The notes: generated by a model from the sequence alone, not told the origin. A stretch of 64,000 nt of DNA from Planctomycetota bacterium (GCA_045863855.1 BTVV01000006.1:1-64000); one strand, 5' to 3'; shown: positions 1 through 64,000, counted from the first letter of the stretch. Made by a program: numbers and translations.

Positions 1-30
1 GCTCTGAGTACTCCGTGGTGAAAGCACCCG

Positions 31-1809
31 TTATTCCATGGGCGCGCCGGGCGGCCAGACGCCGAGGTCGGGCCGGTAGAAGGTCGGGTTATCCGGGGCT
101 TCGCTGCCTTTGCGGTGAAATTCTTCGAGGTATTTCCCGGCGCGTGCGGCGAGCGTGGGATCGGCGAGAATGTCTTCCATCGAGGCCAGCGTGCGGTCGT
201 CGCGCAGGTAATAAAAACGCCCAACCGACGGATCGAGATGCACCCACTTGCCGCCGAATTCCACGACCGTGGTGATGTGCCCCGGAATGCCGACTCGCGT
301 GGCGCGATAGGGCTTGCCGGTGGCTTCGCATTTCATTTTTTCGACCAACCCCACCAGCGCCGCGGCAAAGGCGCAGCATTGTCCGCTTCCGAAGCGCAGG
401 ATGCTGAGCGACGAGAGCTGCGTCGAGAGCGAGGTGGGGACGTTGGCGTAAGTCATGACCGCGGTCTGGTGGACGAAGAAATTCGCGCCCAGCAGGCGGT
501 CGGTGTCGTTATCGAAGCTCGCGTAAAGCCAATCGGCGATGCGCTGGAGTGCGCCAGGCTTCATCAGATCGAACGAGACGGAGCCGTCTACCGCGGCCAG
601 CGTGAAATCGCTCGGCGCGCCCTGAGCCGTGGTCTTACGCGCGAAGCGCGGCAGCGCGCAGAGAATAAAGCGGCGCTTCCTCTGCATGAATTGCGGATCG
701 CCGGGCAGCGGATTCGGCGCGGGCGTTTCGCGGCGGTCGTCGAGTTGGAGCAGTATCCCCTGGCCGCGCCCGAAGCGATAGCTCGCGCTCCAAAGGGGCG
801 CTCCGGCGGCGTCGCTCAGTTCGAGATGCAGCGTCTGCCACTTGTAGTCTTCGGGGTCGAGCGGGTAAGCGAACGGCACGCGCTGCGGCTCGCCGTGGGC
901 GCTTATTGCAATCGGCTGGCGGTTTTCGAAAAAACGCTCGGACTCGTCTTCGCGGCAGTTGACCGCCACGCGCAGCGAGCCCTGCAGCGCCGTGCCGCTC
1001 AAGTTGCGCACATACAGCGCGCCGCGGTTTTCCCAAAGTTTCACTTCGCCGAGATCGACTTCCTCCGCGTGCACGCGTGGCGCCTCGCCGCAGACGAGTT
1101 CCCCGAAGGCCCACGGCGCGTGCGGGCCGATGTGCGTGTGGTTCCACAAGCTCACCGGGTGCCGGCCGTCGCGGCGGCTGCGCAGGACGTTGAAGCCCCA
1201 GGGGCGTCCCACGCGCGGCGCGCCGCCGACGCATGCGAAGGGGATCGTAAAGAGCGCGCGCCAGCCGTGAGCATCCGCGGAGACTTCGCCGCGCCAGCCC
1301 GCTTGGCCCAGTTCCTCGGACTTCTGTTTGCGCTCCCAGCGCATGCTGTCCAACGGGCGCGAACTCTTGAAGGCCGTTGCGTAACCGCCGCCGGTCAGCG
1401 CGAACTGATAATAATGCTGGTGGTCGTGCGCCGGATCGAGAAAGACCTCCACGCAGTCGGCCCGGTAGTAGGCATGCGCGAATTCCGGATGCGCGGGTGC
1501 AGGCCGGCAGGCGAAGCGCACGTACAGGTGCTCGGCATCCGAGGCGAGCGTCACGGACGTATCCCCGTCGAAGCCGTCCGAAAGACGCTCGGCGATCAAC
1601 GCACCGGCGTCGGGTAGATCGTTCCAGCGCGGGTCGTCGCAGCCGTTGGGGGTCCACTCGATGCGTGGCGCGACGGCCAGGCGCGCAAGCGGAAGGTGCA
1701 TCTGCGTCAGAATTTCGGCCTGCCGAATTTCCTGCGCGTGCACACGGCGGAGATTCTCGGCGCTGAAAAAAGTAAGACTGGCGGGAAGCGGAGCCGGCAT
1801 GGAGGTCAT
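31..1809 (-). CDS. CBM9/DOMON-like sugar-binding domain fused to C-terminal transglutaminase-like (Cys-His-Asp) domain
   Basis: N-half has DCVEVFLDP, YYQFAL, W..LFTIPF, WGFNVLR (CBM9-like). C-half has GQCCAFA, GHITTVVE, WVHLDP. Likely ATG at 1809 or 1800 rather than ORF start 1899. Confidence 0.65.
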   Translation of the reverse strand: MTSMPAPLPASLTFFSAENLRRVHAQEIRQAEILTQMHLPLARLAVAPRIEWTPNGCDDPRWNDLPDAGALIAERLSDGFDGDTSVTLASDAEHLYVRFACRPAPAHPEFAHAYYRADCVEVFLDPAHDHQHYYQFALTGGGYATAFKSSRPLDSMRWERKQKSEELGQAGWRGEVSADAHGWRALFTIPFACVGGAPRVGRPWGFNVLRSRRDGRHPVSLWNHTHIGPHAPWAFGELVCGEAPRVHAEEVDLGEVKLWENRGALYVRNLSGTALQGSLRVAVNCREDESERFFENRQPIAISAHGEPQRVPFAYPLDPEDYKWQTLHLELSDAAGAPLWSASYRFGRGQGILLQLDDRRETPAPNPLPGDPQFMQRKRRFILCALPRFARKTTAQGAPSDFTLAAVDGSVSFDLMKPGALQRIADWLYASFDNDTDRLLGANFFVHQTAVMTYANVPTSLSTQLSSLSILRFGSGQCCAFAAALVGLVEKMKCEATGKPYRATRVGIPGHITTVVEFGGKWVHLDPSVGRFYYLRDDRTLASMEDILADPTLAARAGKYLEEFHRKGSEAPDNPTFYRPDLGVWPPGAPME

Positions 1810-2360
1810 CTCCGAATACGGGATGAATGAACTGCATGTATGCACTTGGCTATTATATACCCGATCGACGGGTCGTTGCGCCAGTCCGATCTGCGGCACA
1901 TTAATTAGGGTTATATTTGTATTGGCATTCGATCATATTAGGGTATGTGTGCACCCAACTCTTGAAGTTAAAGGCCGCTTCACGCATTGATTTTATACCG
2001 TCCAAGTCGGGTCTTAACTACATTCAGAAGGCCCGCCAAGGGCTCTACCCATAGTGAACTAAGACTAGGAGTTACTTTGGTTTTTGGAAACTAAAGTCAG
2101 TGCGGTCGTGAGCGATTCGCCTGCAACAGGATGCGCGATACGCGTCAACGAAGGCGGGTTGTTCAATTCGTGTATGACCCAAGTGTTCGCTTCTTCACCC
2201 TAATATGCTCTAGGCTTGTTCAACCCTTGCCAGAGGCACAGAGCACGGGTATACCTCTGCCTTTCCATCGTACGCACATGGGCAATGATAGTCACCCGCG
2301 AAGGCTCAAGCGGTTCGATCGCGAACAATTCATGCGGTTCGACTCATGGAGGTAGCAAGC

Positions 2361-4991
<2,631 letters not shown>

Positions 4992-5002
4992 CCGAGGTGT
5001 CG

Positions 5003-5392
5003 ATGGACGGCCGAGACATTGCTTTGTATGCCGCTCGAGCGGCGAACGACAAGATGGCCGAAGACATCGTGGTCTACGACCTGCGTGGGCTCTCCGACGT
5101 CACGGACTATTTTGTGATCGCTTCGGTGCAGTCCAAGCTTCAGGCCAAAGCCGTCCTTCGCGGGATCGAAGATATCCTGCGGCCCCAAGGTGAGCGGCCC
5201 ATGAGCCGCGAAGGCAGCGCCGACGGCCAGTGGCAGCTCCTCGATTACGTCGATGTCGTAATTCACGTCTTCTCTACCGAGATGCGTGAGTACTACAACC
5301 TCGAAGCCCTCTGGGGCGACGCGCCGCAGGTCGAATGGAACGACGAACCCGCCGAAGTCAAAGCTTCCGCCCGCGCCCGTAGCCGGGGGTAA
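5003..5392 (+). CDS. rsfS: Ribosome silencing factor RsfS (Iojap)
   Basis: K.AEDIVVYDLRGLSDVTDYFVIAS and WQLLDYVDVVIHVF...REYYNLEALWGDA; ATG 5003 after GAGGT. Confidence 0.95.
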   Translation: MDGRDIALYAARAANDKMAEDIVVYDLRGLSDVTDYFVIASVQSKLQAKAVLRGIEDILRPQGERPMSREGSADGQWQLLDYVDVVIHVFSTEMREYYNLEALWGDAPQVEWNDEPAEVKASARARSRG

Positions 5393-5469
5393 GCCGCGGA
5401 CGCATTCGGCGCGCGCCGAAGTCCGTAGCCTGCCCCTGCATTCCGCTTTAACCTCCGCTACGGGAGCGT

Positions 5470-6102
5470 ATGGCCATGTACACGCCGCAAGCTTTTTTAG
5501 AAACCGATCCGTCCGTCTGGAGCGAACTGGTGGGCACGCACGCCTTCGCCACGCTGATCACGCACGATCCGCGGCAAGGCGCACCCTTCGCGACGCACCT
5601 TCCGTTCCTGTACGACGACTCGCGCGGCCCCTTCGGCACGCTGTACGGGCACGTCGCGCGCGCAAATGCGCAGTGGACGCACGGCGACTCGGCGCTGGCG
5701 GTATTTCTGGGCGCGCACGCGTACGTCTCGCCGCGCTGGTACGCGGCCGAATTTTCCGTGCCGACCTGGAATTACGAGGCGCTCCACGCCTACGGGCGGT
5801 TGAATATCTTGAACGATGCGATCTCGGTGCGCGCGGTGCTCGACCGCTTCGTGGCGCGCTACGAGGCGGGTCGGCCGAATCCCTGGAGCGTGCCGTGGGT
5901 GGACGAGCGGTACGTAAAGCTGCTCGATGCGCTGGTCGCCTTCGAACTTCCCGTCGAACGCGTCGAGTGCAAGCGCAAGCTCAGCCAGAACCGGACCCCC
6001 GCCGATCAATGGGGCGCGATCGAGGCGCTGGCCGCCAGCGCCGAGCCGGGCGACCGTGCGTTGGCTGAGCGCATGCGGCGCACCGCGCCGCCGCGGCCGT
6101 GA
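5470..6102 (+). CDS. paiB: FMN-binding negative transcriptional regulator, PaiB family
   Basis: MYTP..F, ATHLPF, GHVARAN.QW, HAYVSPRWY, VPTWNY, KLSQNR motifs. Confidence 0.9.
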   Translation: MAMYTPQAFLETDPSVWSELVGTHAFATLITHDPRQGAPFATHLPFLYDDSRGPFGTLYGHVARANAQWTHGDSALAVFLGAHAYVSPRWYAAEFSVPTWNYEALHAYGRLNILNDAISVRAVLDRFVARYEAGRPNPWSVPWVDERYVKLLDALVAFELPVERVECKRKLSQNRTPADQWGAIEALAASAEPGDRALAERMRRTAPPRP

Positions 6103-6198
6103 TGCACCGCATGCTTGCCTTTCGCGAATTACGTTTTACGTTTCAGGCGCCGGACCTAACCTTGCTTCGTTGAGCCCTGCTGAATGGGAATAGGCCGC

Positions 6199-7251
6199 AT
6201 GAAGAAAATCCGGGTATCCATCGTGGGCGCCAGCGGGCTGGTCGGGGAAGGCCTGATCAAGGCGCTGTTGGGCCATCCGCATTGCTCGCTGAGCCTGCTG
6301 GTCAGCGAGCACGCGGCGGGGAAGTCCGTAGGCGAACTGCTCCCCGTGCTGGCGGGCGAATGCGATCTCAAGACGGTGAGCGCGACGCCGGCCGAGGTCG
6401 CGAAAGCCAGCGACGTGGTCTTCTGCGCCAAGAAGGGCAGCGAGACCTTTGCCTGGGTTCCGGGGCTGCTCGAAGGCGGAGCGAAGGTCATCGATATTGG
6501 CGGCGAGTTTCGCTTCCGCGACGCGGCCGTCTACGAGGAGTGGTACAAAGAGCCGCACGGCTGCAAGGGTCTGCTGGAGCGCGCCGTGTGGGGCTTGCCG
6601 GAACTGCAGAAAGAGGCGATCCGCGCGGCGGCGCTGGTGGGAAACCCCGGCTGCTACGTGACGAGCGCGGTGCTGGCACTGGCGCCTTTCGCCGCCGCGG
6701 GGCTGGTCGAGGATGCCGGGCTGATCGTCGACAGCTATTCGGGCCTGTCCGGCGCGGGGCGGCAGTTCAACGCCAAGCTTTCCAATCTCTTCGTCGACAT
6801 CGACGAAAACTTGCGCGCCTACGGGGTGGGAAACCACAAGCACACGCCGGAGATCGAGCAAGGCCTGCGCATCGCGGCCGGGCGCGAAATCAAGGTTACC
6901 TTCGTACCGCACTTGGCGCCGCTGGACCGCGGCATCCTCACCACCGCGTTTGCGCGCCCCAAGCCGGGCTTGACGACCGCCCGGGCGCTGGAGGTTCTGA
7001 AGGCGTTTTACACGCCCGAGCGCGCGCCGTTCGTGCGCGTGCGCGAGAAGGTCGGCGACGTAAACATCCGCGACGTGGCCTTCACCAACTACTGCGACGT
7101 CTCGGCGCAGGTGGTGGAGCGCTCGGGCATGCTGGTCGTCGCCAGTACGTTGGATAATCTGGTCAAAGGCGCCGCCGGACAGGCGCTTCAGAACCTCAAC
7201 CTGATGTGCGGCTTCGACGAAACGCTGGGCCTGAAAGGGCGCGGGTTGTAG
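6199..7251 (+). CDS. argC: N-acetyl-gamma-glutamyl-phosphate reductase
   Basis: IVGASG Rossmann motif, GLPE, NPGCY catalytic Cys, SGLSGAGR, HKHTPEI, FVPHLAPLDRGI, DNLVKGAAGQALQNLN; alternative ATG at 6184. Confidence 0.96.
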   Translation: MKKIRVSIVGASGLVGEGLIKALLGHPHCSLSLLVSEHAAGKSVGELLPVLAGECDLKTVSATPAEVAKASDVVFCAKKGSETFAWVPGLLEGGAKVIDIGGEFRFRDAAVYEEWYKEPHGCKGLLERAVWGLPELQKEAIRAAALVGNPGCYVTSAVLALAPFAAAGLVEDAGLIVDSYSGLSGAGRQFNAKLSNLFVDIDENLRAYGVGNHKHTPEIEQGLRIAAGREIKVTFVPHLAPLDRGILTTAFARPKPGLTTARALEVLKAFYTPERAPFVRVREKVGDVNIRDVAFTNYCDVSAQVVERSGMLVVASTLDNLVKGAAGQALQNLNLMCGFDETLGLKGRGL

Positions 7252-7274
7252 CCTCGCGCGAACGGGATACGCCG

Positions 7275-7583
7275 ATGAAGAAGCTCACCGTGTACATCAA
7301 GCCGTTTCGGCTGGAGACGGTGCTGGAGCAGCTTCCCGCCGAAGGGGTGGTGGAGGTGCTGATCGGCGAAGTGCGCGGCTACGGCCGCCAGAAGGGGCAT
7401 CTCGAAAAGTACCGCGAGCACGAATACGAGTTGACCTTCCTGCCCAAAGCGCGGCTGGAAATCTTCGTCGAAGACGAAGCGTTCGCGGCGGTGGAAGAAG
7501 CGATCCGTTCGGCCGCGCGCACCGGACGCATCGGAGACGGTAAGATCCTGGTCTGTGGCGTGGAGCAGGTCGAGGCGATCTGA
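7275..7583 (+). CDS. P-II family nitrogen regulator, C-terminally short form
   Basis: MKK...IKPFRL, EVRGYGRQKGH, Y...EY...FLPK, ARTGRIGDGKI; ATG at 7275. Confidence 0.9.
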   Translation: MKKLTVYIKPFRLETVLEQLPAEGVVEVLIGEVRGYGRQKGHLEKYREHEYELTFLPKARLEIFVEDEAFAAVEEAIRSAARTGRIGDGKILVCGVEQVEAI

Positions 7584-7609
7584 CGCCGCCGGCGCTCGCG
7601 TCCCTAAAG

Positions 7610-7640
7610 CGAACGCCCAAGCCATGGGCTTGGGCGTTCG
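7610..7640. terminator. Perfect 14-bp hairpin between convergent genes
   Basis: CGAACGCCCAAGCC-ATG-GGCTTGGGCGTTCG between P-II and the Ig-like protein gene; no U-tract. Confidence 0.6.
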
Positions 7641-7665
7641 ATCGGCCGCTAAAGCGTCTCGTTCG

Positions 7666-10116
7666 TTATTTCAGGTTCAGCGAAGTACCGTGCCGGAACA
7701 TCGTCACCGTATAGCGGAAGTCGTAGCCGTTGATCGGCAGATCGGTGGCGTTGTCTACGACGCGGAAGACGACGCTGATATCGAACGGATGCACCGCGTT
7801 GATGACCAGCCCCGGATCGGCGCCGCCTGGATCCTGCGCACCTTGAATGATCGCCGCGTTGGTCGCCGGGGCGCGCGTTTTGATGATGAACGCGCCCGTC
7901 TTGTTGTTGACCTGGAACAACTGGACTGGAATCGTTGCGGACTTGGTCTTGATCGCAAATCCGGTCGCACTGACTTTCGCGAAGTCGGCAGTCTCCATCG
8001 GATCGACATGCAGGACGCATTGCCCGCCCAAGAGCATTTCCAACCGATTGTTCGCATCGAGCAATCCGGTGAGGTCGATCGGTGCTCGGTCGGGGGCGCG
8101 AATGAAGCCCTTCAAGGTCAGCGCCAAGGTGTCGCTTGCGGTCGTCGGGTCGAAGACGATCCGGCCGCTGGCCGCGTTGACCATGAACTGTCCGATGCCC
8201 GTCGTGGCCGCCAAGGGCCCCTTGGGCAACGACAGGAGGCCCACGCTGCTCCTCTGAGTAAAGTCGAAGGTGACGATCTCGTCGAAGCGCAGCGCCAAGT
8301 TGCCGGAGCCGCCGGTGATCGATACCGTCATCGGAATTTCCAGCAGCGGGTAGGTACCAGCCAATACCGCTATATCGGTGGCATCCGCCAGCGTGTCTTT
8401 CAGGTCGAGGCCGGCCATGAAGATCTTGATCAGGCCGGTGTTGGGATTGAAATTATCCACGAGCACGCGCGCATCGCCCGCATATAAGTTCGTCGGCTGG
8501 CCCGACAGCAACTTGGGCGGCCAACTGACCCCGCCCCCAATGCCCAATGCCAGCGTGCCGGAGATGTGCTCGGAGAGCGTGAAGGTGTCCTCGCCCTGTC
8601 CGATCACGATTTCCAGGGTGGCGCCGTTCAACTGCGCACCGCTCCTTAGGATGTCCTTCGCCACGAACATGCTCAGCCGCAACTGGTCGGCTGAGAGCTT
8701 CCCGAAGTCGATGCGGCCGCTGGCTTGGGTCAGGACGAACTGACTGGTCACCGGACCGGGATTGATGCGCAGGAAGAACTGCTGCGTAATGCGGTCTTCT
8801 TCGTCGCCGGTGTCGGAGTTGTACTTGATCATTTCGATCAAGAAGGTGTAGTCGCCCGCGCGGCTGGGCGTGCCCGAGATCAGGCCGTCGATGCTGATCG
8901 ACATGCCTTCGGGCAACTGCGGGCTGTCCTGGTCGAGGAAGAATTCGACGTCCGGCGGCGTGAAGGCTTCGTAAGTGATGCGCCAGATATCGCCGTCGTG
9001 AATGTTGTCCTGAGTGGTGTCGCTGTCGGGAGGAGCATTGGCCAAGACCGGATTGGACAAGTTGATGATGATGCCCAAACTGCCCACGCAAAGCTGCGGC
9101 ACCAGGAAGACCGGGGTCGTGACGCCTTGGACGAAGGTGGGATCGAAGACGTCCAGGAAGACCTGCTGCGTGCTGCCCGCCAAACCGATGTCGTTGCTGG
9201 ATGTAACCACTAAATCCAGAAAAACGGCACTGCCGCCCAAGGTTCCCGAAAGCTCATCCACCTCGAAGGTGTAGGTAGCCGAACCGTTCAAACCCGAGTG
9301 AATGCCCGACGCATTGGGAGTAATGAAGCCCGCAAAATTGGAAGCATCCCCGACGCTGATGGGAGTAAAGGTCGTGCTCAACGAGCCGCCGCCGAAGCGG
9401 TCGCCGCCGTTGGCGTGAAGCTGGTATTGGTACGGGCTGCGCTGCAAGCCCGTAGGCAGGTCGTTCATCAACATGTCCGCGCTGCTGTCCGTCGGAAAGG
9501 CAATCGGGGGCGGGAAGCGCACGCCTCCGCTGCCCACCGTGGAAGGGGTGACAACGTTGGTTGCGTCTTCGATGAAGGGCAACCCGCCTTCAAGGATGGG
9601 TTCAACGGTCATGCAGTAGATGATGTCTTCGAGGTTCTTGGCCAACGGATCGGGATTCTGATCTTCCACACGAATGGTGAACATCACGTCATTCACGGGA
9701 AGGCAACTGGCATCGTAATCCGCATACAAAATGGCACCGTCGTGGACCTCCGGCGTGGGAGCGCGCAGAATACCGGTCAAAATTCCCGTGGCACTGTCGA
9801 TGGATAAGGTGCAGTTGTCGGGAAGCGGAGCGACCGTCGAAAACTCGTAGGGCGGATAACCGTCCCGTACGTTGATGCGCCGCGTAAATTGCCGATTGAC
9901 CACCGCATCGCCCAAGTCGTAGCAAGCCGGGAGCGTATCGGTGTCCGATCCCGTGATGACCACAAACTCAGGCAACGTGCAGGTCGGAGGATCCTCAATT
10001 GCCCGCCCGCCCACCTCGGGCGTGGCCAGCGCATAAGTGAAGCCCAGCGCCGCCAGGAGCACGCCCATGGCCAAAGGTGCGCTGGCCCGGTTCAGAATGG
10101 CTTTTAACATCTTCAA
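7666..10116 (-). CDS. Large secreted/surface protein with putative Ig (He_PIG-like) domains
   Basis: N-terminal signal peptide; GYPPYEFS..LP..LSIDSATGILTG and YQYQLHANGG...LPEGMSISIDGLISGTPSRAGDYTF motifs; SD GGAGGA upstream (ATG 10110 or TTG 10116). Confidence 0.7.
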   Translation of the reverse strand: MKMLKAILNRASAPLAMGVLLAALGFTYALATPEVGGRAIEDPPTCTLPEFVVITGSDTDTLPACYDLGDAVVNRQFTRRINVRDGYPPYEFSTVAPLPDNCTLSIDSATGILTGILRAPTPEVHDGAILYADYDASCLPVNDVMFTIRVEDQNPDPLAKNLEDIIYCMTVEPILEGGLPFIEDATNVVTPSTVGSGGVRFPPPIAFPTDSSADMLMNDLPTGLQRSPYQYQLHANGGDRFGGGSLSTTFTPISVGDASNFAGFITPNASGIHSGLNGSATYTFEVDELSGTLGGSAVFLDLVVTSSNDIGLAGSTQQVFLDVFDPTFVQGVTTPVFLVPQLCVGSLGIIINLSNPVLANAPPDSDTTQDNIHDGDIWRITYEAFTPPDVEFFLDQDSPQLPEGMSISIDGLISGTPSRAGDYTFLIEMIKYNSDTGDEEDRITQQFFLRINPGPVTSQFVLTQASGRIDFGKLSADQLRLSMFVAKDILRSGAQLNGATLEIVIGQGEDTFTLSEHISGTLALGIGGGVSWPPKLLSGQPTNLYAGDARVLVDNFNPNTGLIKIFMAGLDLKDTLADATDIAVLAGTYPLLEIPMTVSITGGSGNLALRFDEIVTFDFTQRSSVGLLSLPKGPLAATTGIGQFMVNAASGRIVFDPTTASDTLALTLKGFIRAPDRAPIDLTGLLDANNRLEMLLGGQCVLHVDPMETADFAKVSATGFAIKTKSATIPVQLFQVNNKTGAFIIKTRAPATNAAIIQGAQDPGGADPGLVINAVHPFDISVVFRVVDNATDLPINGYDFRYTVTMFRHGTSLNLK

Positions 10117-10208
10117 AACGTCCTCCCGTAGGGGTTACGGCGCCTGGCGACAAATCGCACAGACTTTCTCGTAGCCCTTAAGAGTAAACAACTTAGCTCA
10201 AGATAGCT

Positions 10209-10237
10209 CTTGTAGTCACTGCCACCAGTCCTGTCAA
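10209..10237 (-). promoter_or_regulatory. Putative sigma70 promoter of the Ig-like protein gene
   Basis: TTGACA (10237-10232), 17-nt spacer, TACAAG (10214-10209). Confidence 0.4.
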
Positions 10238-10458
10238 GCCTGCGCCCGGCAAGACGGCTTGGCGACCAGAGCTAGAGCATGCAGAACACCCCCGCGCAGG
10301 TTCGGCTCTGCACCTGGGGAACCCCCGCTCCCAGGTTCTGTGCAGCCTAGACCCGATTGAGCTTGAATCCCTAGATGATTTCTCGGCGATTTTCGGCTGG
10401 AGCGATATTGGAAATCTTTGCACTAGAGCAAGTTCTGTTAATCGTGCTGCACGTAGGC

Positions 10459-13353
10459 TCAGCGTGCGGCTGGTTCGGGTTGCACAAGCGCAGGCTCTGC
10501 GGGCGCAGACGGGGCGCTCACGGGAGTGGGCTCCAATCGAATGTCGCTGTCCAGCTCAGATAGCAAGAGCCGCCAAAACCCAAAAACGGAGCGTTTGGCA
10601 AGTTCGTCGACCAGTTTGCCCTCGCGGTCGGTCTGGAGGCCGCCTAAGGCTTTCTGCACCTTCGGATCTTCGAAAGGCTTACGCAGCAGCGGCTGATAGC
10701 CATGGGCGTGAAAGAGCAACGCGCCGGCAGCCTGGAAGCGCACGTCGAACCGGCCGTCCGGACCGATCGGCACCTCACGCGTGGGCACGCCCGGCTCCAG
10801 GACGCAAACACGGCCTTTCAAAGGCGTTCCGGCCGGATCGCGCAAAACGCCACGCGCTCGGCATTGCGCCGGCTGGGGCCTTTCGCGTCCGCGGGAATCG
10901 AAGTAAATCGGGTTCGTCCAGGCGTCGCGCACGACTTCCTGGTGCTGGCCGCTGGTTTCCACCGCGCGCACGACGTACCACGCGTTGTGTTCTTCGCGGA
11001 ACGGAAAGCGGAAGTCCTGGAGCAGCGTCAAACCTTCGGTCACTTTTTCGTTATGCAGGATTACGCCGTTACGCAGGATCTCGATCCGGTCCAAGCGTGC
11101 GCCTTGGGCCAACGACGCGTAAGCCTGGATCTGAAGCTGCAGCGGACGCCCGTCCGCGGGCAGGCGGTCACCGGGTCCGCGGTCGCGTTCGAAGACTTTG
11201 ACGAAGAGCGCCGGCCCGAAGCTGACCGTCGCATGACCTCCGCGCAGCGCCGCGACGACTTTATCCCGAGTGGGCAGGCCGTCCATGTGCACGAAGGTCT
11301 GGCCGTACGGCACGCGCCCGGCTTCCAGGCTGCCGCCCGACGCCCCTACGATGGAGACGGTGTAGCCTTCGTCGAGCAGATTGAACCAAATGCGCCTGGC
11401 GCTCTCCGAACCGTCGAAGGCCAAAGCGTCGTAGGCCGGACCGGTGACCGTGGCGAAAGGCAACTCCGTGGGCGCGTACAGCCGCGCGGAGCGGTCGGTA
11501 GTCCGGTAATAGCCGTCTTCGGCCAGGCGCGGGAGCAGCGGTAAAATCGCGCGCTGCGGATCGACCGAACGCAAGCCCGTCAGGTCGGTAAAGACCGTCA
11601 GCGCGCCACGGCTGCGCAGGTCTTCGAGGTGATCGCGCAGGGACTGGCGCGGATCGTTCAGGTGCGGCGGCAAGTCGTTCCAACCGGTCATGCCGACGCC
11701 AAGCACATTGCCGCAGAATGGATGCCGCGGGCCGCGGAACGCCGGAAGCAGGAGCAGCCGAGGGCCTTGCAGTTCGTCGAAGAAATCCAGCAGCTCATGC
11801 GGCGGATGCTGGTTTTCGTCGAGCCCCCAAGGCTGCGCGGCGCCCAGGATCTGGACGCCTTCGGCGTACGCGGCGAGGACCGCGTCGGCCAAGTTGGGGC
11901 GCTTGCCGCCCCAGACCACGCGGTCTCCCCGGTCGGCGTTGAGTGCCAGATTCAAATCGGCGAGGTACCAGCCTTGGAACGCGAAATCCATATGCCGCGG
12001 CCGCGCCAAGACGGCTTCCACGGTCGCCACTTTTCCGGCTTCCACTTCCAGGCCCTTCAGGAAGGTCGAACGATACCGCCCGGCACTGACTTCGATCCGC
12101 ACTTTGCCCGAAGCCACCGGCACGCGGAACTGCCCGTTGCACCAGAAGCCCACGCCCGGCAGCGGCGCGCCGACGGCCAGATCGCTGGCATCGACGATCT
12201 TCACCCGGGCGGGAATCGGTTGCCGCGTTTCCTGGTCCAGCACCACGCCTTGCAGGATGCCGCGGGGGCGGTCCTGCAGGAAAAACTGCAACGCGCGCAG
12301 CGCCTGCGGGTCGTCGGTCTCGATGTATTCGCCTTCATCTTCGGCCGTCGTACCGCGTTCGCCGGTTAACGCATCAGGCACGCTCGGCGGACCCGACGAA
12401 GGCTTATCGGGCGTGCGCTCTTTGAGCATCTGTTTGTTGTGTTCGATCACCTTCAGCAGCGAGCTGAGCCGGTCGTCCAGCTCTTCGCTGTTCTTCACGG
12501 GGCCCTTGCGCTGCTCCTGCTTCAGAATCTCGCTCAACGAGGGCGGGGTAGGCAGTTCCTCTTTGGGCTCGAGTTTGCGCTTGGGCGGCTTCCTGAGCGC
12601 AGCCTCCGCCTCGATCTCGCCGCCGGTTCCTCGCGGAGCTGGCGTTGGGCCTGGCTGCGCGCCGGCGGCGGGCGGCGTTTCGGCCGGAACGGATAACGGC
12701 CGGGCCAGGGGCGTCGCGCCCACTTGCGCGCGCGGGTCGTCTAAGCCTTCACCCCAAGCAAATCGCGGGCGGTCCACGTCACGCGCGGTGGGCGCGCCGG
12801 CTGCCGGCGTAAGCGCGCGCAGCAGCGTCGGAATCGAACCCGCATCGGCCGGCCACGAGCGTGCGAATTCCGGATCGCCGCGGCGCGGCGCGAAACCGCT
12901 CGCGACTGGCGCTTCGCGGCGTTCGGCGTCCGGAGCTTCGCGTGCCGTGTCCAAAGGAAAGCTACGCCGAAATTCGGGATCGCCCGGACGAGGTCCCATG
13001 CGCGGCGCCGGCGAGGCGGGCGCCTCTTCTTCCGACATACTCCACGCGCGCTTGGCGGTCTGGGCCGGAACCAACCATTCGCCGTTCTCGCCCATTTCCA
13101 ACACTTCGGCTGGTGGAAGCGGAACGGGAGGCGCGGGCGTCACCGGCGGCGTCACCGGCTTGGGCGGTTCGGGCGGCTTTTCTTGGTCGCCAGGAACGCG
13201 GGGCTCGGCTCCGGATTCCGCGCGGACCAACCGCACCGGCGCTTCGCCGCCTGCGACCGGTACGTGCACCGCGCACGCCAGCACCCATGCCCAGATCCAA
13301 CAGGCCGGCCAGTGACTCTCGCGAGCGACGTTTAAGCGCACAAGCGGCTCCAC
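10459..13353 (-). CDS. Secreted Pro-rich protein with beta-sandwich and CehA/McbA-like (PHP-fold) domains
   Basis: Signal-like N-terminus, long P/E/A-rich linker, G.VLDQETRQPIPARV..GKVRIEVSAG, GWYLAD, WFNLLDEG, GQTFV, ALRGG....SFGP, IEILRNG, WYVVR, AWTNPIY. Confidence 0.7.
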   Translation of the reverse strand: MEPLVRLNVARESHWPACWIWAWVLACAVHVPVAGGEAPVRLVRAESGAEPRVPGDQEKPPEPPKPVTPPVTPAPPVPLPPAEVLEMGENGEWLVPAQTAKRAWSMSEEEAPASPAPRMGPRPGDPEFRRSFPLDTAREAPDAERREAPVASGFAPRRGDPEFARSWPADAGSIPTLLRALTPAAGAPTARDVDRPRFAWGEGLDDPRAQVGATPLARPLSVPAETPPAAGAQPGPTPAPRGTGGEIEAEAALRKPPKRKLEPKEELPTPPSLSEILKQEQRKGPVKNSEELDDRLSSLLKVIEHNKQMLKERTPDKPSSGPPSVPDALTGERGTTAEDEGEYIETDDPQALRALQFFLQDRPRGILQGVVLDQETRQPIPARVKIVDASDLAVGAPLPGVGFWCNGQFRVPVASGKVRIEVSAGRYRSTFLKGLEVEAGKVATVEAVLARPRHMDFAFQGWYLADLNLALNADRGDRVVWGGKRPNLADAVLAAYAEGVQILGAAQPWGLDENQHPPHELLDFFDELQGPRLLLLPAFRGPRHPFCGNVLGVGMTGWNDLPPHLNDPRQSLRDHLEDLRSRGALTVFTDLTGLRSVDPQRAILPLLPRLAEDGYYRTTDRSARLYAPTELPFATVTGPAYDALAFDGSESARRIWFNLLDEGYTVSIVGASGGSLEAGRVPYGQTFVHMDGLPTRDKVVAALRGGHATVSFGPALFVKVFERDRGPGDRLPADGRPLQLQIQAYASLAQGARLDRIEILRNGVILHNEKVTEGLTLLQDFRFPFREEHNAWYVVRAVETSGQHQEVVRDAWTNPIYFDSRGRERPQPAQCRARGVLRDPAGTPLKGRVCVLEPGVPTREVPIGPDGRFDVRFQAAGALLFHAHGYQPLLRKPFEDPKVQKALGGLQTDREGKLVDELAKRSVFGFWRLLLSELDSDIRLEPTPVSAPSAPAEPALVQPEPAAR

Positions 13354-13462
13354 CGACCGGATCGATGCAACCCCTTGATTCTAAGGCCGTTGCAGCAACA
13401 AACAAGGGGCTGGTTCGAGACCCTATTAAGACGCTTGAAGCCGCGCGCATAAGCCGTCAATT

Positions 13463-14146
13463 TTACGCCGCCGCCGGTATGCGCAGCGTTGCCGGCATGA
13501 CTTGCGGCGTGAGCACGCCCAGCGAAAGATATACCTTCATCAGATCGTCCACGCTCATCTCGGGGATGATTTGAACCGAGTCCTTCGGCGCGAAGATCAA
13601 CCCGCCGGACATCGGCACTGGGCTGGTCGGTACGTACACGAGCAGCATCTCCTGCCCGCCCATGCGGTAGGTTTCCCGGTTGGCCAGCAGTCCCAGGAAT
13701 CCCGCACTGCCTCCGGCTCCGAAAGTGCACGTACAGACGCTCATCTTGGCGAGGTCCTGTTCGCCGCTGCCTTTCATCAGGCCTACCACCTGGCTGACCG
13801 GCTTGTAGATGCTGCGAAAGATGGGGATCCGGTTGAGCAGGCCGTTAAAGATCGCCTCCAATTCGTGCCGCGCGAAGGTTCGGAACAACATACCCACCAG
13901 CCAGACGGCCACAATCACGCACGCCCAGCCCATCAAAGCGGCCAAGGTATTGTGCTCGACGAATCGTTCGCCGAAACCGCGGATAAATTCTCCGACCGGC
14001 GTGCCTTTGCCAAAGAGGCCGCGTACCTGCTCCACCGCCCAGGCCATCAAGCCGATGGTGATCGCGATCGGCAGAAGCACCAGCGCGCCGGCGACGAAGT
14101 TATTCAGGACGCCGTGGGTCCAGAGCCAGTTGAAGAATCGAACCAT
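13463..14146 (-). CDS. DUF502 family membrane protein
   Basis: FVAGALVLLPIAIT, RIPIFRSIY, VYVPTSPVPMSG, MSVDD.MKV..SLG. Confidence 0.9.
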   Translation of the reverse strand: MVRFFNWLWTHGVLNNFVAGALVLLPIAITIGLMAWAVEQVRGLFGKGTPVGEFIRGFGERFVEHNTLAALMGWACVIVAVWLVGMLFRTFARHELEAIFNGLLNRIPIFRSIYKPVSQVVGLMKGSGEQDLAKMSVCTCTFGAGGSAGFLGLLANRETYRMGGQEMLLVYVPTSPVPMSGGLIFAPKDSVQIIPEMSVDDLMKVYLSLGVLTPQVMPATLRIPAAA

Positions 14147-14209
14147 GTGCGCCTCCCCGAAGAACCGTACCGGTCCGGGCGCTGACGGAATTCGCCCGGC
14201 CGGGCGGCT

Positions 14210-15604
14210 TCAATTAAGCAATTTCTGGAAAGCCTTTACGGCTTCCTGGGCGCCCAGGAAACCAAAAAAGAGGAGCGTCAGTCCCAGTAAGAGGTTGATT
14301 ACCCAGCCGCTTTTGAATCGATCGCCCACCCAGTCGCGCCGGTTGTTGAGGATCAGCAGCGTCAGAGCCAATAGCGGCATGAAGAACGCGCCGAAGATAG
14401 CGTACAAAAGCTGGATGCGTTTGACCGGGAGCCACAACAAGACCATGGGCAAGAGCGCCAACGCGACCAAGTAGAATTTGTACTCCCGCGTCTTCGCCAG
14501 ATCGACTTTTTCCTGCGCCGCCGAACGACCGCGGCAGAGCAGCACGAAGTCGGCGAAAAGATACGGTACGCCCTGCCAGACACCCAGCAGGCTGGAGAAG
14601 ACCGCGCCCCAGAACCCGAGCAAAAAGATCCAGCGACCCCACGGCCCCATCACCTCGCTCAGCCGACCGGCCAGGATGGGCGCGTAATCGTCGCCCTGTC
14701 CATCGAGCTTCAGCCCGCTGCCCAGGCTGATCATGGCCATCCCGAAGAGGGCGGTCAGAAGATAGCCCACGCCGAGGTCGAGCCGGCAGGCGCGCACGCC
14801 TGCCACGCCTTCGCGCCGCTCTTCGCGAATCCAGTAGCCGTAGCATAGGAGCGTGGCCGTCCCGCCCACGCCGCCCAGGACGCCCAGCACCCAGCCTAGG
14901 CTGGTCGAGAAGTCCGTGCCCGATCCGCTGCTGGGAATCCGGGGCACGAGAATGCCTTGAAGTACGGCGCTGGGATCGGGCTTCGCAAGTACCGCCGTGA
15001 GCAACACCGTGCCGAACATGACCGCGATGCAGACGGCCATCGCAATCTCGAAGACCTTGAACCCGCCGAACCAGACCAGCAGAAGTCCCGCGAGGCTGTG
15101 CCCAATGCCCCAGACAATCTTGTCCCGCCGCGCCGCGTCGCGCCGGGCAGCCTCTTCGCGAGAAGAAAGGCTGCCTTCGGACTCCCCTTCGCGCGCGACG
15201 ACGGGCTCGGGTGCGTGCAGCGGCATCAGCCCGTGCCCGGCCACGCCGCAGCCGGACATCATCGCCGCACCGGTAAAGAACGACCACAGGAGGAGGTACG
15301 CGCCAAAGACCCAGCGAATCCAGCGCCCCAGCTTCTGGACCCAGCCTTCGAGCAGGGTCGTGCCCGTGGCCATCTGCCAGCGCGCGAGCCCTTCGTTCAG
15401 CACCCACTTCAGGATCGCGCCGTACAACGCCGCCCAGAGGATGGCGAGTCCGAGCTTGGAACCGGCAAAGCCGGCGGTGAGCAAGTCGCCGCTGCCGACA
15501 CCGGTAGCCGCCACCAGGATGCCCGGAAGGAGCATGGCGAGGCGAAAGCGGGGACGCTGGGCTTCGTGCAGGGACGGTTCCGGGGTATGCGCGGGCGCAT
15601 TCAT
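14210..15604 (-). CDS. NRAMP-like (YcsG/MntH-related) transporter
   Basis: PGILVAATGVGSGDL, EGLARWQMATGTTLLEG, GGVGGT..LLCYGYW; about 11 hydrophobic helices; no DPGN motif. Confidence 0.8.
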   Translation of the reverse strand: MNAPAHTPEPSLHEAQRPRFRLAMLLPGILVAATGVGSGDLLTAGFAGSKLGLAILWAALYGAILKWVLNEGLARWQMATGTTLLEGWVQKLGRWIRWVFGAYLLLWSFFTGAAMMSGCGVAGHGLMPLHAPEPVVAREGESEGSLSSREEAARRDAARRDKIVWGIGHSLAGLLLVWFGGFKVFEIAMAVCIAVMFGTVLLTAVLAKPDPSAVLQGILVPRIPSSGSGTDFSTSLGWVLGVLGGVGGTATLLCYGYWIREERREGVAGVRACRLDLGVGYLLTALFGMAMISLGSGLKLDGQGDDYAPILAGRLSEVMGPWGRWIFLLGFWGAVFSSLLGVWQGVPYLFADFVLLCRGRSAAQEKVDLAKTREYKFYLVALALLPMVLLWLPVKRIQLLYAIFGAFFMPLLALTLLILNNRRDWVGDRFKSGWVINLLLGLTLLFFGFLGAQEAVKAFQKLLN

Positions 15605-15641
15605 GGGATCTCAGCCTATCCACCGCGTTCGAGCGCGCGCC

Positions 15642-15673
15642 AAGAAAAAGGGCGGGCCTGGCTGGCCCGCCCT
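15642..15673 (-). terminator. Rho-independent terminator of secDF
   Basis: 10-bp stem AGGGCGGGCC/GGCCCGCCCT (15649-15673) followed on the minus strand by a U-rich tract. Confidence 0.8.
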
Positions 15674-15702
15674 CCTTAGGACGCGTACTCGAACGGCGTG
15701 GC

Positions 15703-18700
15703 TTACACGTGGGCGTTGTCCGCCGTCGCCGTCTTGGCCGGAGCGGAGGCGCGAACCGCCGCCATCGAACCCGAACCGAACCGTTCCAGCCACCACTTCG
15801 TCGCCGGAGCGGCCACGAAGATCGAGCTGTAACAGCCGACGAAGATGCCGACGATGAACGGGAACGAAAGGTCCCGGATCGTCGGACCGCCCAGGATAAA
15901 GAGAGAAAGCGTCGCGAGCATCGTCGTGCCCGCCGTGATCAGCGTGCGCGTCAACGTCTGGTTCGTCGCTTCGTTGATGATTTCGCCCATATCCCGCGTG
16001 GGATGCTGCGACTTGATTTCGCGGATACGGTCGAAGATCACGATCGTGTCGTTCACGGAGTAACCGATAATCGTCAGGATCGCGGCGACCATGTTCAGGT
16101 CCAGCAGGACCGGCAGGATGCCGGTGGCGTTGACGAGGCAGACGGCGCCGATGGTGACCGCGGCGTCGTGGAAAAGAGCCAAGCTGGCTCCGAAGCCCCA
16201 GGCGCCGCTGAACTCGAAGCGGAACCACAGGTACATGAAGATGCCGGCCAGCGCGGCCAGCAGCGCGACAAAGGCATCGCGGCGCATTTCGCCCGAGACC
16301 TGGCCGCCGTACTGCGTCTTGCGCCCGATCGCGCCTTCGACGCGGTGTTTGATGCTTGCCGAACGCAGCGCGCCCAGCACGCGCTGAAGCTCCAGCGCGT
16401 CCTCCGGCACGGGGGTCAACTCGACATACGCCCGCGTGCGGCCCACGGCTTCGTCGGCGACCGCCGCTCCGGCCTTCAGAGCTTGCAGCGTCTTTTTTAC
16501 TTCCTGGTTTTCAGGTTCCTGCGCTACGGCTGCGACGGCCTTCTCGACCTCGGCCTTCAACTGCTCGTCGCTGGCATTCTGCTCGGAGTCCTTGTCGAAG
16601 CGGTCGAGCCGGATGCGGATGGCCTTGTGCTCCACCACTTCCACCGCGCGCGGCTCCAGCGGGCCTTTGAAGGCTTCCAGCAGCCGTTCGCCCAGCACTT
16701 CAATCACGGCCGCTTGGGTCACCCGCGTAGTGAGTGTGAAGCTCTTGTAGGTGTTGGTCCCTTCCTTCGGCGTACCGAACGGCTGCGCGTCCAGACGCAC
16801 GGCGTCCCAGTCTTTAAGCACCTCCCCAATGCCGCCCGCCACTTCGAGCAGGCCTTCGGGTGTGATCTCCGAGCTGAGGCTGAACTGCGTCGTGCCCAGC
16901 ACGGGCAGTTCCTTGACCAGCGCTTCGCGCAGGTCGTGCCCCTTCTTGCCCGAAGCGGCCAGCGCTTCCAGCTTGCCCTTCGCCGCGTCCAGGTCGGCCC
17001 GAACCGTTTCGCGCAGCGTCTCCTCTACCGTCTTTTCGACACTGGCCCGGTCCTGCTCCTGTCCTTGGGCGAAATTGAACTGGATTAACGTTCCGCCCGT
17101 GAAATCCAGGTCGTAAATCTTGTTGCTGACGACGCCCATCATGACGAATCCCGCCAGCGAGAGCCCCACCAGCGACATCGAACCCACGATCCACGGCTTG
17201 CTCATGCCCATGTAATCGAGATTCGGGTTCTTCATCATCTGCATCATGGGCAGACTCTCGATGGCATCGCGGGAGACCAGCCAGTCGAAAACTTGCCGGC
17301 AGATCCACAGGTTGGCCAGGATCGTGACCAAGATGCCCAAGGACAGCGTGACGGCGAAGCCGCGCACCGGTCCGGTGCCCAGGTAGTAGAGGATGATGCC
17401 GGAGAGCAGCGTGGTGAGCTGCGAGTCGAGGATCGTGACCACCGCGCGGTCGAAACCGTGTTGCACGGCCAGACGCACGGGCCTTCCGCGCGCCAATTCC
17501 TCGCGTATGCGCTCGAAGATCAGCACGTTGGCGTCGACGGCCATGCCCAGGGTGAGCAGGATACCGGCGATGCCCGGCAGGGTCATCGTGGCCTTAAAGA
17601 AGCCCAGCGCGCCCAGCAGGATGATCAGATTCAGCCCCAGGCAGACGACCGCGATGAAGCCGCTGACGCGGTAGTAGATCCAGATGAAGAACGCGACGAA
17701 GAACGCGCCCACCAGCGTCGCCAGGATGCCCGAATCGATCTGCTCGTGCCCCAGCGACGGACCGACCGTAAATTCGCTTTCCAGCACCACTTCCGCCGGC
17801 AGCGAACCCGCGTTCAGGACGTTCGAGAGTTCGCTCGCTTCTTCCTGACTGAAGTTGCCGGTAATCTGACAGCGCCCGCCCGTGATCGGCTCGTTGATGC
17901 GGGGAGCCGAGAAGCAGTTGCCGTCGAGCACGATCGCCATCTGCTCGCCCACGTTTGCCTGCGTGACCTGTCCGAAGTCCGTCGCGCCCTGCGCATCGAA
18001 CTGGATATCGACCTGGAAACCGCCCTGTTCGTTGCGCGAGATGCCCGAGTGCGCGATACGCGATCCTTCCAGCATCGGCAATGCTTCGACGATGACCGGA
18101 ATCCGTTCGACCTTCTTCTTGTCGTACGCGTCCTTACGCACTTCGAAGATCTGTTTGTAGCCGTCGGCTTCCTTGTCTTCCGACGCTTCCACCGCCTGAA
18201 TGATCGCCTGCTGCTTGCTCGGATTCGCCACGAGGTGGAAGGTCAGACGGCCCTGCGTGCGAATGGCGCGCTTGATCTTTTCCACGTCTTCGGGGCTGGC
18301 CTTCGGCAACTGGATGCGCAGCCGGTCGCTGCCGTACTTGGTGATGGGAATGCCTTTAGTGCCCGTCGGGTCGATACGCTTGCGCACAATGTCCGCGGCT
18401 TTCTCGGGCGCCGTGTCCTTACTCTGAGTCAGTGCGGTGATCAGGTCCTCGGTGTGGCGGAGGTCGTCGGCCTTGGCTTCACCGGTCTCCACCTTGCCGC
18501 GCAGACTGGCCACGCGCTCCTGCTCCTTGGCGATACGGCGGTCCGTCTCGCTGGTGTCCAGGCGGTAAATCAGTTCGGTGCCGCCGGCCAAGTCGATACC
18601 CATCGGGTAGATGCCGTTGGAACTCAGAAACCAGAAATATCCACCGAGCCCCCCGGTCATGATCATCACCAGCGCCATGCGCCAAGCCTGCTTCTGGAAT

Positions 18701-19104
18701 AGAGGGCGGAATGCGCGGTGCAGAATGAAGATCATCGCAATCAGGCCCAACGCGCAGATCCAGGGGATCTGAGTGCTCGGCCGGATGTTCGAATCGAAGA
18801 ACGCGTCGAGTTCCTTCGTATTCTGCGAATTGCGGATCTTGACGTACTCGTCCTTCTTGGAATCCGCGAGCGGCGTGTAGTACGCCTTGATCTCTTCCTT
18901 GCCCGGCGCGAGGAAGATTTCGTCCAAGCTCTGGTTGATCTGCTCCTGCGTCTCGCGGTCCTTGGCCCGGTCGTAAGCGTTGTCCACGAGCGAGACTTTG
19001 CGCCACTCGTGGAAGAGGGTGTAGGTGACCGCGCCGTAAGCGGCCGATCCGATCAGCAGCGCGATCAGGAACTGCGGCAGCAGCGACATCGTCTTGTTAG
19101 GCAT
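15703..19104 (-). CDS. secDF: Fused protein translocase subunit SecDF
   Basis: GIDLAGG, AIVLDG...SAP.I, L.AGSLP, VGPSLG, TLPGIAG..LT.GMAVDANVLIFERIREE, DFTGG, IGYSVNDTIVIFDRIRE, RTLIT. Confidence 0.97.
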   Translation of the reverse strand: MPNKTMSLLPQFLIALLIGSAAYGAVTYTLFHEWRKVSLVDNAYDRAKDRETQEQINQSLDEIFLAPGKEEIKAYYTPLADSKKDEYVKIRNSQNTKELDAFFDSNIRPSTQIPWICALGLIAMIFILHRAFRPLFQKQAWRMALVMIMTGGLGGYFWFLSSNGIYPMGIDLAGGTELIYRLDTSETDRRIAKEQERVASLRGKVETGEAKADDLRHTEDLITALTQSKDTAPEKAADIVRKRIDPTGTKGIPITKYGSDRLRIQLPKASPEDVEKIKRAIRTQGRLTFHLVANPSKQQAIIQAVEASEDKEADGYKQIFEVRKDAYDKKKVERIPVIVEALPMLEGSRIAHSGISRNEQGGFQVDIQFDAQGATDFGQVTQANVGEQMAIVLDGNCFSAPRINEPITGGRCQITGNFSQEEASELSNVLNAGSLPAEVVLESEFTVGPSLGHEQIDSGILATLVGAFFVAFFIWIYYRVSGFIAVVCLGLNLIILLGALGFFKATMTLPGIAGILLTLGMAVDANVLIFERIREELARGRPVRLAVQHGFDRAVVTILDSQLTTLLSGIILYYLGTGPVRGFAVTLSLGILVTILANLWICRQVFDWLVSRDAIESLPMMQMMKNPNLDYMGMSKPWIVGSMSLVGLSLAGFVMMGVVSNKIYDLDFTGGTLIQFNFAQGQEQDRASVEKTVEETLRETVRADLDAAKGKLEALAASGKKGHDLREALVKELPVLGTTQFSLSSEITPEGLLEVAGGIGEVLKDWDAVRLDAQPFGTPKEGTNTYKSFTLTTRVTQAAVIEVLGERLLEAFKGPLEPRAVEVVEHKAIRIRLDRFDKDSEQNASDEQLKAEVEKAVAAVAQEPENQEVKKTLQALKAGAAVADEAVGRTRAYVELTPVPEDALELQRVLGALRSASIKHRVEGAIGRKTQYGGQVSGEMRRDAFVALLAALAGIFMYLWFRFEFSGAWGFGASLALFHDAAVTIGAVCLVNATGILPVLLDLNMVAAILTIIGYSVNDTIVIFDRIREIKSQHPTRDMGEIINEATNQTLTRTLITAGTTMLATLSLFILGGPTIRDLSFPFIVGIFVGCYSSIFVAAPATKWWLERFGSGSMAAVRASAPAKTATADNAHV

Positions 19105-19213
19105 GACCCGTATCCTTTGTTAAAGCCGGCTTGCACGTCGAAAAGCGAATGCATCCCATCCGCGCGCTCTGCGCGGTCCTGCGCCCGATTCGATGCGGCG
19201 TGTACGGCGGTAG

Positions 19214-19666
19214 TCAGGCGGCAGGCGGTCCACGGGGAACGGCGGGAAGAGCGGTAAGCTGCGCCTGCGGGGCAGGCTGTGGTGCGCGTGCGAACTCCGG
19301 CGGCGCGAGCGCCTGGACCGGAACCCAAGCGGCCCGCCGCGGCAGAAGGGCCGCGGTCGGCACATGAAAACCTTCGTCCAGCAGGCGGCGTTCGAAGAGC
19401 GGCGCGGACGGAGCCTCGGCCTCGCCGCTTAATCCGCGCTCGATCGTCGGATGCGAAGGCGTGCGCCGTTCGGCGCCGTTATCGGAAGAAGGCCCTGCAA
19501 GCCCCAGCACCACCTGCACCGCCGCGCGGCGATCCGAGCCGGCCGGGTGCTCGATGACGCGCACCAGTTGCGAGACGGGCGTCCACGCCGCCGTCAACAG
19601 CGCCAGCAACACGCCCGTCAGGACGGGCGCGCAGAAGGCCGCGGGGCGGGTGGTGCGACGATTCAC
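19214..19666 (-). CDS. Candidate translation-arrest leader (monitoring substrate) with C-terminal RGPP motif
   Basis: GTG overlaps the yajC stop (GTGA); basic N-terminus plus hydrophobic segment; ends ...PRGPPAA; stop 110 nt before the secDF ATG. Confidence 0.7.
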   Translation of the reverse strand: MNRRTTRPAAFCAPVLTGVLLALLTAAWTPVSQLVRVIEHPAGSDRRAAVQVVLGLAGPSSDNGAERRTPSHPTIERGLSGEAEAPSAPLFERRLLDEGFHVPTAALLPRRAAWVPVQALAPPEFARAPQPAPQAQLTALPAVPRGPPAA

Positions 19667-20037
19667 TTCTTCTCGGCCTCGGACTTGTGCTTCTTCGTGA
19701 CGCCTTCGATCGAACTGCGCCGGAAGCGCAGCTTGACGTTCTGCTTCGGATCCACCTGCAAGACCACGTCGTCGGCGTCCAACTTCACGATGGTGCCGTG
19801 CAAACCCCCAATGGTTACGACTTCATCTTTTTCTTCGATGGTGTTCAGCAATTCCTGGCGCTCTTTGCGGCGCTTGCTTTCAGGCCGCATGATCAGGACG
19901 TAAAAGATCAGGAAGAACGGAACGATAATCGTCAGCAGCGGCCCCAGCGCTTCAAGCCCTCCGGGCTGCCCGCCGCCGCCACTGGACTGCGCCAGCACCG
20001 ACCACGCCATCAGCAATGCCTGACTCATCGTGCTCAA
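19663..20037 (-). CDS. yajC: Preprotein translocase subunit YajC
   Basis: IFYVLIMRPESKRRKERQELL, DEVVTIGGLHGTI; lies between tgt and secDF. Confidence 0.95.
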   Translation of the reverse strand: MSTMSQALLMAWSVLAQSSGGGGQPGGLEALGPLLTIIVPFFLIFYVLIMRPESKRRKERQELLNTIEEKDEVVTIGGLHGTIVKLDADDVVLQVDPKQNVKLRFRRSSIEGVTKKHKSEAEKK

Positions 20038-21179
20038 CTTTGCTCGTCTGGGCCGTCCGTCTCGTCCGCCGGCCGGCCGTAGGCCCGTTCGAACGAAGTA
20101 CGAAACGCCGCGAAGCGTCCGGCCCGGATCGCATCGCGGCTCTGCGCCATTAAACCGAGATAGAACGACACGTTATGCAGCGAGGTCAAAATAGCCGCGT
20201 TCATCTCCCGGGCAAGGAACAAATGGCGCAGGTAAGCGCGCGAACAGGTCCGGCAGGCGTAGCAGGAGCAGTTTGGGTCCAGCGGCGCCGGATCGTCCGC
20301 GAAGCGCGCGTTGCGAAGCCGCAGTGTGCCCGCCGACGTAAAGGCCATCGCGTTCCGACCGTTACGCGTCGGCAGCGTGCAATCGAACATGTCCAACCCG
20401 CAGCTCACGGCGTGCAGGAGGTCCAAGGGCGTGCCCATGCCCATCAGGTAGCGCGGCTTATCGGCCGGCAAAAGCGGCGCGCTGAAGGCGATCCCCGCGT
20501 GCATCGATTCGGTTGCCTCGCCGACGCTGAAGCCGCCCAGCGCGAAACCCGCGAACGGGAGCCGGCACGTGCCTTCGGCGCTGCGGCTGCGCAGTTCCGG
20601 ATCGGTCCCGCCTTGCACGATGCCAAATAGGTTCACGTCCGGCCGGTCGAGCCGCTCCTTCCTTACTATGGCGCGTTCGGCCCAGCGGATCGAACGGTCC
20701 ACTGCGTCCACCAATTCTACGCGCGGGCACGGCAATTCCTTTAGATGGTCCAGCGGCATGATGATGTCCGCACCCAGTGCGCACTCCAGATCGACGACGC
20801 TTTCCGGCGTGAACATCCGCACCGCGCCGTCCACCGGACTGGCGAATTCCGCGCCGTCCTCGCTGATCTTTCGCAGACCCGGCAGGCTGAAGATCTGGAA
20901 ACCGCCGCTGTCGGTAAGCATCGGGCCGTTCCAGCCGCTGAATTTCTGCAGGCCGCCTAGTTGTTCGACACGCTTCTCGCCCGGCCGCCAGGCCAAGTGC
21001 AAGGCGTTGCCCAGGACGATCTGCGCGCCGGCTTCGCGAAGCTGCGCCGGAAGCAGGCCCTTTACCGCCGCCAGCGTGCCCACCGGCATGAACGCCGGCG
21101 TCTCGAAGACGCCGTGCGCCGTCGCGACCTCGCCCGCGCGAGCCGCGCCGTCGTGTGCAAGAAGCGTGAATCGAAGCAT
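20034..21179 (-). CDS. tgt: tRNA-guanine transglycosylase
   Basis: TPAFMPVGT, LTDSGGFQ, FGIVQGG, PRYLMGMG, DMFDC..PTRNGRN, Zn site CSCYAC...HN; ATG 21179 (ORF upstream extension unlikely). Confidence 0.96.
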   Translation of the reverse strand: MLRFTLLAHDGAARAGEVATAHGVFETPAFMPVGTLAAVKGLLPAQLREAGAQIVLGNALHLAWRPGEKRVEQLGGLQKFSGWNGPMLTDSGGFQIFSLPGLRKISEDGAEFASPVDGAVRMFTPESVVDLECALGADIIMPLDHLKELPCPRVELVDAVDRSIRWAERAIVRKERLDRPDVNLFGIVQGGTDPELRSRSAEGTCRLPFAGFALGGFSVGEATESMHAGIAFSAPLLPADKPRYLMGMGTPLDLLHAVSCGLDMFDCTLPTRNGRNAMAFTSAGTLRLRNARFADDPAPLDPNCSCYACRTCSRAYLRHLFLAREMNAAILTSLHNVSFYLGLMAQSRDAIRAGRFAAFRTSFERAYGRPADETDGPDEQS

Positions 21180-21285
21180 GAACGCAGTGTACTCGGATTT
21201 TGGAGGGATGCGCTCGCGCTTCAGGGTGCCAAGCGTGACTCGATCTCCTGCCTTATAGAGCCCCGCACCCTTATTAATTAGCTCC

Positions 21286-21320
21286 AATCCAAAATCCAGA
21301 TTCCAGAATCCTAAATCGAA
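21286..21320. repeat. Five degenerate tandem heptamers (AATCCAA-like)
   Basis: AATCCAA AATCCAG ATTCCAG AATCCTA AATCGAA directly after the AraC stop. Confidence 0.75.
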
Positions 21321-22202
21321 TCACTCGTACCGGTACTTGCCCGGCGTAATGCGGCACGCGCGCTTAAACGCTTTGACGAAGTAGCCGGTGCTCGCATATC
21401 CACAGGCTTGCGCGATGCGGTCCAGCGTCCAGTCGCTGCGCTTTAGCAGATTCCGGGCGTGTTCGATGCGGATGCCTTCGAGGGTCTTCTGAAACGACCG
21501 GCCGCCGGCTTGCCGGCACAGCGCCGCGAGGTAATTCGGGTGCAAGTCCAGCGCCCGAGCCGCCTCCGCCCGGCTGACGCCCGCATCGGCGTAACGCTGA
21601 TGCAAAAACTCGATCAGGCGCCCCCACGTGTAGCGCGCTTTGCTCTGCGCGGCCTCGGGCCGGTCTTCGGCCAGATGGGTCCGCGCCAGGCGCAAGAGCG
21701 CGACGAACAAGTGGCGCTCGGTCTGCGGGTCTTCGTGGCGCTGCGAGAGATCGGCCAAGGCGTCCACCGTCTGAGCCCCGGCGCCGGAAAGCGGTTCGGC
21801 GGTGTGATAAAAATACGGCGTTCCGCCGTGCAAGCGACCGGGTTCCGAGAGATCGCCCAGCAGGACACGCAAGAAACTGCGCCGGAAGACCAAGCCGAAG
21901 AATACGCACGGCCGGTCGTACGCCGGGATCGACCACGCGTGCGGCGCCCAGAAGAGCGCTTGGCCGGGCGCGAGCGTGAAGTCCATCCGCCTTCCCGCGC
22001 GGCTCAACGCATGGGACTGCTGTCCGCGCAGCATGATCTTCAGCCGCGGATGTTCGTCGATCTTGAGCGCTTGGTCGCCGGCACGCACCGGGCAAGGCGC
22101 GGGACTGCCCAAGTACAGCGTCGAAAAATCGAAACGCTCCAGCATCCCGTCCAGCACACCCAGGAAGTACGCTCGGTCGGTGCGGAGCGGATAAATGCGC
22201 AT
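21321..22202 (-). CDS. AraC family transcriptional regulator
   Basis: C-terminal double HTH: LHPNYL, RIEHARNLL, IAQACGY.STGYF.KAFKR...TPGKYR; divergent from the PhyH operon. Confidence 0.93.
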   Translation of the reverse strand: MRIYPLRTDRAYFLGVLDGMLERFDFSTLYLGSPAPCPVRAGDQALKIDEHPRLKIMLRGQQSHALSRAGRRMDFTLAPGQALFWAPHAWSIPAYDRPCVFFGLVFRRSFLRVLLGDLSEPGRLHGGTPYFYHTAEPLSGAGAQTVDALADLSQRHEDPQTERHLFVALLRLARTHLAEDRPEAAQSKARYTWGRLIEFLHQRYADAGVSRAEAARALDLHPNYLAALCRQAGGRSFQKTLEGIRIEHARNLLKRSDWTLDRIAQACGYASTGYFVKAFKRACRITPGKYRYE

Positions 22203-22306
22203 GAGCGTCGTGACCTTACAAAAGTGCTATTAAACGTACTTCCTTACCATGGCCAAGCTTTCTCGGCAACGGGTAGATTGTCCGCATCACGGAGATCGCG
22301 ACGCCG

Positions 22307-23137
22307 ATGCACGACCCGCAAACGAATTGGAAGGCAGCGTACCGCGAGCAAGGTTTCGCGGTGGTTCCGGGTCTGCTTCCTACGGCCGCGTTTGAACCGC
22401 TGTGCTCGGATATCGAAGCCGCGGTCGAGCGCCATGCGCAGGAGCTGTTCCAAGAGGGGAAAGTAGCGGATATCTGCGCGCGTGAACCCTACGACCGCCG
22501 GCTGGCCAAGCTCTATACTGGACGTGACATGGGCGTGCGCATGTGGGACCAGGCCTTGCGTTCGTCTACGCTGCAGGACTTCGCCTCCCAACCGGCCCTC
22601 GCGGGGGTCTTGGCCGAACTGCTGGGCCCGGAGGTCTGCTTCAGCGGCGATTTTCACCTGCGCCCCAAGCTGCCCGAAAGTAGTCTTACGTCTTTTCCAT
22701 GGCACCAGGACAGCCAGTACTACGGACCGCTCACGCGGCACATGGCGATCGTCACCGCCTGGGTGCCGCTGGTCGATGTGGACGAGTCCAACGGCTGTCT
22801 GTGGGTCATCCCCGGGAGCCAGCGCTGGGGCCTCCTCGACGGCGCGCGTGGAAGCGACCAGAACATCCGCACCTTCGAAGATGTCGAGCGGCGCGGCCGG
22901 GCGGTTCCGGTGCCGATGAAGCGCGGCGACGTGCTCTTCTTCGGCAACCTCACGTTCCATGCGAGCAAACTCAACCGTACCGACCGCGTGCGCTGGAGCC
23001 TCGATCTGCGTTACTACGAGCGGGCCGAAGCGCGCCCGCGCGAGCCGCTCGAGACCGAGGCGTACGCCTACTTCACCGGAAAACTGCGCGCCGCCGGAAG
23101 AGAACCGATGCCCGTGCGCCAGCCCGCACTGTCTTGA
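22307..23137 (+). CDS. Phytanoyl-CoA dioxygenase (PhyH) family Fe/2OG dioxygenase
   Basis: PWHQD, WVPLVD....NGCL.VIPGS, GDVLFF..LTFH.S..N, RWSLDLRY. Confidence 0.92.
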   Translation: MHDPQTNWKAAYREQGFAVVPGLLPTAAFEPLCSDIEAAVERHAQELFQEGKVADICAREPYDRRLAKLYTGRDMGVRMWDQALRSSTLQDFASQPALAGVLAELLGPEVCFSGDFHLRPKLPESSLTSFPWHQDSQYYGPLTRHMAIVTAWVPLVDVDESNGCLWVIPGSQRWGLLDGARGSDQNIRTFEDVERRGRAVPVPMKRGDVLFFGNLTFHASKLNRTDRVRWSLDLRYYERAEARPREPLETEAYAYFTGKLRAAGREPMPVRQPALS

Positions 23138-23157
23138 AAGCCTTGGGAGCCCGAACC

Positions 23158-24591
23158 ATGGATCGCCCCAGTCGAACCTTCGTGCGCACCGTTCCCGTCC
23201 TGGATCGATACGACTTGGTCGTCTGCGGCGGCGGCCCCAGCGGCATTCCGGCCGCGCTGGCAGCCTCACGCGAGGGACTCAAGGTTCTGCTTGTCGAACA
23301 GACCGGCCAGCTTGGTGGCGTCGGGACCAGCGCCGGGGTCAGCCATCTGCTCGGCGGACGCCTCCCCGATAACTCAGGCTGGTGTGTTGCCGGCATCTTC
23401 AAGGAGTTGGTCGAGGGGCTCGCCGCGCGCGGCGGCGCCATCGATCCGCGCACGATCCGCGGCGAACGATTCAGTCCCTTCGGGTGGACAGGGAAGGTAT
23501 CGAGCATCACCTACGGCGTGCCGTTCGATCCCATCGCCATGGCCGCCTACCTCGACGAGCGGATGCTGGAGGCCGGCGTCGACGTGCTTTATTTCACTGC
23601 CTTCGTCGATGTGGAGCGGGATGCCGCGGGCCAGCGCGTCGAGCGCGTGGTGCTCTTCAACAAGAGCGGGCTTCACGCGTACGCCTGCGCGGCCGTGGTC
23701 GACGCCACCGGCGACGCGGATGTCGCCGCGCGCGCCGGTTGTCCGGTGGTCAAAGGACGTCCCGAAGACGGCCTGATGACGCCCGCCACGCTGATGTTCC
23801 ACGTCGACCGTGTCGATCAGGACACGCTGGCCGGCGAAATCTACCGCACCGGCTCCAACCGTTTTCGCGAATTGATCGCCAACCTTCGCGCACTGGGCGA
23901 ATGGGACTTCCCGTACGAGATCTTCATCACCGTCCAGCTTCACGAAAAAGGCACGCTGATGGTCAACACCACGCGCATCTGCGACGTCGACGGTACCGAC
24001 GGCCGCTCGCTCTCGCGCGGCATGATGCAGGGCCGCCGCGAGGTCCAGCGCCTCTTCGCACTGATGCGCAAGCACTTTCCAGGTTTTGCGGACGCGCGGA
24101 TCAAACTTGTCGCGCCTGTGCTGGGCGTGCGCGAGACGCGCCGCATCGTCGGAAACTACGTCTACTCCGTCGCCGACGTGCTGGCCGCGCGCGACTTCGA
24201 AGACACCATCGGCTTCAGCGGCTACCCGTGGGATCTTCCCGATCCCCAACGTCCCAGCCACCAGCCGCTGCACGAACGCAAGGTCGGGCTCCCGCGCCCC
24301 GCCACGCCGATTCCGTATCGTGTGCTCGTGCCGCGCGGCGTCGCGAACGTGATCTGCCCCGGCCGTGCGATTTCCGTCGAGCGTGACGTGCTGGGGCCCT
24401 TGCGCGAAATGGGCCCGTGCTATGCCATGGGGCACGCCGCGGGTCTGGCATCCGTTCCGGTTGCGCGCGAGGGCGTGGCCTATGCGGAGGTGAATGTAGA
24501 AGCCCTGAAGATTCGCCTGCGCGCCGATGGTGCGGCGGTCGATGCGCCCATTCACGACCCCGGGATCGGCTTGGTCGCGACAATCGTGTGA
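23158..24591 (+). CDS. FAD-dependent oxidoreductase (FAD_oxidored family)
   Basis: DLVVCGGGPSG, VDATGDAD, LGVRETRRIVG, IPYRVLVP, GRAIS; ATG at 23158. Confidence 0.9.
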   Translation: MDRPSRTFVRTVPVLDRYDLVVCGGGPSGIPAALAASREGLKVLLVEQTGQLGGVGTSAGVSHLLGGRLPDNSGWCVAGIFKELVEGLAARGGAIDPRTIRGERFSPFGWTGKVSSITYGVPFDPIAMAAYLDERMLEAGVDVLYFTAFVDVERDAAGQRVERVVLFNKSGLHAYACAAVVDATGDADVAARAGCPVVKGRPEDGLMTPATLMFHVDRVDQDTLAGEIYRTGSNRFRELIANLRALGEWDFPYEIFITVQLHEKGTLMVNTTRICDVDGTDGRSLSRGMMQGRREVQRLFALMRKHFPGFADARIKLVAPVLGVRETRRIVGNYVYSVADVLAARDFEDTIGFSGYPWDLPDPQRPSHQPLHERKVGLPRPATPIPYRVLVPRGVANVICPGRAISVERDVLGPLREMGPCYAMGHAAGLASVPVAREGVAYAEVNVEALKIRLRADGAAVDAPIHDPGIGLVATIV

Positions 24592-24624
24592 ACCCTTCCA
24601 TTCAACGCTAAGGAAACTCTAACC

Positions 24625-25911
24625 ATGCCTGCATGGACTGCCGAACCCCTGCACGATCGAATCGTCATTCGCGGACTGGCTTTTTCCGCCACGCTTCCGC
24701 CGCTCGGATTCCAAACCGACGCAGCGCTCGGACTGGTCCGTCCTTCCGCGATGTGCGGAAAGGTGCTGCATACGAACGAGCACGGCGGGCTTTTCGAGAC
24801 GCGCGCGACGATAACGCCTTCTGGCGACTACCTGCTCATGTTTCCGGATTCGCTTCCAAACACGAACGACAAGTACAACGGCCACTACGGCGGGAAAAAG
24901 GAGCTGACCAACCGGCTCGTGGCCTTTCGTTCGAAAGACGGCGGCGAGACCTGGAGCGGCCCCACGGTCCCGTTCGAGATCGACTACAACCAGCACGGCT
25001 TCATCCCGCTGATTCCGCGCGGCTCCAAGCGCATCTACGGCTTCGGCACCCAGCCGATTTGGAACGAGTTCAGCACCGAACGCGGGCAGGGCGAGAACGC
25101 GCCCATAGGATTTCGCTACAGCGACGACGACGGGTACACGTGGTCCGATGTCACGCTGATCCGCCCCGTCAACGATCCGGGCTTCAAAGGCATGTCGGTG
25201 ATGCGGATGTGCGAAACGGCTTCCGGCGCGTGGTTGCTGGGCGCGCACGAAGGCGATTGGTCCTACAAGCCGCTGATGACCCGCCAGTACATCCTGCGCA
25301 GTGAAGACCAAGGCCAGACCTGGCACGTGCTGCCCCACGCGCGCCACGGCGGCTGGTGCGTCCCGCAATTCAACCGCATGGACGAAGGCCGACCGATCGA
25401 CCTCGGCGAGGGCCGCGCGTTCTGCATGATCCGAACCTGCGAAGGTCATTTGTGGGGCGCCTGGAGCGACGACAACGGCAAAAGCTGGACCGCACCCAAG
25501 CCCACGCCGCTCGTGCATCCCGACGCGCCACCGATGCTTTTCCATCTCAGCGACGGGAAAACGCTCGCCGCCTTCCACCATAACGAGCACGCCGATCTGA
25601 ATTACCAGGGCCTCGACGGCCGTAACGAATGCCAGAGTCCGCGGCGGCAAGTCTGGGTCAGCTTTTCAAGCGACGGCGCTCGTACCTGGAGCGAGCCGCG
25701 CTTCGTGCTCGCGAACGCGCTGGCCCCGCGTCACAACAACGCCTGGATGGACCACCAGTGCTCGTACCTCGATGCCTTTGCCGATCGCGGCGAGTTGCAC
25801 CTCTTCATGCCGCACCGCTGGCATCGCGCGCTCCACCTGCGCATCGCCGAAAAAGAACTCCTGGCGCTGCCCACGGCGAAAGAGCTCTCGCGTTTGAACT
25901 CTGAGTCCTGA
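24625..25911 (+). CDS. Sialidase-like (BNR/Asp-box) beta-propeller protein
   Basis: Five Asp boxes: SKDGGETW, SDDDGYTW, SEDQGQTW, SDDNGKSW, SSDGARTW; no clear signal peptide. Confidence 0.85.
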   Translation: MPAWTAEPLHDRIVIRGLAFSATLPPLGFQTDAALGLVRPSAMCGKVLHTNEHGGLFETRATITPSGDYLLMFPDSLPNTNDKYNGHYGGKKELTNRLVAFRSKDGGETWSGPTVPFEIDYNQHGFIPLIPRGSKRIYGFGTQPIWNEFSTERGQGENAPIGFRYSDDDGYTWSDVTLIRPVNDPGFKGMSVMRMCETASGAWLLGAHEGDWSYKPLMTRQYILRSEDQGQTWHVLPHARHGGWCVPQFNRMDEGRPIDLGEGRAFCMIRTCEGHLWGAWSDDNGKSWTAPKPTPLVHPDAPPMLFHLSDGKTLAAFHHNEHADLNYQGLDGRNECQSPRRQVWVSFSSDGARTWSEPRFVLANALAPRHNNAWMDHQCSYLDAFADRGELHLFMPHRWHRALHLRIAEKELLALPTAKELSRLNSES

Positions 25912-25917
25912 AAAGGA

Positions 25918-26679
25918 ATGCGCATGAACGAACCGAAGCTGCCCCATGCGGATGTCTTGCAACTCGCGCGCTGGAATACGCCGACGATTTTCAACGGCTG
26001 GGAGCAGATCACCCAACGCAACGCCGCGCGTGAAGGCTTCAACCTCGAAGAGGTCCGCGATTACATGCCGCAGATGGGGCCCATGGCGGGCTGGGCCGTC
26101 ACGGTGGTCGTCGAACCCGGCAACCCCAAGCATCCGAAGACGAATCCGCACGCGTGGTCGCAGTACCGCGCGTACGTGGCCGGCCTTCCGGGTCCCAAGA
26201 TCGTGGTCGTGCAGGACCTCGACAAACCCGCGCTGTACGGAGCCTTTTGGGGCGAAGTGAACAGCAGCATGCATCGCGCACTTGGCTGCGTCGGCACGAT
26301 CATCGACGGCGGCATTCGCGACGTCGACGAGATGACCCAATCGGGCTTCAAAGCGCTCGCGCGGCGTCTCTGCGTCGGGCACGCCTTTTCGACGCCCGTG
26401 CGCTGGGGCTGCGAGGTCGAGGTCTTCGGCCGAACGATCCAGCCCGGCCAATTCATCCACGCCGACAAGCACGGCTTCCTGGCCGTCCCCGACGCAGACC
26501 TGCCCGGTCTGCTCGACGCCGCGCGCTTTATGGACGCGAACGAATGCGAGACCGTGATCCCGGCCGCCAAAGGAAGCGCCGGAAAGGCCGCGCCGGAAAT
26601 CTGTGCGGTGCTGGACGCCGCGGGCGCCGAGTTCGGCCGCCGAGCCAAGGCCAAATTCGGACGCAAAGGCGAATGGTAA
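25918..26679 (+). CDS. RraA/HMG aldolase family protein
   Basis: AFWGEV, G.VG.IIDGGIRDVDE, I.PGQFIHADKHG. Confidence 0.88.
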   Translation: MRMNEPKLPHADVLQLARWNTPTIFNGWEQITQRNAAREGFNLEEVRDYMPQMGPMAGWAVTVVVEPGNPKHPKTNPHAWSQYRAYVAGLPGPKIVVVQDLDKPALYGAFWGEVNSSMHRALGCVGTIIDGGIRDVDEMTQSGFKALARRLCVGHAFSTPVRWGCEVEVFGRTIQPGQFIHADKHGFLAVPDADLPGLLDAARFMDANECETVIPAAKGSAGKAAPEICAVLDAAGAEFGRRAKAKFGRKGEW

Positions 26680-26726
26680 ACGCGCCGACTCGTGCGGCGC
26701 CCGCTTCGAAGACTGAGCGCGCGTGA

Positions 26727-27419
26727 CTATTCGCCGCCCATTTCCGAGGTATCGTCCCGCGGCCCTGCCTCTGCCGGCTCCGCAGGCGCCGGATGTACGA
26801 GGAAGTCGTCGGCATACGCGAAGCCGGTCCTCGGTTGCGCTTCCCAGAAGATCGTGGCGCTCCGATTTTCCGGACCGGTGGTGAACACCAGTTCTACTTC
26901 ACGGTACTCGCGCGCTTCGGTCTTCAGGCGCATGGTCTCGCCGCCGAAATCTTCGACGCCAAGTTCGGACTCGCCTTCGTCGCATTGCAAGTACGCGCGC
27001 AGCCGGTAGGCCGTGTTGGGCGCCAGTTCGGCGATTTTTTGCTGCAGCCGAGCGCCGCCCGCGCCGATGCGCGCGGCGAACGAACCGCTGAACGGGCGTT
27101 CCCGCGCCAGCGTGACGCTGCCGCGGGCGCGCCATGGCCCCAGCGGTTGGGACTCGAAGCCTGGATTGAGCGCCAAGTTGGCCGGACGGCGCGCATCCGT
27201 TCCCGGTAAGGTCTTGGGCTTGGAAACGGGCCGAATCTCGTCGCCCGTCAGCTTGATCGCCGGGTGCAGCAGGATCAGCAGTCCCAGCGTGAACAGCATC
27301 GAGCCCAGCGCGAAGAATATGAAGACGCTCAACCGCGAGCCGATACGAGGCAGCTCGGCATTGGGGTCGCTGTCGCGTGCGGCGCGGTTACGGGAGGAAC
27401 TCGCGGGAGACGATGCCAT
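26727..27419 (-). CDS. Membrane-anchored carbohydrate-binding (CBM4/16-like) protein
   Basis: One TM helix, then NLALNPGFES, SG..AARI, Q.I.L.PNT.Y.L.A, FTTG, YADDF; ATG 27419. Confidence 0.7.
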   Translation of the reverse strand: MASSPASSSRNRAARDSDPNAELPRIGSRLSVFIFFALGSMLFTLGLLILLHPAIKLTGDEIRPVSKPKTLPGTDARRPANLALNPGFESQPLGPWRARGSVTLARERPFSGSFAARIGAGGARLQQKIAELAPNTAYRLRAYLQCDEGESELGVEDFGGETMRLKTEAREYREVELVFTTGPENRSATIFWEAQPRTGFAYADDFLVHPAPAEPAEAGPRDDTSEMGGE

Positions 27420-27607
27420 GGGTTGCGATCGGGCGCGGACGTCCTTTCTTTCTCTCCCTAGCGGGACGCCGAGCATACCCCCGGCCTTCGATCTGCCAAG
27501 GAGCGGGGGCTGAACTTCCGGCGTACCGGACTTGTTGGGCATCCGCAGTTGCAAGCGGGGCGCGCTTGCTACAGGCTTTTAAGACCCCCTTACGAAGGAG
27601 CGCAGCG

Positions 27608-28573
27608 ATGGAATACGGCCGTGTCCCGGGCATCGAGCAGCCCGTCTCCCGCCTCGTGCTCGGCACCATGATCGTCAACTCCGACGATACCGAACGCAGC
27701 TTCGCGCTTCTCGACGCCTTCGCCGCAGCCGGCGGGAACACGCTCGACAGCGCGCACATATACGGCGGAGGCAAGAGCGAGCGCGGCATCGGCGCGTGGA
27801 TGGAAGCGCGGGGCAACCGGGACAAGGTGCTGGTCATCTCGAAGTGCTCGCACCCCAATGGCGACCGCAAGCGCGTCACGCCGTACGATATCGCCAGCGA
27901 CCTCCACGATTCGCTCGCGCGCCTGCGCACCACCTACATCGACTTGTACTTCCTGCATCGCGACGATCCCCAACTGCCCGTCGGACCCATCGTCGAAGCG
28001 CTCAACGAACACAAGACCGCCGGGAAGATCCGCGCGTTCGGCGGGAGCAACTGGACCCACGAGCGCCTCGCAGAAGCCAACGAGTACGCGTACAAGAAGA
28101 GCCTCACCCCGTTCACGCTTTCCAGCCCCAACTTCTCGCTGGCCGATCAGGTCAAAAGCCCTTGGGGTCCGGACTGCGTCACCATCAGCGGTCCGCGCAA
28201 CGACGCGGCGCGGAAATGGTACGCCGAACAGAAGATGCCGGTCTTCGCGTGGTCCAGCCTTGCCCGCGGCTTTTTTAGCGGGCGCCTGAACCGCGAGAAC
28301 CATAAGGAAGCGGCGCTCGATCCCAGTGTCGTGCACGCTTACTGTTACGAAGAAAATTTCAAGCGCCTCGACCGCGCCGCCGAACTCGCCAAGGAAAAGA
28401 ACGCCACAGTCCCGCGCATCGCGCTCGCTTGGGTGCTTGCGCAGCCTATCGAGATCTACGCGCTGATCGGCGCCGCCAACCAGCAGGAGATCGACGAGAA
28501 CCTTAAGGCGCAGAGTTTGAAGCTCACGCCCGCCGAACGCGATTGGCTGGACTTGCGCAGCGAAACGCGCTGA
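27608..28573 (+). CDS. Aldo/keto reductase
   Basis: VSRLVLGT, DSAHIYG.G.SE..IG, SLARL.T.YIDLY.LHRDD, GKIRAFG.SNW; ATG 27608 after AAGGAG. Confidence 0.93.
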   Translation: MEYGRVPGIEQPVSRLVLGTMIVNSDDTERSFALLDAFAAAGGNTLDSAHIYGGGKSERGIGAWMEARGNRDKVLVISKCSHPNGDRKRVTPYDIASDLHDSLARLRTTYIDLYFLHRDDPQLPVGPIVEALNEHKTAGKIRAFGGSNWTHERLAEANEYAYKKSLTPFTLSSPNFSLADQVKSPWGPDCVTISGPRNDAARKWYAEQKMPVFAWSSLARGFFSGRLNRENHKEAALDPSVVHAYCYEENFKRLDRAAELAKEKNATVPRIALAWVLAQPIEIYALIGAANQQEIDENLKAQSLKLTPAERDWLDLRSETR

Positions 28574-28622
28574 GCGCCACGGCTGTTCGAACGGCCGCCG
28601 TGCTTCGTCCGGAGGACGACCG

Positions 28623-29399
28623 ATGCAACTGAACGAAGCCGAACGGGCGAGCGGGACGCTTTCCGCGGCCTCGCTGGCCCAAGCGGTGGAACTGGTTCGG
28701 CACGACGGCTATGTGGTGTTCGAAGCGGTGCTTCCGCGCGAGTTCATCTCCGAATTGCGGGCGGCATTTCTACCGCTGCTCGAAGAGACGGTGCGGCGCC
28801 AGCCCGAGAATCGCGGCTCGCGGCGCTATCAGATGCATCTCCCGTTCAAGCCGCCTTTCTGCGATGCGCGCTTCATCGAACACCCCATCGCACTGGCCGT
28901 CGTCGAAACGATCCTGGGCAGCGACTGCGTCTGCCAATATTTCGCCAGCGATACGCCCCTGCTGGGCAGCGACTACCAGGCGGTGCACAGCGACATTCAC
29001 CCGCTTTTCCCCGAGAGCGATCTGATCGTGCCGGCCTACGGGCTGGTGGTGAACGTGAACCTCGTCGATTTTACGCCCGAGAACGGCCCGCTCGAGATCT
29101 GGCCGGGCGGGACGCATAAGATGCCCGGAGGCGTGGACCTCAAAGGACTCGCGCCGAGGATGCTCAGCCATGCGGTCCACATGCCGGCCGGTTCGATCCT
29201 GATTCGCGACCTGCGCGCTTGGCACCGCGGGACGCCCAACCGAACCGCTGAGCCGCGTCCGAACTTGGCTCTGATTTACGCGCGGCACTGGTTCAAGACC
29301 AGCTATCCGCCGATTCGCATTCCGCGCGCCGAGTTCGAGAAACTCTCCGAGCGCGCCAAGAAGCTGTTCCGGTTCGAGCAGGTCTTGCAAGACGCATGA
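28623..29399 (+). CDS. PhyH family Fe/2OG dioxygenase
   Basis: Q.VHSD, LVDFTPENGPLEIWPGGTH, GSILIRD.R.WHRGTPN, RP. Confidence 0.9.
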   Translation: MQLNEAERASGTLSAASLAQAVELVRHDGYVVFEAVLPREFISELRAAFLPLLEETVRRQPENRGSRRYQMHLPFKPPFCDARFIEHPIALAVVETILGSDCVCQYFASDTPLLGSDYQAVHSDIHPLFPESDLIVPAYGLVVNVNLVDFTPENGPLEIWPGGTHKMPGGVDLKGLAPRMLSHAVHMPAGSILIRDLRAWHRGTPNRTAEPRPNLALIYARHWFKTSYPPIRIPRAEFEKLSERAKKLFRFEQVLQDA

Positions 29400-29402
29400 G
29401 TC

Positions 29403-32400
29403 CTATTTAAGCGCGGCCTGCAGCTTTGCGATACCCTGCGCCACCGTACGTTTGAAGGCTTCCATTTTCTCTGAGCTGAACGGGTTGTCGGCCTTGCCTT
29501 CGCCATCGCGAGCGTCGGCATTCGACTTGCCAAACGTGAGCTGCGCGAGCACGCTGTCGATCGCCGTTTGAAGCGCCTGCGCTTCGGCCGACGCCTTGCC
29601 GGAGGCCTGTGCTTCCTTAATGAGTTTGCCCGCGGCTTCCAGGTAGCGATGGTCCCAGCAACCCGCGCGGATCCATTCCCAGATCGGCGTGCTGCGCAGG
29701 CCGCGCGTGGACGGATACGTCACGCCGTAATGCGCTTCGTTGTGCGACGCAAGATAGAAGTTCCCGTACGTCCCGCCGCCGTTGTAGACCCACTGGAAGA
29801 AGCCCTGAACGCCGTACTTCGTGCGCGCGAAGTACATGTACGTCCCGAAGCTGAAGCGGTTCATGCCGGTGTTGTAGAGCCACAAGCGTCGTCCCGCCTT
29901 GGATACGACCTCGGCATCGCGCGGTGAGTGCAGCCCCGCGCCCCAGGTGTCGATATCGGCCAGCGCTTCGGCCATGCCCGGCGGCGTTTTCGCGGGATCG
30001 CCGAGGTAGCTGCTGTCGAAGGCCACGAAGCGGAAGCCCGGCGCGCTCTCCTGCAGGATGCGGTGATGCTCCGCCAGCTTCGCGGGGACGCTGCCCGGGT
30101 GGACGATGTACTCGTCGTCGGTGCAAAAGGCGATGGGCAGCCAGTTCTTTTCCTTGGCGTGCACGCGCACCGCGTCGAAATAAGCCTTCACCAGTTCGGC
30201 GTAGCTCGACGCGCCCCACTTCTTCGCTTCGGCGGCGTGATCGGTCTGCACGCGCAGCGAGACGCCCGTCCCGATTCCGTAGCCGTTCAGTTCCTGCGTG
30301 AAGCCCGCCGCGCGCGCCAGCTCCATCCAGCGGTCCATGCTGGAGAAATCGATCTCTGCCTTGCCGTTCTCGAACTTCTTGAGTGGGATGGCCACCAGCG
30401 GATCGACGCTGGTCAGGCCGTGCGCGCGCGCATCGGCGAGTATCTCCTTCCACGCCTGCCAATACGATTCGCCCGTGGGGTCCAGGGCCAGGTACGCTTG
30501 CGATGGCCCCATCATGAACATACCCATCGGGAACGACGGCTCGGGGAGCTTCAATCCCCAGACCTTGAGCGAGACGGGAACTTTCAGCTCGGGAAATTGA
30601 GCGCCGGACAGCGCCAGTTCGCCCGCGTAGGAGCCGGTTTCGGCGTCCTCGGGCAGCTCGAACGTGATCCAGAAGGAGCGCGTCACGCCGGGGCGCAGTT
30701 CGACGGGACGCACGGAAACTTCATCCAGGTACTTCGGTGTGATCACATAGACGGCGGTCCGGTTCAGCGCCTTGTAGCGCAGCACACGCACCTTCGCGGC
30801 CAGCGTCTTGCCCGAATGCGCGTGCTTCACCGTGCAACTCGCGCGCTCGATCGCGCCAAGGTTCTTGAGCGGCAGCAATCCGAAGCAGCCGTTTACGGGC
30901 TCGCCCGGCGCGCCGGCCAAGTCCAGCGCGGTGCGCTTGGCTTCTTCCGCGCTGGGCTGCGAATTCACTTCGACGATCCGGTCGGACGCATGCACGAAAG
31001 GCACGTACCCGCGCGCCTTCTCTTCGGTCGAGGTTTCGTACGCGGGCCCTGCCGGAGGCAGCTTTTCGACGTGCTGCGCCTGGAACTGGTCCTTGCGGAA
31101 CCCGTCGAAGCCGGCCAGCCAGCGCTCCGCGTCGTTGGCGCTATCCTTTGGCCAGATCGCCAAGCCGTTGAGCATCACGCTCCACCACGCGCCTTCGAAA
31201 TCGAGCTTGAGCTGCCCGCCGGTTACTTGGACTTCGAAGCGTTGCGGCATGAACAGTTTGGCGATGTACTTCTCGTACAGATCGTCGCCGGGCAGGTCCT
31301 CCTCATCCTGGAAGCGATGCTCGTAGGCCTTGAAGCTTTCTGCGTTGAAGATCTGCTCGACGACCGTCTTCCCATTGGCGCGGACGACGCGGCGTTCGAA
31401 GGTCTGCCCCCAGCCATTCCCCGGCGCGCCGAGCATCAGCCAGACGCCGTAGGTTCCGTCGGGCAGATCGATTGCGAAGCTCGCGTTCGTGGGCTGGCAG
31501 AAATCGCGGCACAGATCGTCCGCCGGCCGGTGCCGGCCCAGCACCTCGTTGATGTCGAAGTCGCGCCCGAACTGCCCGCCGGGCAGCCAGCCGAAGCCTT
31601 TGCCCGCCGCGTACGCGTCCTCGCGCGAGACCTTCGTGAACGCCGGCATCACCGCGGCGTTTTGCGGGCCGAAGTCGAAGCGCTTCAAGCCCGCGACGGG
31701 AATCTCCTCGACGCCCTTCACCAGCCGCACGTTGTCGATGAAGATCGTGGCTCGATCCACCGCCAGGTTGAATTTCTTGATCTCCTTCACCTCGATGGAC
31801 TTACCGCCGTTGGGGCCGGTCATGCCCCCGACCGAAAGGCGCAGCGTGTTCAGCCCCGGCTTGAGCATGCGTTCCCAGTTGTGGCGGTCCCAGTAGCCGG
31901 CGTTCACGTCCTTGGCCCGGATCCAGCCGCTGACGCCCACCGGTTTGTCCGATGGATTAAAGATATCGATCGCCAACGTGTCGTAGCTGCTCCAGTCGGC
32001 TTCGAAGCCGCTGAACTGCACGTTTCCCGCCGGCGCGCGGCTTTCCAGCTTCAGCGCCTGCTTTCCTTCCGTGGCATGCTCGGCGGCGGGCGCCATCGAA
32101 GACTTGCCTTTGAAGTCCTCGGGATAGTCTTCCAATTCGATCTTGCCCGGGTCCGAACCTTCGAACGAATAGAGCACCTTCGTCTCGAAGCTTCCGGTGC
32201 CCTTCACGAGCCGCGCGTGATCCAGGTAGATCGTTGCCGGTGACTTCGGATCGTCGCTCGCGAACTGAATCGCGATCATCTCCAGGTTCTTGAGATCCAA
32301 CGCGCCCTTGCCGTTCTGGCGGTTCAGGAGCCCGAGCGAGAAGGCGAGCTTGCGTTTGCCCGGTTGCAGCGTGAACTCGTAGTTGTACCGCGTCCACCAG

Positions 32401-32741
32401 TCCTTCCCATCCTTGTCGCGGATAAAGCCCGCGACCTTGACCGCGCCGCCTTCGACGAAGACGTCGTACACCAGTTGGTCGTACTCGCCCCACTTCCCGG
32501 CGTAATTGGTCCCCGCAAAAAAGAAGACGTTGGGCGAGAAGGGCTGGTCGAGCTTCACCTTTCCCGCGAACTTCCCCTGCGTCGCGTGGTCCGGTACGCA
32601 TTCGATCCGCTCTGGAAATTCGAACGCCTGCTGCCGCGATTCGAAATCGAAGAGCAGCGCTTCCTGTTCGCTTGCGCCAAGTCCGGCGGCGGCCGGCAGC
32701 AGCACGGTGAGCAGGAAGGCGAAGCGAGTCATGGCGGTCAT
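29403..32741 (-). CDS. Large secreted modular glycoside hydrolase-like protein (tandem CBM-like domains plus GH123/DUF4091-like barrel)
   Basis: Signal peptide; two repeated beta-sandwich units; RFDFG domain; SFWIT..P..A..G.Y.G; DDE; LWLYN; GFFQW; WEWIRAG..D.RYL. ATG 32741 after AGGAG. Confidence 0.7.
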   Translation of the reverse strand: MTAMTRFAFLLTVLLPAAAGLGASEQEALLFDFESRQQAFEFPERIECVPDHATQGKFAGKVKLDQPFSPNVFFFAGTNYAGKWGEYDQLVYDVFVEGGAVKVAGFIRDKDGKDWWTRYNYEFTLQPGKRKLAFSLGLLNRQNGKGALDLKNLEMIAIQFASDDPKSPATIYLDHARLVKGTGSFETKVLYSFEGSDPGKIELEDYPEDFKGKSSMAPAAEHATEGKQALKLESRAPAGNVQFSGFEADWSSYDTLAIDIFNPSDKPVGVSGWIRAKDVNAGYWDRHNWERMLKPGLNTLRLSVGGMTGPNGGKSIEVKEIKKFNLAVDRATIFIDNVRLVKGVEEIPVAGLKRFDFGPQNAAVMPAFTKVSREDAYAAGKGFGWLPGGQFGRDFDINEVLGRHRPADDLCRDFCQPTNASFAIDLPDGTYGVWLMLGAPGNGWGQTFERRVVRANGKTVVEQIFNAESFKAYEHRFQDEEDLPGDDLYEKYIAKLFMPQRFEVQVTGGQLKLDFEGAWWSVMLNGLAIWPKDSANDAERWLAGFDGFRKDQFQAQHVEKLPPAGPAYETSTEEKARGYVPFVHASDRIVEVNSQPSAEEAKRTALDLAGAPGEPVNGCFGLLPLKNLGAIERASCTVKHAHSGKTLAAKVRVLRYKALNRTAVYVITPKYLDEVSVRPVELRPGVTRSFWITFELPEDAETGSYAGELALSGAQFPELKVPVSLKVWGLKLPEPSFPMGMFMMGPSQAYLALDPTGESYWQAWKEILADARAHGLTSVDPLVAIPLKKFENGKAEIDFSSMDRWMELARAAGFTQELNGYGIGTGVSLRVQTDHAAEAKKWGASSYAELVKAYFDAVRVHAKEKNWLPIAFCTDDEYIVHPGSVPAKLAEHHRILQESAPGFRFVAFDSSYLGDPAKTPPGMAEALADIDTWGAGLHSPRDAEVVSKAGRRLWLYNTGMNRFSFGTYMYFARTKYGVQGFFQWVYNGGGTYGNFYLASHNEAHYGVTYPSTRGLRSTPIWEWIRAGCWDHRYLEAAGKLIKEAQASGKASAEAQALQTAIDSVLAQLTFGKSNADARDGEGKADNPFSSEKMEAFKRTVAQGIAKLQAALK

Positions 32742-32781
32742 AGGCAACTCCTATAAGGTAAGACCCGAATCCCGAATTCGT

Positions 32782-33930
32782 TCACGTGGCGCGCGGAACG
32801 GCCAAGCTCTCGCGGCCGACAAAAGAGACGGGGAACACCTCGCGCCGCGCAAGCAGTTCCGGCCGGGCGATGCGCTCGCGCAGCAGACGCACCGCCGCCG
32901 CGCCGGAGGGTTCCAACTCCATGTGTACCGACGAAAGCCCCGGCGAAGAAAAGTAGCCCATCTCGCCGAAGCCCACGATGCTGATGTCTTCGGGCACGCG
33001 TAAGCCGGCATCTTTCGCCGCGGCCAGCGCGCCCAAAGCCATCTCGTCGGTCGTGCAGGCCAAGGCCGTGGGCGGCGGACCGGCGCAAAAGAGCCGCGCA
33101 GCGCAGTCGTACGCTTGTCGTCCGCTCGGCGGAACCGGCATCAGGCGCTCGGGCAAAAGGTCGATCCCGCGCGACCGGAACGCGCGCTCGAAGCCGGCCT
33201 TGCGGTCGGCGGCGATCTCGCCCAGTACCGCGCTGCGCGGATCGTCGCTCGATGCATGCACGAAAAACGCGGCGTCGCGGTGACCCAGATCCAGCAAGGC
33301 CGAAGCCGCGAGGTATCCGCCTTCCTCGTTGGCGTGCGTCACGAAATCGAAGGCCGCCGGATGCGACGGCATCGCGCAGTCGTACAACACCGTCGGCTTG
33401 CCCGTTCCCAGCAGCGCATACAGCGTGGGGCGGTCGGTGATGCCGATTACGATCACACCGCTTAAGTCCGCTTCGTGCGCAAGGCGGAGCGCCAAGTCGT
33501 CGGCGTGCTTTTCTAACAGCGGGCGCATGCCCAGCGAAACGCCGGCGCCGCATTCCAAGTGCATGCCTTGCAGCACACGTGCGTAAAATAATCCATCGCG
33601 AGCGTCGATCCGCTCGCCGCGAATCACGAGCCCCACCTTGCTCGCCGCACCAAGTGCTGCTATGGGCGGCAACTCGGGTGGCGCGGGCTCCGCGCCAGGA
33701 CGCCTCACGAACGTCCCGCGCCCGGAGATCCGCTGCAACAAGCCTTCTTCCGTCAGCTCGACCAGCGCCCGCCGGACCGTCATCCGGCTTAAACCCAGCT
33801 CGTCCGCCAAGCTCCGTTCGTCCGGAATCGGCTGGTCAGCCAGAAAGCGCCCGGCCAGAATTTCACGCTTCAAGCTTTCCTTGACCTGGAGGTAAAGCGG
33901 CATTGGGTCATCGCGGCGCAAGCTGATCAT
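32782..33930 (-). CDS. GntR-HTH plus LacI-type effector domain regulator (AraR-like architecture)
   Basis: [63 protein letters not shown]. Confidence 0.93.
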
Positions 33931-34007
33931 AGACCGGAATACACCCGACTATACCAGGATGTCAATAATTTCGATATTTCACGTAACCTATTTAACTATA
34001 TACACTT

Positions 34008-34035
34008 AAAAAGAAAGCCTCCCGCGAAGGGAGGC
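34008..34035 (-). terminator. Rho-independent terminator
   Basis: GCCTCCC-GCGAA-GGGAGGC stem-loop (34017-34035) followed by TTTCTTTTT on the minus strand, downstream of the small ORF. Confidence 0.8.
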
Positions 34036-34062
34036 ATTCAAGAACATGGGAAAAGCAAGAGC

Positions 34063-34278
34063 TTAGTTTGCACAGGCGCTCGCACCGGTTTCCTGGACCG
34101 CCTTAAGCGTCTCGACCAGCAACTCCCGCCGCCGCCGCTCACGCTCCAAGCGATCCGTATCCGCGCCTTCGTTCCGCATGCGCTCCAAACGCATATCCAC
34201 CACTTCACAGACCGTGTGCAGCATCCGCACCGTATCCTCTACCGTCCGCAGTTTCGTGATCGTCTTCATAGTCTGCAT
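34063..34278 (-). CDS. Small helical hypothetical protein
   Basis: About 70-aa ORF with SD GGGAGG (best ATG 34269) and its own terminator. Confidence 0.6.
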   Translation of the reverse strand: MQTMKTITKLRTVEDTVRMLHTVCEVVDMRLERMRNEGADTDRLERERRRRELLVETLKAVQETGASACAN

Positions 34279-34508
34279 CCTCCCGGTTGATTATCGACAG
34301 CGCCGGGTTCGCACTTCACTTCGTTCAACGTTCTTGGCCTTGAAAGCCTTCGATCAAAGTATGGCTTCGGCTCAAGACTCTATTCCTTTTAACGAAACGA
34401 ACCCTTTCGCAGTCACGCATCGAATTCTTGCACGCGTGCAGGACTCTTTTAAGCCTCTTTGGCGAGCGCGGCGCTCTACAAATCAGTGACGTACGTAAGC
34501 GTACTGGC

Positions 34509-34524
34509 TTGAATGTATTTTCAA
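34509..34524 (+). promoter_or_regulatory. ARG-box-like palindrome upstream of argG
   Basis: TTGAATGTATTTTCAA, one mismatch to TGAAT-N4-ATTCA. Confidence 0.4.
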
Positions 34525-34651
34525 TCATGCGGCGATCGGCGCTCGATGCGGTCTGGGGCCACTTGCGGCGCGCCCGAGGCCCGGTAACCTGATCCGCTTT
34601 CCCGCCGTGTGCGCCTGACGCTGCGGTGGGCTTCGCGAAAGGACTCCTGTC

Positions 34652-35866
34652 ATGGCCGAGAAGTGCATTCTCCTTTACTCCGGCGGGCTCGATACGAGCG
34701 TCATCGTTCACTGGCTGGCGCAGAAGGGGTACGAAGTCGTCTGCGTGACCATCGACGTCGGTCAGCAGGAAGACATCCAGTTCGAGAAGAAAGCGCTCGG
34801 CAGCGGTGCGTCGAAGTTCATGATCCGCGACATCACCGAGGAGTTCGTCAAGCAGGGCGTCTATCAGTGCATTCGCGCGCAGGCCAAATACGAAGGACGC
34901 TACCTGCTCGGGACGAGCATCGCGCGCCCGTTCATGATCAAGGCCATCTGCGATGTGGCCAAAGCCGAAGGCACGTCCGTCATCGCGCACGGCGCGACGG
35001 GCAAAGGCAACGACCAGTGCCGCTTCGAGTTGGCCGCGTATGCGCTGGTGCCCGGCGCGAAGATTATCGCGCCTTGGCGCGACGCCGAATTCCGCAAGCT
35101 CATCCCCGGTCGCAAAGAAGCCATCGAGTACGCCGCCAAGCACGGCATTCCGATCCAGGCCAGCGCCTCCAAGCCCTGGTCCACCGATCCGAACATCCAG
35201 CACCGCAGCCACGAGGCCGGCGAACTGGAAGATCCGTGGCTGCGCCCGCGCGACGAGATGTACCAACTCGTCACGCCGCCCGCAAAAGCGCCGGACAAGA
35301 CCGAGACGGTGGAGATCGAATTCGAACGCGGCTACCCGGTGGGCTTGAACGGCAAGCTGCTCGAGCCCGTGGCGCTGCTCAACGAATTGAACACCATCGC
35401 CGGGCGCAACGGGGTGGGGATCGTCGATATGGTCGAGAACCGCTTCGTGGGCATGAAAAGCCGTGGAGTCTACGAAGCCCCCGGGGCGACGGTGCTGTAC
35501 GAAGCGCACCGCGATCTTGAAGGCATCACCCAAGACCGCAAGGTCGCTCAAATCCGCGACGGCCTGATCCCGACGTACGCGCAGCTCGTCTACGACGGCT
35601 TCTGGTTCCATCCGGCCAAGGAATGCCTGGACGCGCTGATCGACGAATCGCAGCGCCACGTGACCGGCACGGTGAAGCTCGAACTTTACAAGGGCGGCGT
35701 GCGTACGGTGGGCCGCAAGAGTCCCCACAGCCTCTACGACGAATCGGTCGCGACGATGGAAGGCGGCGGGAGCTACAACCAGGACGACGCGACCGGATTC
35801 CTGCGCATCCAGGGTCTGCCCACGCGCATCCAGGCGCAGATTCGCGCGCGCGGAACCAAGCGCTAA
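34652..35866 (+). CDS. argG: Argininosuccinate synthase
   Basis: YSGGLDTS, YLLGTSIARP, HGATGKGNDQ.RFE, ENRFVGMKSRGVYEAPG. Confidence 0.98.
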   Translation: MAEKCILLYSGGLDTSVIVHWLAQKGYEVVCVTIDVGQQEDIQFEKKALGSGASKFMIRDITEEFVKQGVYQCIRAQAKYEGRYLLGTSIARPFMIKAICDVAKAEGTSVIAHGATGKGNDQCRFELAAYALVPGAKIIAPWRDAEFRKLIPGRKEAIEYAAKHGIPIQASASKPWSTDPNIQHRSHEAGELEDPWLRPRDEMYQLVTPPAKAPDKTETVEIEFERGYPVGLNGKLLEPVALLNELNTIAGRNGVGIVDMVENRFVGMKSRGVYEAPGATVLYEAHRDLEGITQDRKVAQIRDGLIPTYAQLVYDGFWFHPAKECLDALIDESQRHVTGTVKLELYKGGVRTVGRKSPHSLYDESVATMEGGGSYNQDDATGFLRIQGLPTRIQAQIRARGTKR

Positions 35867-35949
35867 GCGCGGCGTCGAAACCAAGCCACGTTTAATGTCC
35901 ATAAAGCTCCGCGGGCGACCACCGCGGAGTTTTCATTTGGCGCGTGGAT

Positions 35950-37692
35950 TCATGACGTAGGCGGGGTCTTGCGCAGCAGGTCGATTCGCCCGCGATGATA
36001 GACCCATCCGTACAGCCCGTAGAACAACAGCGGACCCAGGTGCAGGCCCCCCAGCGCCAGAAGCAAGTGCGTCCATTCGTTCGAGTACAGGAAAAAGATG
36101 GCACCGGCCAGACCCATTCCGATGGGCAACACGGCGATAAACAAGATCGTCAAGTTGGTGAAGCTTAGTGACTCCAGATCGTCCGTCCCGCCCGCAAAGC
36201 GCATCGTCGCGATCAGCGGTTGAAAGGCCAGGGCGATCCAGACCGCCTTCACGGCCACCAGCGCGCCGCTCAGCGCCGTGCCGCCCCAATAGTTGGAGTT
36301 GATCGCCCAGCTTGCCGCATGGACCGTGGCCAAGGGGAGCCAGAAAAGCGCGCGCAGAGTCGCGGTCTTTATGAAGATCCTCGACATCTGCGCGTACCCC
36401 ACCGGATAGAAGCTGTGGCGCGGCCCGAACTGATTCCCGCAAGGCAGCATGGCGAAGCCGCAGTCGTAACCGCCCGAAATGCCGAAGGCCCAGAGCGTCG
36501 CCAAGATTGCCGGAAGCAGGTGCACCCATCCCGGCAGCCAAGGCGCAAGCCAGATCAAGGCCACGCCCAAGACGGTCAGTGCCGCTGCGAACCGCCAGCC
36601 GCCGGTCCATGAAGGCGGGGCGCCCTCCATGAAGGCCGCGATGGTACGCTCGCGCGGTGTGAACCAGCGCCCGGCGCAGCGTTCGATAAATCCCAATTCC
36701 TCCCAGCGCCAGCCCGGCGCACGCAACATTTCACGTGCCGAGGCTTCGCAGGCCGCCTCGTACTCCGTTCGCAAGAGCGCGCGTGCGGCGTCGCGGTCGG
36801 CTTCGAGCACACGCGCTTCAAGTTCCGGTATCTCTTTATCCGGCGGCGGATCGAGGCGCGCATCCAGGTTCGCGTCGAGATGGCTTTCCGCCGTGGCCTG
36901 CGAGATCGCCCGGTCCAGGGGCATCTCGTATTGCCGCGCGGCCCAATGCAGCGCCGGACCGCATGCGTAGATCAGCAGGATCGCCGGAATCGTCGCCAGG
37001 ACGGCCCAGGGATCGCCGCCCAGCACGCCCTCCAACAACGCCATGTTGGTCCAGCCGGCCGGAACGGCCAATTGTGCCATGGGCGGCAATTGCGGCAGAA
37101 AGGAGCTGCGGAATACGAACATCACCCATGCGCCGACGCTTAGAATGCCGCCGGCCAGCCCCAAAGGCCAATGCGGCACGAACGCCGCGGCCATGGCCGC
37201 CAGCGCGACGACGCATTCGCCCTGCAGCCAAGCCAGCATCGGCACCGCCAGCCAGCGCCAGCCGTTCAGGCCGGCGACCAGCCCTGTTACCGTGTAGGCC
37301 GCGGCGAATACGAACGCATAGCCCCAGGCTTGCCGCCGCGTCCGCGCCCATTGATACATGAAGAAATCCCGGTCGCGCATGGGCAACGCCGCCAGCGCGA
37401 CGAACTCCGGGCCTCCGCCCAGCCGGCCGAGCAGGTCATGGGCTTGGCGCAGCGCCTGACCGGTGGTCCACATCGCGATCAGCAGCAGGACGCCCGGCAT
37501 CGCATTGGGTTCGTGCACGGCGGCGAACAAGAACAGGAGTGCGAACAGCCACCACAGCCAAGCGCCTTGAATCGTGCGCCGATGCGCCTTGCGTACGCGC
37601 TTGTATTCGCGCCAGAGTTCGGACGAATCGCGCAGCGCCGTACGCGCCGCAGCGCGCAGCCGCTTCCGAAGCGCCCGATCGGACAGATTCAA
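35950..37692 (-). CDS. Polytopic membrane protein, probable ABC permease
   Basis: Two clusters of about 6 TM helices around a soluble loop; TTG 37692 overlaps the ATPase stop (TTGA). Confidence 0.65.
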   Translation of the reverse strand: MNLSDRALRKRLRAAARTALRDSSELWREYKRVRKAHRRTIQGAWLWWLFALLFLFAAVHEPNAMPGVLLLIAMWTTGQALRQAHDLLGRLGGGPEFVALAALPMRDRDFFMYQWARTRRQAWGYAFVFAAAYTVTGLVAGLNGWRWLAVPMLAWLQGECVVALAAMAAAFVPHWPLGLAGGILSVGAWVMFVFRSSFLPQLPPMAQLAVPAGWTNMALLEGVLGGDPWAVLATIPAILLIYACGPALHWAARQYEMPLDRAISQATAESHLDANLDARLDPPPDKEIPELEARVLEADRDAARALLRTEYEAACEASAREMLRAPGWRWEELGFIERCAGRWFTPRERTIAAFMEGAPPSWTGGWRFAAALTVLGVALIWLAPWLPGWVHLLPAILATLWAFGISGGYDCGFAMLPCGNQFGPRHSFYPVGYAQMSRIFIKTATLRALFWLPLATVHAASWAINSNYWGGTALSGALVAVKAVWIALAFQPLIATMRFAGGTDDLESLSFTNLTILFIAVLPIGMGLAGAIFFLYSNEWTHLLLALGGLHLGPLLFYGLYGWVYHRGRIDLLRKTPPTS

Positions 37693-38432
37693 GCGTCGCC
37701 GTCCTCTGCGCGCAGCCGCGCGAACAGATCTTCGAGCACGCCTCCGTTCGAGCCCATGGCGGCGCGCAGCGCTTCGAGCCGGTCGAAGGCGCGCACCTGG
37801 CCCTTGTGGATGACGCAGACCCGGTCGGAGAACGCCTCGGCGAGATCCAGAAGTTGCGTGGTGTAGAGCACGGTTCGCCCGCGCTTGGCCGCTTCGCGTG
37901 AGGCGCGCTTGAAGCTGGAAATTCCATGCGGATCCATGCCGCTCGCGAACGGCTCGTCCAGCAACCACAACTCGGGGTCCACCGCCAGCAGTCCCGCAAG
38001 GGCCGATTTGTAAGCTTGCCCGCGCGAGAGCGCCTGCGCCGGCGCGTCGATCAGGGGCAGAAGGTCGAAATCCTTGAGCAGTCCGACGATGCGATCTTCC
38101 CAGCCCGGCTGCGCATCGGCTTCGTACAGTTTAAGAACGGAAGTAAGGTGGTGGATCAGCGTTCCGCCAGGCACCAGCGGCGGGAAATCGGGCAAAAAGA
38201 AGAACTTCCGGCGCAGATCCAGACGGTCGCGCGCGAATCGTTCGCCATCGTAGCGAATCATTCCGCGATCGGGTGCGGCGATGCCGGCCAGGCAGCGCAG
38301 CAGGGTGGTTTTACCGGCCCCGTTGAGTCCGAGGACGGCCACGATCTGTCCCGGCTCGATCTCGAGGTCGACATCGGCCAGCGCGTTCAGCCCGCCGTAG
38401 CGTTTGGACAGGCCGATCAGTTCGATCCGCAT
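37689..38432 (-). CDS. ABC transporter ATP-binding protein (ABC-2 exporter type)
   Basis: GLNGAGKTT, LSRGQ, LLDEPFASGMDP. Confidence 0.93.
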   Translation of the reverse strand: MRIELIGLSKRYGGLNALADVDLEIEPGQIVAVLGLNGAGKTTLLRCLAGIAAPDRGMIRYDGERFARDRLDLRRKFFFLPDFPPLVPGGTLIHHLTSVLKLYEADAQPGWEDRIVGLLKDFDLLPLIDAPAQALSRGQAYKSALAGLLAVDPELWLLDEPFASGMDPHGISSFKRASREAAKRGRTVLYTTQLLDLAEAFSDRVCVIHKGQVRAFDRLEALRAAMGSNGGVLEDLFARLRAEDGDA

Positions 38433-38492
38433 GCCTTCGGTTATCGGCTCGAAGCGCGTCCGGTCAAGCGCGGCCTTCGAACCGCTCGGGCC

Positions 38493-40880
38493 TTACTCGA
38501 GCGGTGTCAACGTCAGGGTCGCCGGATCCAACCGCAGCACCATGACCTCCATGCGGCTGCAGTTTTTAATCCGCACGACTGCTTTCAGTTCGGGATCGTA
38601 GATCGGCGAGAAATCGCGGCCGGCCGCATTGGGGAACTGGAATTTGTCTCCCGTGCAAGGAGCCGTGAACCACTTTCGTTCGCCGAGCTTGTAGAAATAC
38701 AGTTGCTCAGGAGCGGCCTTGTCCTGGGTACAGACCAGCAGCGCCGCGTCCAGTTCGGGGATGTACGTCGAATCGCCGTGCGCTTTGACGAGCGGCTTGC
38801 CTTGAAGCTGTTCCTTCGCCCACTGCTTTGCCTTGAAGTCGAAGCACCATACCTCGCCGGTGTCGCGCGCGAAGTAAACCAGCCGGTCGCGCTTCGTATC
38901 GTGGCATAGGTGCCCGTGCTCGTCGTGTTTGGGACCGCTTCCCGAAATCACCTCTTCCCACTTGCCGGCAGCCACATTGGCCTTGGCCAGCGTTCCCGTG
39001 CTGTACGCGTACAGGCCGTGCGGCGTGGAACAGAACGAGACTTGCGACGCGACGCCGTATTTGCCAGGGCAGACCCCGATGTTCGTGACGAACATGCGGT
39101 GCTTGAGGTCGTACACGTCGCCGATGTAGGTAATCAGGCTGTTGCTCGCGATGTCGATCCCGTAGCTCTTGCGCGAATGCGTCGGCAGCAGCGACCAGCC
39201 TCCGGCGCTGATGCCTGGCGGGCCGGAGACCATTCCGTGCAGCCAGACGGGGTTGTAGTTGGGCGCGTCGGCCATGCCGACCCAGCGGTCCATTCCCACG
39301 TCGTACTCGATCACGTCGGCGCCGGGGTAGGTGCTGTGTCCGCCGCCCCAAGCGTAGGCGCGGTGGGTGCGCGGATCGTAAATGTTGCTGCCCCAATCGC
39401 GCCCCGGCGGCACCCAAGGCGGCTTGCGCAGCACCCAAGTGTTTGCCGGCTGTGCGGCGACCGCGGCCAGCCCGGCCTTCGGATCCTTCGAAGCCAGTTC
39501 CCCGGCCAGATACTCGTCGGGGAGTTTCGAACCCCAGCCCTTGCCTTTGCAGTGGTAATCGAGCTTCGGGTCGCGAGCCGCATCCGTGGGCGCCTTCGGC
39601 GCGGACGCCACATCCAGCTTTAGCGTGAAGACCGGCATCTTGTTGTTGCGCGATGGATTCGGGTATGCCGCCAGGACCACCAGGCCGCGCTTGGGATCGA
39701 AGTCCGCGCTGGCGTGAGCCGCTGGCGCGGGGAGATCCAGCCCCAGCTTCGTCCATTCCCCCTTGACCGTGTTGAAGGCCCAGGTGTCCTTCAGCGGCGT
39801 CCAGTTCCCGCCGTATCCGCCCACCAGCAGCAGCGTCTTCTGGGCGGGTACGTAGACCAGCGCGTGGCCCGCTCGCGCCTGCGGCGAGACCGGCGTCTTC
39901 ACCTCGCTCCAGGCACGGCTGGCGCAATCGTATACCCACGTGTCGCCGATACAGCGCATCAGGTCGTCGCCGCCGAAAAGCACGATCTTCTTCGCGTCCG
40001 AGTCGTAGGCCAGGCCCGGCAGGATGCGCGCGCCGGGTTGCTTGCTCAGCGGCTGTTCGATCGCCTTCCAGCTCTTCGTGCTCTCCGAAAAGGTCCAGGT
40101 GCCGCAATGCGACGGATACCAGCGCCGGGCGGAGGTCACGCCCGAATCGTCCGGCGTCAGCCGCCGCACGCGCTTGGCCGCTTCGTCAAAGATCCAGTCG
40201 CCCGGCTTCACCGGTTCCTTGTCCGCGCTCATCCGGCCCCACACCCCGCCCCCGCCGAACGAGACCGCCTCCTTGTTGTGCGCGTCGTAGCAGAGCGCGC
40301 CCCATAACGGGAGCCGCTTGCCCGCCTTGTTCGCCGCCTCGCCCACCGGCACCGGCAGCACCGCCTTCGCCGCCGGGTTGTACGCCTCGAAGTCCTCGCT
40401 CATCGAGAGCGGACTCAGGAGCGGCTCCCACACCACGCTTTCCGGATCGAGCAGCCAACCGGCGGTCGGTTGCTTTTTCGACGACCACCACCACTCCTGT
40501 TTGAGAAACAGAATCTTCTTCAGCCCCGGCAGGTAGACATAGCCCTTGGGCGAATCGAACGTGTCGGGCGTAGCGGGCGTCTTTCCCGGAGCAAACTCCC
40601 ACTTGGGGTTCTCGAAAGAGATTTTGCGCAGGCCGGGGCCTTCCTTGGCTTCCGTTTCGGTCAGCATCGGCGCGACCACGCCGCAGTCACGGTCCGCGAG
40701 CCAGAGGAAAGCCGGTCCGGTGAGGCTCGGCCAGTTGCCCTTGGGCGGCGGATACGTCCCGTCGCCCAGCGGTGTCCAGACATTTACCTGCGGATTCCCG
40801 AGGTTCGGCTGCGCTTCGGAGGCGCGCACCAGCGCTGCGGCCAACACGGCACATGCGAGTAACAGAGCGATTCTTGGCAT
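38493..40880 (-). CDS. Secreted Kelch-like double beta-propeller protein
   Basis: Signal peptide; IVLFGGD...DTWVYD...W, LLVGGY...DTWAFN...W; WGGGH; ATG 40880. Confidence 0.8.
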   Translation of the reverse strand: MPRIALLLACAVLAAALVRASEAQPNLGNPQVNVWTPLGDGTYPPPKGNWPSLTGPAFLWLADRDCGVVAPMLTETEAKEGPGLRKISFENPKWEFAPGKTPATPDTFDSPKGYVYLPGLKKILFLKQEWWWSSKKQPTAGWLLDPESVVWEPLLSPLSMSEDFEAYNPAAKAVLPVPVGEAANKAGKRLPLWGALCYDAHNKEAVSFGGGGVWGRMSADKEPVKPGDWIFDEAAKRVRRLTPDDSGVTSARRWYPSHCGTWTFSESTKSWKAIEQPLSKQPGARILPGLAYDSDAKKIVLFGGDDLMRCIGDTWVYDCASRAWSEVKTPVSPQARAGHALVYVPAQKTLLLVGGYGGNWTPLKDTWAFNTVKGEWTKLGLDLPAPAAHASADFDPKRGLVVLAAYPNPSRNNKMPVFTLKLDVASAPKAPTDAARDPKLDYHCKGKGWGSKLPDEYLAGELASKDPKAGLAAVAAQPANTWVLRKPPWVPPGRDWGSNIYDPRTHRAYAWGGGHSTYPGADVIEYDVGMDRWVGMADAPNYNPVWLHGMVSGPPGISAGGWSLLPTHSRKSYGIDIASNSLITYIGDVYDLKHRMFVTNIGVCPGKYGVASQVSFCSTPHGLYAYSTGTLAKANVAAGKWEEVISGSGPKHDEHGHLCHDTKRDRLVYFARDTGEVWCFDFKAKQWAKEQLQGKPLVKAHGDSTYIPELDAALLVCTQDKAAPEQLYFYKLGERKWFTAPCTGDKFQFPNAAGRDFSPIYDPELKAVVRIKNCSRMEVMVLRLDPATLTLTPLE

Positions 40881-40900
40881 GGAGGCGCCTCTTTTTGTGT

Positions 40901-42043
40901 TCATTTGGCCGTGCCGGGCAGGCTGCCAGGGGTGTCGGAAAGTTTGAACGCAACGGTTTTCCAGCCGCGGCCAACGATCAGGTGAACGTTGTTCACCGGG
41001 TCATAATCGTGGCGGTGGCGGATCATCTTTTCACCCACCAGCGCTTCGGCGTTCGAGCCTGTCTTGTACCAGCGGTTATCGCGGGGGCTGAAATAGAAGA
41101 AATCTCCTTCGGCGAAAACGACGAAGACGCGATTGCGCGGATCGTAGACCGCGTTGCAGTCGTGCGTGGCCGGTGCTTCGCCCTGCGTCTCGACGGTCGT
41201 CCACTGTCCGCTCTTGAGGTCATATTTGCAGAAGAGCTTGTTCTGCGGAGTTTCTTTAGGTCCGCGCGGGAGCGCCACCAGCGCTTCCTCGTCGGGGAAA
41301 TACTCCAGGCCCGCATAGGAGTACGGCAGACCTTTCGGAATCTTGCCCAGATCGCGCACCTCCTCGGTCTTCCAGTTCACCGCGCGAAAGGTCCCGGTCT
41401 GCGCGTAAAAGTAAATCCAGTCGGGCTCCTTGGGCCAGACCGCGGAGCCGACATGATTCATCGCCAGCCCGGCCTTTTTGCTTACCGACCACTCGCGTTT
41501 GACCGGATCGAACGTCCACAGCCCCGAGCCTTTGTAGCATTCCTTGTAAACCGTTCCGTCGAGGTACGAGCCGCCGATTTCACCCACCAACTGAGTGCAG
41601 ATCATCAGCGACTGGTTGGGCGGCACCACCAGTCCGTCGTACGTGTGGCGGCTGGAAGCGTAAATCTTGCCTTGGTATCTGAGACCGCCAAGGGGCTTCT
41701 TTTCCGCGTCGAAGAGCGCATTCTCGCGGGTGTACTCTTTCGGCGAGATGTCCGGACTGAGTTCGGACCATTGCAACGTGGCGGGATCGAATTCATGAAC
41801 GCTGTTGGGAAACTTGCGCGTCGCGTGCCCGCCGCCGAAGGCGTAGAAGCGGTGGCGGTGCGGATCGTAGACGATGCCGCTGAAATCGAGCACATTGCCG
41901 TCGCCTTTGTAGCCCTCGCTGGCCAGCAGCGCGGACTTCTCGGCCAGACCGGCGAGCTTGGGATGGGGCGCGAACCGGGCCGCCGGTTCGCCCGCGTACG
42001 ACGCCGCGGCAATGCTCAACAGCACGAACAGGATCGAACGCAT
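40901..42043 (-). CDS. Secreted single beta-propeller protein
   Basis: Signal peptide MRSILFVLLSIAAASYA; YDP..FGGGH, SRHTYD, repeated (F/Y)DP...W blades; ATG 42043. Confidence 0.75.
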   Translation of the reverse strand: MRSILFVLLSIAAASYAGEPAARFAPHPKLAGLAEKSALLASEGYKGDGNVLDFSGIVYDPHRHRFYAFGGGHATRKFPNSVHEFDPATLQWSELSPDISPKEYTRENALFDAEKKPLGGLRYQGKIYASSRHTYDGLVVPPNQSLMICTQLVGEIGGSYLDGTVYKECYKGSGLWTFDPVKREWSVSKKAGLAMNHVGSAVWPKEPDWIYFYAQTGTFRAVNWKTEEVRDLGKIPKGLPYSYAGLEYFPDEEALVALPRGPKETPQNKLFCKYDLKSGQWTTVETQGEAPATHDCNAVYDPRNRVFVVFAEGDFFYFSPRDNRWYKTGSNAEALVGEKMIRHRHDYDPVNNVHLIVGRGWKTVAFKLSDTPGSLPGTAK

Positions 42044-42054
42044 AGTGCATTTCC

Positions 42055-44394
42055 TCACTTGAGCGGCTGTGCGCCGAGCGTCGCCGCGTCCACCTTCAAC
42101 ACCTGGAGGCAGCCCTTCTTGAGCGCGCACAGCGTGCCCCAAACTAAATCGCGCTTCGCGTCGTACACGAGGCCCAGGTCCACACTGGAGCCGGCCTTGC
42201 CGCGATTCATGAATTCCGCGCCAGGCATCTTTGCGGCCACCCAGCGGTTCTTTTCACAGTCGTAGAAAGGAACCACGAGACCGCCTTCGCCCTGCAAGAG
42301 GAAACCGAGCATGACCAGATCGCTCTTGGGCAGATAGACCGATTCGCGCGCAAACCGGCTTCCCTTGATCAGGTCCATGCCTTCGGGGTTAAGTTTCTTG
42401 ACCTCGCCGCTCTTCAGGTCCGCGGACCAGACCTGACCGTGCGGGCCTTCCTTGCCGGTTGAGGTGGTGAAAAGCAGCCGGTCGCGCTTCGAGTCGTAGG
42501 TGACCGTCGAAGCGTCGCAGACCGTGTGAGGCAGCGGTTCGCCGGTGGTCGGGATTTCCTTCCAGACCTTCCCGCTTTCCAGCTTCCACAGGCCGTGCTT
42601 GGATTGGTTTTGCTTGGTCTGAGTCCAGCAGATCATGCCGCTGGGTGTCGAGACCAGGTAGTTGATGTACTTACTGACGGCGAAGGGCAGGTCTTCGAAC
42701 TTTTCCGCGTGCGGCCACGTCCGTGCGATCGGATCGTAAAAAAGCGTCATCCGAGTCTTAATGTATACGACGCGCTTGGTCGTCGGGTCGTACTCGTAGG
42801 CTTGGTAATTATGATTACCCCAAGGCGCCCCGTTGAACCCCCACATCCCGGGGCCGTTCAGGTCGTAGTTGAATTCCAGCGCGAACTGCGGCCGGCACGC
42901 GATGCTCCAGCGCCCGGTGGCGATATCGTAGTGCGCCATGTCGTTGCCGAAGTACGAACTGTGCCCGCCGCCCATGTGGAGGATCTGGTCGCGATCGGTG
43001 TCCAGCGCCACGGTGCTCCACCCGCCGCCTTGCCGGTTCTCCGGCCAGCGCGGGCACTCCAGCGCCGTCCAGGTGTTGGGCGTAAGGTTTTTCAGCACGG
43101 CCGCCGTGGCGGAAACGTCCGGCTCGGGGACATCCTTCGTGTACCACTCGGGATCGAACGAGCCGCTGCGGAACTCGAGCGTCCCCGGCGGCACTCCGAA
43201 TTTGGAGGTGCCTTCGGAGTCGTGCGCGGAGGCGTCAAGCCGGCAGAGCCAAGCGCTGTGCGCACTGCCTTTTTGGGTGCCGGGACCGATCCATAACACC
43301 GTATCGTCATCGGAGACTGCGGCTACTGCGGCGCTATCGGCTCCGCCTCGGCCCGTGTAGTCGGCCGGCCCGTTCTGCTCGAAGCGGCGAATCAGCTTCC
43401 AGTCGTTTGCCACGACATCGTAGTTCCATACCTCGAAAGGGAGTGGCTTGTATAGGGTGGCGCAATACGCAGTGGACGAGGTGTAGCCCTTGCCCCCCAG
43501 CAGAACGATCTTCCCGCTCTTCGGCAGACGCAGCAGCGCGTGCCCGAATCGCGGCGCAGGATTAATCGGCGGCTTCCGCTCTTCCCATGTGCGTGTCGCA
43601 CAGTCGTAGACCCAGGTGTCCGCATAAAGCTGGTCGAGGCGGTCGCCGCCAAAGAGGACGATCTTTTTCGTGGCCGGGTCGAAGACCATCGGCGCGAGCG
43701 CGCGCGGCGGCGGTTCGACGGCAAGCTCCAGCTTGCGCCAATCGTTCTTCTCGGTCCCGTACACCCACGTGCCCGGCGCGCCGTTCTCCGTCGCCACGCC
43801 GCAGCCGCCGAAAAGCAGGATCTCCTTGTTCGCTTCGTCCGCGCACAGTGCCGACCAACTCAGGCTTTCGCGGTACGAATTGACGGCGGGCATCGGGCCG
43901 ACCGGCGCTTTCAAGTCCTCCCATGTACGCGCCTGCGGATCGTAGCGCAGCACGCGCCCGCAGATCAGCGCGTAGACCTTTCCGTCCCACGGTGCTCGCG
44001 TGTAGTGGTACCACAGGCACATATGCCGCCGGTTCGGACGTTGCAGGCCTTCGTCGTCGCCCAAGCCGAAGAAGGGGCTCTTGAAGCCCACGTCCTTGAC
44101 GTTGCCGGTCTCGCCGCCGCGACCCTCGGCGCCTTTGGGAAGTTCGTTGCGCCACTGCCTGTCCGCCGGATCGAAGCTCATCACGTCGTACGGACGTTCG
44201 CCGGTGAAGTGGTGGCTGATGGCGCCGCAGAAATACACGAAGCGTTTCAGCTCCGGTGACCAGACCAGGCCTGGAGAAAAACCGGGGCCGAGTCCGTTTT
44301 CGGTCACTTTGGTCCACTCGTTAGCCGCGGGTTCGCCGCCCATGAGCGGCATGGCGAGGCCGGCCAGCAGGAGCAACAGAGGCAGGTGCTTCAT
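42055..44394 (-). CDS. Secreted Kelch-like double beta-propeller protein, paralog of 38493-40880
   Basis: Signal peptide; ILLFGG, IVLFGGD..DTWVYD, IVLLGG, MGGGH. Confidence 0.8.
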   Translation of the reverse strand: MKHLPLLLLLAGLAMPLMGGEPAANEWTKVTENGLGPGFSPGLVWSPELKRFVYFCGAISHHFTGERPYDVMSFDPADRQWRNELPKGAEGRGGETGNVKDVGFKSPFFGLGDDEGLQRPNRRHMCLWYHYTRAPWDGKVYALICGRVLRYDPQARTWEDLKAPVGPMPAVNSYRESLSWSALCADEANKEILLFGGCGVATENGAPGTWVYGTEKNDWRKLELAVEPPPRALAPMVFDPATKKIVLFGGDRLDQLYADTWVYDCATRTWEERKPPINPAPRFGHALLRLPKSGKIVLLGGKGYTSSTAYCATLYKPLPFEVWNYDVVANDWKLIRRFEQNGPADYTGRGGADSAAVAAVSDDDTVLWIGPGTQKGSAHSAWLCRLDASAHDSEGTSKFGVPPGTLEFRSGSFDPEWYTKDVPEPDVSATAAVLKNLTPNTWTALECPRWPENRQGGGWSTVALDTDRDQILHMGGGHSSYFGNDMAHYDIATGRWSIACRPQFALEFNYDLNGPGMWGFNGAPWGNHNYQAYEYDPTTKRVVYIKTRMTLFYDPIARTWPHAEKFEDLPFAVSKYINYLVSTPSGMICWTQTKQNQSKHGLWKLESGKVWKEIPTTGEPLPHTVCDASTVTYDSKRDRLLFTTSTGKEGPHGQVWSADLKSGEVKKLNPEGMDLIKGSRFARESVYLPKSDLVMLGFLLQGEGGLVVPFYDCEKNRWVAAKMPGAEFMNRGKAGSSVDLGLVYDAKRDLVWGTLCALKKGCLQVLKVDAATLGAQPLK

Positions 44395-44470
44395 GCGAGT
44401 CTCCTTTTGCTCACAGCCTGGATTGTGCCGGCCGCCAGCGTACGAACTCTTGAAGCCGATCGAACCGGAC

Positions 44471-45610
44471 TCACGCGCCGACGTCCCCGCCGCGCCGCAA
44501 CGCTTCTTCCGCCGCTTGCGGGCGAATCAGGCTTACGCGCACGTCGATGCGGCAGGCCGGACCGTCAGGCTGAGCGCGCCGTTCGCGCAAGCGGCTCAAC
44601 GCCAGCCGCGCCATTTCCGACGGTTTCCAGACCAGCGTCGCCGGAACATCACCGCCCAGAAACGCCGGCGCCAGCGTCTCGCGGTACTCGTACGCATTGG
44701 CCCAGCCGACCAACTCCACGTCCTTGCCCACTTTAAAGCCCGCCTGCCGGATCCCATCTGCCGCGCCCAGCGTCATCGCCACCCAAGGGCAGATCAGCGC
44801 CGTCGGCCGATCCGCGGCGCTCAGCAGCGCCTGGACCTGACGCGCCGCGCCTACCGCATCTTCGTTCGAAGCGATGATCGCCAGATGCCGGGGATCGAAA
44901 TCCAGCCCCGCGTCGTTCAAGCCTGCGCGCGCGCCCGCGAAGCGTTCGCGCCAGTGTGCAAAGCCCCGCGTCGGACCCACCCAGCCGATCCGCGTGTGGC
45001 CCTGTGCCACCGCATACGCCGCGCCCAACCGCACGCCGTCCACGTTGTCTTGGATCACCATGTCCACGCCCGGCTCGGTCGAATGCGCATCGACCACAAC
45101 AAACGGCAGCCCGGATTGCTGCGCCGCGCGGATCAGAGGAAGTTCACTCCCGTCCAACAGCACCGCTTGCACGCGGGCTTCGGCCAATTCACGGAAGACT
45201 TCCGCCGCCGGACGCCCTTTACAGCCCACCGCCAGCAAGGTTCCGCTAGCCCCCACATGCGCTTGCTGAAACGCGTTCAGGATCTGAGCGTGTGTCGAAT
45301 CCCAGCGTTCGTGAGGCCCCGCCTGCGCCAGTACGTACGCCACCGTCTGCACAGGGGAATGGGCGCTTGAGCGCGGGCGCACGCGGTATCCTTTAGAGGG
45401 CACCGGCTCCAACAAGCCTTCCGCCACCAACCGCGCCAGCGAGCGTCGCACCGTCACCCGGCTTACCTTGTAGCGCTGGCCCAACTCGCGCTCCGCCGGT
45501 AAGTACGCATCCGGACCCCACTGCACGCCGCCGACGAAGGCTCGTAGCGTCTCCGCAAGGTCGTCCGTCAGGTTTCGGCGAGCGGTTAAGAGCTTGGTCT
45601 GCATCGGCAT
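44471..45610 (-). CDS. GntR-HTH plus LacI-type effector domain regulator
   Basis: LPAERELGQRYKVSRVTVRRSL..L..EG; QDN..G, GHTRIG, RF.G, PTALIC, DVELVG; ATG 45604 has better SD spacing. Confidence 0.9.
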   Translation of the reverse strand: MPMQTKLLTARRNLTDDLAETLRAFVGGVQWGPDAYLPAERELGQRYKVSRVTVRRSLARLVAEGLLEPVPSKGYRVRPRSSAHSPVQTVAYVLAQAGPHERWDSTHAQILNAFQQAHVGASGTLLAVGCKGRPAAEVFRELAEARVQAVLLDGSELPLIRAAQQSGLPFVVVDAHSTEPGVDMVIQDNVDGVRLGAAYAVAQGHTRIGWVGPTRGFAHWRERFAGARAGLNDAGLDFDPRHLAIIASNEDAVGAARQVQALLSAADRPTALICPWVAMTLGAADGIRQAGFKVGKDVELVGWANAYEYRETLAPAFLGGDVPATLVWKPSEMARLALSRLRERRAQPDGPACRIDVRVSLIRPQAAEEALRRGGDVGA

Positions 45611-45794
45611 TCCTTTGGTATTAAACTGATACTATAGAGGTATATACACCGGCGATGGCGTATCGCGCTGGATCTTTTTGATTTCTATTACTGTAGATGT
45701 GAAATGGAGTTGCGTGATATCGACTAGATTCATTAAGTGTCACGCCCGGACTTGTGTTCAACCCACCCCAATAGGCATGAGCGATCGCCTGGGA

Positions 45795-46358
45795 CTACAG
45801 TTCCCGAAGGGCCAAGTTAATCCAGCCGGAGTCCCAGTGGTGCTTCAGGTCGGGTCGAGGCAGGAACGTGTGCGCCGCCCTTGCGCGCTTCAACGCTTCG
45901 GACAGTTCGACCATCTCCGTATGAAAGTTCGCGCCAGAAATCAGAATCAGCCGATGCGTTAGCGATACCGCAGTGCGAAAGGTCTCCAGGTTTTCCATAG
46001 GCAGGTCCGTGCGCCATGCTTCATCGCCAGGATAAAAAGGAGCCGTACCCCAATTGGGGAGTTTCCTGCGCGCGACCGGCGCATCGAAGATCACAGTTGC
46101 CGCGATTCGGTGCGGAAGTTCCCGCGCCAAGTTCCAGGCGCCCAATCCCGACTTGCTGAAGCCGAACAGCACCATCCGTTCCGCGCCCAGCGCTTCAATT
46201 TGCGCGGCGGCTTCGCGGCGCACCTGAGCGTTGTACCAGACCAGATGCGGAAAGCGGACCGTGTGGATGCGCAGGTCCGGCCGTCCGCTAATCCGATCCG
46301 GGCTGGAGCCAAAGGTTAGGTCGTTCGGCTCGGTGGCGGGCAGGAAAACGAGATGCAT
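45795..46358 (-). CDS. Small alpha/beta-hydrolase-fold protein
   Basis: LFGFSKSG.GA nucleophile elbow, FDAP, KHHWDSGW. Confidence 0.7.
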   Translation of the reverse strand: MHLVFLPATEPNDLTFGSSPDRISGRPDLRIHTVRFPHLVWYNAQVRREAAAQIEALGAERMVLFGFSKSGLGAWNLARELPHRIAATVIFDAPVARRKLPNWGTAPFYPGDEAWRTDLPMENLETFRTAVSLTHRLILISGANFHTEMVELSEALKRARAAHTFLPRPDLKHHWDSGWINLALREL

Positions 46359-46531
46359 TCGTAAAGCTCCCCGCTCATGTGCGCCAAGCGCCGCCGCATG
46401 ACACTCGTTCGATTAAAGATTACCTCATTTAACAAAATGGGCGGATTGCCTACCACAAAACGAGCGTAACCTCGTTCTACTCCGGGTCTTTGCTTGCAAC
46501 CGGGTGGCGTTTAGGACGCACAGGAGCACGC

Positions 46532-46906
46532 ATGGTCATCGAGTATGCCGTAACTATCGTCGAGTCGAGGACGGGAACCAAGGCTGCGCGTCTGGAGGTC
46601 GTCGGAGGGCTTGATCCCAATACGCTTGACTCGTTTAAGGAAGTCGTCGAGAAGCTCTTCGATCGTGGCGCGCGCAATCTGATTCTCGACTGCTCACGGA
46701 CCAAATTCATCAGTTCCAGCGGCTTGGCCGCATTGCTGAACTTCTCGGATCGCTTTGCGGTCGCCGGCGGCGGCATGGCTATGACGCACGTTCCGCACAA
46801 CATCTTGCGCGTGATTTACCTGATGGGGTTCGATAAGCACCTTACCGTTTTTGCCGACGACGCTACCGCGCTGGTCTGGTTCAAAGGCATCGCGATGGGC
46901 ATGTGA
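46532..46906 (+). CDS. STAS-domain anti-sigma factor antagonist
   Basis: G.LD, LILD.S...FISSSGL..L, V..LMGFD..L; ATG 46532 after AGGAG. Confidence 0.88.
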   Translation: MVIEYAVTIVESRTGTKAARLEVVGGLDPNTLDSFKEVVEKLFDRGARNLILDCSRTKFISSSGLAALLNFSDRFAVAGGGMAMTHVPHNILRVIYLMGFDKHLTVFADDATALVWFKGIAMGM

Positions 46907-46917
46907 TCGCGCCAGAC

Positions 46918-47280
46918 TTACGGATCGCGGTGCACCGTTTCAGGCGCGAAGGCCGGCAGACAAACAGCGACATACTCCGCGCCTTCGGGCTCGGGCGAAC
47001 TGTAGCGCACCCATTCGCCCGGATGCGCGATGACGGCTTGGCCCGCGCGGATTTCCAACGCGCCGTCTTCGAAATCCACGCGCAAAAGCCCGCGCAGCAC
47101 CAACGTGTACTCCGCGAATTCCGGGCGCTGTCCGGGCTCGATCCAGCCGCCCGGCGAAACCATCCGCGCGACGCTGACGCTTCGCGTTCCCGAATTCACC
47201 GCGCCCACGAATTCCTCGATGCGTTTGGGCTTATTCCCCGCCGCTTGAATCACCGTGGGTTGTTCGATCTTCGTGGGCAT
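46918..47280 (-). CDS. Cupin domain protein (EutQ-like)
   Basis: K.IEEFVG.VNSG, SP.GW.EPGQ.PEF.EYTLVL.G, GEWVRYSSP, VCLPAF; ATG 47280. Confidence 0.85.
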   Translation of the reverse strand: MPTKIEQPTVIQAAGNKPKRIEEFVGAVNSGTRSVSVARMVSPGGWIEPGQRPEFAEYTLVLRGLLRVDFEDGALEIRAGQAVIAHPGEWVRYSSPEPEGAEYVAVCLPAFAPETVHRDP

Positions 47281-47384
47281 GCGCGCGCTCCTGGGCCGCC
47301 AGGGCACCATCCCATGCCGGGCGTGCGGATGCAACGGAGCGGTGCGCGAGTGCGGTCAACGCGTGGTAGAGCCGGCCCGCGCTT

Positions 47385-50300
47385 CTACTTCTCGTCTTCT
47401 TCCGCATCTTCGGAGAGCGCGCGGTAATACTGATCGACGAGCGTGCGGTATTCCTTCGGCGCCTGCTCGTCCTCTTCGGCGCGGATCTCGCGCGCTTTCA
47501 GCAAGCGCTCCACCCGGCCGTGCAGACCGCTACTGACTTGATCGAGCGCCTTCTTGGCGCGCTTGAGCGGCTCGCCGCCGCGTTCGGTTTCGGGCGTTTC
47601 TTGCGGCGGCCCGGGTTGCTTCGAAGCTTGCGCTTGCGCCTGCTGCAGTTCCTTCATCGCCTGCTGAAGCTGGCCCAACTCCGGTGCGCCGGGCTCCAGC
47701 CGCTCCAGTTTCGGTTCGAGCTTCTTCAGATCTTGCTCCAGCTTCTGTGCGGCTTCTTTGGCTTCCTTGGGCTGACCGGGTTCTTGGCCGGGCTCCGACT
47801 GCGGCTGGCCTTCCTTCGGATCCTGCGCCAGCTTCTTGGCCTGTTCGGCCGCTTGGCGCGCTTCCTGCTCCAGCGCCTGGAGCTTGGAAAGCGCATCGCC
47901 CGTCGCCTCGGCCTGGAACTGTTCGAGCTTCTGCTCGATCTTTTTCACCTTCTCGGCCAACTCCTGGCCCTGTTTGCCGGCTTGTTCCGGAGTCGGCGTG
48001 GGGCGGTCCTGGCGTTCGGCGGCCTTCTTGGGATCGCCGATCTGCTCCATCCCTTGCGCCAGCGCTTCCATGTTCTGCGGGAGTTTCTCTTCGGCCGAGA
48101 CGTCCTTGGCTTCCTGCGCCACCTGTGCGGCCGCGGGATTGGCTTCGCGCGCCAGCGCTTCCAAACCTTCGAGTTCCTTTTCGAGCCGCTTGGCGAGGCG
48201 CGCGGCTTGCTGCTGCTTGGCGGCGGCTTCGTCGCGCTTCTCGGCCGCTTCGCCGGCCAGCGGCTTTTCAGCGGCATCCTTGGGCAATTCGCCCGCCGTC
48301 GCGGCGGCTTGTTCCTGTTGCTCGCGCGTCTGCTTGGCCAGTTCCTGCGCGGCCTTGGCTTTTGCTTCCAGCGACTTCCCGGCGGCGCGTTCCAGCTCGC
48401 TCACCGCTCGCTTCAGCGCTTTCTCGGCATTCTCGGCCGCGGGTTTGGCGTTCTCGGTATCCTGTCCCGCCAGCTTGGCCGCGGCTTCGCGCGCCTGCTC
48501 GGCCGCCTGTTGCAACTGCTGGCTCGGACGTTCGCCGTTGCCTTGATTCTTCAGCGCTTCCAGATTCTTGGTCTGCTGCGCGAGCGACTCCGCGGCGTCG
48601 GCCACCTTCTGTTCTTGCTCGGCCAATTGGATCGGATCGCGCTTTTCGGCAAGGCCCTGGCCGACCTTTTCCTGCTGCTGAGTCAGTTGTTTCGTCTGCT
48701 CCAGCGCTTCGGCCAGCTTCGCCATGTCCGCGGCCTGCGTCTTATTCAGCGCATCCTGCACCGACCTCGCCATGGCATCCATGGCGCGAGCGGCCTTGCG
48801 CTGATCGTGCTCCGCCTGCTCCGCCGCGCCTTGCTTCAACGCCTGTTCGGCCTTCTCCGCCGATTCGCGGCCCGGCGCGCCCGCGGCGGCCTGTTGCTGC
48901 GCTTCCTTTAAGGACTCCGCGCCTTGCAGTCCTTCCCGTTTCGCGCGATCCGCCGCCTTTTGAAGCCGATCGGCCAGATCCTTCAAGTCCTGGCCGACTT
49001 CACCCTGCTTGCGCGCCATATGGCTCATCTGGGCCTGTGTCTGCTGCGATTCGCCTTGCGCGCCCGGTTGCTGGCCGGGTTGAGGCTGCTGGCCAGGTTG
49101 TGGCTGCTGTCCAGGTTGCGGTTGCTGTCCAGGCTGTGGTTGCTGACCGGGCTGTGGTTGCTGACCGGGCTGGGGTTGCTGACCGGGCTGGGGCTGTTGT
49201 CCTGGTTGAGGTTGCTGTCCGGGCTGGGGTTGTTCCCCCTGCTTCGGATCCTGCTTCTGCCCCGGCTGCGGCTGAGTGTCGCGCTGCATGTCCTGATTGG
49301 CCTGCGCGAGTTGCTGTTGGCGCTGGGCAAGTTCCTCCGCGTCGCGCTGCAGGTTCGCCATCTCTTTGCGAAGTTGCTGCTCCATCGCGTCGCGCGCAGC
49401 CTTCTTGGCTTGCTCCAGATTGCGTCCGGCCTGTTCGGCGTTCTGCTTGGCGTCCTGAGGCTTATTCTTTTCCAGATCCTTCTGCGCTTGCTCCAGCTTC
49501 TGCCCGGCCTCTTGAAGCTGATCGGCACTAGGCTGCAATTCTGGATTGCGGCGGGCCAGTTCGCGGAACTTTTCTTCGCGCGCCTTGGCTTCGTCGGCCA
49601 GCTTCTTGAGCGCGTCCTGCTGCTTGCGCGTCAGTTCGCGCTGCTCTTTCTCGCGCTTCTTTTCTTCTTCGGTGGGCGGCTGGCCCAGGTTGCGCGGCGG
49701 GGGCTGGTCGAGCTGCATTTTTTCCAGCCGCTCGATCTCGCGTTCGATCTCCTTCTCGCGCTCCAGCATCGGCGGCAGTTCGGCCATCTCTTCGCGCGCC
49801 TGCTGCTGGTCCTGCTGCTCCTGGCTCTGCTTTTTCTTGCGGTTCTTGCGCGACTGCTGGTTCATCGCAGACTTGAAGCGCGGGTCGCCTTCCTTGTCGG
49901 AAAGCAGCAACCGGCGCGTCTCGGAAAGATGGCGTAACGACTCCATCTCCGGCGGCACGGCCGGTTCGGGGCGGTTTCCGGTCAGTTCGTTCCCGGCCTC
50001 GGTCATCTTTTCCGAGGCCTGCTCCATATGCTTCAGTTCCTTCTCGCCGATCGGATTCGGCTGCGGCTGCGGGCCGGGCGGATGGCCGTCTGTGGCGCGC
50101 GGTTCTTCCTCGGCCGGCGCTTCGGCTTTGGCCAGTTCTTCTTTGATCGTGGCGGTCAGTTCGTCGAGCTTCTGCTTCAAGTCCAATTGCGCCTGAGCCG
50201 TCTTCAGTGCATCCTTCTTTTCCTGCTCGGCGCGCTTCTGGGCCGCTTCGGGATCGGGCTGCTTCGCGCCGGGCTCATCCAGCGTATTGCGCAGCCGCGC

Positions 50301-51989
50301 CATCGCGAACGTCTCTTTCAGCAGCTTCTTCTGCACTTCGATCAGCTTATCGAGCTGCCGCACCGACTCCGGCGTGGGCTGGTTTTGCGGCATGTCGGGG
50401 TTTTGCGGCGCGTCGTATTCTTCTTCGTCGTACACGGTCAGGAAATGAATATCGCTCTTGGCCACCTTAGGGCCGTTCAGCGTATCGTTGTCCAGCGCAT
50501 AGGCGTAATAGGCGAGCACCTCGCCGCCCTTCAGCCCAAGGCTGCCCATGTCCCACTTGAGCTTCCCCTCGGCCAGCGTCGGAGCCGGTTCGAAGCGCCG
50601 CACCATCTTCTTCTCTTCTTCCATGCCCAAGCTGTGGTAAATGCCCAGTTCGAGCAACCCCACGTCGTCGGTCCCTTCGATCTCCAGCTCGATGGTCTGC
50701 TCGCGGTGGATCATCAGGTCGCGCGCGGGCTTCTTGATCTTCACGCGCGGCTTCTGGTCTTCGAGCGCCTGGATGCGGTAGCTCGCGGCGCTGCGGTTCG
50801 AGCGACCTTTCGGATCCTCGACGCGGAGCTGGTAACGGTCGTCGCCGGTGACGGTGAAACTCAATTCGCCCTTGCGGCCCTCGATCTTCGCGAATTCCGC
50901 GCTGCGCCCCGATTCGAAGGTGGCTTCCGCGCCGGCCAAATGCGTATTCGCTTCGATCCGCACCGTCACCTGCGTGCCTTTTAAGGCACGCACTTCGCCC
51001 ATGCCCGCGGGCAGGACTTCGGGCGCCTTGCCGGTGTACGCGGGGTATTCGAGTTTCACGTCGAACTCGTCGATCTGCGGTTCCTGGTACACGTTCAGCG
51101 TGAACGGTTCGCTTTCGGCGTCGCCCGCCTTCACCATGCAGGTGACCGGTTCCAGCAGGCGGCGCAGCGTCACGTGGTACGCGCCGTCCTCGCCGCGTTC
51201 CATCAGGCGATGCTCCCACGGCGCTTCCGGATCGTCGCCCGTGCGCACCAGCAGCGTCGCTTCGTCGGGCCGGCGTCCCGATACTTCGACCGTGACCGGG
51301 ACGCTCGTCTCGACGGGGAACTCCCCGCCGGCCGGTTCGATGCGTTCGATCAGCGTCAACGTCGGAGCGGGCACCGCGGCGGTGGGCATCAGAAAACGCT
51401 GGAATGTGGCGCTGAAGAGGCGCGGGTTGATCGCTCCGTAAAGCCCTACGCCCGCGGCCACGACGAAAGCGGCCAGCAACGCCCAGCCGGCCGCCCGCCA
51501 GCGGACCGTGCGCCGGAAATCCAGCGGTTCGGCGCGGCGCTGCGCTTGTTCCAGCAGCGCGCCGACCAGCGCGGGACTTGAGGTGGCTTCCGCGAGCTTC
51601 GCGTCACGCCCGAACTCCAGCGCCGTCGAAAGCTGCGCTTCCAGTTCGGGGTAAGCGCCTTCCACTTCCCGCGCCACATGAACCGTGCCGCCCAGCTTTT
51701 TCCAGGGACGCACCACCACCCACGCCAGCACCGCGCCCACGCCGCCCAGCGTCAGCGCCAGCCAGAAGAGCCGCGAACCCACAGAGAGCTTGAAGAGGAC
51801 GTCGATCAGACTGAAGCCGAGGAACGCCGCCGCAAAGACCGCCAAGCCCAGCAAGGCGCCGGTCGCCAGGAACTTCATGCGATGACGCCGCCGCACGCCC
51901 TCCACGCGCCCCTCGATTTGCGCCCACGCATCCCGTGCGCGACCGGTGAGCTGCGGTTTGACGGGTGGCGGTTGAGTGGTCGTCGACAT
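47385..51989 (-). CDS. Giant membrane-anchored Ig-fold/coiled-coil protein (DUF4175-like)
   Basis: Three N-terminal TM helices, beta-sandwiches (YPAYTG, D..P.V.I..P, DDVGL, A.DND), Q/E/K-rich coiled coils, terminal P.EYR.LV.QYY.AL. Confidence 0.8.
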   Translation of the reverse strand: MSTTTQPPPVKPQLTGRARDAWAQIEGRVEGVRRRHRMKFLATGALLGLAVFAAAFLGFSLIDVLFKLSVGSRLFWLALTLGGVGAVLAWVVVRPWKKLGGTVHVAREVEGAYPELEAQLSTALEFGRDAKLAEATSSPALVGALLEQAQRRAEPLDFRRTVRWRAAGWALLAAFVVAAGVGLYGAINPRLFSATFQRFLMPTAAVPAPTLTLIERIEPAGGEFPVETSVPVTVEVSGRRPDEATLLVRTGDDPEAPWEHRLMERGEDGAYHVTLRRLLEPVTCMVKAGDAESEPFTLNVYQEPQIDEFDVKLEYPAYTGKAPEVLPAGMGEVRALKGTQVTVRIEANTHLAGAEATFESGRSAEFAKIEGRKGELSFTVTGDDRYQLRVEDPKGRSNRSAASYRIQALEDQKPRVKIKKPARDLMIHREQTIELEIEGTDDVGLLELGIYHSLGMEEEKKMVRRFEPAPTLAEGKLKWDMGSLGLKGGEVLAYYAYALDNDTLNGPKVAKSDIHFLTVYDEEEYDAPQNPDMPQNQPTPESVRQLDKLIEVQKKLLKETFAMARLRNTLDEPGAKQPDPEAAQKRAEQEKKDALKTAQAQLDLKQKLDELTATIKEELAKAEAPAEEEPRATDGHPPGPQPQPNPIGEKELKHMEQASEKMTEAGNELTGNRPEPAVPPEMESLRHLSETRRLLLSDKEGDPRFKSAMNQQSRKNRKKKQSQEQQDQQQAREEMAELPPMLEREKEIEREIERLEKMQLDQPPPRNLGQPPTEEEKKREKEQRELTRKQQDALKKLADEAKAREEKFRELARRNPELQPSADQLQEAGQKLEQAQKDLEKNKPQDAKQNAEQAGRNLEQAKKAARDAMEQQLRKEMANLQRDAEELAQRQQQLAQANQDMQRDTQPQPGQKQDPKQGEQPQPGQQPQPGQQPQPGQQPQPGQQPQPGQQPQPGQQPQPGQQPQPGQQPQPGQQPGAQGESQQTQAQMSHMARKQGEVGQDLKDLADRLQKAADRAKREGLQGAESLKEAQQQAAAGAPGRESAEKAEQALKQGAAEQAEHDQRKAARAMDAMARSVQDALNKTQAADMAKLAEALEQTKQLTQQQEKVGQGLAEKRDPIQLAEQEQKVADAAESLAQQTKNLEALKNQGNGERPSQQLQQAAEQAREAAAKLAGQDTENAKPAAENAEKALKRAVSELERAAGKSLEAKAKAAQELAKQTREQQEQAAATAGELPKDAAEKPLAGEAAEKRDEAAAKQQQAARLAKRLEKELEGLEALAREANPAAAQVAQEAKDVSAEEKLPQNMEALAQGMEQIGDPKKAAERQDRPTPTPEQAGKQGQELAEKVKKIEQKLEQFQAEATGDALSKLQALEQEARQAAEQAKKLAQDPKEGQPQSEPGQEPGQPKEAKEAAQKLEQDLKKLEPKLERLEPGAPELGQLQQAMKELQQAQAQASKQPGPPQETPETERGGEPLKRAKKALDQVSSGLHGRVERLLKAREIRAEEDEQAPKEYRTLVDQYYRALSEDAEEDEK
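49071..49232 (-). repeat. Nine tandem 18-nt coding repeats, (QPQPGQ)x9
   Basis: Units such as CTGACCGGGCTGTGGTTG on the + strand; differences between units are synonymous. Confidence 0.95.
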
Positions 51990-52021
51990 GCCGTTACTCC
52001 TTCGCGGGCATCGGTCTTAGG

Positions 52022-52105
52022 CACCGCAGAGAACGCTGAGCGCGCAGAGATTCTCGAGGGCTCATGCGCCAAGGTACCTCAGCGCGTTCCGCGTTCGCGG
52101 CGGTG
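52022..52105. repeat. REP-like imperfect inverted repeat, 28-bp arms
   Basis: CACCGCAGAGAACGCTGAGCGCGCAGAG (52022-52049) and CTCAGCGCGTTCCGCGTTCGCGGCGGTG (52078-52105); 23/28 complementary. Confidence 0.75.
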
Positions 52106-52114
52106 AACTCAAGC

Positions 52115-54313
52115 TTAGTCTCCCCAGAAGTCACGCAACGCTACTTCCAACAGCAGGCAGGCCAGCGCGGCCACCAGCAAGTAGCGCCAATCGGGTGCTT
52201 GAGCTTTCAGTTCCTCGTCGGCCTGGAGGGCCAGCTTCGGGCCCTCATCCGGATCTTCTTCCTTAAGGTTGGACGCATAAAGGGCTTGTATGGCGGCTAA
52301 ATCCTCGGCTTTCAGTTCACTTTCCGCCGGGTCCAGATTGACCGCCCACTGCGCTTGTTCAGCCAATTGCCCGGGCTGATAGGTGGCCGTGTAAAGACCT
52401 ACCGTGTCTGTAGTTAGATGGTCGGATCCGGTCAAATCCAGGGTGTCGTTGTGCGGCGCGGGACGGGCCAGGCGAACGGTCGTCTGCGGTTGGAGGGCCA
52501 AGCCCGCCAAAGTCAGGTCTTCGCCCACCGTCAGTTGCCGCTGCGCCCCTTGCTCGATTCCAGACAGATGCTTTACGATCTGGTGCATCAGCGGGACGAA
52601 AACGGTCCGCTTGGGCAGGTCGGTATCCTTCTCCGGACGCGGCAGGAAGCTGAACATCAGCACGCGCCCCAAGCCGAAGGGGCGTTCGACGGTCATGGGA
52701 CTCCCGTCGCTGAACGTCGCCAGCACCTGCCCCGGTGGGCGCTCGCCGGCCGACAAGTCCTTCGGGTCGGGCTTGAAGTGACGCAGGAACTTGGGCCGCC
52801 GCAGTTCCTGCTCGATTTCGCCCTTAAACGGTGCAAAGAGCGGGTGGTCCACCGCGAACGTATCCAGCGAACTGAAGCGCGCTTCTACCAGATTGCCTTC
52901 GAAGCGTTCTCCCGGCCGCGCGGGCAGCAGCCCCTTACCTTCTTTCCAAAACGGTCCGTTGTAGAAGCCCGTGGCCAGCGTGCCGTCGCTGCGGCCCAGG
53001 AAGAGCACCAGATTCAGCCCGGCTTGAACCGCTTGCTCCAAGGTGGCCAGCGTTGCGGCCGGCAATTCGGTGACGCCGACCAGGAAGAGCACGTCGGCGC
53101 CTTTCAGCACGGCCGGAGTCAGATCCCGCGCGGCGACGGTATCGACGCGTACGGCTCCGGGGGGAACCTCCTTGGGCGCTTCGCCTCCGCGCGGGCGCGG
53201 ATCCAGCGCCATGCGCACGTAGTACGACTCGTCGAGCCACGCGCCGGATTCGCGCAACCGGTCTTCGGCGATCACCGCCCGGATACTGTCGCGCAGATGC
53301 AGTGCGAAGAAACGCCGGTCGTCGTCGGGCAGCACGTCGCGCCCGTCGATCTCCACCCGCCCGTGCACCGGGCCTGCTTTGGGGAATAGCGCGGTGAGTT
53401 CGATGTCGCGCGCATCCCGCGGACCCAGCCCCACAGTCCGCTGCGCGAGAATCTTGTCGCCGCTCAACAGCCGCACTGCCAACGCCGAGGCTTCTCCGTC
53501 GCCGTGGTTGCTGAGGCGCACGGCGAACCGGACCGGCCGGCCCTCCAACCATACGTCGCTCTTGGCCCGTACTTCGTCGAGGCTCAAGTTGTTCAGTTTG
53601 CCTGGGACTTTGCCGTCCGCGTGCGGCGGCCGGATCTCGATCTGGACCGGACGCGGCATGGTGACCGCGCGCTGGCCGGTTTCGGCCAGCGCCGTACGGT
53701 CCATCTGATTGAGCTGCAAGTCGCTGATCAGAAGCACCCGCCGCCGCGGCGCGGCGCTGTCGGCGAGCAAATCGAGCGCCGTCTGCAGCGCTTGAGCCGG
53801 ATCGCCGCGCACGAAACCGGGACGCGTGCGTTTGGCCAGCGCTTCCTTGGTGGCCTCGAAATTTCGCGCCAGTTCCACCTCCGGCCGTCCCGGATCGCCC
53901 GTCAGTACAAGCCCCAAGCGTTCCAGGTTCTTCGCGGATGCCGCGACCAGCGCCTGATCGACCGCCATCTGCCAGCGCGTGGTCGAACCGTCCTGCGCGG
54001 CCATGCTGGGCGAGTCGTCCAGCACCAGCACCAAGTCCTCGCGCAATTCGCCTGAAGGACCGGCCAGCACGGCGCCCGCCCGGTACGGCCTCGCAAAGGC
54101 CAGTGCGATCAGGATGCAGGCCGCGCAGCGCAACAGCAGCAGCAGCAAATCGCGCAGCCGCAAGCGGCGCGTCTCGCGCAGGACCGATTCGCGCAAGAAG
54201 CGCAGCGACGAGAAGACCAGCGTGCGCTTGCGAAGCTTGAAGATGAGGTGAATCACCACCGGGAGGGCGAAGGTGGCGGTGCCGGCTAGGAAGAGCGCGT
54301 TCAAGAAGCCCAT
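52115..54313 (-). CDS. BatA domain plus VWA domain membrane protein
   Basis: FLN..FL.G.....PV.IHL, FSSLRFL, LLLLLR...ARP (BatA); LDDSPSM MIDAS; LISDLQ; AVN.DP.ES.L; C-terminal TM. Confidence 0.9.
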   Translation of the reverse strand: MGFLNALFLAGTATFALPVVIHLIFKLRKRTLVFSSLRFLRESVLRETRRLRLRDLLLLLLRCAACILIALAFARPYRAGAVLAGPSGELREDLVLVLDDSPSMAAQDGSTTRWQMAVDQALVAASAKNLERLGLVLTGDPGRPEVELARNFEATKEALAKRTRPGFVRGDPAQALQTALDLLADSAAPRRRVLLISDLQLNQMDRTALAETGQRAVTMPRPVQIEIRPPHADGKVPGKLNNLSLDEVRAKSDVWLEGRPVRFAVRLSNHGDGEASALAVRLLSGDKILAQRTVGLGPRDARDIELTALFPKAGPVHGRVEIDGRDVLPDDDRRFFALHLRDSIRAVIAEDRLRESGAWLDESYYVRMALDPRPRGGEAPKEVPPGAVRVDTVAARDLTPAVLKGADVLFLVGVTELPAATLATLEQAVQAGLNLVLFLGRSDGTLATGFYNGPFWKEGKGLLPARPGERFEGNLVEARFSSLDTFAVDHPLFAPFKGEIEQELRRPKFLRHFKPDPKDLSAGERPPGQVLATFSDGSPMTVERPFGLGRVLMFSFLPRPEKDTDLPKRTVFVPLMHQIVKHLSGIEQGAQRQLTVGEDLTLAGLALQPQTTVRLARPAPHNDTLDLTGSDHLTTDTVGLYTATYQPGQLAEQAQWAVNLDPAESELKAEDLAAIQALYASNLKEEDPDEGPKLALQADEELKAQAPDWRYLLVAALACLLLEVALRDFWGD

Positions 54314-54416
54314 GCGAGCTTTAGTCTAGCGGAGCCCGCGCGGGGCGAAAGGCCAAGCCAGGGAAGAAGCAGACCTGGGTATACTTCCAGGAACGGGGGA
54401 TGCAGGCTGGCTTACG

Positions 54417-54842
54417 CTACGCGTCGCGGTCTTCGAGCGGCATCGCCTGCGGCTCGATGTTGCCGATATCGCGCCCTTCGGCGGCGGCCTTCTTCTTCTC
54501 GTTCCAGCGCTTGACCCAGTTCTCCCAGCTCCGCCCGGCCGCCGGATCGACGCCTGTGAAGGCGACGCCCGCGATCTGCTTGTAGGGAATGGTCTGCTGA
54601 TCGTCCTGGCCGCGCGGAATGAACTCGATATAGGGCTCCGGGGCGCCCGCTTCCCGATTGAACACAAATCCCACGCGCTCCTCGCCGCCCACGAGGATCA
54701 GCGTCACGTCGCCGCGGTAGTCGAAGGCTTCTTCGAGCACCAGGCGCTTATCGGCCTCGGTCTCGATCTTCGGCGTCCACTTTTCGAGCGTCTTGCGGCT
54801 CTTGATCTCTTCGTGGATCGTGCTGTGCTTTTCCTGCGGCAT
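54417..54842 (-). CDS. Hypothetical protein, possible small beta-barrel
   Basis: SD AGGAG; LEEAFDYRGDVTL, GFVFNR, FTGVDPAAGRSWENWVKRW. Confidence 0.7.
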   Translation of the reverse strand: MPQEKHSTIHEEIKSRKTLEKWTPKIETEADKRLVLEEAFDYRGDVTLILVGGEERVGFVFNREAGAPEPYIEFIPRGQDDQQTIPYKQIAGVAFTGVDPAAGRSWENWVKRWNEKKKAAAEGRDIGNIEPQAMPLEDRDA

Positions 54843-54866
54843 GGCGGACTCCTTGGCGCATCAACA

Positions 54867-54902
54867 ACAAGAAGGGGCGCTCAATGGCGCCCCGGCTCTT
54901 GT
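54867..54902 (-). terminator. Probable terminator after hpnH
   Basis: GGGGCGC/GCGCCCC stem (54874-54893) followed by TTCTTGTT on the minus strand. Confidence 0.5.
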
Positions 54903-54922
54903 GCGTATTCTCGATTCACGGC

Positions 54923-56044
54923 TCAGTCCGCGGCGGCGGCGCTGATCGGTTCCGGCTGTTCGAGCTTGCGTGGCTTGTTGGGCCGGTTCGCCGGCACGTG
55001 CATCGGCTTCTCGTACGTCCCGACACTCTTGCCCGATAGCACGAACCATGCCGTGCGCGCAAAGCCGCGCAGGCTGCCGAAGGTGTAATCCACGCTGGTC
55101 GGTTCGTAGCCGCAGTGAACCATGCAGTCCTTGCACTTCTCGTTTCCGCTGCGCCGCCCGTAAGCGTCCCAGTCGGTCGTCTCCATCAGCTCCTTGAAGG
55201 TCTTGGTGTAGCCTTCCTGAAGCAAATAGCAGGGCTTCTGCCAGCCGAACATGTTGTACGTCACGTTGCCCCAAGGCGTGCACTCAAGGTCGATGTAGCC
55301 CATCAGGAAGTCCAGGAAGAGCGGCGACTGGTTGAAGACCCAGGAACGCTTCTTGTTCTGGAACATCTTACGGAACATCTCGTTGCTCTTCTGGCGCTTG
55401 AGGAAATGTTCCTGGTCGGGCGCCTTCTGGTAGCTGTAGCCGGGCGAGACCATCATGCCCTCGACGCCCAGTTCCATCATCTCGTCGAAGAAGCGGCGGT
55501 ACTTCTCGGGTTCGGCGCCGTCGAAGAGCGTCGTGTTCGTCGTCACGCGGAAGCCGCGCTTGATCGCCTCGCGAATCGCTTCCGTGGCCTTCGCGTAGGT
55601 GCCTTCGCGGCAGACCGCGAAGTCGTGCTCGTCGCGCGCGCCGTCCATATGAATGCTGAACGTGAGGTACTTGCTCGGCGTAAAGACGCCCTGCTCGAGC
55701 CGCTCTTTCAGCAGGATCGCGTTGGTGCAGAGGTAGATGTACTTCTTGCGCTCGACCAGCCCCTTCACGATCTCGCCGATCTGCGAATGCATCAACGGCT
55801 CGCCGCCGGGGATGCTGACCATCGGCGTGTCGCACTCGTCGACGGCTTTGAAGCATTGCTCGGGCGAGAGTTCCTTGCGCAGAATGTGGCCGGGATACTG
55901 GATCTTCCCGCAGCCCGCGCAAGCCAGATTGCACCGGAACAACGGCTCCAGCATCAGCACCAACGGGTAGCGCTTGATGCCTTTAAGCTTCTGCTTGATG
56001 ACGTAAGACGCCACCGTAGCCATCTGCGAAACAGGAACGCCCAT
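54923..56044 (-). CDS. hpnH: Adenosyl-hopene transferase, radical SAM
   Basis: YPLVLMLEPLFRCNLACAGCGKI, VSIPGGEPL, CTPWGN.TYN.FGWQKPCYL, C..CMVHCGYEPT. Confidence 0.95.
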   Translation of the reverse strand: MGVPVSQMATVASYVIKQKLKGIKRYPLVLMLEPLFRCNLACAGCGKIQYPGHILRKELSPEQCFKAVDECDTPMVSIPGGEPLMHSQIGEIVKGLVERKKYIYLCTNAILLKERLEQGVFTPSKYLTFSIHMDGARDEHDFAVCREGTYAKATEAIREAIKRGFRVTTNTTLFDGAEPEKYRRFFDEMMELGVEGMMVSPGYSYQKAPDQEHFLKRQKSNEMFRKMFQNKKRSWVFNQSPLFLDFLMGYIDLECTPWGNVTYNMFGWQKPCYLLQEGYTKTFKELMETTDWDAYGRRSGNEKCKDCMVHCGYEPTSVDYTFGSLRGFARTAWFVLSGKSVGTYEKPMHVPANRPNKPRKLEQPEPISAAAAD

Positions 56045-56191
56045 GGAGCGAAATCTCCCCGGACCTGCACCAGTGCGGTTTAGTGACCCAAGCTAGGTTT
56101 GTTAAGCTAACCGGACTGAGTCGGAGTTCAACCCTGTACCCCACCATTCCACGTTGTGCATCTAAAGCCTTTGAAAAAGTGAATTTAACCC

Positions 56192-56236
56192 TTGCGCCTG
56201 ATGATACCCAAAGCTATCATTTAACCATATGGTTAA
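56192..56236 (+). promoter_or_regulatory. Promoter plus perfect 16-bp operator palindrome overlapping the ArsR start codon
   Basis: TTGCGC (56192-97), 17 nt, TATCAT (56215-20); TTAACCATATGGTTAA (56221-36). Confidence 0.75.
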
Positions 56237-56651
56237 TAATTCAGAACTCGTTTTGGATGCAACCTTTGCGGCGCTCGCCGATCCCACCCGTCGAGCCATT
56301 TTGACTCGCTTGGCAGAAGGGGAGACGTCCGTCGGCGAACTGGCCGCGCCGTTTGAAATCAGCTTACCGGCGATCAGCAAGCACCTTCGGGTGCTCGAGC
56401 GGGCCGGACTTCTGAAGCAGGAAAAGGACGGCCGGCTGCGGCGTTGCAAGCTGGAAGCTCAGCCCCTGCGGGATGCACAGGTCTGGATCGAGCGCTACCG
56501 GATGTTCTGGGAAGGGCAGTTGGACCAACTGGCCGCTTATCTGGCCAAGCAAGCGGAAGCGCTGCCAACGCAGCAACCTCTAGCGGAGCGAACCCCCGAT
56601 GGAACTGCTCAAGCCGGACCGTCAGACCCTGATTCTGCGCCGAACCATTAA
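56229..56651 (+). CDS. ArsR/SmtB family regulator (SRPBCC-associated type)
   Basis: LDATFAALADPTRRAIL, SLPAISKHLRVLE.AGL, W...Y..FW...LD.L. Confidence 0.93.
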   Translation: MVNNSELVLDATFAALADPTRRAILTRLAEGETSVGELAAPFEISLPAISKHLRVLERAGLLKQEKDGRLRRCKLEAQPLRDAQVWIERYRMFWEGQLDQLAAYLAKQAEALPTQQPLAERTPDGTAQAGPSDPDSAPNH

Positions 56652-57048
56652 AGCGCCTCGCAAGCAGGTGTACGCGGCGTGGACGCAGCCCGAGCACCTG
56701 CTGCGGTGGTGGGGTGCGGGCCCTGAATACGAACCGGTAATCGCCGAACTGGAGTTGAAGCCTGGAGGCGCGTATCGCTTCGGTATGCGGCATAAAACGA
56801 AAGGCGTTCGGCATATTGCCACGGGCATCTTTAAAGAGATCGTGCCCGACACCAAGCTCGTCTTGACCTGGACCTGGGAGGGCAAGGCTCAGATCGACAC
56901 GCAGGTCACCATCGAATTCCAAGACGCGCCCGGCGGCACGTTGCTGACGCTGACCCACACCGGTTTCCCGGCCGAACCGATGCGCGACGATCACGGCCAA
57001 GGCTGGAGCGGCGCTATGGAGAACCTGGCGCGCGCTTGCGAACGCTGA
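56599..57048 (+). CDS. SRPBCC (AHSA1/START-like) domain protein
   Basis: R.IKAP...VYAAWT.PE.L..WWG, L.PGG.YR, LV.TW.W, T.LTLTH, H..GW. Confidence 0.9.
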   Translation: MELLKPDRQTLILRRTIKAPRKQVYAAWTQPEHLLRWWGAGPEYEPVIAELELKPGGAYRFGMRHKTKGVRHIATGIFKEIVPDTKLVLTWTWEGKAQIDTQVTIEFQDAPGGTLLTLTHTGFPAEPMRDDHGQGWSGAMENLARACER

Positions 57049-57079
57049 AACTCGAACGTTACGCGAAAGGACGATACGC

Positions 57080-57583
57080 ATGAGCTTGATCGAACAGTAC
57101 TTTCAGCAAACGGGCATGCTCCGAGGCTTCCAGACCAAGCTTCTGGACGGATTGGACGATGCTCAGGGCTACTGGCAGCCCAGTCCGAACATTCCACCCA
57201 TCGCTTGGCACTTGGGGCACATGATTTACGTCGAGGCTTCGGTCTTCCTGGGCCTCGTGAAGGGCGCGGCCGATCCGGAGATCGGGAGCTACCAGAAGCA
57301 TTACCGGATGGGGACTGTGCTGCCGGAACCGATCGCGGCGCTCCCCAAACTCTCCGAGGTCCGCAAACTGGGAGAAGCGTGGCGTCCGCGGGTGGCAGAG
57401 TTTCTGAAGACCCTGAATCCGCACGAACTCGAACGGCCGCTGAACGTTCCGGCCGGCATCGAGGTGCCCGCGTTTCTGAAAACAACGGGCGATTGCCTCC
57501 GCGCCTTGGCCGTTCACGAAGGACATCACAACGGCGAGATCAGCCTGTTGCGGCGTCTGCAGGGCTTGCAAGGATTCATTTGA
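57080..57583 (+). CDS. DinB family protein
   Basis: IAWHLGHM and HEGHHNGEI..LRR..G His triad. Confidence 0.88.
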   Translation: MSLIEQYFQQTGMLRGFQTKLLDGLDDAQGYWQPSPNIPPIAWHLGHMIYVEASVFLGLVKGAADPEIGSYQKHYRMGTVLPEPIAALPKLSEVRKLGEAWRPRVAEFLKTLNPHELERPLNVPAGIEVPAFLKTTGDCLRALAVHEGHHNGEISLLRRLQGLQGFI

Positions 57584-57620
57584 AACGCGGCGATTGCAGC
57601 ATGAATTAAGGATTTCAGCC

Positions 57621-58076
57621 ATGGTGAAGCGGGCAGACTCTTCCTTGATCCTGAACCTCTCGCGGGTATTGGATGCTTCGCGCGAACGGGTCTGGTACGC
57701 GTGGACCGATCCGCTCAGGCTCAAGGAATGGTTCGCACCCAGCGCGGGGATGGGTACTTGCCTGGCCGAAGTGGACTTCCGGCCTGGCGGCGCGTGGCGC
57801 ATCGGGATGGGACAGGCGCGGGATCCCATCTTGATTGCGGGCCGCTACCTCGAGATCGTTCCTCCGGAAAAGCTCGTCTTCACCTGGAACTGGCCTCCGG
57901 GCATGTTCGAATCCCTGCGCGAGACTCAGGTTACGATCTTGCTTAAGGATCTGGGCAGCGGAAAGACCGAACTGACCCTGCGCCACGAAGGCTTTAATAC
58001 CGCGCAGGAGCGCGACGACCACGCCTGGGGATGGAACGGCTGCCTGGGGCAATTGGCCGAACGGCTGGCGCGCTGA
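57621..58076 (+). CDS. SRPBCC (AHSA1/START-like) domain protein
   Basis: ERVWYAWTDP..L..WF, DFRPGG.WR, YLEIVPPEKLVFTW, TELTLRH, H..GW. Confidence 0.9.
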   Translation: MVKRADSSLILNLSRVLDASRERVWYAWTDPLRLKEWFAPSAGMGTCLAEVDFRPGGAWRIGMGQARDPILIAGRYLEIVPPEKLVFTWNWPPGMFESLRETQVTILLKDLGSGKTELTLRHEGFNTAQERDDHAWGWNGCLGQLAERLAR

Positions 58077-58394
58077 TTAATTGCTGGTCAGGAAATAGGC
58101 TGCGATTGCGGCGGCCAGCACCGTTACGGCGATGATTGCCGGGCGCAGCCATTCCATGCGCGCCTGTTCCTTAAGTTGCGGTAGCGCCACCGATTTGCGG
58201 GAAGTGGACGTTTCCGGCGACGCGGCAGCTTTGGCGCGCTCTTTATATTTGGTATAGCAGACCTTACAGACCGGCTTTTCGAACGCCGCGCTTTGGTAGG
58301 CTTCGCCTAACAATTCGATGCGGCAACTTGCGCAGCGTGCACCCATTTCGTGCACCGGCCGCAAATCAATCATCGACGAACTATCACCTGCCAT
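58077..58394 (-). CDS. Small Zn-ribbon protein with C-terminal TM helix
   Basis: CASC...CKVC and a terminal hydrophobic segment; start uncertain. Confidence 0.5.
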   Translation of the reverse strand: MAGDSSSMIDLRPVHEMGARCASCRIELLGEAYQSAAFEKPVCKVCYTKYKERAKAAASPETSTSRKSVALPQLKEQARMEWLRPAIIAVTVLAAAIAAYFLTSN

Positions 58395-58688
58395 GAAGCA
58401 CGCTCCCGTTGAAACCGCCAAGGCAAAGGCGAGTCTAGCTGAGCAACCATGTGGGGCCAGCCCAATCCCTCGAAAAAAGGTCCAAGAAAACGCTCCTTTC
58501 GACTTGGTCTCTTCTTGTATCGACTTACTCAGACTGCACTTGTGACCGGCGCAGGCGACTCGATGCGGTCCATCGCCGGGTACGACCTGTCCAATCGCGC
58601 TTGCCCCTCGGCGCGGCGCGAGTATGGTCACGCGCTTCCGGCGCAGCCCTTCGGCGCGCTAACCACCAAGTCCTCAAGGAGACGTAAC

Positions 58689-59105
58689 ATGCGCAAGCAT
58701 TGGATGGCCGGCGCGCTGGTGCTGGCTCTGACGTTCGTAACGAGCCACGTTCGGGCGGCAGAAGGCGATGAGAGGCTAAAGCTGCTCGAACCCACCGTTG
58801 ACAAGATGCTCAAGGCCTACAACGACGGCGACCACAAGACCTTCAACGGGGAGTACGCCAAGATGATGGCGGCCGTGGCCACCGAGCAGATGTTCACGAA
58901 CATGTTCATCAACATGTACAAGAAAGAGTACGGGAACTACGTCTCGAAGGAGTTGATCAAGAACGAGACGGTACTGACGGGCGATATGCCGCTGCTGGTC
59001 TTTCAGGCCAAGTTCGAGAAGAACGAGAAGATCAAAGTAAGCGTGAACTTCACCAAGGACGGCGACGCCCTGAAGGTGATGCAGATGCGCTTCGACAAGA
59101 TGTAA
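58689..59105 (+). CDS. Secreted small protein, DUF3887-like
   Basis: SD AAGGAG, signal peptide, ...YGNY.S...FQAKFEK. Confidence 0.7.
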   Translation: MRKHWMAGALVLALTFVTSHVRAAEGDERLKLLEPTVDKMLKAYNDGDHKTFNGEYAKMMAAVATEQMFTNMFINMYKKEYGNYVSKELIKNETVLTGDMPLLVFQAKFEKNEKIKVSVNFTKDGDALKVMQMRFDKM

Positions 59106-60284
59106 TCAAGTACTCTTGCGGGGAGCGCGGCGTCTGGAACGCGCGGGCTCCTTCGCGGGCGGTGCTTCGGCGGCCGGCGCCTCGGCAGGGGTTCCGGCCG
59201 CTTCCTTTTGCGCTCTGCGCCGTGCGCCGCCCCGGCGCCCCCGGCGCCTGCGTGGGCGTTCGGCCGCCGCGGCGCTCGCGGCGGCAGGATCTTCTTCCGA
59301 AATCCGCTGGCGCGCTTCCAGAGCCTGCGCTTCGGCTTCCGACAGGCGCGGGCCTTCGTCGTCCGCGTCGTCGTCGAGTACGGCCTCCGTCTCCGGCTGC
59401 GGCGGCGGATCGATGCGATCGGCAACGGGAGCGGCCCGAGGTGGCGAAGCGGCGGGAGAAGCCGCGGGCGCCGAACGGCCCGAGGTGCGCGCGCCGTTCT
59501 CTAATTCGGGGCCGAAACGCGTGACGATGTAGGTCCGGTTGCTTTCGTCGCGGCGCAGTTCCACCAGCCCGCGCGCCTGCGCGTCTTCCAGTAGCTTACT
59601 GAAGGTCTTGTAGCCGTAATAGCCCTCGTTGAACGCCGGGCGCTTGCGCTGCATGGTCTCCTTCACCATGCTCGACCAGAGCGTGTCCCGATTTTCGCGG
59701 CGCAGCGCCTCGCACGACTCGACCAGCAACTCGAAGAGTTTGCGGCGCTTCTCGTCCAGGCTCTCGGCCACCGGCTTAGGCACCACCGGCGCGATCACCG
59801 GCGCGGTCAGGTCTTCGTAGTAGATAAATTCGTCGCAGTTGTCACGGAGCAGTTCGCTGGTGCTGGCCTGCATGCCCAACCCGATCACATGCTTCCCATT
59901 CTCTTTCAGCTTGCTGACCAGCGGAGAGAAATCGCTGTCGCCGCTGACGATCACGATCGTATCGATGTGCTCTTTGCTGTAGCCCAGGTCCATGGCGTCC
60001 ACGACCAGCCGGATATCCGCGCTGTTTTTGCCCGTGATGTGCCGGCGCGGAATCTCGATCAATTCCACCGCGGCTTCGTGGAGGTCGGTCGTGTAATTCT
60101 GGAAGCGCTTCCAATCGGCGTACGCGCGCTTGACTACGATATTGCCCTTCTCGACCAGCCGGCGCAAAACGCGCGCGATGTCGAAGCGCATGTTCGGGCC
60201 GCGGAAGCCCAGCGCCAGGTTTTCGAAGTCGATGAAGACGGCCAACAGGCGGCGGCGTTCGGTGGGGATTGGCTGCGCATTCAT
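59106..60284 (-). CDS. NYN (LabA/DUF88) domain plus OST-HTH/LOTUS protein
   Basis: AVFIDFEN, KNSADIRLVVDAMD, SGDSDFSPL, CDEFIYY, F.E..YGY.TFS.LLE; disordered Arg-rich tail. Confidence 0.92.
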   Translation of the reverse strand: MNAQPIPTERRRLLAVFIDFENLALGFRGPNMRFDIARVLRRLVEKGNIVVKRAYADWKRFQNYTTDLHEAAVELIEIPRRHITGKNSADIRLVVDAMDLGYSKEHIDTIVIVSGDSDFSPLVSKLKENGKHVIGLGMQASTSELLRDNCDEFIYYEDLTAPVIAPVVPKPVAESLDEKRRKLFELLVESCEALRRENRDTLWSSMVKETMQRKRPAFNEGYYGYKTFSKLLEDAQARGLVELRRDESNRTYIVTRFGPELENGARTSGRSAPAASPAASPPRAAPVADRIDPPPQPETEAVLDDDADDEGPRLSEAEAQALEARQRISEEDPAAASAAAAERPRRRRGRRGGARRRAQKEAAGTPAEAPAAEAPPAKEPARSRRRAPRKST

Positions 60285-60467
60285 GATTGGAAGTCCTCGG
60301 GTACGGCGAACGGGCGTTACGCTACTCGGGTTCGGGTGTTTTCCGCAAGGCGGTCAGAGTGGGAACCGCAAATCGAGGCCCCGGAATCCCGCTATCGAGT
60401 TAATATTGCGCCGCATGGGGCCGGGTGCGAATCTGTTACCGTAATCGCTTCTTCCGGAGGGGTTTCC

Positions 60468-60983
60468 ATGATCCGCATACTGCAAGGCGACCTCACTGCG
60501 CAAGCGCTGGACGCGATCGTCAACGCCGCGAACACCGAATTAAAGCTCGGCTCCGGAGTGGCCGGGGCGATTCGCAAGCACGGCGGGCCTACGATCCAGC
60601 AGGAATGCGATGCGCACGGTCCGGTCGAACTGGGCGGCGCGGCGCTGACGGGGGCCGGCGACCTGCCCGCGAAGCATGTGATCCACGCCGCCGGAATGCA
60701 TCTGGGCGGGTCGGTCACGACTCGATCCCTGACCGATGCCACCCGCAACAGCCTCGACTTGGCCGAACGGCACCAACTCGTCAGTCTGGCCTTTCCCGCC
60801 ATTGGGACCGGCGTGGGCGGCTACGCACTCGCCGATTGCGCCCGCGTCATGCTTACGCTGGCCGACGAACACCTGCGCCGCCCCGGCGTGAGCTTGAAGG
60901 AAGTGCGGTTTGTGCTTTTCGACGCGCCAGCTTGCGAGGCCTTCCGGCAAGCGGCGCGGGACCTGGGCATCGAGACGGCATAG
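60468..60983 (+). CDS. Macro domain protein (YmdB-like)
   Basis: GDLT, DAIVNAAN..L..GSGVAGAI, VIHA, AFPAIGTGVGG; ATG 60468. Confidence 0.92.
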   Translation: MIRILQGDLTAQALDAIVNAANTELKLGSGVAGAIRKHGGPTIQQECDAHGPVELGGAALTGAGDLPAKHVIHAAGMHLGGSVTTRSLTDATRNSLDLAERHQLVSLAFPAIGTGVGGYALADCARVMLTLADEHLRRPGVSLKEVRFVLFDAPACEAFRQAARDLGIETA

Positions 60984-61127
60984 GAACCTCGAGTCGTTCA
61001 CAGGAATTCAGGCGGCGGCGTCGCGCCTGCTTTCTGACCTCTCGCATTTCGGCGCTCCATTAGAATCCGAAGCCATGAACCACCCGCCGCGACGCTGCGT
61101 TGATTGGGGTACAGGAGCGGGCCGGCG

Positions 61128-62963
61128 ATGAGCTTCGCGCACCCTTGGGCGCTTGTCTTGTTTCCCGCAGGCGTGGCGATCTTGCTGCTCCTACAGCTTT
61201 ACCGCGAACGCCGCCGCGAACTCTACGCGGGCAGCTTGCTGCTCTGGAAACGCGTAGCCGTTCAAGTCAGCGCTCCGCCGCGTACGCTGAACCTTCTCGA
61301 TCCTCCTTTTCTGCTCCAGGCCGCCGCACTGTTGGGTATCGCCTTTGCGCTGGCCGGTCCGGCGTGGCGTGGTCAGACGGCTCCAGGCCGGTTCGTGGCG
61401 ATCTTGTTGGATAACGGTCCCTCGGCGCGGGCTATGCTTCCTGGCGGCCGGCGCGGTTGGGAACTCGTGGAAGCTTCGGCGCACGAAGCGCTTGATGCGC
61501 TGCAATCCGATGATCGCGTGGCGCTGCTGGTGGCCGCGCCCGTACCGCGCCCGCTTACGCCGAGCGCCGGCGTCTCGCCGGACGAAGCGCGCTCCGTCCT
61601 CAAGCAGGTGCTGCCCGCGCTCACTGGTCCATCGGCGGGCGAAGCGGCTCGTGCGCTCTTGGATGCCGCACGCGCGCTGGGGCCAAACGATGCGCCTCCG
61701 GTGGCCTTGGCTTTTTCGATGCGCGAGGCTCCGGCGGATGCCGGCACAGCCGTGCATTGGACGACGCTCGGTCCAGGCGGGAGGCTCAATAACGCGGCGC
61801 TGGTGGCCCTGGGCAGCGAACAAGTCCCCCAGCCGGCGGCGGATGGGGGCGAGCGGGAAACCGAAGTGCTGGTCCAGGTGCGCAACTTTTCCGCCCATGC
61901 GGCAGTCGGCAAGGTTGCTTGGAGAACGCTCGACCCGCTAGGAGCGTTGCCCGGCTCGCGCGAGGTTCGGTTGCAGGCAAGCGGTCAAGCCGGCGATGCC
62001 GTAGGCGTGGCGTTTCGGGTGCCGGGCGAATCCCTTCCCTTTCTGGAAGTCCGTTGGAAGGACGAGGCCGGTCCCGACGCACTACCCGAAGACGACCGCC
62101 TGGTGCTGGCACCTCGCCCGCAGTCCGCGCCGCGGGTGCGCTTCCATGGCAACGCGCCAGCGGTGGAACTCCTTTTTCGAGCAGGCGCGCAAGCGGACCT
62201 GGCTGCACTCACCGATCCGAGCCCCGTCGACCTGGAGGTTTACGTCGATCAAGTGCCCGAGCAAGGCGCTCCCGACGGCGCACGAGCGCTTTTGCTGATC
62301 GCGCCGCCTGCGGCGTTCGCGTCCTTCGAGGTAGGCGGCGGAACGCTGAAGTATCCGAGCGTACGTGTGGGGGATGACGATCCGTTGACGCGTGGATTTG
62401 CGGCCGGTGGCGGTGGCTTGGCCTTGCCAGTCGCCGCCGCTCGCGAATTGGAAGCCGTCGCGAATTTGAAGATATTGCTACAGGATGCCACAGGCCGCCC
62501 TCTGGCGGCACGTTTCCGGTTGCCAGGGAACCGTCCCGGTTTCGTGCTCGCCTGGGCGCCGGGTGACGAACTGCAGAAGCAGAGCACGCATCAAGCGGCC
62601 GCGACGCTCTTGCTGCGCATGCTCCGCGAAGCGCACGGGAATCAAGAGCCGTACGCGGCGGCACGCGCGGCGGAGTTGGAACGCGCCGCTGCCGCGCCGC
62701 TTCCGTTGGAGGAGCCGGCCGGGTTAAGCCTCACGGCCGGATTCGGGGTGCTCGATATCGAAACCTCCGATCTCGCGCTGGGTGCGCCTCAAGCCGCCGC
62801 GCTCGACTGGGCAGCATTGCTTCCCGTCGCAACGCCGCGCGATTTGCCGCTATGGCCGTTGGGGGTGCTCCTCGCGCTATTGGCCTGGGTGGTGGAGTTA
62901 AGCTTGGGCCGGAGCCGCACGCGGGCAGGCGTGGCGATTGGGGCCGTGCCGGCAAATACCTAG
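61128..62963 (+). CDS. BatA domain plus degenerate VWA membrane protein
   Basis: MSFAHPWAL, SLLLW, LQ......ALA.P, LLDNGPS, C-terminal TM. Confidence 0.8.
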   Translation: MSFAHPWALVLFPAGVAILLLLQLYRERRRELYAGSLLLWKRVAVQVSAPPRTLNLLDPPFLLQAAALLGIAFALAGPAWRGQTAPGRFVAILLDNGPSARAMLPGGRRGWELVEASAHEALDALQSDDRVALLVAAPVPRPLTPSAGVSPDEARSVLKQVLPALTGPSAGEAARALLDAARALGPNDAPPVALAFSMREAPADAGTAVHWTTLGPGGRLNNAALVALGSEQVPQPAADGGERETEVLVQVRNFSAHAAVGKVAWRTLDPLGALPGSREVRLQASGQAGDAVGVAFRVPGESLPFLEVRWKDEAGPDALPEDDRLVLAPRPQSAPRVRFHGNAPAVELLFRAGAQADLAALTDPSPVDLEVYVDQVPEQGAPDGARALLLIAPPAAFASFEVGGGTLKYPSVRVGDDDPLTRGFAAGGGGLALPVAAARELEAVANLKILLQDATGRPLAARFRLPGNRPGFVLAWAPGDELQKQSTHQAAATLLLRMLREAHGNQEPYAAARAAELERAAAAPLPLEEPAGLSLTAGFGVLDIETSDLALGAPQAAALDWAALLPVATPRDLPLWPLGVLLALLAWVVELSLGRSRTRAGVAIGAVPANT

Positions 62964-63063
62964 CACCATTCGGCGCACGTTCACGACGGTCTTCAAAATC
63001 GAGAATAGGGGCGCCCGCCGTATGGCGATTGCCACCGCGCCCCGCTCTCGGTATAGAAACGTC

Positions 63064-63540
63064 ATGCAACGCTCGATTCGGACGGTTCTTCCTTTGGCGC
63101 TTTTGGCGCTCGTGCTTGCCGGTTGCTTCGGCGGTGGCGAACGCACCGATACCGCTCGCGCGGCAGCCGTGTCCTTCAGCGGCTACGCCTGGGACGGGCA
63201 GGCCAGCGGCTATACCTTCAAGACGACGACCGATCAGGCCGCGCAGGCCGGCTTGTCGGCGCTGCGTAAGCACGGCTTTATGGTCGAGCCGTACGACGCC
63301 AAGCGTTCGGGCGGCGCTCCGAAGCTGCGTGGGAAGACCAAGGCCAACCTCGACGCCGAGATCAACCTCCAGCTCGTTTCGCCCAGCACCGTGGACTGCA
63401 AGGTGAAGATCGGCTCGCTCGGCGACCGTACGGCGTCCGAGACCGTTCTCGAAAGCATGCGCGTTCAGCTCGAACGCTCGGAGCGTTCCGCGCCGCCTCC
63501 CGCGCCGGCCGCGAAGCCCGCCGAGAAGAAAGCGCCATGA
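63064..63540 (+). CDS. Lipoprotein, DUF3568-like
   Basis: Lipobox LAGC; VKIG..GD...SE..L. Confidence 0.65.
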   Translation: MQRSIRTVLPLALLALVLAGCFGGGERTDTARAAAVSFSGYAWDGQASGYTFKTTTDQAAQAGLSALRKHGFMVEPYDAKRSGGAPKLRGKTKANLDAEINLQLVSPSTVDCKVKIGSLGDRTASETVLESMRVQLERSERSAPPPAPAAKPAEKKAP

Positions 63541-64000
63541 GCCGCCCGGCGGGATTGCTGGAGCATGCCGGGCAAGCCGTGGGCTGGACACCGCTCGTCG
63601 AAATCCAACGCTTGGGCAAGGGACTTCCCGGCCGGGTCGCGGTGAAGCTGGAGTACTTCTCGCCCGGCGCGAGCATCAAGGATCGCCCGGCGCTCGCCAT
63701 CGTCGAAGCCGCCGAACGCGCCGGGGTGCTGCGCAAAGGCCAACGCATCGTCGAAAAGACGAGCGGAAACATGGGCGCGGGACTCGCCTGGGCCTGTGCG
63801 ATCAAAGGGTATCGTTTCACGGCGGTGCTGAGTGTCGGGAATACGCCCGAGCGCAGCCAGATGATCAAGGCCTTCGGCGCCGAAGTCGTTAAGGTTCGCC
63901 AGGCTCCCGGCGCCAAACCGGGGCAGGTCAGCAAAGAAGATTTGGATCTCGTCGAGGCCGAGACGCAAAAGCTGGTCAAGAAATACAAGGCGTTCCGGCC
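63537..64000 (+). CDS. PLP-dependent cysteine synthase family protein, truncated by window end
   Basis: ATG overlaps the lipoprotein stop (ATGA); own translation gives VGWTPLV, KLEYFSPGASIKDR, TSGNMG.GLA, FGAEV; absent from the ORF track because it has no stop. Confidence 0.9.
   Translation, partial: MSRPAGLLEHAGQAVGWTPLVEIQRLGKGLPGRVAVKLEYFSPGASIKDRPALAIVEAAERAGVLRKGQRIVEKTSGNMGAGLAWACAIKGYRFTAVLSVGNTPERSQMIKAFGAEVVKVRQAPGAKPGQVSKEDLDLVEAETQKLVKKYKAFR

Follow-up and report, generated by a model that had tools for sequence, protein, structure and literature searches.

The closest described counterparts of the leader peptide analyzed here are ribosome arrest peptides of the RQH (RAPP-like) family, for which Fujiwara 2024 (PMC10987492) gives four defining features: an unannotated same-strand open reading frame (ORF) of <300 aa directly before a sec gene, an N-terminal signal or transmembrane (TM) segment, a RAPP-like C-terminal motif conserved among homologs and a spacer of >30 residues between the two. 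That paper describes 11 groups before secDF and already counts RGPP members in the class, in line with a preliminary description of the present DNA, which had called RGPP a described variant. One group, uDF_RQH_WSZJ01 from the Planctomycetota class MHYJ01, lies before secDF and stalls both ribosomes tested; in another, uDF_RQH_Enterobacterales from Alteromonas naphthalenivorans (R125GPP), arrest induces secDF. In toeprints of RQH members, the stalled ribosome has the third residue of the motif in its P site, and HAPP, HGPP and TGPP are among the query motifs of the class. A RAPP-like motif by itself is no proof of arrest: when such sequences were taken from ordinary proteins of E. coli and B. 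subtilis, most failed to stall (PMC10987492).

Related systems frame the comparison further. RAPP/RGPP leaders are enriched before sec genes across GTDB (Fujiwara 2025, PMC12992588). A mutational scan of two of them, ApdA (Actinobacteriota) and ApdP (Alphaproteobacteria), found the Arg irreplaceable, Gly strongest and Pro at position 2 partly permissive, and EF-P fails to rescue either peptide (PMC12992588). The export monitors VemP (Vibrio) and SecM (enterobacteria) have spacers of ~130 residues, with published medians of 133 for VemP and 131.5 for long SecM (PMC10987492). In CruR (DUF2946, Bordetella), a C-terminal RAPP arrest controls downstream genes and provides a model for Rho coupling (PMC9426467).

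Locus organization

We use 'window' for the whole 64,000-nt stretch of DNA that was analyzed. Two titled public relatives place its host lineage in Planctomycetota, in an uncultured family; genome GC is 64%. On the minus strand, tgt, yajC, the leader ORF and a fused secDF follow one another in this order:

21287-20034, minus: tgt, first gene of the cluster (Pfam PF01702, E 4e-138)
20037-19663, minus: yajC, 5' of the leader, whose start it overlaps (Pfam PF02699, E 5e-25)
19666-19214, minus: leader ORF, 150 aa, candidate RQH-type arrest peptide, kept in 17/17 family genomes
19630-19571, minus: hydrophobic helix, residues 13-32, signal or signal-anchor (AlphaFold2 and Kyte-Doolittle; net charge +3 before the helix)
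19564-19505, minus: predicted beta-hairpin, residues 35-40 and 49-54 (AlphaFold2 pLDDT 58-71, low to moderate)
19402-19367, minus: partly conserved mid-segment, residues 89-100 (family consensus P-R-L-L-x-P-x-x-D-x-W)
19234-19223, minus: R145-G-P-P148, putative arrest motif (codons CGT-GGA-CCG-CCT)
19228-19226, minus: predicted P-site codon, Pro147, after the RQH-class toeprints (PMC10987492)
19213-19105, minus: leader-secD spacer, 109 nt, containing the secD Shine-Dalgarno
about 19117-19113, minus: secD Shine-Dalgarno AAGGA, within the leader-secD spacer
19104-15703, minus: fused secDF, 1133 aa, presumed regulated gene (Pfam SecD/SecF domains)

The GTG start of the leader shares GTGA with the yajC TGA. 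The protein begins MNRRTTRP, its hydrophobic stretch is VLTGVLLALLTAAW and the RGPP codons are followed by GCC GCC TGA (A-A-stop). Thus, a 150-aa ORF between yajC and secDF with its GTG over the yajC stop, a basic N-terminus, a hydrophobic segment and an RGPP-A-A-stop end with RGPP codons at 19234-19223, all reported in the preliminary description, were verified. Its interval of 19104..19666 was correct at 19666, the ORF start; 19104 is the start of secD, and the ORF ends at 19214.

The downstream gene is the sole secDF found in the genome. Ahead of the first SecD motif, its product carries an N-terminal extension of ~165 residues that adds hydrophobic segments, and the periplasmic part of SecF contains a long insertion. 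An Nramp-like transporter (PF01566) and a DUF502 protein are encoded 3' of secDF on the same strand (window 13463-15604).

Coding potential and selection

The leader is a real, conserved and selected gene tied to secDF. An alternative origin by chance, as an open frame in GC-rich spacer, was assessed with 5,000 dinucleotide shuffles of the yajC-secD interval. With 64% GC and a low coding score, the locus gives this idea some footing, and R[AG]PP appeared in some frame in 1,247 of the 5,000 shuffles. The motif lay within six codons of a stop in 123, and the full pattern, with at least 100 open codons before it, arose in 24, or ~0.5% for a single locus. The coding score of the leader was weakly positive (0.12 per codon versus 0.52 for yajC), whereas the five other frames were strongly negative. 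Together with in-frame conservation throughout the family, which removes chance as an explanation of the ORF, these data refute the idea.

Substitution patterns indicate selection at the protein level. Compared with the relative G002, the leader showed a dN/dS of 0.42 (13 synonymous and 14 nonsynonymous changes), versus 0.02 for yajC and 0.09 for secD; in eight other pairs, leader values ranged from 0.03 to 0.72 with a median of about 0.35. The motif codons differ synonymously among relatives. In a rough gene call of the genome (4,562 genes), RGPP was depleted (7 seen versus 43 expected), as was RAPP (19 versus 62); AAPP occurred 167 times versus 100 expected and AGPP 34 times versus 69, an under-representation that somewhat weakens the argument from RGPP depletion. 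Among 26 proteins with RGPP or RAPP, only the leader has the motif within 20 residues of its end. RNA-library contigs of a relative (~94-95% identical) run from yajC through the leader into secD and are weakly compatible with a single transcript, contigs being no proof of a transcript or of its level.

Distribution among related genomes

For conservation, we compared GTDB genomes of the same family (17), order (20) and class (62), using yajC and secD as anchors. All 17 family genomes encode the leader directly 5' of secD, ending in RGPP (12), RAPP (3), RPPP (1, G009) or CGPP (1, G010); the G013 assembly covers just the C-terminal part of the leader, and the G014 locus is divided between contigs. 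Around a variable middle, relatives thus keep both the ORF and a terminal R-[G/A/P]-P-P, as the arrest-peptide idea had anticipated. Its description as lineage-specific was borne out as well, with the leader profile matching 17 of the 62 class genomes, all within one family. Because the genomes are kin, these counts measure conservation and not independent events.

Beyond the family, both genomes of family f3 encode a leader of ~165 aa ending in RGPP before secD, with yajC elsewhere, which indicates that the leader follows secDF and not yajC. The single genome of family f2 has an ORF before secD that ends LAPP-R-T, again with yajC separate from secD; this ORF sits after a gene that we take, by eye, to be rpoZ-like. 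Across the order, 19 of 20 genomes, therefore, carry an R/C-x-P-P leader, the 20th being the LAPP case. The family profile matched none of the three f3 and f2 genomes, so their leaders are either diverged or independent. Of 42 class genomes outside the order, two lacked a secD match and two had secD at a contig start. In the 38 informative ones, yajC precedes secD with no motif-bearing ORF between them, and the gap measures 32-219 nt in 37 of these 38.

In metagenomes, loci were found with SecD as the anchor, the leader alignment being too little conserved for this purpose. Of the 30 loci, 12 with 24-28% SecD identity were left out of the leader count. Sixteen of the 18 close loci encode a leader (RGPP 11, RPPP 3, RAPP 1, HAPP 1), three of which repeat G013 and G014, and one further close locus comes without upstream DNA. 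At the remaining one, L106 (900-960), there is no leader and the yajC stop lies 23 nt before secD. In secD sequence L106 is close to G008, which has a secDF leader 66 nt past yajC and no secA leader (see below); this lineage seems to be shedding its monitors.

A profile search against 1.84 billion representatives (50% identity), which carry no genomic context, returned 80 matches. A terminal x-[GAP]-P-P was present in 73 (RGPP 48, RAPP 10, RPPP 9, HAPP 2, HGPP 2, CGPP 1, TGPP 1), a count that is partly circular because the motif is part of the profile; the synteny counts are not circular. Five matches have no C-terminal motif, most of them apparently truncated, and two others, P0037 and P0071, were rejected as very long repeat proteins unrelated to the leader.

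Several variants stood out. RPPP marks sub-lineages represented by L005, L090, L091 and L093 and by proteins P0043, P0044, P0049, P0060, P0064, P0079, P0082 and P0087. CGPP, at L009 of G010 and in protein P0004, may reflect natural loss or a sequence error. G014 (L142/L143, that is, C536 and C549; L102, L103) contains two near-identical leader-secD copies with different spacers; a long palindromic insert gives one copy a spacer of 333 nt versus 195 nt, indicating that spacer length tolerates insertions. The secD frames are broken near the start in L003/L035 (G001; four TGA inside the match) and in L066 (G054), probably through assembly frameshifts.

Leader anatomy

Leaders of the family measure 128-170 aa. 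The N-terminal signal or TM call rests on hydropathy and AlphaFold2: the best 11-residue Kyte-Doolittle mean is 2.49 in the window leader and at least 2.08 in each of 37 aligned members, where the net charge before the hydrophobic window is 0 to +6. Twin-arginine and lipoprotein signals, judged by eye, were rejected, neither pattern being conserved. AlphaFold2 (mean pLDDT 61) predicts a helix at residues 13-32 (block pLDDT 85-87), a hairpin at 35-40/49-54 and disorder thereafter. Counted from where the best 11-residue hydrophobic window ends to the P-site residue, the spacer is 105-134 residues long in all 37 members (median 123).

In an alignment of 72 rows, the position of Arg145 is Arg in 66 and P147-P148 is present in all 72, with G (51), A (12) or P (9) at position 146; the motif lies one to seven residues from the stop in every row. 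Two further segments are partly conserved. The hairpin segment, [WG]-[GA]-P-x-[AS]-Q-x-L-R-V-x-E ... R-L-V, is retained in roughly half to four fifths of the rows (P30 59, Q33 48, R36 45, E39 45 and V53 53 of 72), and each consensus residue of P-R-L-L-x-P-x-x-D-x-W occurs in 31-41 of the 72 rows, the window copy being divergent. What had initially been described as a P/A-rich linker does exist as a spacer; it is more than a linker, comprising the predicted hairpin and this mid-segment. There is no conserved Cys or His column in the 72 rows. Pfam and NCBIfam hold no family for the leader or the 37 aligned members, with best chance matches at E 0.02-0.1, and language-model look-alikes were unlabelled clusters, among which a SecM cluster at rank 28 (score 0.93) is a lead only.

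Relation to described arrest peptides

Set against the RQH class, the window leader is an unannotated same-strand ORF of <300 aa directly before a sec gene (150 aa, at 109 nt), has an N-terminal signal or TM segment by hydropathy and AlphaFold2, ends in a RAPP-like motif conserved among homologs (72 rows; 17/17 genomes) and keeps a spacer of >30 residues between signal and motif (105-134 in 37/37). This agreement with the anatomy published in PMC10987492 supports the earlier interpretation as an arrest peptide. Closest in taxonomy is uDF_RQH_WSZJ01, likewise a small secDF leader from the same phylum with an N-terminal signal, a long spacer and a RAPP-like motif near the stop. It differs in having its Arg at 104 and a construct ending at 110 with ...RGLG-RAPP-AAL, as read from the published primers, versus 128-170 aa here; the two are likened by anatomy and motif and not by sequence homology. 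uDF_RQH_Enterobacterales is likewise an RGPP leader before secDF, but controls a second copy, secDF2, via a stem-loop over the Shine-Dalgarno, whereas the leader here precedes the only secDF and no such switch is predicted (PMC10987492).

ApdA and ApdP share with the family leader RAPP/RGPP elongation arrest before secDF, which is predicted here, and the same tolerated substitutions (PMC12992588). They are defined by other phyla or classes, and no family model matches here; the distinction is drawn by taxon and not by sequence comparison. The median spacer of 123 residues lies near those of VemP and long SecM. VemP provides feedback on SecD/F and contains a cis-element within its chain, but the RxxxWKxxNxxY-like motif given for it in the Methods of PMC10987492 is absent from the leader alignment; SecM differs in its IRAGP arrest upstream of secA, in contrast to RGPP before secDF, and its model PF06558 gave no match. 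CruR senses copper via CXXC and heads copper operons (PMC9426467), and neither feature is found in the leader.

Our literature search, which covered sources other than the secDF table of PMC10987492, found no paper on this family's leader or any yajC-secDF leader, and the term 'yajC' is absent from the main text of PMC10987492 and PMC12992588. The family leader may already be among the groups in the PMC10987492 data. The mechanism class is published, including RGPP members and a planctomycete member before secDF, and the finding is expected rather than surprising; new here are the family-wide group, its position before the sole secDF within the tgt-yajC-secDF cluster, the series of natural motif variants and the question of how arrest would be coupled to secD.

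Proposed function

The leader is very likely an RQH-type (RAPP-like) arrest peptide that monitors Sec export. By analogy with tested class members, ribosomes leaving yajC would reinitiate on the leader and stall once Pro147 occupies the P site, while the N-terminal helix would bring the nascent chain to SecYEG. Working late translocation, involving SecDF and the proton-motive force, would pull on the chain and free the stall; with poor export, the ribosome would remain and more SecDF would be made, leaving upstream yajC and tgt unaffected. Such an increase in SecDF synthesis upon impaired export is again suggested by the described monitors. The natural variants R-G/A/P-P-P mirror the ApdA/ApdP mutational scan (PMC12992588), from which the CGPP leaders of G010 and P0004 are predicted to be arrest-defective.

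Two other roles for the peptide were weighed against the same data. If it were a CruR-type leader that senses a ligand or partner, it would use the hairpin and mid-segment to sense a periplasmic condition or protein instead of export force. Conserved segments do exist outside signal and motif, and RAPP/RGPP leaders control many non-sec genes (PMC12992588), but the downstream gene here is always secDF, none of 37 members matches DUF2946 and Cys/His columns are not conserved; moreover, VemP has a conserved cis-element (Arg-85) and yet is an export monitor (PMC7793623). We consider this role improbable. We would give even less credence to a small membrane protein that assists the SecDF-YajC complex and in which RGPP only slows synthesis without a regulatory role. 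Its gene would fit the position inside the yajC-secDF cluster, the conserved helix and hairpin and a dN/dS of <1 along the whole length. However, the sole near-invariant residues are the terminal R and P-P, most of the chain is predicted to be disordered and the leader evolves with a dN/dS of 0.4, far from yajC (0.02) and secD (0.09). The f3 leader, with its RGPP and unseen by the family profile, also points to selection on motif and position and not on fold.

Possible coupling to secD

For the export-monitor reading, the weakest link is how a stall would be coupled to secD. The leader-secD spacer spans 78-333 nt (median 111.5, 34 loci), with the predicted P site 96-199 nt from the secD start. 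Judging from SecM, VemP and uDF_RQH_Enterobacterales, we see an even chance that refolding of the 109-nt spacer frees the secD start. For unmasking of the Shine-Dalgarno by a stalled ribosome, two folding tests gave no consistent effect. When the ribosome footprint was kept unpaired, the predicted gain in access to the secD start had a median of 0.2 kcal/mol (33 loci) and was -0.9 kcal/mol at the window locus; the opening energy fell by at least 2 kcal/mol in 3/33 loci and rose by at least 2 kcal/mol in 4/33. With longer upstream context, the gain was 1.0 kcal/mol at the window locus and at least 2 kcal/mol in 5/19 loci. Both are equilibrium tests and leave room for a kinetic switch. The 109-nt spacer folds no better than its shuffles (z 0.86).

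The same arrest peptide could instead act via transcription: a stalled ribosome would shield the spacer from Rho or block a terminator hairpin, and release would stop transcription before secD. We regard read-through of this kind, by Rho polarity or attenuation, as possible but tentative. It would accommodate the lack of predicted Shine-Dalgarno unmasking and the distance between P site and secD start, a rho gene is present in the genome and CruR offers a precedent (PMC9426467). In the 30 nt past the leader stop, pyrimidines make up 0.58 versus 0.51 (sd 0.10) in other spacers of the genome, and C skew is 0.10 versus 0.01 (sd 0.25), a weak excess. Terminator-like hairpins with a U tract are commoner in leader-secD spacers (19/34) than in control spacers (139/484), an excess that may reflect composition because the controls come from one higher-GC genome and the loci are kin. 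On the other hand, an intrinsic terminator was sought and rejected for the window spacer, which has no terminator-like site, the 5' arm falls under the ribosome footprint in just 7/34 spacers and RNA-library contigs run through the spacer, although contigs cannot show levels. Coupling by something else appears unlikely.

Further candidate leaders

Outside the window, the same genome encodes a second leader before secA (G000:C39:26805-26440, minus; L121:2054-2419; loci L121-L139). This 121-aa ORF has a signal-like N-terminus, a conserved D-L-S-W-A middle and, in this genome, the end R-Q-T-S-A-P-stop. Among the 16 family genomes where secA was matched, 15 encode it, always with [SA]-A-P-stop and with synonymous variation, frequent ends being H-Q-H-S-A-P and R-Q-T-S-A-P; it was not seen in G008, f3 (G018, a short contig) or f2. 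No Pfam or NCBIfam family covers it, and the classified leaders of the secA table in PMC10987492 do not include its motifs; that paper reports the Pro-stop class (NSP-stop/NAP-stop) solely from Bacteroidota. The secA leader, thus, resembles NSP-stop/NAP-stop peptides as a candidate termination-arrest peptide, but in Planctomycetota, and is possibly more novel than the secDF leader.

A two-leader Sec circuit can be envisaged, in which the RGPP leader would act on the sole secDF without Shine-Dalgarno unmasking (by Rho polarity or attenuation), a conserved hairpin or mid-segment on the periplasmic side would make release SecDF-dependent and the [SA]-A-P-stop leader would stall at termination to control secA; as a whole, we find this scheme rather doubtful. 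A separate ORF, rich in His and cut by the contig start (G000:C139:1-437, plus; L145), has a hydrophobic segment and a terminal RAPP-V-V-stop. It immediately precedes a CusB/HlyD and AcrB-type efflux pair and is a candidate metal-sensing arrest leader.

Implications

If the export-monitor reading is true, a well-populated planctomycete group (73 motif-bearing representatives of 80 matches) joins the RAPP-like export monitors. Its RGPP, RAPP, RPPP, HAPP, HGPP, TGPP and CGPP variants, together with outright loss, would form a ready series for studying the evolution of arrest strength, in which the RPPP sub-lineages offer a test, set up by nature, of a Pro substitution that is partly permissive. 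Since no Shine-Dalgarno switch is predicted, the coupling step becomes a testable question. For the cell, the leader would control its only secDF, while the overlapping yajC would stay outside the loop.
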